From Anaerolinea thermophila UNI-1 (GTDB taxonomy: Bacteria > Chloroflexota > Anaerolineae > Anaerolineales > Anaerolineaceae): 32,000 nt of DNA. Below the pieces are notes generated by a model, which ran no database searches, was not told where the DNA came from, and saw only the letters and a list, made by a program, of their open reading frames with translations. The position numbers and the translations under genes were made by a program. Positions 1-32,000 of the stretch are shown here, one piece after another. Within the stretch, counting starts at the first letter, position 1; every line of letters begins with the position of its first letter. The DNA is taken from positions 3,340,561 to 3,372,560 of the forward strand of contig NC_014960.1 in assembly GCF_000199675.1 (NCBI RefSeq), in the 5' to 3' direction.

Positions 1-59
1 GGGCAATCCGCCGACTGCGCGCCCAACCTGCGGCGTATTCCCTTGCCATCCACCCCGGC

Positions 60-833
60 TTGACCCTGCCCGCCCTTGACCTGGAAGAAACCCGCCCCCT
101 GCCTGCCGCTCCCGCCCCGGCAACCGCCCCGCGCCCCTTCACCCTGCCGCAGAAGTGGATGCGTACCGTTCAGGGCATGGCGCTGGCTCTCTTTCTGGTA
201 ATGCTGACCGTGATTACTCTGGGATTTACCGGTGGATGGGCACCCTGGACGCGGGCTTACGCCGCCGAACGCCCCGCCATGGCACTGCTCAAGCCTACCC
301 TCACCCCCACCCACACCCCCACCGCCACCCCCACTGCCACGCCGACCGCCACCCCCACGCCAACTCCCACCGAGACGCCCACGCCCACCCCCACCCACAC
401 TCCCGACCCCACCGACACTCCCGAGCCGACCGATACCCCCGAACCTCAGCGGGACGCACCCGCCCCGCCCATTGAAGCCGATGGACGCTGGATTGACGTG
501 GATCTCTCCGAGCAGAAACTCTACGCCTACGAGGGCGATACGCTGGTCAATTCCTTTATTGTCTCCACCGGTACCTGGCTCCACCCCACCGTGCAGGGAC
601 AGTTCCGCATCTATGTCAAATACCGCTACGCCGATATGTCCGGTCCGGGCTACTACCTGCCCGACGTGCCTTATGTGATGTACTTCTACAAGGGCTACGG
701 CTTGCACGGCACCTACTGGCACAACAACTTCGGCACGCCGATGAGCCACGGATGTGTCAACCTGCGCACCGAGGATGCCGGCTGGCTTTACAACTGGGCA
801 TCGGTGGGAACGCTGGTCAACATCCACGATTGA
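60..833 (+). CDS. L,D-transpeptidase (YkuD fold), membrane-anchored, with Thr/Pro-rich linker
   Basis: 257-aa ORF. The C-terminal YkuD catalytic core is present ([21 protein letters not shown], i.e. His ... Ser-His-Gly-Cys-x-Asn). Hydrophobic anchor [17 protein letters not shown], followed by a TP-repeat linker. TTG at 60 is only the first start-type codon and the frame stays open back to nt 3. The true start may therefore lie upstream of the window or at ATG 159. Confidence 0.85.
294..446 (+). repeat. Low-complexity Thr/Pro (ACN-CCN) microrepeat encoding the linker of the first L,D-transpeptidase
   Basis: Encodes [50 protein letters not shown]. The coding strand is strongly C-rich and the complementary strand carries many G3-G5 runs. 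Confidence 0.9.
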
Positions 834-836
834 GGC

Positions 837-1913
837 ATGACCGATACGCTCTTCGCTTCCGACCTGGCTCACCTTTCGCGGCGCGAGTTCCTGCGCTGGC
901 TGGGCAGAGGCGCGTTGGGATTGTTCGCCCTGCCCTTCCTCGACCCCTACACCCGCCGGGAGCGCCTCAACCATCCCCCCGACGGTCCAGCCGTGAGCCG
1001 TGTGCGCTGTGTGGACGACCACGTGGCGGTGTACGACCGTCCCTCGTTCTCTGCCGCCCTGCGTCAGGTGTACTGGCGCGACCTGGTCTTTGAGGTGGAC
1101 GAGGTGGTCATCGGCGATGAACAGCCCGCCCACAACCGCGTGTGGTATCACCTCAAGGGCAAGGGCTTTGCCCACTCGGGCAAACTCCAGCCCGTAGAGG
1201 TGCGCCTCAACCCGCCTGCGGCATCCGTGCCGCCCACCGGCTGGCTGGCGGAAGTCACCGTCCCCTACACCGACACTCTGCGCGACCTCAACCGTCCTGA
1301 CCGCCCGGGCTACCGCCTGTACTACAGCACCGTCCACTGGGTGCAGAAAGTGCTGAAGGACGGCGAAGGCGCGGTGTGGTATCAACTCTGGGATGACAAG
1401 TTCAAGCGGGTGTATTACGCCCGCGCCGAGCATCTGCACCTGCTGAAGCCGGAAGAGATTGCCCCCCTTGCCGAAACCGTGCCCCCCGAAGCCAAACGCA
1501 TCGAGGTCTGGCTGAAGGATCAACTGGTGATTGCCTACGAAAACGACGAACCGGTGCTGATCACCCGCGCGGCAACCGGCGGCAAGTTCATTGACGGCGA
1601 CTACTCCACCCCGCAGGGACGCTACCTCACCAACCGCAAGCGCCCCTCGCGCCACATGGCATCCGGCGATTTAGCCGCCCCCAACAGTTACGACCTGCCC
1701 GGCGTGCCCTGGGTGTGCTACCTGACCGAAAGCGGCATCTCGTTTCACGGCACGTACTGGCACAACGACTTCGGCAAGCCGCGCAGTCACGGGTGCATCA
1801 ACCTCTCCCCCGCCGCCGCCCGCTGGATTTACCGCTGGACGCACCCCGCCGTGCCTTTCGACCAGGTCACCTGGTGGGAAGATACCGGGACAAGTGTGGT
1901 GGTGAGAGGATAA
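837..1913 (+). CDS. L,D-transpeptidase (YkuD fold) with Tat-type signal peptide
   Basis: 358-aa ORF starting 3 nt after the previous stop. The N-terminus SRREFLRWLGRGALGLFALPF looks like a twin-arginine signal. The C-terminal catalytic core is FHGTYWHNDFGKPRSHGCINL. Confidence 0.85.
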   Translation: MTDTLFASDLAHLSRREFLRWLGRGALGLFALPFLDPYTRRERLNHPPDGPAVSRVRCVDDHVAVYDRPSFSAALRQVYWRDLVFEVDEVVIGDEQPAHNRVWYHLKGKGFAHSGKLQPVEVRLNPPAASVPPTGWLAEVTVPYTDTLRDLNRPDRPGYRLYYSTVHWVQKVLKDGEGAVWYQLWDDKFKRVYYARAEHLHLLKPEEIAPLAETVPPEAKRIEVWLKDQLVIAYENDEPVLITRAATGGKFIDGDYSTPQGRYLTNRKRPSRHMASGDLAAPNSYDLPGVPWVCYLTESGISFHGTYWHNDFGKPRSHGCINLSPAAARWIYRWTHPAVPFDQVTWWEDTGTSVVVRG

Positions 1914-1948
1914 AAAAAACATCCCCCCGAACATGGTTCGGGGGGATG
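1912..1948 (-). terminator. Rho-independent terminator of the GH4 gene; the hairpin is shared with the convergent ldt gene
   Basis: Perfect 13-bp stem CATCCCCCCGAAC (1920-1932) / GTTCGGGGGGATG (1936-1948) with a 3-nt loop. The A8 run at 1912-1919 gives a U8 tail on the minus-strand transcript. It lies between convergent stops at 1913 and 1970. Confidence 0.8.
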
Positions 1949-1969
1949 CCTGAGGCAACCTTCAGTGGC

Positions 1970-3316
1970 TTATTTCAGGTAGCCCAGCCACTTTTCCTGA
2001 TACTCAATCATCGTGTCGAGCAGTTCTTCCAAGCCCTGGTAGATATCCACCACCGGATCTACCATCAGCGCCTGCAGAGCCAGGGCTTTGGACTTGTGAA
2101 TCACGGCTTCGGCGGTCAGGTCGTGGACAGCCACCTGATTCATCAGCAAGCCCTTGAAACCGGCGGGCAGTTTGCCCAGCGGGATGCCATGCACGCCGTT
2201 CTTGTCCACGATAGCGGGCACTTCCACGGCAATCCACTCGGGCAGGTCGTCAATCAAGCCCTTGTTGGGGATGTTGACGGCTTCTTCCACGTAGCCCGCA
2301 TCGGTGAGGATGCCTTCAATAATTGGCACCACGCGCTCTTTGAGGGTCAGTTCAATCTTGGGCTGGACGGTGGACAGGTACTGCTTGTAGAAGCGGTAGA
2401 AGTCCAGAATCCCGCGGTGATCGGTGACATCGTACGCCCACTGGATGTACTCGCCAAAGTGGCTGTCGGAGGTGATGGGCATCAGCCCGAATTTTTCCAG
2501 AATGACCTGGAAGACGCGCCGCTCGGGCCAGGCTTCGGTCTCCACGTGGGCAAAGTCCTCTTTGGTCTCGGGCCATTTGCCGGTTTCCTTGAAGTACTTG
2601 TGCTCGGCGCTGAGCGACGGCATGTTGGCAAAGAACGCCGGGGCTTTGGCGCGGATATCGGGGTAGGCATCCTTGCCGGTATCCTTGTACTTTGCCGAAA
2701 GCACCACGCTGAAGTGGTTCAAGCCGCCCGCGCGCACTTCCAGCGCCTCGTACGGCACGCCCAGAATTTCGGGCAGGAAGCGGCGCAGAGAGCCAATCTC
2801 ATGGCACAGGCCGATGAATTTGGCATCGGGGAAGGCACGGTGCACGGTGGTGCAGATGCGGCTCATCGGGTTGGAGAAGTTGAACACGTAGGCATCCGGG
2901 CAGATGCGCATCACATCGGCAACGATGTCCAGAATCGGGGGGATGATGCGCAGGGAGTGGAACAAGCCGCCCGGACCGCCGTTTTCGCCATACACCTGGC
3001 GGATGCCGTACTGCTGAGGGATGCGCCAGTCCTGCTCCCACAATTCGAAGCGGTCGCCCACTTCGATGGAACTGATGACGAAATCGGCGCCCTGCAGGGC
3101 TTCGGCGCGGTTGGTGGTGGCAGAAATGGTAAACGGCAAACCGTGCTCTTCGATAAACTGGCGGGCAGTGCGCTCCACCACGCCCATGGTGGTAGGGTTA
3201 ATATCGTGCAGAACGATGTGACTGCCTTCCAGGACCTTGCTCTGCAGAATATCGCCAATGGTGCCATAACCGAACTGAGCGCTTCCGGCTCCAATGAGAA
3301 CAATCGTTTTCTTCAT
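1970..3316 (-). CDS. Glycoside hydrolase family 4 (NAD/Mn-dependent alpha-glucosidase/alpha-galactosidase type)
   Basis: 448 aa. N-terminal Rossmann motif MKKTIVLIGAGSAQFG. GH4 signature region PDAYVFNFSNPMSRICTTVHRAFPDAKFIGLCHE. GC3-rich codon usage. Confidence 0.9.
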   Translation of the reverse strand: MKKTIVLIGAGSAQFGYGTIGDILQSKVLEGSHIVLHDINPTTMGVVERTARQFIEEHGLPFTISATTNRAEALQGADFVISSIEVGDRFELWEQDWRIPQQYGIRQVYGENGGPGGLFHSLRIIPPILDIVADVMRICPDAYVFNFSNPMSRICTTVHRAFPDAKFIGLCHEIGSLRRFLPEILGVPYEALEVRAGGLNHFSVVLSAKYKDTGKDAYPDIRAKAPAFFANMPSLSAEHKYFKETGKWPETKEDFAHVETEAWPERRVFQVILEKFGLMPITSDSHFGEYIQWAYDVTDHRGILDFYRFYKQYLSTVQPKIELTLKERVVPIIEGILTDAGYVEEAVNIPNKGLIDDLPEWIAVEVPAIVDKNGVHGIPLGKLPAGFKGLLMNQVAVHDLTAEAVIHKSKALALQALMVDPVVDIYQGLEELLDTMIEYQEKWLGYLK

Positions 3317-3517
3317 GTGCGCTTCACTCCATTTTTAAAAAGTTCAAAAGTGGGGATGGATATATTGTACCCGCTTTTTTGGTAAAAAAGTTAACAAATT
3401 CTTTACATCCGTCAAAGGAATGTTATTTTCTCTTTCGCCCATGACTTGCGATACAATAGGGGACGCAAACTGACGGCGGGGGGCACGTCAGGAAATTCTT
3501 TTCTCTGGAGGTTGTCT
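3317..3517. promoter_or_regulatory. AT-rich divergent promoter/leader region between the GH4 gene and the membrane-protein gene
   Basis: This is the most AT-rich stretch in the first 7 kb. Candidate -10 TACAAT at 3452-3457 (+). Leader hairpin CTGACG (3470-3475) / CGTCAG (3486-3491). GGAGG at 3507-3511 lies 6 nt before ATG 3518. No convincing -35 element. Confidence 0.4.
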
Positions 3518-4300
3518 ATGACTCTTTCTCAACCTTCCGGTGAGGAACGCCGGGTGCAGTTCCTGGGGGGCGCCAGCATTGATGGCGCGCCGGTGGCTTA
3601 TCTCATCGTGCTGGCGGCGGTGGTGACCGTGCTGGCGTTCATCCCCTTCTCTGCCGTGCTGGGCATGGGCGGCTCTTTCCCCATGAGCCAGGGAGTGTAC
3701 AGCCTGGTGGGCTGGCTGTTGGGTCCGCTTGCCGGGGCGGTGTCTTCGGGCATCGGCACGCTGATTGGCGTTTTCGTTGCCCCGCACACCACGCGGGTGT
3801 GGTACGTCTCGGTGATGAGCGCACTCATCACCAGTTTTGCCGCCGGCGCCATGGCGGCAGGCGGTAAACGCCGCTTGTGGTGGATTTTGCCTTTCGTCCT
3901 GGGCGTGCTGGGCTTCGCGGTGTATGTCGGGCGCGGCTTGCAGAACGGCGTTGCCCTCTCTACCGCGCTGATGACCACCTTCGTCAACTGGAGCGCGTTG
4001 ATTCTCTACCTGTTGCCCACCCGTTCCCTCTTCTCCCGCTGGATTGCCTCGACCCATGTGGCGAAGATGGCGGCCGGGCTGTTCCTCGGCACCTGGATGA
4101 CCTACGGGCTGGCGCACGTCTGCGCGGGCGCCATCACCTACCTGATGTTCAACTGGCCCGCCGAGGTGTGGATGACCCTCATTCCCATCATCCCGGTGGA
4201 GTTCGCCACCCGCGGTGCTATTGGCGCAGTCATCGGCACAGGGGTGATTGCCGGTCTGCGTGCCATCGGGCTGGTCAAGCCCACCCACGCCGCGTATTAA
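3518..4300 (+). CDS. Multi-pass (about 7 TM) membrane protein, possibly an ECF-type S-component-like substrate binder
   Basis: The track ORF runs 3446-4300. I prefer ATG 3518 because it is preceded by GGAGG. About seven hydrophobic segments with Gly-rich helices (LLGPLAGAVSSGIGTLIG). The family assignment is only an impression. Confidence 0.75.
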   Translation: MTLSQPSGEERRVQFLGGASIDGAPVAYLIVLAAVVTVLAFIPFSAVLGMGGSFPMSQGVYSLVGWLLGPLAGAVSSGIGTLIGVFVAPHTTRVWYVSVMSALITSFAAGAMAAGGKRRLWWILPFVLGVLGFAVYVGRGLQNGVALSTALMTTFVNWSALILYLLPTRSLFSRWIASTHVAKMAAGLFLGTWMTYGLAHVCAGAITYLMFNWPAEVWMTLIPIIPVEFATRGAIGAVIGTGVIAGLRAIGLVKPTHAAY

Positions 4301-4320
4301 GCGAACGCCAAGCCGCCGTC

Positions 4321-4335
4321 TGAGCCTGTTGAAGG
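4321..4335. repeat. Degenerate inverted copy of the REP-like core (TGAGCCTGTTGAAGG)
   Basis: Compare TGAGCCTGTCGAAGG at 12123-12137. Lies in the convergent intergenic spacer. Confidence 0.35.
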
Positions 4336-4351
4336 CATCGAGGGGTACACG

Positions 4352-4389
4352 AACCCCGCGCACCTTGAATACACCCGGTGCGCGGGGTT
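4352..4389 (+). terminator. Stem-loop terminator after the membrane-protein gene
   Basis: Perfect 13-bp stem AACCCCGCGCACC (4352-4364) / GGTGCGCGGGGTT (4377-4389) with a 12-nt loop, followed by GTTCTTCC. Confidence 0.6.
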
Positions 4390-4409
4390 GTTCTTCCGCA
4401 AAGATTCTC

Positions 4410-4454
4410 ACCCTGCCCTCTCCCCAAGGGAAAGGACATCATTCCAGGCAGGGT
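4410..4454 (-). terminator. Possible stem-loop terminator directly after the kbl stop
   Basis: 8-bp stem ACCCTGCC (4410-4417) / GGCAGGGT (4447-4454). On the minus strand it is followed by GAGAATCTTTG. The loop is long and the U-tract is weak. Confidence 0.35.
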
Positions 4455-4457
4455 TTC

Positions 4458-5642
4458 TCAGCCAATCACGCCCAAACGCTTGCCCACCCGGGCAAAGGCT
4501 TCCAGCCCTTTGTCGAGGTCGTCCTTGCTGTGCGCCGCCGAAATCATCACGCGGATGCGGGCTTTGCCGTGCGGCACGGTGGGATAGCCAATTGCCATGG
4601 CAAAGACGCCTTCCTCGAATAACTCGCGGCTGAACTGCTGAGCCAGCGGGGCTTCGCCCAGCATGATGGGGGTGATGGGGGTGACGCTCACGCCGGTATC
4701 GAAGCCCAGTTTTTTCATCTCCGCCTTGAAGTAGCGGGCGTTTTCCCAGAGGCGGTCCACCAGTTCGGTGGATTCTTCCAGCACGTCAATGGCGGCAATG
4801 CAGGCGGCGACATCGGCGGCGGGGGTTGCCGATGAAAACAGGAAGGGGCGTCCGCGCTGTCTCAGCCACTCCACCACCAGCGGCGAACCGGCGGAGACGC
4901 CGCCCACCACGCCAAAGGCTTTGGAGAAAGTGCCAATTTCAATATCCACCTTGCCGTGCAGGTTGAAATGATCCACAATGCCGCGACCGCCCTTGCCCAG
5001 CACACCTTCGCCATGGGCATCGTCCACCATCAGCATGACGTTGTAGGCACTGGTAACCTCGTAAATTTTATCCAGCGGGGCAATGTCGCCGTCCATGCTG
5101 AAGACGCCGTCGGTGATGGCGATGGCGCGCCGGTAGGTGCCTTCGTTCTCGCGGATGCGCGCTTCCAGGTCCACCGGGTCGGCGTGGGCATAGCGCACAA
5201 TGCGCGCGCCCGAAAGACGGCATCCGTCAATGATGCTGGCGTGGTTGAGTTCGTCGGAGAAGACCACGTCCTCTTTGCCCACCAGCGCGGCGATGGTCGC
5301 CAGGTTGGCGGTGAAGCCGGACTGGAAGGTAATGGCGGCATCTACACCCTTGAAGGCGGCGATGCGCCGTTCCAGTTCGGTGTGCAGGTCCAGCGTCCCG
5401 GCAATGGTACGCACCGCACCCGGACCCACCCCGTACTTTTCCAGCGCCTGGCGGGCTTTTTCCACCAGCCGCGGATGATTGGCAAAGCCCAGGTAGTTGT
5501 TGGAACAGAAGTTGAGCACACGCTTGCCGTCCACCACCAGCCATGCCCCCTGCGGGGTGGAGATGGTGCGGATGCGGTTGTACAGCCCGGATTCTTTCAG
5601 ACGGTCGAGTTCATCCTGAATCCACTGCAGACGTTCGCTCAT
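4458..5642 (-). CDS. kbl: Glycine C-acetyltransferase (2-amino-3-ketobutyrate CoA ligase), PLP-dependent
   Basis: 394 aa, colinear end to end with E. coli Kbl as I remember it (NFCSNNYLG..., [22 protein letters not shown]-Lys in [34 protein letters not shown], ...GKRLGVIG). Confidence 0.9.
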
Positions 5643-5663
5643 GGTATGTTACTCCTCATGGGT

Positions 5664-6446
5664 TTAGAAAAAAGTCATCAACACCAGAAACAGAAGCACA
5701 CCGGCTTCTGCCACTGCCACCACGAACGCGCGGTTTAAACTGCGCGTATCTTCCAGCGAGAGGTTCGGATATTCGCCGCGCAGTGCCAGCAAAGGACCTG
5801 CCAGCGCGGCAAATACGCCCCCGGCAATCAGCCCGCCAAGATGCCCCCAGTTGTCAATACCCGGCGATAAGCCCAGCACCAGGTTAATGCCAATGATGAA
5901 CACGGTGTTCCACAAGGCCGAGACAGCTTCTTTACCAAACCATCTGCGGTTATAGTAAAGGAAAACCGCTTCTGCCGCCACCACGCCAAAGAGCGCGGTG
6001 GATGCCCCGGCAGAGTTCTCCGGCGAGAGCAGGTAAGAAAGCACCACCCCGCCCAGTCCGCCGATAAAGTAGAGCAGAAGGAAACGTCGCCGTCCATAAT
6101 GCCGTTCCAGCGAAACGCCAAAGGCATACAGCGCGTACATGTTGAAGGCAATGTGCGGGAGCGAGACGTGCAGGAACATCGGCGTAATCAGACGCCAGAA
6201 CTCCCCCTGCTGGATGAGCGTATTGCTCTTGGCGCCCATTGCCAGCAAAAGGTCGTATCCAAAGAGGGGGCGCGAGAGCATCTGCAGAAGATACACGCCA
6301 ACGGTCACTCCCAGGAGAATGTACGTCACCAGCGGCTTGGTGAGCGGGACGCGCACCTGCGCCGGCTCAACCCTGCCCAGTTCGGCGGGCGGTTGGGTTT
6401 CCGAAGGCTGAGATGCGGGCGATCCGGAAGGCAAACTCACAGGCAC
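5664..6446 (-). CDS. Rhomboid-family intramembrane serine protease
   Basis: 260 aa, multi-TM. Motifs seen: HIAFNMYALY (HxxxN), catalytic-Ser motif GASTALFG, and catalytic His in HLGGLIAG. The start is GTG at 6446, overlapping the gmk stop by 10 nt; the exact start is uncertain. Confidence 0.85.
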   Translation of the reverse strand: MPVSLPSGSPASQPSETQPPAELGRVEPAQVRVPLTKPLVTYILLGVTVGVYLLQMLSRPLFGYDLLLAMGAKSNTLIQQGEFWRLITPMFLHVSLPHIAFNMYALYAFGVSLERHYGRRRFLLLYFIGGLGGVVLSYLLSPENSAGASTALFGVVAAEAVFLYYNRRWFGKEAVSALWNTVFIIGINLVLGLSPGIDNWGHLGGLIAGGVFAALAGPLLALRGEYPNLSLEDTRSLNRAFVVAVAEAGVLLFLVLMTFF

Positions 6447-7072
6447 ACCTCGCGGTGATCAATGCGGTGATGCTCCGCCTCAATGATGGCGGCGATGATG
6501 CGCACGGCTTCATCCAGGCGGTCATGGGCGTTCACCACCACGTAATCGAATTTGGAAAACTCGCGCAGTTCCTGACGGGCAGTTTCCACGCGCAGTTTAA
6601 GGGCTTCTTCGGTCTCGGTTTTGCGGTTTTTCAGCCGCCACAGCCACTCATCCTTGTTGGCAGGGATGAGGAAAATCAGCACGGCTTCGGGGCACAAACG
6701 GCGCACCGTCTCGGCGCCCTGCACATCCACCCGCAGGATGACGTCCTTGCCGCTCGCCATGGCTTCGCGGATTTGTGAACGCGGGATGCCCTTGTAATCG
6801 CCATACACGTTGGCGTACTCGATGAACTCATCGGCGGAAATCAGTTCCTCAAAGCGTTCGCGGCTGACGAAGAAGTAATCCACGCCGTCCACTTCGCCGG
6901 GGCGGATGGGACGGCTGGTCATGGTCACCACAAAATGAAAGGGGTAGCCTTTGTCCTTCATGGCTTTAATGACGGCATCTTTGCCCACGCCGGAAGGACC
7001 GGAAATGACAATCAACAGGGGTTTGGGGTGGTGCAGGTCAAAATCGAGCGGTGACTGATCCATGGTCTCCAT
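6437..7072 (-). CDS. gmk: Guanylate kinase
   Basis: P-loop ISGPSGVGKD and TSRPIRPGEVDGVDYFFVSRERFEELI. The track ORF extends to 7258, but that extension crosses the divergent fmdB-like gene. ATG 7072 (METMDQ...) gives a 211-aa protein of normal length. Confidence 0.9.
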   Translation of the reverse strand: METMDQSPLDFDLHHPKPLLIVISGPSGVGKDAVIKAMKDKGYPFHFVVTMTSRPIRPGEVDGVDYFFVSRERFEELISADEFIEYANVYGDYKGIPRSQIREAMASGKDVILRVDVQGAETVRRLCPEAVLIFLIPANKDEWLWRLKNRKTETEEALKLRVETARQELREFSKFDYVVVNAHDRLDEAVRIIAAIIEAEHHRIDHREVCL

Positions 7073-7100
7073 CGGGTTAATAAAATTCCAAGATAAGATG

Positions 7101-7108
7101 ATTATAAT
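7101..7108. promoter_or_regulatory. Palindromic ATTATAAT: candidate shared -10 for divergent gmk (-) and the zinc-ribbon gene (+)
   Basis: TATAAT reads on + at 7103-7108 and on - at 7101-7106. It sits in the AT-rich 72-bp divergent spacer. GGAGG at 7129-7133 precedes ATG 7145. No good -35 on either strand. Confidence 0.35.
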
Positions 7109-7144
7109 TGAAAAGCCATGAACTGAGCCGGAGGAAAACGAGAG

Positions 7145-7564
7145 ATGCCGTACTACGATTACCGCTGTCTGGATTGTAACCGCCGTTTCAGTTTGTTTTT
7201 TACCTATGCCGAGTACGGGGTTAAGCCTGCAGTGTGTCCACACTGCGGGAGCGAGCACGTCCAGCGCAGAATCAACCGGGTGCGCATTGCCCGCTCAGAA
7301 GAAAGCCGTCTGGAAAGCCTTGCCGACCCGTCCAACCTGGAAGGGCTGGATGAAGATCCGCGCGCGCTGGGACGCATGATGCGCGAGATGAGCCGCGAGG
7401 TGGGCGAGGACATGGGTCCTGAATTTGATGAGGTCATTCACCGCCTGGAGTCGGGGCAAACGCCGGAGCAAATTGAGCAGGAAATGCCCGAACTGGCGGA
7501 GAGCCTGGGCGCAGGCGGGGAGGACGAAGGCGGTTTTGGCGCTGATTTTGGGGGCGAGGAATAA
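7145..7564 (+). CDS. FmdB-family zinc-ribbon protein with acidic C-terminal tail
   Basis: 139 aa. N-terminus MPYYDYRCLDCNRRF...CPHCGSEHVQRRI (CxxC ... CxxC). Glu/Asp/Gly-rich tail. An SD sequence lies upstream. Confidence 0.85.
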   Translation: MPYYDYRCLDCNRRFSLFFTYAEYGVKPAVCPHCGSEHVQRRINRVRIARSEESRLESLADPSNLEGLDEDPRALGRMMREMSREVGEDMGPEFDEVIHRLESGQTPEQIEQEMPELAESLGAGGEDEGGFGADFGGEE

Positions 7565-7617
7565 ACTCACCTGGCGAGACCCCGCCGGGGAGGCTCCGCG
7601 ATGACAACCAGCGGTTT

Positions 7618-7645
7618 ACCGCAAAGACGCGAAGCGCGCAAAGGC
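7618..7645 (-). repeat. Heptad repeat module (3 x CTTYGCG on the minus strand)
   Basis: The reverse complement reads CTTTGCG-CG-CTTCGCG-T-CTTTGCG-GT. The same architecture occurs at 14375-14399 (CTTCGCG-CG-CTTTGCG-C-CTTCGCG-GT) and at 14261-14278 (two heptads). Confidence 0.6.
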
Positions 7646-7659
7646 AGAACCTGCACGCT

Positions 7660-9027
7660 TCAGGGGGTGTCGTCCACGATGAACGGAATGGCAACGGTGT
7701 ACAGCGCCTGATAGGAAAGGTGCGTGCGCTGGAGAGTTTGCCCGCTCTTGCCCCCAAAGATGTGCAGGTAGTTGCCGTATGTCACCGCCACACCCTGCTC
7801 CCCCAGCGGCGCGGGGGCAGGCTCCAGGGCTTGCCAGAGCCCATCGGCGGGGGTGAACACCCAGTTGGGAAGGTTGCCCTCATCGTTGGATGATATTCCC
7901 CCCAGCAGATAAATGGAGTTAATCAGCCCGACGGCGCTCATCTGCGCGCGGGGAGCGGGCATGGCGGGGAGCGCTTCCCAGACCGTCCCGCCGCCGCTCT
8001 CGCGGGCGGGGTGGTATGCCCATACCTCATCCAGCGGCTGACTGCCGTCGCTCCCGCCGAAAAGCAGGATGCGCCCTTCCACGGCAATTGCCGCGGCAAA
8101 GACGCGCGGCGAGGGCAGAGGGGTGCGCTCTTCCCAGCGGTTGGTTTCGGGGTCGTAGGCATACACGGCGGAGGAAGGGGTTTTGCCGTCCCACCCGCCG
8201 AAGAGGTACAGGTTGCCTTCAAAGGCGGTCAGCGCGTAGCCTGCCAGCGCCTGCGGGAGCGGGGCACGGCTTTGCCAGGAATCGGTAAGCGGGCTGTACA
8301 CTTCCAGCGCGCTGATGGGGCGCTGGGCGGCGGTCATTCCGCCGGGCAGGTAAATCTGCTCGCCCAGCCGCGCCGCCGCAATTTGCGAGACGGCGGTGGG
8401 CTTGCCGCTCAGGGCTTGCCAGGTATCTGTTGCGGGGTCATACGCCAGCGTATCGTTGCTGATGCCGGTCTCGGTCTCGCCGCCAAAGAGGTACAGACGC
8501 TCGTTGAAGGCAATCGCCGCCATGCCGGCGCGGGCTTCGGGCAGTTCTTTGAGGACTGCCCAGCGCGGCGGGGCAACAGGCGTGGTTTGCGTACTGGCGG
8601 GGGTGGGGGTAGATGCCGCCGGGCGGGTCAAGTTCCATACCAGCGCGCCTGCCAGGAGGAGAATGAGCAATGCCGCGCCTGCCAGCGCCCAGCGGTTCAG
8701 CGTCCGCCGCGCGGGGAGAGGGGCTTCCACTTCGCGGGTCAGTGCCGCCACCTGCAGAGGGCTTTCGGGAGGAACTTCTTCTTCGGCGGGGGAGGTCTCA
8801 GGCAGGGAAAAGCCCGGCGGGGTAATGCCGTTGCGGATGGCGTACAGCGTGGCTTCGGTGCGCGAAACCACGCCAATCTTGGCAAAGATGTTGCGCAAAT
8901 GGACTTTGACCGTGTTGGGGCTGATGGACAGTGCCTGAGCGATTTCTTTGTTGGATGCGCCGGTTGCCACCAAACGCAAAATCTCTATCTCGCGTTCGCT
9001 CAGGGGCTCGTTGTTGGGCAACTCCAT
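7660..9027 (-). CDS. Membrane-tethered LuxR/FixJ-type HTH regulator with extracytoplasmic six-bladed Kelch beta-propeller
   Basis: 455 aa. N-terminal LuxR HTH LSEREIEILRLVATGASNKEIAQALSISPNTVKVHLRNIFAKIGV. One TM segment, WALAGAALLILLLAGALVW. Six Kelch-like blades marked by LYLFGG, IYLPGG, LYLFGGWDG, ILLFGGSDG, IYLLGG and LHIFGG. Confidence 0.85.
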   Translation of the reverse strand: MELPNNEPLSEREIEILRLVATGASNKEIAQALSISPNTVKVHLRNIFAKIGVVSRTEATLYAIRNGITPPGFSLPETSPAEEEVPPESPLQVAALTREVEAPLPARRTLNRWALAGAALLILLLAGALVWNLTRPAASTPTPASTQTTPVAPPRWAVLKELPEARAGMAAIAFNERLYLFGGETETGISNDTLAYDPATDTWQALSGKPTAVSQIAAARLGEQIYLPGGMTAAQRPISALEVYSPLTDSWQSRAPLPQALAGYALTAFEGNLYLFGGWDGKTPSSAVYAYDPETNRWEERTPLPSPRVFAAAIAVEGRILLFGGSDGSQPLDEVWAYHPARESGGGTVWEALPAMPAPRAQMSAVGLINSIYLLGGISSNDEGNLPNWVFTPADGLWQALEPAPAPLGEQGVAVTYGNYLHIFGGKSGQTLQRTHLSYQALYTVAIPFIVDDTP

Positions 9028-9034
9028 GCCGTTT

Positions 9035-9040
9035 ATTATA
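9035..9040 (-). promoter_or_regulatory. Candidate -10 (TATAAT) only 7 nt upstream of the LuxR-Kelch ATG (leaderless-type arrangement)
   Basis: The minus strand reads GGTATAATAAACGGCATG. There is no SD between the -10 and the ATG, and no clear -35. Confidence 0.4.
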
Positions 9041-9093
9041 CCGTCACTTGCGTGAGCGGTCTCCCTCTCTGTTCCCTGCGTTCGCCGAGGGCG

Positions 9094-9121
9094 CGCACGG
9101 TTCGACAGGCTCGCCGTGCGG
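9094..9121. repeat. REP-like palindromic unit (core TTCGACAGGCTC in the loop of a 7-bp stem)
   Basis: CGCACGG (9094-9100) / CCGTGCG (9114-9120) flank TTCGACAGGCTCG. The 21-nt unit TTCGACAGGCTCGCCGTGCGG spans 9101-9121. Confidence 0.75.
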
Positions 9122-9144
9122 CGCGGGAAAATCCTGCAATTTTT

Positions 9145-9153
9145 TGATATACT
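9145..9153 (+). promoter_or_regulatory. Candidate extended -10 (TGaTATACT) for the kinase/regulator operon
   Basis: TG at 9145-9146 and TATACT at 9148-9153, 25 nt upstream of ATG 9179, in an AT-rich patch. Confidence 0.4.
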
Positions 9154-9178
9154 CTATCCGAAACGGGATCACCACGTC

Positions 9179-10609
9179 ATGGAGAACCTTCGCTTGTTTT
9201 TTCAGTATAACGAACCCCTTTTTCAGTTCATCTACGGGCTGACCTTTTTCGTTTTGGGGGTTGCCATTGCCCTGCAGGCGCGCTATTCTTCCCGGCTGGA
9301 AATTGCCCGCAGTCTCCGCTGGCTGGCGGCTTTCGGCTTTACGCATGGTTTGTATGTGTGGGGAGAATTATTTGTCCCTGTGCAAGCCTCTTACTTCCCG
9401 CCTCTGTTCATGCAGGGAGTACACTTTCTACACTTGCTTTTGCTTGCCCTGTCTTATGTGTGTCTCTTTGAGTTTGGTTTGGCACTGCTCCGTCCTTTGC
9501 GGATGGGAAACACCCTGCGCGGGCTGGTGGCAGGCTGGCATATCCTCTTCACCCTTTTGATGGTAAGGGCGGCATTTTCCACACCCTTTGACCTGAGGTC
9601 CTTTCATGATCATGTAGAAGCATTGGCAGGGTATATGATTGCCTTTCCCGGCGGGTTGTTTGCCGCTTACGGCTTGCGCGAACAAACTTACCGCCTGATC
9701 GCTCCCCTGGATGCGCCTCAGGTGGTGAGTATGCTGCGCACTGCGGGAATCACTCTGGCGCTGTTTGGCGCTCTGCGCGGATTAATCCCTCCGCCCATTC
9801 AGTTTTTCCCCGGCAGTTGGTTGAATTTGCGCACCTTTGAAGATGCTCTGGGTGTGCCGGTACTGGTTTTTCTTGTTCTGCTGGGCGGCTTTCTGTTGTT
9901 TTCAATGGTACGCGCGCTGGAAGTGTTTCACGTGGAGATGGAGCGCACCATCGAACACATGGAACAACAGCAAATCCTGCAGGCGGAGCGTGAGCGTATT
10001 GCTCGCGAACTGCACGACAATACCCTGCAGATGGCATACACTGCGGGCTTGCTCATCGACTCGGCGCGCAAACTGGCAGACGCCGACAGCCCTATCGCCC
10101 AGCGGCTGGAACGGGCAGTGCAGGCGCTGAACGAGGTCATTGCCGACCTGCGCCGCAACATGCAGGATTTACATTCTCCGCTGGGAGAAAATAACCCCCG
10201 CCGCGCCATTCGTCAACTGGTGGATGATCCGCGCTTCCGCACCCTGGTGGAGATTCATCTGGAAGATACCCTGCCCGAAGAGTGGACGCTCTCCCCGCGT
10301 CATACCGCGCACCTGCTGGCAATTTTGCAGGAAGCGCTCTCCAACGTGGTGCGCCATGCCCGTGCTACTCGCGTAACCCTGCAACTGCGCCAGGACGAAG
10401 CCGGCAACACCCTGCTGACTCTGGAAGACGATGGCGAAGGCATGCCCGCGCAAGTGCGCGAAGGCTACGGACTGCGCAATATGCGCGAGCGCGCCCGCAT
10501 GATGGGCGGCACGCTTGTCCTGAGCAACCGTTCCCCCGAAAAAGGCACTCGCCTGATGCTGATTTTCCCCTCTGATACCCTCTCATCATCGGAAAGGACT
10601 CGGGTATGA
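9179..10609 (+). CDS. Sensor histidine kinase, HisKA_3 (NarX/DegS/LiaS-like) family, polytopic membrane N-terminus
   Basis: H-box RIARELHDNTLQ. N-box LQEALSNVVRHA. G-boxes DDGEGM and GYGLRNMRERARMMGGTL. Six or more TM segments. The track start GTG 9116 lies inside the REP unit, so ATG 9179 (MENLRLFF...) is preferred. Confidence 0.85.
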   Translation: MENLRLFFQYNEPLFQFIYGLTFFVLGVAIALQARYSSRLEIARSLRWLAAFGFTHGLYVWGELFVPVQASYFPPLFMQGVHFLHLLLLALSYVCLFEFGLALLRPLRMGNTLRGLVAGWHILFTLLMVRAAFSTPFDLRSFHDHVEALAGYMIAFPGGLFAAYGLREQTYRLIAPLDAPQVVSMLRTAGITLALFGALRGLIPPPIQFFPGSWLNLRTFEDALGVPVLVFLVLLGGFLLFSMVRALEVFHVEMERTIEHMEQQQILQAERERIARELHDNTLQMAYTAGLLIDSARKLADADSPIAQRLERAVQALNEVIADLRRNMQDLHSPLGENNPRRAIRQLVDDPRFRTLVEIHLEDTLPEEWTLSPRHTAHLLAILQEALSNVVRHARATRVTLQLRQDEAGNTLLTLEDDGEGMPAQVREGYGLRNMRERARMMGGTLVLSNRSPEKGTRLMLIFPSDTLSSSERTRV

Positions 10610-11268
10610 ACCGCATTCGCATTGTCATTGTCGATGATCATGCGCTGGTACGCATGGGACTGACCACCCTGATCTGCGACCGTCCCGATATGCAGGTCGT
10701 GGGCGAAGCCAGCAATCTGACTCAGGCTCTGCGTGTCATTGAGGAAACCCAGCCGCAAATCGTGCTGATGGATATTCGCATGCCCGGCGAAAGCGGCATT
10801 GAAGCCACCCGGCAGATTGTTCAGCGCTTTCCTCAAACCCGTGTCATCATCCTCACTTCCTACTCCGACGATGAACTGGTCATGCGTGCCATTCATGCGG
10901 GCGCATCGGGTTATGTGCTTAAACAAGCCGATAACGATGTGCTTCTGGATGCCATCCAAACCGTTGCGCGCGGCGAATCCTTGCTCGATCCTGCCACCAC
11001 CACGCGCCTGCTCCACTTTGTGCGCGAGATGGAGCGCAAAGCCGAACAAAATGCTTTCCGCGATCTTTCGGAGCGCGAGTTAAGCGTGCTGGCGGAACTG
11101 GCAAAAGGCAAAACCAACGCCGAAATTGGCAGAACTCTGCATCTCAGCGAAAAGACCGTGCGCAATCATGTCAGCGTGATTCTGGAAAAACTGCATCTCT
11201 CCAACCGCGTGGAACTGGCAACCTACGCGGTGGAGCATCACATTTTCGACCTGGTGAAGAGAGATTAA
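10606..11268 (+). CDS. Response regulator, NarL/FixJ family (REC + LuxR HTH)
   Basis: 220 aa. IVIVDDHALVR, phospho-acceptor in VLMDIRMPG, ILTSYSDD, GYVLKQ. C-terminal HTH LSERELSVLAELAKGKTNAEIGRTLHLSEKTVRNHV. ATGA overlap with the kinase stop. Confidence 0.92.
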   Translation: MNRIRIVIVDDHALVRMGLTTLICDRPDMQVVGEASNLTQALRVIEETQPQIVLMDIRMPGESGIEATRQIVQRFPQTRVIILTSYSDDELVMRAIHAGASGYVLKQADNDVLLDAIQTVARGESLLDPATTTRLLHFVREMERKAEQNAFRDLSERELSVLAELAKGKTNAEIGRTLHLSEKTVRNHVSVILEKLHLSNRVELATYAVEHHIFDLVKRD

Positions 11269-11270
11269 CA

Positions 11271-11310
11271 AAAGACAGAGACTCGCTCCAAAGGCGAGCC
11301 TCTGTCTTTT
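11271..11310. terminator. Bidirectional stem-loop terminator between convergent genes
   Basis: AAAGACAGAG-a-CTCGC (11271-11286) pairs with GCGAG-c-CTCTGTCTTT (11294-11309), 15 bp with one mismatch and a 7-nt loop. It ends in TTTT. Confidence 0.75.
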
Positions 11311-11327
11311 ACCGATAAAAGTTTCCG

Positions 11328-11900
11328 TTAAGATTGGGCGGCTTGAGGCGTTTTGTTCCTGTTCAACCAGCGGAGGATAAAGAAGTCAGCCCCGTAATAC
11401 CCGGCTACCTTCCACGCCAGGATCAGCAGAATGGCAACCAGGAAGAGCAAAGGATTGGTGCTGGCGGTGCCAGCCATCATGAAGTTCCAGTTCATCAGCG
11501 CGGCAAAGAAGGCGGTGATGCCCACAATTGCGCCGACGATCAAGCCGATGCCCACCAGCAGTTCGCCGTAGGCTACCAGTTTGGCAAACCAGGTGTACGA
11601 CTGCGCATCCAGCAGGGACTGAATGAAAGCGCGGTACCAGTCGAAGGCAATGGGAGGGCGCGCAGGCGGTTCAGGAATGGCAACTGCCCGAGTCCAGAAC
11701 CCTTTGAGGGCTTCCCCCGTAACCACCCACTTGGGATCGTTTATTTTGTGCAGGGAGGCTTCAATCCACTGCCAGCCCAGCCAGATGCGCACTACCAGCC
11801 ACAACCAGGCGGCGCGGCGGTCATTGAAGAGGAATTTTGCCCATGAGGGATCTTGCAATTCAAGGGCTTCTCCCTTGAAGAACGTAGAAATGCTTGCCAT
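11328..11900 (-). CDS. DoxX/DoxD-like family membrane protein
   Basis: The track ORF extends to 11915. ATG 11900 is preceded by AAGGAG. Four hydrophobic helices, with WLWLVVRIWLGWQWIEASLHKI typical of DoxX/DoxD-type proteins. Confidence 0.8.
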   Translation of the reverse strand: MASISTFFKGEALELQDPSWAKFLFNDRRAAWLWLVVRIWLGWQWIEASLHKINDPKWVVTGEALKGFWTRAVAIPEPPARPPIAFDWYRAFIQSLLDAQSYTWFAKLVAYGELLVGIGLIVGAIVGITAFFAALMNWNFMMAGTASTNPLLFLVAILLILAWKVAGYYGADFFILRWLNRNKTPQAAQS

Positions 11901-11992
11901 TACTCGCTCCTTCATGAATTGAGGTTGTTGATTTTTTGGGTTGCGTTTTGCTCAACCTGCTTCCATTTTAGAAGGGATGATATGTGAATTAC

Positions 11993-12031
11993 AGGGACAC
12001 CCGCCCCCATTCCCATAGGGCAGGTGTCCCT
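11993..12031. other. 9-bp perfect inverted repeat (AGGGACACC / GGTGTCCCT), 21-nt loop
   Basis: Read directly from the sequence. It lies at the left end of the repeat-containing block in the DoxX/MFS divergent spacer. Confidence 0.6.
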
Positions 12032-12051
12032 TTGTGTGTTCTGCGAGGGTG

Positions 12052-12140
12052 CGTGCGGTTCGGCAGGCTCACCGTGCGGGGTCGACAGGCTCACCGCACG
12101 GTTCGGCGGGTTGAGCGCGCCCTGAGCCTGTCGAAGGGCG
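12052..12140. repeat. Cluster of REP-like units (two direct 21-nt units plus one inverted core)
   Basis: TTCGGCAGGCTCACCGTGCGG (12059-12079) and GTCGACAGGCTCACCGCACGG (12081-12101). Inverted core TGAGCCTGTCGA (12123-12134) is complementary to TCGACAGGCTCA (12082-12093). Alternative 8-bp stem CCGTGCGG / CCGCACGG. Confidence 0.8.
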
Positions 12141-12201
12141 CATGCTCATCGTTTGCAGTGTTCCCCGTCACCGCCTGCTTGGGAAAATCCCCATGCGAAG
12201 G

Positions 12202-12231
12202 TTCACAGGGATTCGTGAATTACGGTACAAT
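12202..12231 (+). promoter_or_regulatory. Candidate sigma-70-type promoter of the MFS operon (TTCACA - 18 nt - TACAAT)
   Basis: TTCACA at 12202-12207 and TACAAT at 12226-12231. GAGGG SD lies 8 nt before ATG 12264. Confidence 0.45.
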
Positions 12232-12263
12232 GTTCCCAATGCTGGAATGAACGAGGGAACGGC

Positions 12264-13526
12264 ATGGCACATCCATTGATTGCAACCCTGAAAAACGCCC
12301 GCGGCAACGCCCGCGGCGCCATCCTCTCCGAACCGTTGTGGGGCATCCCCTTCAACCTCTATGCTCCCTACTTCTCGGTGTACATGCTGGCGCTGGGATT
12401 AACTGACTCGCAAATCGGCTTGCTGGTCAGCCTGGGGCTGGTGTTTCAGTTCTTCTGGGGCTTGCTGGGGGGCATTATCACCGACAAACTGGGACGCAAG
12501 CGCACCACCTTCATCTTCGACGCCATCTCGTGGACGATTCCCACCCTGTTGTGGGCAACCGCAAAGAGTTTTTATTCCTTCCTTGCCGCCGTGCCGTTCA
12601 ACAGCGCCTGGCGCGTGACCCACAACTCGTGGACGCTGGTGCTGGTGGAAGATACCGACCCCGAAGAACTGGTGGAAATCTACTCGTGGATTTACATCGC
12701 CGGGCAGTTGGCGGTGTTCTTTGCTCCCATTGCAGGCTTGCTCATCGCCCGCTTTGGGCTGGTGCCGACCATGCGCGGCTTGCTGTTGCTGGCGTGCGTG
12801 ATGATGACTGCCAAATTCATCGTCATGAACGCCATGGTCACCGAGACGCAGAGGGGCAAAATCCGCATGGAAGAGACGCGCCACCGCAGTATCTTCTCGC
12901 TTCTGCTGGAGTACCGCGATGTGCTGGGCATCCTCTTCCGCTCGCCCGCCACGCTCTACACCCTGGGCATTCACCTTGCCTTTTCCATCGCCAACACGGT
13001 GAGCGGCACCTTCTGGTCGATTCTGGTGACGGAGAAACTGCTCATCCCCGCCGCGCACCTCTCGCTCTTCCCCATCGCCAAATCTGCCATCATGCTGATG
13101 TTCTTCTTCCTCATCACCCCGCGCCTGCGCGGCGTACACTTCCGCAACCCGATGGTGCTGTCGTTCCTGGGGTACATCGTTGCCTACTCCATCCTGCTGG
13201 TCACCCCCGAGCGCAACTACCCCCTGCTGTTCCTCTCGGTGACCATCGAGACCTGCAGTTTTGCCGTGCTGGGTACGCAGTTGGATCGCCTGCTGGTGGT
13301 GACGATGAACCCCGAGGAACGCGCCCGCATCATGGCGCTGTTCGTTGCCACGCTGGTGGCGGCAACCTCGCCCTTTGGCTGGATTGCCGGAGCGTTGTCT
13401 TCCATCAACCGCATCCTGCCCTTCCTGCTGTGCCTGGCGATGTATGCCATCGGCATCGTGCTGGTACTGCGCGCCGCGCGCCTGCCGCAAAATCAACCCC
13501 AAACCGGCGAGGTCGCGGCTGGATGA
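12264..13526 (+). CDS. MFS transporter
   Basis: 420 aa, about 12 TM segments. MFS loop 2-3 signature GIITDKLGRKR. Confidence 0.9.
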   Translation: MAHPLIATLKNARGNARGAILSEPLWGIPFNLYAPYFSVYMLALGLTDSQIGLLVSLGLVFQFFWGLLGGIITDKLGRKRTTFIFDAISWTIPTLLWATAKSFYSFLAAVPFNSAWRVTHNSWTLVLVEDTDPEELVEIYSWIYIAGQLAVFFAPIAGLLIARFGLVPTMRGLLLLACVMMTAKFIVMNAMVTETQRGKIRMEETRHRSIFSLLLEYRDVLGILFRSPATLYTLGIHLAFSIANTVSGTFWSILVTEKLLIPAAHLSLFPIAKSAIMLMFFFLITPRLRGVHFRNPMVLSFLGYIVAYSILLVTPERNYPLLFLSVTIETCSFAVLGTQLDRLLVVTMNPEERARIMALFVATLVAATSPFGWIAGALSSINRILPFLLCLAMYAIGIVLVLRAARLPQNQPQTGEVAAG

Positions 13527-14113
13527 GCGTCATTCTGTGGTTGATTCGTCACGGGGAAACCGACTGGAACCGCGAGGGGCGCTGGCAGGGCTGGCGGGAT
13601 GTGCCGCTCAATGCCACCGGGCTGGCGCAAGCCGAAGCCATGGCGGAAAAACTGGCAGTCGCCGGGGTGACCTTCCACGCGCTGTATGCCAGCCCTCTGC
13701 GCCGGGCTTTGCAGACTGCGCAACCGGCGGCGCGCCGTTTGGGGCTGGAAATCCGCGTGGATGAACGCCTGCGCGAGATTCATCAGGGGGCGTTTGAGGG
13801 ACTGACCCACGCCGAGATTGCCGAGCGCTACGCCGCCGAACTGGACGCCATCCGCCGCATGCCTGCCACGGCATCCGCACCCGGCGGCGAGACGGTGACG
13901 CAGGTTGCCGCCCGCCTGCGCGCCGCCGCCGATGACCTTGCCCGCCGCCACGCGGGTCAGACGGTGCTGGTGTTTGGTCACGGCTTGGCGCTGGCAACCC
14001 TGTACTGTCAGGCGCACGGCATCCCGCTGGAGCAGGCGCACCTTCACATCCCCCGCAACGGGGATATCCTGGTGGTGGAGTGGGGGGAAGAAACTTCTCT
14101 ATCGGTGCGGTAA
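13523..14113 (+). CDS. Histidine phosphatase family protein (phosphoglycerate mutase-like / CobC-like)
   Basis: MSVILWLIRHGETDWN (RHG catalytic motif) and a second His in LVFGHGLAL. ATGA overlap with the MFS stop. This is the in-frame 3' part of track ORF 12530-14113. Confidence 0.9.
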   Translation: MSVILWLIRHGETDWNREGRWQGWRDVPLNATGLAQAEAMAEKLAVAGVTFHALYASPLRRALQTAQPAARRLGLEIRVDERLREIHQGAFEGLTHAEIAERYAAELDAIRRMPATASAPGGETVTQVAARLRAAADDLARRHAGQTVLVFGHGLALATLYCQAHGIPLEQAHLHIPRNGDILVVEWGEETSLSVR

Positions 14114-14256
14114 TCCTGTTTGTGCCGCTGTCAACGCCCGGCACCCCTGCAGAAAGTCGCTGAAAGCGCCGCGGTGGTCTTTCTTTCTGTCAGAGAAAAC
14201 GGGTAAATCCAGAGAGGAATGGCTTCGGTCGCCCTGGCGGGCTCCCTCGCAATGAC

Positions 14257-14453
14257 ACCCCTTCGCGCCTTCGTGGTGAGACCAGCACGCAGGTTTCGAC
14301 AGGCTCGGCGAACGCGAACCGCAGGCTGAGTTCGCCGAAGCGTGCAATCGGCTTAGCGAACCCTCTTATCTCCCTTCGCGCGCTTTGCGCCTTCGCGGTG
14401 AGACCAGCACAACGGCTTCGACAGGCTCAGGCTTCGACAGGCTCAGCCGGCGG
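14257..14453. repeat. Two direct composite repeat elements (heptad module + GGTGAGACCAGCAC + REP-like core) in a 355-bp convergent spacer
   Basis: Copy 1 is at 14257-14315 and copy 2 at 14372-14453. Shared string CTTCGYGGTGAGACCAGCAC, then TTCGACAGGCTC (14295, 14417, 14433). Between the copies is a 7-bp stem GGCGAAC/GTTCGCC. Confidence 0.8.
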
Positions 14454-14468
14454 GACTTGGTATGCCCC

Positions 14469-16592
14469 TTACCTGCGGCTGACCTCAATCATCCAGCGGC
14501 TGACGGAGAGCAATTGCTCGTAAGGAATGGGCGGCGTGCCGCCGCTTTTCAGCGCGGTGAGGAAGGCTTGCCAGGCGGCGGCGTGACCCTTGTCCTGCCC
14601 GCCCGCGCGCACCTCTTCGCGGCGGTTGCCGCGGTACACCTCCAGGCGGGTGAAATCGTCCAGCACCAGCGCCGTACCCGCGCAGAACACCTCCACGCGC
14701 TCTTTGGGCATGGCGCGGTCGCCGTTGGCGAGGTAGGAAACCGTCCCCAGCGAGCCGTCGGCAAAGGTCAGGGTGAGCAGGGCGTTATCGCCGTGGTAGC
14801 GCCCGCCGTCGGGCAGGTAGCGGGCTTCGACCGAGACGGGAGGAGTTCCCACCAGGAAGGTGAGGAAGTCCACAAAGTGACAGGCTTCGCCAAGGATGCG
14901 CCCGCCGCCCACCGCAGGGTCCTGCGTCCAGTGATTGGCGGGCAGGTAACCGGCATTGATGCGGTAATGCGCCGCCAGGGGTTCGGCGCGCCCCTCCAGG
15001 CGGGCTTTCATGCGCTGAGCCAGCGGCGCAAAGCGCCGGTTGAAGCCCACCATCAGCAGGGGCAGGTCTTCGTTCTGCAGGGCGCGTTCGATTTCGTCCA
15101 GTTCCTCCAGCGTCAGTGCCAGGGGTTTTTCGCAGTACACTGCCTTGCCCGCCCGCAGGGCTTGCAGGGTCTGACGGGCGTGGTGGTTGTGGCGGGTGAG
15201 GATGACCACCGCCTGAATCTCCGGCGCGCCGAGGATTTCCTCTTCCTGCGAGGTGGCAAAGCGGAAGCCGTATTTTTTGGCGGCGTGGCGGGCAGTCAAG
15301 CCCGAGGCGCTGGCAATGCCCTCCAGGCGCACGCCTCCCACCCGCTGGATGGCAGGCAGGAAGGTCGCCAGGGCGTAGTTGCCCGCGCCCAGCACACCGA
15401 TTCCCGGCTGGTCCTGCGCCGCCGGGACGGGCGGGCGCAGTTCCACGCGCCGCGCGGGCGTCTCTTCCGGCGCCTGAGGATAGGTGAGCAGGACGCCCAG
15501 GAACGATTCTTTGCGCTTGCCGGTGATCAGCGCGTAGGCTTCGGCGCCCTGTTCGATGGGGATGCGGTGCGAGATGAGCGGATGCACGTCCAGCAGACCG
15601 CCTGCCATCAGGTCCACCACGGCTTGCAGGTTGCGCCCTTCCGTCCAGCGCACGTAGCCGATGGGGTAATCCTGTCCGCGCTCTTCGTAGGATGGGTCGT
15701 AGCGCCCCGGTCCGTAGGAACGCGACACCAGGAAGGTCAGTTCCTTCTCGTAGTACAGTTTGCGGGGCAGGTCCAGCCCCACCGCGCCGACCGCCACCAC
15801 ATGCGCGCGGTCGCGCGCCAGCGTCCCCGCCAGCGTCACCGGATCGCTGGATCGGGCATCGGCGCAGATGAGTACGGCATCAAAGCCCTGCCCGGCGGTG
15901 AAAGCCAACCCGGCGCTCTCGGCATCAGGGCGCAGGACGGCGGCATGCGCGCCCATGCGCTTCGCCAGGTCCACCCGTTCGGGGCTGAGATCCACGCCAA
16001 AGACCTGACAGCCCGCCGCCCGCGCCAACCCCACGCTGAGCAAGCCCAGCAAGCCCAGACCGATAATGGCAATGCGCTCGCCCACCTGCGGATGCGTCAG
16101 ACGGAAGCCGTGCAGGGCAATCGCTCCCAGGGTGGTGAATGCCGCCGACTCGAAATCCACATTGTCGGGCAGTTTCACCAGCAGGTTTTTGGGGACGACG
16201 GCGTACTCGGCATGCACGGCGTAACCGCCGCCCGCGCAGGCTACGCGGTCGCCGGGGGCAAAGCCCTCCATGCCCTCGCCCACCTCGACGATGACCCCCG
16301 CCGAGGAATAGCCCAGCGCCATGGACTGATCCAGACGGTTAAACGCCGCCTGCAGGGTGGAAACCAGCCCTTCGCGGCGGGCTTTTTCCAGCACCTGGCG
16401 CACCAAATCGGGGCGCGAGCGGGCTTTTTCCAGCAGGTTTTTCTCGGCAAACTCCACCACCATGCGTTCGGTGCCTGCCGAGACCAGCGAGGTCGCCGTG
16501 CGCACCAGCGCCATGCCGCGCCGCACCACCGGCACGGGTACGTCGGCAACTTCGGCTTTTCCATCGCGCATATTCTGGAGCAGTTGTTTCAT
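14469..16592 (-). CDS. Bi-domain oxidoreductase: N-terminal MDR/alcohol-dehydrogenase-like domain + C-terminal Gfo/Idh/MocA domain
   Basis: N-terminal half: GYSSAGVIVEVGEG...GDRVACAG and Rossmann IAIIGLGLLGLL. C-terminal half: GIGVLGAGNYA...AVYCEKPLALT (EKP motif). The track start 16742 would run through the repeat and promoter region. ATG 16592 (MKQLLQNMRDG...) is preferred. Confidence 0.85.
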   Translation of the reverse strand: MKQLLQNMRDGKAEVADVPVPVVRRGMALVRTATSLVSAGTERMVVEFAEKNLLEKARSRPDLVRQVLEKARREGLVSTLQAAFNRLDQSMALGYSSAGVIVEVGEGMEGFAPGDRVACAGGGYAVHAEYAVVPKNLLVKLPDNVDFESAAFTTLGAIALHGFRLTHPQVGERIAIIGLGLLGLLSVGLARAAGCQVFGVDLSPERVDLAKRMGAHAAVLRPDAESAGLAFTAGQGFDAVLICADARSSDPVTLAGTLARDRAHVVAVGAVGLDLPRKLYYEKELTFLVSRSYGPGRYDPSYEERGQDYPIGYVRWTEGRNLQAVVDLMAGGLLDVHPLISHRIPIEQGAEAYALITGKRKESFLGVLLTYPQAPEETPARRVELRPPVPAAQDQPGIGVLGAGNYALATFLPAIQRVGGVRLEGIASASGLTARHAAKKYGFRFATSQEEEILGAPEIQAVVILTRHNHHARQTLQALRAGKAVYCEKPLALTLEELDEIERALQNEDLPLLMVGFNRRFAPLAQRMKARLEGRAEPLAAHYRINAGYLPANHWTQDPAVGGGRILGEACHFVDFLTFLVGTPPVSVEARYLPDGGRYHGDNALLTLTFADGSLGTVSYLANGDRAMPKERVEVFCAGTALVLDDFTRLEVYRGNRREEVRAGGQDKGHAAAWQAFLTALKSGGTPPIPYEQLLSVSRWMIEVSRR

Positions 16593-16640
16593 GGGCTGTA
16601 CGTGGATACTCCCGTTCTGTTGAGTATGGGGTTGCGCCGC

Positions 16641-16690
16641 GCCTTTCGACAGGCTCACCATTCGGTTCGGCTGGCTCACCGTGCGGTTTG
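16641..16690. repeat. Two tandem REP-like 21-nt units
   Basis: TTCGACAGGCTCACCATTCGG (16645-16665) and TTCGGCTGGCTCACCGTGCGG (16666-16686). They lie between the candidate promoter and the start of the oxidoreductase gene. Confidence 0.8.
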
Positions 16691-16716
16691 GCGCGCGGTT
16701 CGTTTTGTCCTTTCCC

Positions 16717-16722
16717 ATTATA
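16717..16722 (-). promoter_or_regulatory. Candidate -10 (TATAAT) for the bi-domain oxidoreductase gene
   Basis: The minus strand reads GGGTATAATGGG, immediately downstream of the AKR terminator. It would give a leader of about 115 nt containing the REP-like units. The -35 is poor. Confidence 0.3.
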
Positions 16723-16736
16723 CCCGCATGCCCGGC

Positions 16737-16776
16737 AAACAAAAATGCAGGGCAACCCCGGCGGATTGCCCTGCAT
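16737..16776 (-). terminator. Rho-independent terminator of the aldo/keto reductase gene
   Basis: Perfect 11-bp stem ATGCAGGGCAA (16745-16755) / TTGCCCTGCAT (16766-16776) with a 10-nt loop. On the minus strand it is followed by TTTTTGTTT. It lies 18 nt after the stop at 16794. Confidence 0.85.
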
Positions 16777-16793
16777 GGCTTGAAGAAAAGCCT

Positions 16794-17756
16794 TTACTGC
16801 TCGCGCCACTCGCTGGCTTGATCAATGGCGGCAACGTCCTCCGCCGTCAGTTCGACCTCCAGACTGCCCAGAATGTCGCGCAGTTGCTCCACGCTGTTCG
16901 CTCCGATGATGGGCGAGGTGATGGCAGGGCGCTGGAGCATCCACGCCAGAGCCACCTGCGTGACGGTGGCATTGTGCTTTTTGCCAATTTCGTCCAGCAG
17001 GTCAATGAGGGCAAAGTTCTTCTCGGTGAAGAAGCGCTTCAGCCCCTCGGCGCGGGCGCTGTCGGGGATGACCCCACGGCGGTACTTGCCGGTGAGGAAA
17101 CCGCCCTGCAGAGGGCTGTACGGGATGACCCCAATGCCCTGATCCAGACACACGGCTTCCAGTTCGCGCTCGAACTCGGCGCGTTTGACCAGGCTGTAGG
17201 GCGGTTGCAGGCTGATGAAGCGGTTGAGGTTGTACTTGTCGCTGATCCACATGGCTTTCATCAGACGCCAGGCCGGCTCGTTGGATGCGCCGATGTAGCG
17301 CACCTTCCCGGCTTTGACCAGGTCGTCCAGCGCGCGCAGGGTTTCTTCCTGCGGGGTGTCGTAGTGAGGCCAGTGGGTCTGATACAGGTCAATGTAGTCG
17401 GTCTGCAAACGGCGCAGAGAGTCCTCGATGGCTTTCATCACATGCCCGCGGCTTAAGCCGTCGCCGTTGGGACCTTCCCACATGCGCCCGTTGAACTTGG
17501 TCGCCAGCACAATGAGATGACGGTTCTTGCGGGCTTTCATCCAGCGCCCGATGATTTCCTCGCTGACACCGCCGGGATTGCCCGGCACCCAGGCAGAGTA
17601 CACATCGGCGGTATCAATGAAATTGCCGCCGGCTTCAAAGTAGGCATCCATAACCTCGAAAGCGGTTTTTTCGTCGGCTGTCCAGCCAAACTGCATCGTT
17701 CCGAGGCAAATGCGCGCCACCTTCAGTCCGGAGTTGCCCAATCTGCGGTATTCCAT
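16794..17756 (-). CDS. Aldo/keto reductase family oxidoreductase
   Basis: [31 protein letters not shown], and [35 protein letters not shown] 17756 is preferred over the track start 17846 (normal family N-terminus, purine-rich RBS upstream). Confidence 0.9.
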
Positions 17757-17838
17757 AAGAGTCCCTTCCTTTCCGTGAACGATAACAGAAATACGTTTGA
17801 GAAGACGGGCGTTTTCAGCCCGCGCCTCTATTATGCCT

Positions 17839-19011
17839 TCATTCACCTGGATTGTAAAGATATTTCAGACTGAGGCACACTTCGGTTTCTGAAACCAGGT
17901 CCACACTGCCGGAGAACTGGTTGACCGAGCCAAGGTAGTTGGGCAGGTTGCGGATGCGCTCGTCGGGGATGGCGGCGCGAATTTTGTGGGCAATCCAGTC
18001 GCCGTGAATGACGCGGTAAGGGCGGTTATGGAAGAAGGTCGGGCGGGTTTCCACCGGCTCAATCAAGCCCAGACGGTTAAATTCCTCAGTGCAGATGGAG
18101 TACGCCTGGCAGAGGTGCGACTCGCGTTCCGGGAAATTGTTGGCGCGCAGAGCGCCCGCCAGGTAGGGTTGCAGGCGCGGCGCCATATTTAAGCGCTCAA
18201 AAGCACTGCCGAACCATTTGCTGTAAGGGGCGTACTTGCGCTCGATGAGGAACGCCAGCCCGATGACAATCTGCACCAGCCGCGCGGTGATAATGCGCGA
18301 CCCAAGGTCATCGTTGACCTCGGCAGTGCGCCCCACAAAGGCTTCTTCCTGCCCCAGTTTCATCCACTGCGCCGCCAGCAGGTACATCCACACGTCGCGC
18401 GGGTAGTACATCAACTGCTGGCGCAGGGTTTCCAGCCCAAGGTCGTCGTGCCACACCCCCCCGCTGGTCAAACTGAGCAGTTTGTGTTCCGAAAAGGTCA
18501 GCCAGTCCTGAACGGTGAGGGGGGCTTGGGTGTCCCAGCCGATTTCCTTGGAAAAGTACTCCGGCAGGGTGGTGATTTCAATCAGATGATCCACCGGTCC
18601 TTCTTTGATTTTGCGCATCAGGCGCACACCCTCTTCATCAGGGGGACCGAAGTGGGTGGGGTAGCCCATGAACTCTACCGGAAGGCGCTGGCGCAACGCC
18701 TGATACAGAAAACCGCGCTCGGCAGGATTGAAGGACGGCTCGACAAACAGCACCATGCGCGGACCCCACATGTGATCGCGCGAGCGCTCGGTGTCCAGCC
18801 CGACCACATCCGAGCCGTAACCCACCAGCGCGGCGGAATGGCGCAGTTTGGGAAAGACGTCGTTCAAAATCGGACGCACGGCTTTGAAATAATACTGTCT
18901 GGATAATTCCAGACCGGGAACAAATGCAACTGTAGCAGGATCAAACGGCTCGCCCATAATCTCTCCACCAGCACTTTCTGAATAATATTGGGGGAGAGAA
19001 TCGGCGCTCAT
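17839..19011 (-). CDS. DUF4037-like (nucleotidyltransferase-related) protein
   Basis: 390-aa [33 protein letters not shown] resembles, from memory, the conserved N-terminal block of DUF4037 proteins. ATG 19011 overlaps the upstream stop as ATGA. The alternative ATG 18957 has GGTGGAG upstream. Confidence 0.7.
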
Positions 19012-19478
19012 TCTTCATCTCCCGAAGGCATGGCAGGCTGATCGACCCGTAGCACCTCGCCGTGCAGGTTAATCACCACCCGGAAGCCCATCATTCCCAG
19101 ATAGGCGCGTCCTTCTTCCGGGATACCCACGTTCAGCAATTGCTCGAACTGCTGATCGATGTTTTTTAACTGTTGTTCAATCATGGCACGGGAAAAAATG
19201 TCATCCTGCCCGAGCATGTGCGCGGTCTGCTCGCTGATGAGGTCCTCATGCCCGCGCATCTGTTCGCGCATCCATGCCAGCACCTGTCGATCCACCTCTT
19301 CGGCAGGGATGTGGCGGCGAAACCCGCGATCGTTGACCACATAACAGGGTTCATCGCCCACATACGCCACCTCGACAGGCTGATCGAATTCATCTACCAC
19401 CAAACCGGCAAATAAGGCTTGACGAGGCACAATTTGATTATAACACTCCCGTTCGAGGAAAACGTCAAGGAAAAACAT
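19008..19478 (-). CDS. Hypothetical protein, about 156 aa, no domain recognised
   Basis: The track ORF starts at TTG 19490. The first ATG is at 19478 (MFFLDVFLERE...). Acidic and soluble, with a coding-like composition and somewhat more A/T-ending codons than its neighbours. The stop overlaps the next start as ATGA. Confidence 0.65.
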   Translation of the reverse strand: MFFLDVFLERECYNQIVPRQALFAGLVVDEFDQPVEVAYVGDEPCYVVNDRGFRRHIPAEEVDRQVLAWMREQMRGHEDLISEQTAHMLGQDDIFSRAMIEQQLKNIDQQFEQLLNVGIPEEGRAYLGMMGFRVVINLHGEVLRVDQPAMPSGDEE

Positions 19479-19540
19479 CCCTTTTGACAAAAAAGGGGAA
19501 AAAGGTTTCCTTCCTCATAATCTTCCTGCAGGTCCTCTGG

Positions 19541-20854
19541 TCAGGGGACAAAATGCCCCTTTTCCAGAATCTTCTCGATGCGCTCGATGCTCTGCAGGAA
19601 CACCTTAACCACCTGCGGGTCAAATTGCAAACCGGCTTGCGCCCGAATGTAGTGCAAGACCTTGTCGCGAGGCCAGGCTTTGCGGTACGGGCGGTCGGTA
19701 GAGAGGGCATCCCACACATCCACCACCGAGAAGATGCGCGCCCCCAGGGGGATTTGCTCGCCACGCAAACCGTAGGGGTAGCCACTCCCATCCCAGTGTT
19801 CATGGTGATAAGTAGGAATGTCCATGGCTTGCCGCAGGTAAGGGATGCGCGAGAGCCATTCACGGGCATAAAGCGGATGGCGGCGCATAATCTCCCGCTC
19901 TTCTTCGGTAAGGAATGAGGGCTTGAGCAGGATAGTATCGGGAATGCCCAGTTTGCCGATGTCGTGCAAAATGGCGCCACGGCGCAGTTGAATCAAATCT
20001 ACCTCGCTTAACCCCATGGCTTTACCCAGTTCCACGGTGGCTTCCACCACCCGGCGGGTGTGATCTTCGGTATTGCTGTCGCGCAGTCCCAGGGCTAACG
20101 CCCAGCCTTCCAGGGTGGCATCGTAAGCCACCATCAACTCGGCATTGGTGCGTTGTAAATCCTCAAACAGGCGGGCGTTTTCGATGGCAATGGCTGCCTG
20201 TCCTGCCAGCGTGTTCAACAACTCCAGCCATTCCTTCGTTGCGGGGGGCGTCTTACGGCGGCACACTTCCAGAACCCCCACCACGCGGGATTTGCTCACC
20301 AGCGGCACGGCAAAAATCTGCCTGAAGCCCTTCTCCCACATCAGGCGGTCGTGCGTGCCGGCAGGCAGGGTCTGCCATTCCATGTTCCCGCCGGTCAGCA
20401 CACCTTCCAGCATGGCTTTGCCTACCACCGTCTCGCCCGCACGCACGCGGATGTGTTCCAGGCGGGCGGTGTTCAGCCCCAGGGTCGCCACACAATCCAG
20501 GTGCAGGTTGACGGGGTCAAACTCGTACAGCAGGGCGGCATCCACCTTGAGCATGCGCAGGCACTGCTGCAACAGGATATTGGCAGTGGCTTTCAGGTTG
20601 TGACTGGAAGAAATAGCGGTATCAATCTCGTGCAGTGAGGTCAGTTGTTCCAGGCGGGTGCGCACCTCAGCATCCAGTTGCGCACGGTGCAACACACTGC
20701 CAATGATATCGCCCGCTGTCTGCACCAGATTCACCTCTGCTTCGCTGAACTTGCGGGGGGCTTCCACCACGACCATCAAAATACCCAGTTGTTCCTGTCC
20801 GGCACGCATGGGCACCAGCAGGGCGCGCCAGCCCGGCGGAATCAGCGCCGCCAC
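19541..20854 (-). CDS. C-terminal fragment: second half of a GAF + GAF + HD-GYP domain
   Basis: 437-aa ORF from GTG 20854. HD motif AILHDIGKLGIP. GYP motif HHEHWDGSGYPYGLRGEQIPLGARI. Confidence 0.75.
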   Translation of the reverse strand: MAALIPPGWRALLVPMRAGQEQLGILMVVVEAPRKFSEAEVNLVQTAGDIIGSVLHRAQLDAEVRTRLEQLTSLHEIDTAISSSHNLKATANILLQQCLRMLKVDAALLYEFDPVNLHLDCVATLGLNTARLEHIRVRAGETVVGKAMLEGVLTGGNMEWQTLPAGTHDRLMWEKGFRQIFAVPLVSKSRVVGVLEVCRRKTPPATKEWLELLNTLAGQAAIAIENARLFEDLQRTNAELMVAYDATLEGWALALGLRDSNTEDHTRRVVEATVELGKAMGLSEVDLIQLRRGAILHDIGKLGIPDTILLKPSFLTEEEREIMRRHPLYAREWLSRIPYLRQAMDIPTYHHEHWDGSGYPYGLRGEQIPLGARIFSVVDVWDALSTDRPYRKAWPRDKVLHYIRAQAGLQFDPQVVKVFLQSIERIEKILEKGHFVP

Positions 20855-22194
20855 TTCCGGATTCGCCCGGGGGTCCAGGCACAGGTCCTCGCTGAACAGC
20901 GGGCATCCTGCAGGATGGTTTTTTCCACCAGCCCACCCTGCAGGGGAAAAGCCTTGCCTTCAAAAGACTTTACCCAACCGCGTGTCGCCATCGGGTAGTA
21001 GCATCCGTTCTCTTTATCCACCTGGGCAACGCCGCCTGCTGGCACGTCCAGCACGGGCAGAAGCAGATCCAGGGCTTTCTCAAGGAAGGGAGAAACGCGG
21101 GCTTCTTCACGGGAAAGGGTGGAAAGGCGGTTCAGGGTTTCCAGGTGCCTGAGGCGCAGGCGCAATTGTTCCCGCACCTCGCGCTCGCTGGTGATGTCGC
21201 GCAGCATCATGCCGATGCGGTATCCCAGCGGGGTGGGCAGGGCAAAACTGTTCAATTCGCAAATTTTGATTTCTCCGCTGGCATCAAGAAAACGGGTCTC
21301 GGTCTTGCGGTTGAAAAAAGGGCTTTTGCCGGTCTTGAGGGCTTGCTCGAAGACACTTTCCAGTTTAGACAGGGCAGAAGGTGTTCGGTAAGCCGGGATG
21401 GCAATGCGCTCGAGAACCTTCACAGCAGGTTGCCCCAGAATTTCCTCACGGCAATAGCCCAGCAAACGCTCCGCGCCGGGATTCCACTCCACCACCCTGC
21501 CGGTCTCGTCCACAAGGATGAAGGCGTCAAAACTTTTCTCCAGCACCATCTGCAGTTGCCCGGTCTGCAGGGCAAGGGCATTCTGCGCGGCTTGCCTTTC
21601 AGTCAGTTCCGCCTGCAGAGAACGCTGATAATTTTCCAGCATGCGGCTGGTAAAGTAAACGATGAGGATAAAAACAGCCCCAATGACAAAGCGGAAGAGA
21701 ATCTCCATCAGCGGGGTTTGCGGCAAACTGGAAGGCGGCAACCTGCCAAATTGCTCCATCCAGAACAGCACCAGCAGCGAACCCGCGCCCAGCAGGATGG
21801 AGACCAGGCTCCCCTTCAAGCCCAGCAGTAACCCGGAGACGTAAATCAGGATGAGCAACATGCCCGCCGCCGGGCTTTGCACCCCGCCGGTGAACATCAA
21901 CACCACGAAATAATGCGCCCAGAAGAGGAAAAAGAGCAGGACGCGGATGACCTCAGAAGAGAGCCACAAGCGCACAGCCCACACCCCCGCCAGCACCAGC
22001 ACAAAAGCGGCATTTACCAGCAAAAAAATCGGCGCCGTGTGCGCGGTCAGCCAGAGTGCCAGCGAGCCAGCCGCAATCCCGCCGCCGGTGGTGAGGATGA
22101 GCACTTCCAGGAACGAGAATCGTGAACCTGCCGGTGAGGCATCTGCCGACCACAGGGCTTTCCTGGAGAAACTCGAAAAAAGAGAACCGGCCAT
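20842..22194 (-). CDS. N-terminal fragment: polytopic membrane domain + PAS + first half of a GAF domain
   Basis: 450-aa ORF with about 6-7 TM segments. PAS: LVDETGRVVEWNPGAERLLGYCREEILGQP. It ends in an out-of-frame tail (RCSARTCAWTPGRIRKWRR). Confidence 0.75.
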   Translation of the reverse strand: MAGSLFSSFSRKALWSADASPAGSRFSFLEVLILTTGGGIAAGSLALWLTAHTAPIFLLVNAAFVLVLAGVWAVRLWLSSEVIRVLLFFLFWAHYFVVLMFTGGVQSPAAGMLLILIYVSGLLLGLKGSLVSILLGAGSLLVLFWMEQFGRLPPSSLPQTPLMEILFRFVIGAVFILIVYFTSRMLENYQRSLQAELTERQAAQNALALQTGQLQMVLEKSFDAFILVDETGRVVEWNPGAERLLGYCREEILGQPAVKVLERIAIPAYRTPSALSKLESVFEQALKTGKSPFFNRKTETRFLDASGEIKICELNSFALPTPLGYRIGMMLRDITSEREVREQLRLRLRHLETLNRLSTLSREEARVSPFLEKALDLLLPVLDVPAGGVAQVDKENGCYYPMATRGWVKSFEGKAFPLQGGLVEKTILQDARCSARTCAWTPGRIRKWRR

Positions 22195-22241
22195 AAAAGT
22201 AAAACACCCCTAAACGGGGCTATTTTAACCCAAAACTTCCC

Positions 22242-22260
22242 GATTCGCCTTACGAATCGA
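22242..22260 (-). terminator. Possible terminator hairpin after the TPR gene
   Basis: CGATTCG (22242-22248) / CGAATCG (22254-22260) with a 5-nt loop. On the minus strand it is followed by GGAAGTTTTGGG. The stem is short. Confidence 0.4.
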
Positions 22261-22294
22261 TGAGAATTTCGTTACAAATTGGTAATATTTTTCC

Positions 22295-24679
22295 TTACCG
22301 ACGCAGACTGTCGCGCCGCAGAGCGTTCAGGGCTTCGCGGTATTCCTGCACATTGGGCGGGTTGAGCGAGACAATCGTCTCCAGCAGGTTAATGGCTTCC
22401 ATCACCTTACCCTCGTCCAGGTAGAGGTTGGCGGCGGCGTCCATCTGCGCCACGCCTTCCTCGATGCGCCCTTCGCGCACCAGCAAATCTGCCAGGCGGC
22501 GGGAAAGGTCCACATTGGGACCAACCTCAGCGAGCAGGTCCTGCAGGAACTGCACGGCTTGAGCGCGCCTGCCGGTGCTTTCCATGAGGTTGATGAACGA
22601 ATCCACCTCGCCCAGGGCGGCGGCAGACTGCCCCATGCGCAGGTTCAACTGCACCAACTGCAGGCGGGTCTGCGGATTATCGGGCTGGATGGTACGGATT
22701 TGCTCGTAAATACGCAGTGCCTGACGGAAATTGAGCCTCTGCATGTCAATATCCGCCACCTTGAGCAGAATCTCCACGCCCCAGGTGCGGTTCTGGCGGG
22801 ACTGCTGGGCAATCTTCAGGGCATTGAGGTAAGTCTGGCGGGCTTTGTCCAGTTCTGCCAGGCGGTAGTAAGCGTCTGCCAGTTCCATGTACTCTTCCAG
22901 GGCTTCATCAATGCGTTCCTGGGTCACCAGCAGTTCAATCAGTTGCTCGCGCACTTCCAAATCCATGGGGTTCATCTGCAGAACGCGACGGTAGAGGCGC
23001 GCCGCACGGGCAACCTCGCCACGCACGGCATACAGTTCAGCCACCACCTGAAACTTACGGCTGGCATCCTCGGTCCGCCCTTCCCGCAACAACAGTTCGC
23101 CCACCTGCTCGTGCAGGGGCAGGTAATGCGGCGCCAACTGCAGGGCGTAAAAGGCTTCTTCCTGCGCCGTGCGCGTCAAGCCCATTTGAGAAAGTTCCCG
23201 CACCCGCGCAATGGCTTCCACCACCTGACTGCCGCGCGTCTCCAGCAAAATCTCCGCCACCGGCGAGGGCGGCGCATCGGGGGCAACTTGCGGCAGGTTC
23301 TGGCGGGCTTTGGCAAGCAAATCGCGCCAGTCGGAACGCATCAGTTGATCGCGTACCTGGATGCACAGGTTTTCCAGGCTCTTCAGGTCTTCCTCACTGG
23401 CAACCGCATCCACCAGCGGTTCGTAAGACTGGCGCAGGGCTTCCTGATGGGCTTCGGGCACCAGCGCCACATCGGCTTGTGCCAGCGCCTGCAGGTAGGC
23501 ACCCGCCGCTTCGGGGTACATCCCCTTGTCCAACAGAATTTTGCCGCGCAAGAGGCTGGACGGCAGAAGATATTCGGGGTGCTTGGCGGCTTCCTGCAGG
23601 TAGCGCAGGGCTTTGTCGCCATCGCGTTCTGCCAGCAGGTAGCCCAAATCGTAGTACAGGGCGGCATGGCGCAAGCCGGCATCAGCGGCGCGTTCCAGTT
23701 CGGCAATGGCATTGCTCACATCGCCCTGCATTTGCGAGTCGATGGCTTGTCCGATGTGCAGCGCCATGCGGGTGCGGTCGCCCGCCATACTGAGCGGACC
23801 GGTCACACCGCGCGCCAGAGCGGCAAGCCCACTGCGCGGCGCCGGTTCGCGCTGTGATTCTTCCACCTGATCAAATAACAGGGATGCCAGTTGTTCCAGA
23901 GCCTTCTGGCGTCCCTCTTCCAGGGGATTCAAGCCCGTGCTTTCGGTTTTCTGCGCAGACTTCCCTTTTTCCTCACCGCGCACCGATGCCATGCGAATCG
24001 GCCCGGTACTGCCTTTGGGGCGGGACGGCGGGGGCAGTAACTGATTGGTTCTCAACATGTGCAGGGCAAAGCGCGCTTCCTGGCTTTCGGGCATCAGGCG
24101 CAGGGCATATTCCACCGATTTAAGCGCGCGGGTCATATCGCCGGTGCGCTGGAAAAGGCTGGCAATGGCAACATACTCGTTGATGGCTTCCATCTTGCGC
24201 CCCATGCGCTCGTACACTGCGGCAAGGCGCTGGCGAGTCGGCAGGTGCTCCGGAAACAGACTGAGCACGTGCACCCAGTCCTCAATGGCTTTGTCCACGT
24301 CGCGGGCGCGCAGATGCAGTTCCGCCGCCTGCAGGCATACCTCGCTGGCTTCCTTGAGTTTGCCCATGCGCTCGTAAATTCGCGTCAATTTCTCGTAGGG
24401 CACGGGGTCGGTAGGGGCAATCTTAGAGGCGCGCTGGTAACACTCCAGCGCGCGCTCGTACTCGCCCAATTCAAAATACGCCAGCCCCAGGCTGGAAAGC
24501 GCCAGGGGACTATCGGGCATCTCATCCAGCGCCTGGGCGTAGTACTGGGCGGCTTTCACCCAGTCCTGGTCCCATGCGGCGGAATGCCCCTGATTCATTG
24601 CCTGTTGGAAAACTGCCTGATTGCCTGCCATATCCTTAAGAATAACATGATTTTGATTCTCCCAACGCGGCTTTGCCAA
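22295..24679 (-). CDS. Tetratricopeptide (TPR) repeat protein
   Basis: 794 aa, with TPR-like 34-residue periodicity throughout (e.g. ALSSLGLAYFELGEYERALECYQRASKIAP). The start is TTG 24679, 24 nt after the polA stop. The alternative is ATG 24631. Confidence 0.85.
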   Translation of the reverse strand: MAKPRWENQNHVILKDMAGNQAVFQQAMNQGHSAAWDQDWVKAAQYYAQALDEMPDSPLALSSLGLAYFELGEYERALECYQRASKIAPTDPVPYEKLTRIYERMGKLKEASEVCLQAAELHLRARDVDKAIEDWVHVLSLFPEHLPTRQRLAAVYERMGRKMEAINEYVAIASLFQRTGDMTRALKSVEYALRLMPESQEARFALHMLRTNQLLPPPSRPKGSTGPIRMASVRGEEKGKSAQKTESTGLNPLEEGRQKALEQLASLLFDQVEESQREPAPRSGLAALARGVTGPLSMAGDRTRMALHIGQAIDSQMQGDVSNAIAELERAADAGLRHAALYYDLGYLLAERDGDKALRYLQEAAKHPEYLLPSSLLRGKILLDKGMYPEAAGAYLQALAQADVALVPEAHQEALRQSYEPLVDAVASEEDLKSLENLCIQVRDQLMRSDWRDLLAKARQNLPQVAPDAPPSPVAEILLETRGSQVVEAIARVRELSQMGLTRTAQEEAFYALQLAPHYLPLHEQVGELLLREGRTEDASRKFQVVAELYAVRGEVARAARLYRRVLQMNPMDLEVREQLIELLVTQERIDEALEEYMELADAYYRLAELDKARQTYLNALKIAQQSRQNRTWGVEILLKVADIDMQRLNFRQALRIYEQIRTIQPDNPQTRLQLVQLNLRMGQSAAALGEVDSFINLMESTGRRAQAVQFLQDLLAEVGPNVDLSRRLADLLVREGRIEEGVAQMDAAANLYLDEGKVMEAINLLETIVSLNPPNVQEYREALNALRRDSLRR

Positions 24680-24703
24680 ATTGTTGGGAAACTGAAATGT
24701 GTC

Positions 24704-27520
24704 TCATTCCAGAGGCGTCATCTCTCCCCAGTTCTTTCCCCAGCGGGCTTCGGTGGTGAGGGGAATTTGCAGGGGGTAGGCTGTCTCCATGACGTGCTGT
24801 ACCAGTTTTGCCGTCCCGGGCATTTCCTCGCGTGGCACTTCCAGCACCAGTTCATCATGCACCTGCAACAGCAGGCGCGCCCGACTGCCCGCCGCGCGCA
24901 GTGCCTCGGGCAGGCGAATCATCGCCAGTTTGATGATGTCCGCCGCCGTGCCCTGAATGGGGGCATTGATAGCTTCTCGTTCCTCGCGGGCTTTGAGCGC
25001 CGGGTTGGCGGGGTTCTTGAGATTGGGAAAATAGCGGCGGCGTCCCAGCAGGGTTTCCACGTAGCCCTCACGGGCGGCGCGGCGGCGCAGGTCGTCCAGA
25101 AAACGCTTGACGCCGGGGAACTGCTCAAAGTAGGCTTTGACGAAGTTCTCGGCTTCCGCCAGCGTCAGGTCGGCGGAGCGGCTCAACCCGAAGGCGCTCA
25201 TCCCGTAAATCAGCCCGAAGTTGATGGCTTTGGCGTGACGGCGCATCTCGCGCGTCACCGCTTCCAGCGGCACGCCATAAATTGCCGCGGCGGTGGCGGC
25301 GTGAATGTCCTGCCCGGCGCGGAACGCCGCCAGCATGGCTTCGTCATTGGCAACGTGCGCCACAATGCGCAGTTCAATCTGCGAATAGTCCACCGAGAGC
25401 AGGACCCAGCCCTCATCGGCGATGAAGGCGTTGCGCACCTGCCGTCCGAGGTCGGTGCGGGTGGGGATGTTCTGCAAATTGGGGTCGGAAGATGCCAGCC
25501 GCCCGGTCACCGAACCGGTCTGATTGAAGCGGGTGTGCACCCTGCCGGTGCGCGGATTGACCTGCTGAGGCAGGGCGTCCACATAGGTAGATTTGAGTTT
25601 GCTCAACTCGCGGTTTTCGAGGATTAAATCCAGCACCGGATGCCTGCCGCGCAGTTCTTCCAGCACCTCTGCCGAGGTGGAGTACAGCCCGGCGCTGGTC
25701 TTCTTGCGGCGGTCGGGCGGTTCGAGGCGCAATTCCTCAAACAGCACCCGCGATAACTGCTGAGTGGAATTGATGTTGAAGGGGTGTCCCACCAGGGCGT
25801 AAATTTCTTTTTCAATTTCCGCCAGGCGCTGGCTGAGTTCCACGCCCATGCGCTGAAGGAAAGGCACATCCAGCAGGATGCCGTTCCACTCCATGTCCGC
25901 CAGCACCGGCACCAGGGGCATCTCCACGTCCTGGAACAGGCGGGTGACGCCGGCTTTGAGCATGCGCTCTTCCAGAATGGGCTTGAGCCGCAGGGTGATT
26001 TCGGCATCGGCGGCGGCGTAGGGGGCAACCTGCGCAACGGAAACCTGCGCCATGGTGCGCTGATTCTTGCCCGTGCCGATGAGTTCCTCAATGCGGGTCA
26101 TCTGCACGCCCAGGTAGCGCTCCGCCATTTCCTTCAGCCCGAGGGCGCGCGAAGCCGGATCAACCAGCCACTCGGCAAGCAGGGTATCGAACGCCAGTCC
26201 CTGCGCTTCCATGCCCGCCAGACGCAGTGCCAGCAAATCGTACTTGAGGTTTTGTCCCACCTTGGGTTTGCGCGGGTCGCCGAGGAAGGGGGCAAGGGCA
26301 TCGCGGATGCTTTCCAGCGGCAACTGCGGCTCGCCGGTGAGGTGTCCCACCGGCAGGTAGTAGCCCGTGCCGGGTTCTACCGCCAGCGAGATGCCCACCA
26401 GCGCGCCGTTCAGCGGGTCGGTGGAAGTGGTTTCGGTGTCCAGGGCAATCCACTCGGCTTGCGCCAGTTTGGCGCACAACTCCGCCAGCGTTTCGGGGGT
26501 GTTGACGATAACTGTGTTCAGGTCGTGCTGGGGCGGGAGACCCACGCGCACAATTTCTTCGCCGAAGAGGGACAACTGCCCAATGCTGGTCGGCTCCGGG
26601 GGAATGAGCGGTACCTGCTGGGGAGCGCTGGCGGCGGAGATGCCGAAGATTTTCTCCATGCGGGTAATGAGCGAGCGGAACTCCATGCGGCGGAAGAAAT
26701 CCAGCACCTTCTCCACGGGGATGGCATCGGTGCGGGCTTGCGCCAGTTCCAGCGTGATGTGCAGGTCGCGCTTGATGGTCGCCAGTTCCCGGCTCATAAA
26801 CGCCATTTCGCGCCCTTCTTCCAGTTTCTGGCGCACTTTAGCGGGCAGGTCGTCCAGGTGGGCGTAGATGTCTTCCAGATGGGCGTAATCCTTCAGCAGG
26901 GCAAGGGCGGTCTTCTCGCCAATGCCGCGCACGCCGGGGATGTTATCCGAGGGATCGCCTGCCAGGGCTTTGAAATCCACCACCTGATCGGGGCGGATCC
27001 CCAGGTAGGCTTGCACATCTTCCTGACGGACGAAATCCCTGGCTTCGCTGAGTTTACTCCCTGCCAGGTTGACGGCAATGCGCTCGTCCACCAACTGCAA
27101 GAGGTCGCGGTCGCCGGTGATGATCTTGACGCCAAAGCCCTGTTTGACCGCCTGATGGGCAATCGAGGCGATGATGTCGTCGGCTTCGTAGCCGTTCAGT
27201 TCCAGGCGGGGGAAGCCAAAGACGTCCACCAGTTCGCGGATGCGCTCCATCTGCATGCGCAGGTCGTCGGGCATTTTAGCGCGGGTGGCTTTGTACTCGG
27301 AGTAAATCTGGTCGCGGAAGGAATAGCCGCCGTCAAAGGCAACCGCCAGATATTCGGGCTTGTCCTGCTCCAGCAGGCGCAACAGCACGCTGGCAAAACC
27401 GTACACGCCCGCGGTGGGTTCGCCACTGGCAGTGGAAAGGCGCATTCCTGAAGTAGTGAGGGCAAAAAAGGCGCGGTAGGCTAAGGCGTGACCGTCAATC
27501 AAATACAGCACTGGGGGCAT
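24704..27520 (-). CDS. polA: DNA polymerase I (5'-3' exonuclease, 3'-5' exonuclease and polymerase domains)
   Basis: LYLIDGHALAYRAFF (5' nuclease). ALDTETTS (Exo I). Motif A LLSVDYSQIELR, motif B RRHAKAINFGLIYGM, motif C LLLQVHDELVLE. ATG 27520 with GGAG upstream is preferred over TTG 27541. Confidence 0.95.
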   Translation of the reverse strand: MPPVLYLIDGHALAYRAFFALTTSGMRLSTASGEPTAGVYGFASVLLRLLEQDKPEYLAVAFDGGYSFRDQIYSEYKATRAKMPDDLRMQMERIRELVDVFGFPRLELNGYEADDIIASIAHQAVKQGFGVKIITGDRDLLQLVDERIAVNLAGSKLSEARDFVRQEDVQAYLGIRPDQVVDFKALAGDPSDNIPGVRGIGEKTALALLKDYAHLEDIYAHLDDLPAKVRQKLEEGREMAFMSRELATIKRDLHITLELAQARTDAIPVEKVLDFFRRMEFRSLITRMEKIFGISAASAPQQVPLIPPEPTSIGQLSLFGEEIVRVGLPPQHDLNTVIVNTPETLAELCAKLAQAEWIALDTETTSTDPLNGALVGISLAVEPGTGYYLPVGHLTGEPQLPLESIRDALAPFLGDPRKPKVGQNLKYDLLALRLAGMEAQGLAFDTLLAEWLVDPASRALGLKEMAERYLGVQMTRIEELIGTGKNQRTMAQVSVAQVAPYAAADAEITLRLKPILEERMLKAGVTRLFQDVEMPLVPVLADMEWNGILLDVPFLQRMGVELSQRLAEIEKEIYALVGHPFNINSTQQLSRVLFEELRLEPPDRRKKTSAGLYSTSAEVLEELRGRHPVLDLILENRELSKLKSTYVDALPQQVNPRTGRVHTRFNQTGSVTGRLASSDPNLQNIPTRTDLGRQVRNAFIADEGWVLLSVDYSQIELRIVAHVANDEAMLAAFRAGQDIHAATAAAIYGVPLEAVTREMRRHAKAINFGLIYGMSAFGLSRSADLTLAEAENFVKAYFEQFPGVKRFLDDLRRRAAREGYVETLLGRRRYFPNLKNPANPALKAREEREAINAPIQGTAADIIKLAMIRLPEALRAAGSRARLLLQVHDELVLEVPREEMPGTAKLVQHVMETAYPLQIPLTTEARWGKNWGEMTPLE

Positions 27521-27537
27521 GAGACGCTCCGATAAAT

Positions 27538-29190
27538 TCAATGGGATGAATCTGCCGGGGGCTGAGAAGACATCTCCACGGATGAGGAAAGCCGCGGCAG
27601 GGAGGCGGAGGACGAGGGTGGCAGGACGCCCTGGCGGCGGCGAGTCTCTTCGATGTAATCGCGCAGAAGGCGCGGCGAGGGCGGCTGAGGACCGCTGACG
27701 ATGAGGTAGCCGCTTGCCCAGAAATCGCCGGAGGGGTTTTCCTCTGCCAGGGCAGGGAAATGTTCAAAGATGAAAGACGAGGTGCGCTGGCGGATGACGC
27801 GGATGACCGATGCCGGCGCAATGGACGGGCTGACCTGCACCGACCACTGCATGTACTGCGGGCGCACGGCGATGCCTTCCAGACGCCAGCCAAACGCCAG
27901 GCACAACTGCTGTACCCGCTGGCTGACCTGCTCGCCCAGCGCGCCGGTGAGGAAGTGCGAGGGCAGGCGCGGAATCAGCACGCAGGTGTAGAAAATCTGG
28001 CTGAACGAGGTAGAAACCGGTTCGATTTGCTGAATGCTGGTCAAATCGGGCAGAATGGTGGCATGGTTGACCGCCAGTTCCTCTTCCTCCGGGAGCAGGG
28101 CGGGCAGGGTCTCTGCAGTGGCGACCTGGCTGGAAACCGTCCCGGCAGGCGAGGACGCTTCCGCTGGCGGAGCGGGCGCCTCGCTGACCGGCGGGACGGG
28201 CATGGGCGTTTTCGCCGGCGTGGCGGGCAGTTCGGCTTCCACGCGCGGCAGGGAGAGGTCAATCTCCGGCACCCACTCGCCGCCGGGTTGCGGGTCGGGC
28301 GGGGGGACATCGCCAAGCAAATCTGCCAGCGAGAGCAGTTCGGGCAGGGCTTCTTCGCCGGTGTTCTCTTCTTCGGGGAGAGGTTCTTCAGCAGGCGCTA
28401 TGGCGGGCTTTTGCGGGGCAGTTTGGGGTTGCGGCGCGGGGGAGGGCTCCACCGGCGCGTGAGGCACGCCATTCGCCAGCGTGCGGCTCATCTGCAGGGC
28501 TTCGGCGCGGATGCGGCTGAGCGGCGTTTTGAGGGGGTACACCAGTCCCAGCGCCACCTGCGGGGAGACGGCGGTGACGTAGAGGATGCGCTCGCCGAGT
28601 TCCTCGCTCAGGCGGGCAAAGCGCACCACATCACTGGGCTCGGGCATCTCCCAGAGGCGTTGAATCTGGGATTGCAGGGCGTCAACGGCGGGAGTACGCA
28701 CCACCTGCGCGCCATTGCGATGCACAATCATCCCGCCCTCGGCAGTGCTGTTTGCCAGCAGGCGCTCCAGCGCCTGCTCATCCACCCACTCGGGCAGGGA
28801 TTCATCCGGTACGGGGGGCAGGGGAGTTTCCTCGCCATCCAGCCTTGCCAGCAGGTCGAGCAAATCGGGCAGGTAAAAGGGGCGGGAAAGATAGCCATGC
28901 GCAGGAATGTCGCGCACGGTGGGATGCTCCGGGTTGTTTTCGGGGGGAATCAGCACCAGTTTCAAGCCGGGGTGGTCGTGCAACAGCACCGCGCTGATCT
29001 CGGCAAGCGGCAGGTCGGGCAAATCGCAGTCCAGAATGACCACGCGGTAATAGGGATTGATGACCGCGGCGGCGGCTTCGCGGGCGGTACTCACCACGCG
29101 CACCTGATAGCGCCCATCCTCTTCCAGGCTGAGGCGAATCAGTTCACCAAAGGCGGTATGCGGCGTGGCTACCAGTACCGAGACGCTCAT
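27538..29190 (-). CDS. Pseudo-receiver domain protein with Pro-rich linker and C-terminal IS200/IS605 TnpA-like (Y1) domain lacking the HUH histidines
   Basis: 550-aa ORF. aa 1-116 have a receiver-like layout (VLVATPH, VVILDCDLPD, LVLIPP, GYLSRPF). aa 241-375 are P/E/A-rich. aa 396-520 are colinear with TnpA landmarks (details in findings). The stop lies 17 nt before the polA ATG. Confidence 0.85.
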   Translation of the reverse strand: MSVSVLVATPHTAFGELIRLSLEEDGRYQVRVVSTAREAAAAVINPYYRVVILDCDLPDLPLAEISAVLLHDHPGLKLVLIPPENNPEHPTVRDIPAHGYLSRPFYLPDLLDLLARLDGEETPLPPVPDESLPEWVDEQALERLLANSTAEGGMIVHRNGAQVVRTPAVDALQSQIQRLWEMPEPSDVVRFARLSEELGERILYVTAVSPQVALGLVYPLKTPLSRIRAEALQMSRTLANGVPHAPVEPSPAPQPQTAPQKPAIAPAEEPLPEEENTGEEALPELLSLADLLGDVPPPDPQPGGEWVPEIDLSLPRVEAELPATPAKTPMPVPPVSEAPAPPAEASSPAGTVSSQVATAETLPALLPEEEELAVNHATILPDLTSIQQIEPVSTSFSQIFYTCVLIPRLPSHFLTGALGEQVSQRVQQLCLAFGWRLEGIAVRPQYMQWSVQVSPSIAPASVIRVIRQRTSSFIFEHFPALAEENPSGDFWASGYLIVSGPQPPSPRLLRDYIEETRRRQGVLPPSSSASLPRLSSSVEMSSQPPADSSH

Positions 29191-29298
29191 AAGATACTTT
29201 TAGTGTATCACAAAAGCGTCAGAAGGGATTCAGCCCAACGAAGCAGGGGGGCGCCAAGACATGCCCTTCAGCAAGATCAGGACGTGGTTTGCGCTTGC

Positions 29299-29344
29299 CG
29301 AGCCTGTCGAGGCAAGCCTACGGTTCGGCAGGCTCAGGGCGCGG
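29299..29344. repeat. REP-like inverted pair (GAGCCTGTCGA ... TCGGCAGGCTC) including one 21-nt unit
   Basis: GAGCCTGTCGA (29300-29310) pairs with TCGGCAGGCTC (29325-29335): 11 bp with one G-T wobble and a 14-nt loop. The unit TTCGGCAGGCTCAGGGCGCGG spans 29324-29344. Confidence 0.75.
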
Positions 29345-29345
29345 T

Positions 29346-29579
29346 TCAGCGGTTCAACAAACGCGCAATCACATTGAGCAATACGGTGAGAATTAAACTG
29401 AGGACAATCGAAGCCAGCAGGGGGAAAATGCAGGTCACCCCGCCGCCCTCGATGCGAATCGTCCCCGGAATGCGGCTGAGGTCGGGCAGAAAGCGTCCTG
29501 CCAGCCAGAGCAGACCGCTCACCAACAAAAGAATCAGCCCCAAAAGCATCAAGCCTGTGCCGATGCGTTCCAGCGCCAT
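29346..29579 (-). CDS. DUF2905-family small membrane protein
   Basis: 77 aa with two TM helices. The central IPGTIRIEGGGVTCIFPLLASIVLSLILTVLLN matches the family pattern I remember (PGDI.i...n..fyfP....i..S). Confidence 0.8.
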   Translation of the reverse strand: MALERIGTGLMLLGLILLLVSGLLWLAGRFLPDLSRIPGTIRIEGGGVTCIFPLLASIVLSLILTVLLNVIARLLNR

Positions 29580-29583
29580 AGGC

Positions 29584-29889
29584 TCACCTCAACCAGTCGC
29601 CAATCTCCGCCCAGGCGTACTCCAGATGATCCGCCAGCACCCGCCCGGCTTTGCGCGCCACGTGACGGTAAGCGTACTCCATTAATGCCCGCCCGCCAAT
29701 GGCATTCAGGCGCTCGCCAATCTCGCGGGCGCGGATGTGGCGCAATTGCAGGTTAAAACCGGGGGTAAAGCGCTCGGCGAGGAAATCCTCACGCTTGCCG
29801 ATGTCCACCAGTTCGTCCAGCAGGCGCGTCACTTCGGCGTGCGCCGAGGCAGGATAAGGCTTGAAAAAAAGGTCGCGAAACAGACTCAT
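29584..29889 (-). CDS. Hypothetical protein, 101 aa
   Basis: GC3-rich, coding-like ORF. Its ATG overlaps the GNAT stop (ATGA) and its stop lies 4 nt before the DUF2905 start. No domain recognised. Confidence 0.65.
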   Translation of the reverse strand: MSLFRDLFFKPYPASAHAEVTRLLDELVDIGKREDFLAERFTPGFNLQLRHIRAREIGERLNAIGGRALMEYAYRHVARKAGRVLADHLEYAWAEIGDWLR

Positions 29890-30344
29890 GCTCGTTCCTC
29901 AGGCTGTTCCAGGTCTTTTTGCATCCATACCACCTGGGTAGTGCCAAAGTAATGGGTGGGCAACCCGGCAATGCGGTAGCCCAGTTTCTCAAAGTAATTG
30001 GTAGTATTCAGGCGGGCATAGCACCCCAGCACGCAGAAGCCGCGCTTGCGGGCTTCTTCTTCCACATGGGCAACCAGCATCTTGCCAATGCCCTTCTTCT
30101 GATAGGCAGGCGCCACCGCCAGATGCGAAAACCAGCCCACCCCCGGCTCTTTTTCGAACAGTTTGACCACGCCGACGATTTCACGCGTATCCTCGCGTAC
30201 CGCCATGAAATGCTGGCTGAGCGGTTCGTAATCGTCCTTTTCCGTGCCGCGCGGCTGCCCCCACGGCTCGCGCAGGACGCGGTAGCGCAGGTCGTAGTAG
30301 GCTTTGAACTCGTCGCGGGTGGTGGGAGATTGAATGATAATCAT
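29886..30344 (-). CDS. GNAT-family N-acetyltransferase
   Basis: Acetyl-CoA binding motif LAVAPAYQKKGIGKMLV and the typical C-terminal NYFEKLGYRIAG. ATG 30344 is preceded by AGGAG. The track start TTG 30362 is rejected. Confidence 0.85.
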   Translation of the reverse strand: MIIIQSPTTRDEFKAYYDLRYRVLREPWGQPRGTEKDDYEPLSQHFMAVREDTREIVGVVKLFEKEPGVGWFSHLAVAPAYQKKGIGKMLVAHVEEEARKRGFCVLGCYARLNTTNYFEKLGYRIAGLPTHYFGTTQVVWMQKDLEQPEERA

Positions 30345-30442
30345 CAGGGCTCCTTGCCGCAAAGGGATGATTAAAAATTATAACCCATCCCTTTCCCAAT
30401 GCAGGGGAAAATGGAAGCCCACTCTGAAGAATAAAAAAAGGG

Positions 30443-30961
30443 TCAGGCTTGTGGGGGTTGAGGCGGCGGGGTGGGTTTATTGCGCCCGAAGGGCAGCATC
30501 AAAATAAAGCCAATGGCAATCAGCAACTGTCCAACTTCAACCCCGCGCGCCTGCCACTCTCCAAAGTAGGGAATGCCCGGTAAAGCATGACTGCCCATGC
30601 CGAAGATATCCGCCATACCGGCAAACACGGCGATAACGTACCCCGTTGCCACCAGGCGCTGACCGATATCCGCGGCAATGCTGAGCGGATCGCCTTTCCA
30701 CAGCGCCAGCAGGCTGATATACCCGCCGATGCAGATAATCGCCAGCCCGATGAGGAACACGGCAATCTGCACAAAGCCAATCACCGGACTGCGATCCAGC
30801 CCAAACAGACCGGGACGCGCACCCATCAGGAACACCAGGAAACCGAAGAGGGTCAGAATCAAGCCTGTACGGGCGCGGCGGTGCCAGTAGCGGTAGGGTC
30901 GCGTTACCGAATTGCTGGCGGCGACCGGCGGGGGAGTGTTTTGGGAGATCTGTGCAGTCAT
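30443..30961 (-). CDS. Hypothetical 4-TM membrane protein
   Basis: About 172 aa with four hydrophobic helices. ATG 30961 overlaps the upstream TGA by 1 nt (GTG 30964 is also possible). Pro-rich C-terminus. Confidence 0.7.
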   Translation of the reverse strand: MTAQISQNTPPPVAASNSVTRPYRYWHRRARTGLILTLFGFLVFLMGARPGLFGLDRSPVIGFVQIAVFLIGLAIICIGGYISLLALWKGDPLSIAADIGQRLVATGYVIAVFAGMADIFGMGSHALPGIPYFGEWQARGVEVGQLLIAIGFILMLPFGRNKPTPPPQPPQA

Positions 30962-32000
30962 CACAAGGGCAAAATCCTTTCGAGAAAAATTTGCCAGTTT
31001 CCCCCGAAAATTGCAGCAAGATCAGATTCATTATACCCGGCTTCTGCCAGGATATCCGCCAGTTTGGGCAGGTCGGCAATGGTATCCACCTCGGCGGGGA
31101 TGCGTGCCCGCCCAAAGCCGCCGTCCAGGTCGGTGCCCAATGCCACATGGCGGGCGTCTCCGGCAATCTGGCAGATGTGATCCACGTGCGCGGCTACATG
31201 CTTCAGGGTGGTGCTCTCGCGCGGATCGCCGGCAGACCAACCCGGTCTCAGCCAGCGGCTGTTCAGGGCAATGCCGATGACGCCGTCGCGCTCGACGATG
31301 CGGCGAATTTGCAGGTCGCTGAGCAGGCGCTGGTTGTCGTCCTGGCGGGCAAGCGCACGGCAGGCAGTATGCGAAGCGCACAGGTTGCCCTCAAAGCGAT
31401 CCAGCGCCTGGAGAGAGGATTTTTCGTTCATGTGCGCCAGATCCAGTCCCATGCCCAAATCGGCAAGGATGTCCAGCAGTTCCCAGCCCTCGCGGGTGAA
31501 GGCTTCAGCATCGCGGTTGGAGCCGCAAAAGCGCCCACCTGCCCATACCGGCGCCACCAGACGCACCCCCTGTGCGGCGTACGCCTCGATTTCTCGGGGT
31601 TCGCGCAGTCCCTCGGCGCCTTCCATCATCACCACCAGCCCGATGGGCGGGTAGGCAGACGCGGGGTGTTCAGCCCGCTCTTCCCCGGTGGCAGGGGCAG
31701 AAGCAAAGGCTTGCCATGCCTTAATCACCTGTTGCAGGTCGCGGCGGCTGGTCACCTGTCGGAAGATTGCGGGGTGATCCTCGCACCAGCGGCGGTACAC
31801 ATCCAGTTGTGCCGTCCAGCGCTGGCGGGCTTCCTGCGGGGTGCGGTACACCTGCGTTTCCCACGCTTCCAGCACACCCGCACGCACCACGAACAAACTG
31901 GCAATCACCAGCGCGGTGTGCCCCTTTTGCAGTTCAGGCACTGCCACGGTGCACTCCCCGTTGTTGCGCTGAGGTGTCAGCGTGCCGCGCTCCATTTCGC
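30961..32000 (-). CDS. Membrane dipeptidase (peptidase family M19), 5' end outside the window
   Basis: HVAAHVDHICQIAGDARHVALGTDLDGGFG and ...AIFGGNWQIFLERILPL are typical of M19. The N-terminal HxD zinc motif is absent from the visible part and the frame stays open past 31995 to the window edge. The gene is therefore partial. Confidence 0.85.
   Translation of the reverse strand, partial: EMERGTLTPQRNNGECTVAVPELQKGHTALVIASLFVVRAGVLEAWETQVYRTPQEARQRWTAQLDVYRRWCEDHPAIFRQVTSRRDLQQVIKAWQAFASAPATGEERAEHPASAYPPIGLVVMMEGAEGLREPREIEAYAAQGVRLVAPVWAGGRFCGSNRDAEAFTREGWELLDILADLGMGLDLAHMNEKSSLQALDRFEGNLCASHTACRALARQDDNQRLLSDLQIRRIVERDGVIGIALNSRWLRPGWSAGDPRESTTLKHVAAHVDHICQIAGDARHVALGTDLDGGFGRARIPAEVDTIADLPKLADILAEAGYNESDLAAIFGGNWQIFLERILPL

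Follow-up and report, generated by a model that had tools for sequence, protein, structure and literature searches.

A conserved host gene upstream of polA in the Anaerolineae encodes a multidomain protein with a predicted non-cleaving Y1 transposase domain

Introduction

What does a protein annotated as "transposase" do directly upstream of the gene for DNA polymerase I (Pol I), and is it a transposase at all? The question is raised by a gene of Anaerolinea thermophila UNI-1 that lies in a stretch of 32,000 nucleotides (NC_014960.1, positions 3,340,561 to 3,372,560 of the forward strand), here called the window, and whose product was identified by exact-sequence look-up as BAJ65061.1 (WP_013561402.1, UniProt E8N2R1); the annotation quoted is that of WP_013561402.1. 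An original prediction, made from the DNA alone, had pointed to this open reading frame, which is present as claimed, and had divided its product into a pseudo-receiver, a Roadblock-like module, a Pro/Glu/Ala linker and a Y1 transposase fold devoid of the HUH motif. All four assignments are borne out by profile and structure evidence: from the N- to the C-terminus, the protein consists of a pseudo-receiver, an MglB-like Roadblock/LC7 domain, an acidic, probably disordered linker and a basic Y1_Tnp domain (Table 1). This architecture was not found described in literature searches on Y1_Tnp with response regulators, on domesticated or inactive RAYT/HUH proteins and on Roadblock, receiver and IS200 combinations. 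As set out below, the gene has been domesticated by the host, is conserved throughout the Anaerolineae and does not encode a transposase.

Table 1. Features of the locus, in positions of the window
Feature	Position	Strand	Details	Basis
Whole gene	27538..29190	-	550 aa and stop; ATG start	ORF list, exact-sequence look-up
Pseudo-receiver (REC-like)	28840..29190	-	aa 1-117	Pfam, PDB 3crn alignment, family profile, column counts
Roadblock/LC7 domain, MglB type	28468..28779	-	aa ~138-241	Family profile, AF2 model, Foldseek
Acidic Pro/Ala/Glu-rich linker	28015..28467	-	aa 242-392	Composition, charge and length statistics
Conserved linker motif	28264..28338	-	aa 285-309, LLSLADLLGDVPPPDP...EWVPE	Column counts, alignment excerpt
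Y1_Tnp (IS200/IS605 TnpA-like) domain	27628..28005	-	aa 396-521	Pfam PF01797, AF2, Foldseek
Degenerate HUH	27847..27855	-	Y446-M447-Q448	2ec2/2f4f alignment, family counts
Former catalytic helix	27643..27657	-	Y512, nucleophile position; T516, metal-ligand Gln position	Family counts
Extended -10-type element	29202..29211	-	GTGATACACT, 11 nt 5' of ATG	Motif counts over 80 loci
polA, full-length DNA polymerase I	24704..27520	-	5'-nuclease, 3'-5' exonuclease and polymerase domains	Pfam
TPR-repeat protein	22295..24679	-	About 780-794 aa; third gene of conserved block	Pfam TPR families
Terminator-like hairpin and T-run	22206..22220	-	Past the TPR gene	Consensus scan, pattern match only
Inverted REP-like pair	29300..29335	.	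GAGCCTGTCGAG ... TTCGGCAGGCTC; directly after DUF2905 gene, 110 nt 5' of ATG	

The N-terminal domains and the linker

The N-terminal domain matches receivers in fold and profile, and its phosphorylation quintet (acidic pair, acceptor Asp, Thr/Ser and Lys) is incomplete. Pfam Response_reg (PF00072) scores 22.3 bits, under the cut-off of 30.2; in a phmmer search of the PDB the single sequence matches the receiver structure 3crn (E=1e-5), and the family profile matches receiver structures with a best E of 4.6e-7, receivers making up 22 of its 30 matches. In the 3crn alignment, A8-T9-P10 stand opposite D-D-D, D54 opposite the acceptor Asp, P82 opposite Thr and R103 opposite Lys. Column counts extend this picture to the family: the acidic-pair positions are T9 in 108/115 and P10 in 109/115, Asp54 is kept in 116/116, the Thr/Ser position is Pro82 in 117/118, and the Lys position, R103 in the query, holds Arg in 94 members and Lys in 15. 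The domain is thus predicted to be phosphorylation-incompetent, in agreement with the earlier call of a probable phosphorylation-independent pseudo-receiver, the Mg-binding acidic pair being absent.

The middle domain had been likened weakly to Roadblock/LC7, and this guess proved correct. Pfam Robl_LC7 matches neither the query nor 31 family members; the PDB matches of the family profile are MglB chains only, with a best E of 2e-4 over the last strands and helix. The AF2 model (pLDDT 84.9) has the Roadblock alpha/beta fold in the order helix, two strands, helix, three strands, helix, and in Foldseek its top matches are the MglB structures 6hjm, 1j3w and 3t1s (best E=3.5e-5), while all 38 PDB matches at E<=1e-3 are of Roadblock fold with MglB leading. 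Scattered Pfam matches to TetR_C_38 and PAS_4, seen in a few members with the middle domain alone, were treated as chance, as was an Atg11_middle match in WP_013561402.1.

Receiver and Roadblock domains are typical dimerization and partner-binding modules, and together they point to small-GTPase signalling as much as to DNA transactions. An alternative explanation follows, namely that WP_013561402.1 is a small-GTPase signalling or scaffold protein like MglB, MglC and RomR, in which the Roadblock dimer and the receiver would bind an MglA-type GTPase, the Y1 domain would serve dimerization or localization only, and the adjacency to polA would mean co-expression without a shared mechanism. The likeness of the middle domain to MglB above all other structures and the co-encoded long TPR scaffold speak for it, and so do published data: fusions of receiver and Roadblock (Response_reg-Robl_LC7) are on record (PMC4316618), A. 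thermophila has an MglA group 5 GTPase gene, ANT_06780, outside this neighbourhood (supplement of PMC4316618), and in RomR a receiver is combined with a disordered region and with an acidic segment to which a Roadblock protein binds (PMC10329633). However, neither the window nor the set of conserved neighbours yielded a GTPase gene; conservation is highest in the basic Y1 domain, with a mean column identity of 71% against 35% for the Roadblock domain; and the class-wide adjacency to polA, together with radA in the exceptional loci, is left unexplained. The signalling explanation is therefore considered distinctly improbable.

The linker contains 23% Pro, 15% Ala and 15% Glu (aa 241-375), carries a net charge of -23 (family median -28), varies from 104 to 391 aa across the family and is probably disordered. 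Within it, the conserved motif has the family consensus (I/F)NLAxLLGxVPSPDP, followed 5-25 aa on by GWVPE, with L288, L291, L292, P296, P298, D299 and P300 near-invariant. As a candidate clamp-binding site the motif was rejected by eye, as it does not fit the consensus QLxLF.

The Y1_Tnp domain and its lost catalytic centre

The C-terminal domain has the core fold and sequence of the IS200/IS605 TnpA transposases. Pfam Y1_Tnp (PF01797) matches aa 396-515 significantly (E=2.4e-11, 44.2 bits, gathering score 23), as expected from the earlier assignment of aa 396-520, and the NCBIfam equivalog transpos_IS200 reaches 48.1 bits, under its cut-off of 55. In the phmmer search of the PDB, aa 401-521 align to the Sulfolobus IS200 transposases 2ec2 and 2f4f, 'rpqYmQwsv' standing against 'mpdHiHlfv' and 'lrdYIEEt' against 'ikkYIEEq'. 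Furthermore, the AF2 model (pLDDT 87.6) has IS200/IS605 TnpA structures, including those of IS608, ISDra2 and IS200, as its top 29 Foldseek matches (E=4.6e-10 to 1.7e-7; TM of the best matches 0.63-0.70). The comparison with IS608 TnpA and RAYT structures that had been proposed thus gave a TnpA fold, the RAYT structure 4er8 being matched far more weakly (E=1.5e-4, against about 1e-10 for IS200/IS605 TnpA). The domain is basic, with a pI of 9.3 in the query and a family median of 9.4.

The alignment to 2ec2 and 2f4f confirms that the HUH histidines are replaced by Y446-M-Q448 and that Tyr512 is retained in the query. Among 240 family sequences the HUH motif reads Y-L/M-Q: Tyr occupies its first position in 210 and His in 12, and Gln its third position in 214 and His in 5. 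Position 512 is Y in 129 and F in 110, and position 516, that of the Gln ligand, is T in 215 and S in 14. None of the 240 combines HUH, Tyr and Gln, and the one sequence with H-L-H carries Phe in place of the Tyr and Thr in place of the Gln. The change of the Gln ligand to Thr516, four residues past the Tyr, had escaped the first reading. Because Phe occupies position 512 in 110 of 240 members, Tyr512 is not a required nucleophile. As judged from these residues, the catalytic centre is predicted to be lost across the family, its metal site (His, His, Gln) being gone, and the earlier view of a non-cleaving domain is strengthened.

Distribution and inheritance of the gene family

WP_013561402.1 has 293 homologues. 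Relatives were found in at least 440 species genomes, nearly all of them carrying an Anaerolineae or Chloroflexota label, under names that include 'transposase', 'IS200/IS605 family transposase' and 'RayT'. They form 495 clusters at 50% identity (E<=1e-30), with the Y1 domain C-terminal in every one, and the best 150 matches of a search with the C-terminal profile contained family members with the C-terminal domain only and no other architecture. Plasmid and phage matches cover the last 22% of the protein only and are to genuine tnpA at about 30% identity; a full-length homologue was not found there. Neither tnpB in the window nor insertion-sequence (IS) ends around the gene were found; instead of hairpin ends, tnpB and a variable location, there are a promoter directly upstream and polA 17 nt downstream, and the absence of IS ends noted originally is thus upheld. 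The sequence record indicates purifying selection and vertical, chromosomal inheritance of the family.

The lost catalytic motifs and the transposase annotation could also be taken to mean a decaying insertion-sequence remnant or pseudogene joined by chance to a response-regulator gene. This is refuted by conservation and hardly conceivable, since hundreds of species retain the full-length architecture, each domain has invariant residues, the synteny is fixed and the promoter is conserved.

PADLOC gave no defence-system match for WP_013561402.1, and a role in defence was rejected; the neighbouring TPR protein is a sub-threshold match only. Rfam at gathering thresholds gave zero matches in the whole window.

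The neighbourhood of polA and the TPR gene

The junction with polA reads TGA, atttatcGGAGcgtctc, ATG, which makes the predicted 17 nt correct, and GGAG lies within the gap. The start of the TPR gene is uncertain: the 24 nt claimed between polA and this gene hold if it starts at TTG 24679, whereas the gap becomes 72 nt if it starts at ATG 24631, the start to which the orthologue alignments point, as they begin at about residue 17. No convincing terminator was found between the three genes in the window, and the hairpin past the TPR gene is a candidate end of the transcription unit; inside the genes, terminator-like matches were not in excess of those in shuffled sequence (11 found, 7.6 expected).

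The linkage to polA, for which the original prediction knew no precedent, is strongly supported. Of 78 assessable loci, which come from different species, 73 have polA immediately after the gene and in its orientation, with a median gap of 51 nt (62/73 at most 150 nt) and a protein identity to the query of 31-46%, except one locus (79%), so the proposed synteny check gives adjacency across the class and not its absence. A TPR orthologue, typically of ~800 aa, follows polA in 62 loci. In contrast to this block, the genes 5' of the gene and 3' of the TPR gene are conserved at subclade level only, being common to at most 21/80 loci. Conserved gene order of this kind shows co-expression or a functional link and not physical contact.

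In the remaining 5 of 78 loci the gene is kept without polA adjacency, and therefore the protein can work without polA co-transcription; in four of these five, radA (DNA repair) is the convergent neighbour. QLSLF is a consensus clamp-binding motif, a consensus reportedly due to Dalrymple et al. in 2001, and its presence in the Pol I orthologues of 60/64 loci fits a replisome-tethered enzyme. WP_013561402.1 itself was searched for a clamp-binding motif and none was recognizable.

The promoter element

A second class-wide feature lies in front of the gene. TGATA[ACG]ACT, mainly TGATA(C/A)ACT, stands 5-21 nt (mostly 6-11) before the start codon in 75 of 80 loci, and it is kept in front of the gene also where polA is not adjacent (five loci); elsewhere in the 1.34 Mb of these loci it has 12 copies only, never before a long ORF. 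In most loci a CTTGCC -35 box lies 17 nt 5' of it, in the arrangement CTTGCC-N17-TGATACACT. A Shine-Dalgarno-like sequence precedes the gene in 1/78 loci, and none follows GTGATACACT in the query. Because the -10 element is so near the start codon with no Shine-Dalgarno sequence between, the mRNA of the gene is probably leaderless, and the arrangement suggests that the gene, polA and the TPR gene form a leaderless operon; intergenic gaps to polA of at least 120 nt mostly lack an extended -10-like site. Two other interpretations of the element were rejected: by eye it does not match a DnaA box (TTATCCACA), and it does not code for part of this protein as an N-terminal extension or a mini-ORF, because its in-frame reading, GTG ATA CAC TAA, reaches a stop codon after only three codons.

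A highly conserved domain beside a highly conserved site is a parsimonious pairing, and it brings in the alternative that the protein is an atypical response-regulator transcription factor whose Y1 output would bind TGATA(C/A)ACT, possibly as the single strand of the open complex, and autoregulate the gene-polA-TPR operon. Classic response regulators likewise have an N-terminal receiver and a C-terminal nucleic-acid-binding domain, the gene is first in its operon, and the cis element over the -10 region is gene-specific and survives the loss of polA. Nevertheless, an extended -10 (TG, one base, TAnACT) with the CTTGCC -35 of a leaderless mRNA accounts fully for the element; an operator-like second copy or palindrome is absent; known TnpA bind single-stranded DNA hairpins, whereas the hairpin potential of the element is at most 3 bp; and no regulon is visible, the other 12 copies not lying before genes. 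Autoregulation of this kind is considered unlikely.

REP-like repeats and the comparison with RAYTs

The original prediction had connected the protein, in the manner of RAYTs, with REP-like palindromes of the window. The palindromes are real: the TTCGRCAGGCTC family has 12 matches in the window against 0.45 expected, and its members are mostly intergenic and form hairpins. The link to the protein was not borne out. No exact match of TTCGRCAGGCTC was found in the 80 orthologous loci (1.34 Mb, ~20 kb per genome), including the Anaerolinea genome with the 79%-identical orthologue, and the proposed co-occurrence of orthologues and repeat thus fails in these loci. The inverted pair upstream of the gene is outside the conserved system, and no REP-like repeat lies 3' of the gene, where only 17 nt precede polA. 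Because no other part of the protein is as well conserved as the Y1 domain, a class-wide ligand is favoured over lineage-specific repeats.

In RAYTs, HUH and Tyr are retained and the gene is flanked by its own REPs, and a receiver or CheY fusion was not found in the text of the survey that describes them (PMC6006769). Here HUH and catalytic Tyr are not maintained, and flanking is limited to one pair upstream. A RAYT-like protein dedicated to the TTCGRCAGGCTC repeats, whether an active enzyme or a binder that does not cleave, would draw on their abundance and hairpins, on the inverted pair 110 nt upstream and on relatives labelled 'RayT'; it is largely refuted and very improbable, as the catalytic residues are absent, the repeat is missing from loci in which the Y1 domain is still 50-75% identical, none lies downstream and the fold is nearer to TnpA-IS200 than to 4er8.

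Possible function

Because of its class-wide position directly upstream of polA, the protein probably serves replication or repair as a DNA-binding partner, rather than being a mobile element. TnpA of IS608 and ISDra2 holds single-stranded DNA hairpins, and the Y1 domain of WP_013561402.1 may keep this nucleic-acid-binding surface and be unable to cut; it would therefore be a non-cleaving anchor on single-stranded or structured DNA. We infer, as a plausible though tentative reading, that WP_013561402.1 is a domesticated, non-cleaving nucleic-acid-binding adaptor working with Pol I. It would recruit or position Pol I, and probably the TPR scaffold too, in lagging-strand processing or repair, with receiver and Roadblock as a regulatory head, and the acidic linker could shield the basic Y1 domain or bear a partner-docking motif. 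The more specific version is possible but rather doubtful, that is, a dead IS200-type Y1 domain exapted as a class-wide Pol I accessory factor with a single-stranded DNA or hairpin anchor, a pseudo-receiver/Roadblock head that a small GTPase might read, and a TPR scaffold.

Several observations run counter to parts of this reading. The Y1 fold resembles RRM, and RNA is a possible ligand in place of DNA; the protein has no recognizable clamp-binding motif of its own; and polA adjacency is lost in 5/78 loci.

If the accessory-factor reading is true, lagging-strand maturation or repair in the Anaerolineae would have an unrecognized component, which would be, to our knowledge, the first non-catalytic domestication of a Y1 HUH transposase. 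In any case, the labels 'transposase', 'IS200/IS605 family transposase' and 'RayT' can be corrected in hundreds of Anaerolineae genomes, where the gene is not to be counted as a mobile element; apparently a transposase domain was recruited for its DNA-binding surface alone. In addition, the constant association with polA and with the gene of a large TPR protein is a concrete, testable lead to Pol I accessory factors in the Anaerolineae, and the gene-specific, class-wide promoter element offers a handle for transcript mapping and binding tests. Moreover, the main survey of Y1 transposase relatives left out sequences without HUH and Tyr as probably non-functional (PMC6006769); as the present gene shows, strong selection can act on such sequences.

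Comparison with known systems

Among the MglB/MglC Roadblock proteins, MglB is the one that the middle domain resembles; the combination of receiver and Roadblock in one protein is shared with the Response_reg-Robl_LC7 fusions (PMC4316618), and that of receiver, disordered region and acidic segment recalls RomR (PMC10329633). Unlike in all of these, here no GTPase gene is adjacent and Pfam Robl_LC7 is unmatched, and a C-terminal Y1 domain and a polA operon context are not described for them.

With RAYT/TnpAREP proteins such as E. coli YafM (PDB 4er8), WP_013561402.1 has in common that it is a host-retained, non-IS Y1 protein in a genome with a REP-like family, and its relatives share the name 'RayT' in databases. 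However, catalysis is predicted to be lost here, flanking REPs are missing, the repeat is absent from the orthologous loci and the structural similarity of the Y1 model to 4er8 is weak.

FrzS, HP1043 and ChxR are examples of pseudo-receivers. Atypical phosphorylation-independent receivers share with the present domain the receiver fold and an incomplete active-site quintet, whereas here every member retains the acceptor Asp, other residues stand in for the Mg-binding pair, the Thr and, in most members, the Lys, and the output domain is not a helix-turn-helix.

Finally, IS200/IS605 TnpA proteins (IS608, ISDra2, Sulfolobus IS200) give the best sequence and structure matches. They differ from WP_013561402.1 in that here HUH and the Gln ligand are gone, either Tyr or Phe stands at the nucleophile position, Y1 comes after about 395 residues of other domains, tnpB and IS ends are absent and synteny is fixed; the fold and the order of the landmarks are the same, and the protein still has the invariant Trp (W491) and the C-terminal helix.

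The RRY1 gene and its surroundings

RRY1, the protein encoded by the open reading frame under study, has a four-part architecture consisting of a receiver-like domain, a Roadblock domain, a linker and a Y1 transposase (Y1_Tnp) domain; its family has lost the catalytic residues of the Y1 domain, and its gene carries a gene-specific promoter-like element. The predicted reading frame is real, and its product was identified by exact-sequence look-up as BAJ65061.1 / WP_013561402.1 / UniProt E8N2R1 of Anaerolinea thermophila UNI-1 (Chloroflexota, class Anaerolineae; 3.53-Mb contig), labelled "transposase" by NCBI whereas UniProt gives "Response regulatory domain-containing protein". The other genes of the window are ordinary chromosomal genes, namely those for L,D-transpeptidases, an aminotransferase, guanylate kinase, a two-component pair, oxidoreductases and an M19 dipeptidase, and no second transposase gene, RAYT or IS200, is found among them.

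A DUF2905 membrane-protein gene lies between a 101-aa ORF and the RRY1 gene and is shorter than the 80-aa minimum of the ORF list; a REP-like hairpin directly follows its stop codon and may be its terminator. An L,D-transpeptidase (YkuD) gene contains an imperfect ACCCCC-type tandem repeat with periods of 12, 18 and 42, presumably encoding a Thr/Pro-rich linker. Another gene encodes a Kelch beta-propeller preceded by an N-terminal LuxR-type (GerE) helix-turn-helix, an unusual architecture for a regulator.

Features of the window and of the orthologous loci lacking downstream polA
Feature	Location	Strand	Remarks
RRY1 gene	27538-29190	-	550 aa, ATG start, in the ORF list
Ser/Pro-rich tail of RRY1	27541-27627	-	aa 522-550
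Promoter element	29202-29211	-	11 nt before the RRY1 ATG
Beta-clamp-binding motif of polA	26564-26578	-	aa 315-319
Candidate terminator	22206-22220		3' of the TPR gene
DUF2905 gene	29346-29579	-	77 aa
REP-like repeats	4322-4333, 9101-9112, 12059-12135, 14295-14444, 16645-16677, 29300-29335		
Inverted REP-like pair	29300-29335		between DUF2905 gene and RRY1 gene
ACCCCC-type tandem repeat	297-442	+	within ORF 60-833
GerE-Kelch gene	7660-9027	-	455 aa
Genuine response regulator	10606-11268		
radA	L057 13851-15266	-	zinc ribbon, RecA-like ATPase, Lon_C
radA	L061 11707-13125	-	zinc ribbon, RecA-like ATPase, Lon_C
radA	L063 6142-7560	-	zinc ribbon, RecA-like ATPase, Lon_C
radA	L071 11699-12796	-	zinc ribbon, RecA-like ATPase, Lon_C

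The Y1 domain and its catalytic centre

The proposed IS200/IS605 TnpA-like fold holds in profile, alignment and structural comparisons. In Pfam, Y1_Tnp covers aa 396-515 with 44.2 bits (cut-off 23; E=2.4e-11); the NCBIfam model transpos_IS200 stays under its equivalog cut-off of 55 at 48.1 bits, and aa 401-521 align with the Sulfolobus IS200 transposases 2ec2 and 2f4f (phmmer against the PDB). In addition, the best 29 PDB matches found by Foldseek for an AlphaFold model of aa 380-526 (25-sequence alignment, pLDDT 87.6) are all IS200/IS605 TnpA proteins, namely ISDra2, IS608, Sulfolobus and DR_0177 (E 4.6e-10 to 1.7e-7, TM 0.63-0.70), whereas the RAYT structure 4er8 is more distant (E=1.5e-4).

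The HUH strand of 2ec2, "mpdHiHlfv", stands opposite "rpqYmQwsv" in RRY1, and its tyrosine helix, "ikkYIEEq", opposite "lrdYIEEt". Among 240 family sequences aligned to the Y1-domain profile, the first histidine position is occupied by Tyr in 210 and His in 12, the second by Gln in 214 and His in 5, and the position four residues past the tyrosine, whose Gln is a metal ligand in IS608 TnpA, by Thr in 215 and Ser in 14. The nucleophile position is Tyr in 129 and Phe in 110, so the hydroxyl is dispensable; the tyrosine described as retained is thus present in RRY1 itself (Y512) but not throughout the family. H-L-H occurs in a single sequence, which has Phe and Thr at the Tyr and Gln positions, and none of the 240 has a complete catalytic set. 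Judged from these residues, the Y1 catalytic centre is dead family-wide, and the predicted non-cleaving character becomes much firmer in this family view because the hydroxyl is dispensable.

By contrast, W491, the structural Trp, never varies, and there is little or no variation at R517, R519, Q520 and G521; for the class as a whole, mean column identity is 71% in the Y1 domain versus 35% in the Roadblock domain, and the median pI of the Y1 domain in the family is 9.4. RRY1 of A. thermophila has a Ser/Pro-rich C-terminal tail of 29 residues, VLPPSSSASLPRLSSSVEMSSQPPADSSH, absent from most family members, which end only a few residues past the invariant RRRQG.

REP-like repeats

The REP-like core TTCGRCAGGCTC, with flanks such as CGTGCGG / CCGTGCGG, has 12 copies in the window when one mismatch is allowed, against 0.45 expected. 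The copies lie in or beside intergenic regions, arranged as direct arrays with a period of 16-22 and as inverted pairs forming stable hairpins; none lies immediately downstream of the RRY1 gene, in front of polA. The original prediction had linked RRY1 to these repeats, but no exact match to TTCGRCAGGCTC occurs in the 80 orthologous loci taken from other genomes, and the strong conservation of the Y1 domain points to a ligand common to the whole class. Within the about 20 kb examined per genome, the REP link is not supported and a REP-directed role is essentially excluded: the fold assignment stands and the proposed REP system falls, an outcome that the original prediction had itself allowed for. 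The reading of the gene as a pseudogene is likewise essentially excluded.

The pseudo-receiver, the Roadblock domain and the linker

The N-terminus scores 22.3 bits on Pfam Response_reg, under the threshold of 30.2 (the genuine response regulator of the window scores 104.5), and matches the receiver structure 3crn (E=1e-5); a 30-sequence family profile of this region matched 22 receiver structures in the PDB (best E=4.6e-7). Column counts over 121 sequences, which agree with the 3crn alignment, show that T9-P10, kept in about 108 of 115, stands where receivers have the acidic pair after strand 1, that the acceptor Asp54 is invariant (116/116), that the Thr/Ser position is Pro82, and that the conserved Lys is present in 15 sequences and exchanged for Arg in 94. 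Receiver phosphotransfer depends on the Mg-binding acidic pair, and since this pair is absent phosphotransfer is unlikely. The sequence is thus that of a pseudo-receiver, as had been predicted.

No Pfam family matched the middle domain. A family profile of aa 118-245, however, matched eight PDB sequences, every one an MglB (best E=2e-4), and the AlphaFold model (pLDDT 84.9; helix, two strands, helix, three strands, helix) gave 38 Foldseek matches at E<=1e-3, all of Roadblock fold with MglB on top (3.5e-5), so what was a weak Roadblock/LC7 guess is borne out. The linker (aa 241-375) is Pro/Glu/Ala-rich as described (23% Pro, 15% Ala, 15% Glu), ranges from 104 to 391 aa in the family with a median net charge of -28, and contains a nearly invariant motif, (I/F)NLAxLLGxVPSPDP with GWVPE a little further on (RRY1 aa 285-309). 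It is improbable that RRY1 is only a GTPase scaffold with no role on DNA.

Linkage to polA

The predicted linkage to polA is strongly supported: polA lies downstream on the same strand in 73 of the 78 loci with enough downstream DNA, among 80 taken, with a median gap of 51 nt (150 nt or less in 62 of the 73). In 62 of the 80 loci polA is in turn followed by a gene for an orthologue of the 794-aa TPR protein, and no further neighbour is common to more than 21; the RRY1 gene, polA and the TPR gene are a conserved three-gene block. RRY1 identity in these loci is 31-46% and polA identity 52-74%, except in another Anaerolinea genome (79% and 93%), in which the upstream genes differ. As the adjacency survives at such divergence while the surroundings change, there is good evidence that the link is functional or operonic. 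The RRY1 stop codon in the window is separated from the polA ATG by the predicted 17 nt, which include GGAG; terminator-like matches inside the block genes show no excess over shuffled sequence, and one candidate terminator lies beyond the TPR gene.

In four of the five loci without downstream polA, the convergent downstream neighbour is the DNA-repair gene radA. The close relationship of three of these four loci reduces this to at most two independent events; in L057 the two genes are separated by an Rrf2 regulator. PolA itself has a consensus beta-clamp-binding motif, QLSLF, between its 5'-nuclease and 3'-5' exonuclease domains, and of 64 orthologous polA genes 60 have Q(L/M/I)x(L/M)F at the corresponding position.

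Distribution and inheritance

A protein search gave 293 homologues, the best 120 of which all have 480-776 aa and PF01797 and are called, where named, "transposase" or "RayT/CheY-like". Relatives occur in 440 genomes (one per species), the best 80 being almost all labelled Anaerolineae, Anaerolineales or Chloroflexota, and the Y1-domain profile gave 495 clusters at 50% identity (E<=1e-30, full library), with the Y1 domain always C-terminal among the best 150. Plasmids and phages match only the last 22% of RRY1, through genuine tnpA at about 30% identity. The gene is under strong purifying selection, with chromosomal, vertical inheritance. The MAG H6_556 has two copies (L049 and L080), each followed by polA, on separate contigs, which suggests a mixed bin and not paralogues; a 3-kb contig of a Firmicutes-labelled "Syntrophothermus sp." MAG, with the RRY1 gene and the start of polA, is probably a binning error.

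The promoter element

TGATACACT occurs in 55 of the 80 loci, almost exclusively upstream of the RRY1 start codon. The element TGATA(C/A)ACT, with C, A or G as sixth base, is there in 75 of 80, including loci without polA, and has only 12 other copies on both strands of the 1.34 Mb, none followed by a long ORF. Anchored alignments give the layout CTTGCC, a 17-nt spacer ending in TG, one base and TA(C/A)ACT, 5-21 nt (mostly 6-11 nt) from the ATG/GTG start, and an SD-like sequence precedes the start in 1 of 78 loci. The element looks like an extended -10 promoter of sigma-70 type, and because it is so near the start codon the mRNA would be leaderless or nearly so. It seems more conserved than a promoter alone would need; this may reflect promoter strength alone or also a bound regulator, possibly RRY1 itself. 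That RRY1 is the autoregulator of its own promoter ranks second among the readings and is unlikely, with this conservation in its favour.

Possible function and comparison with known systems

TnpA binds single-stranded or structured nucleic acid, and the basic Y1 domain of RRY1 would still do so. As TnpA, MglB and many receivers are dimers, RRY1 may also be a dimer; it would act alongside Pol I, either in lagging-strand processing or in repair, and regulation or partner docking would fall to the receiver-Roadblock head and the linker motif. Taken together, this reading is favoured tentatively. The original domain interpretation is supported and sharpened and its observation confirmed, and the gene is large, conserved and wrongly annotated and offers clear experiments.

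The reference classification by Quentin et al. (2018, PMC6006769) sorts the relatives of Y1 transposases into 12 subclasses within three classes and describes C-terminal extensions, for instance a DnaA-like helix-turn-helix; the text of that paper leaves receiver or CheY fusions unmentioned, and Chloroflexi appear in a figure legend only. Fusions of a receiver with a Roadblock domain are mentioned incidentally in earlier work (PMC4316618), and in RomR of Myxococcus a receiver is joined to a disordered region and to an acidic helix, which binds MglC, a Roadblock protein (PMC10329633). The A. thermophila genome also encodes, outside the window, an MglA group 5 GTPase (ANT_06780). The literature searched, incomplete in coverage, holds no description of the full architecture or the polA linkage, which is absence of evidence only. 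RRY1 is not a new category; it combines known kinds, namely a domesticated Y1 transposase domain, a pseudo-receiver and a Roadblock fusion.
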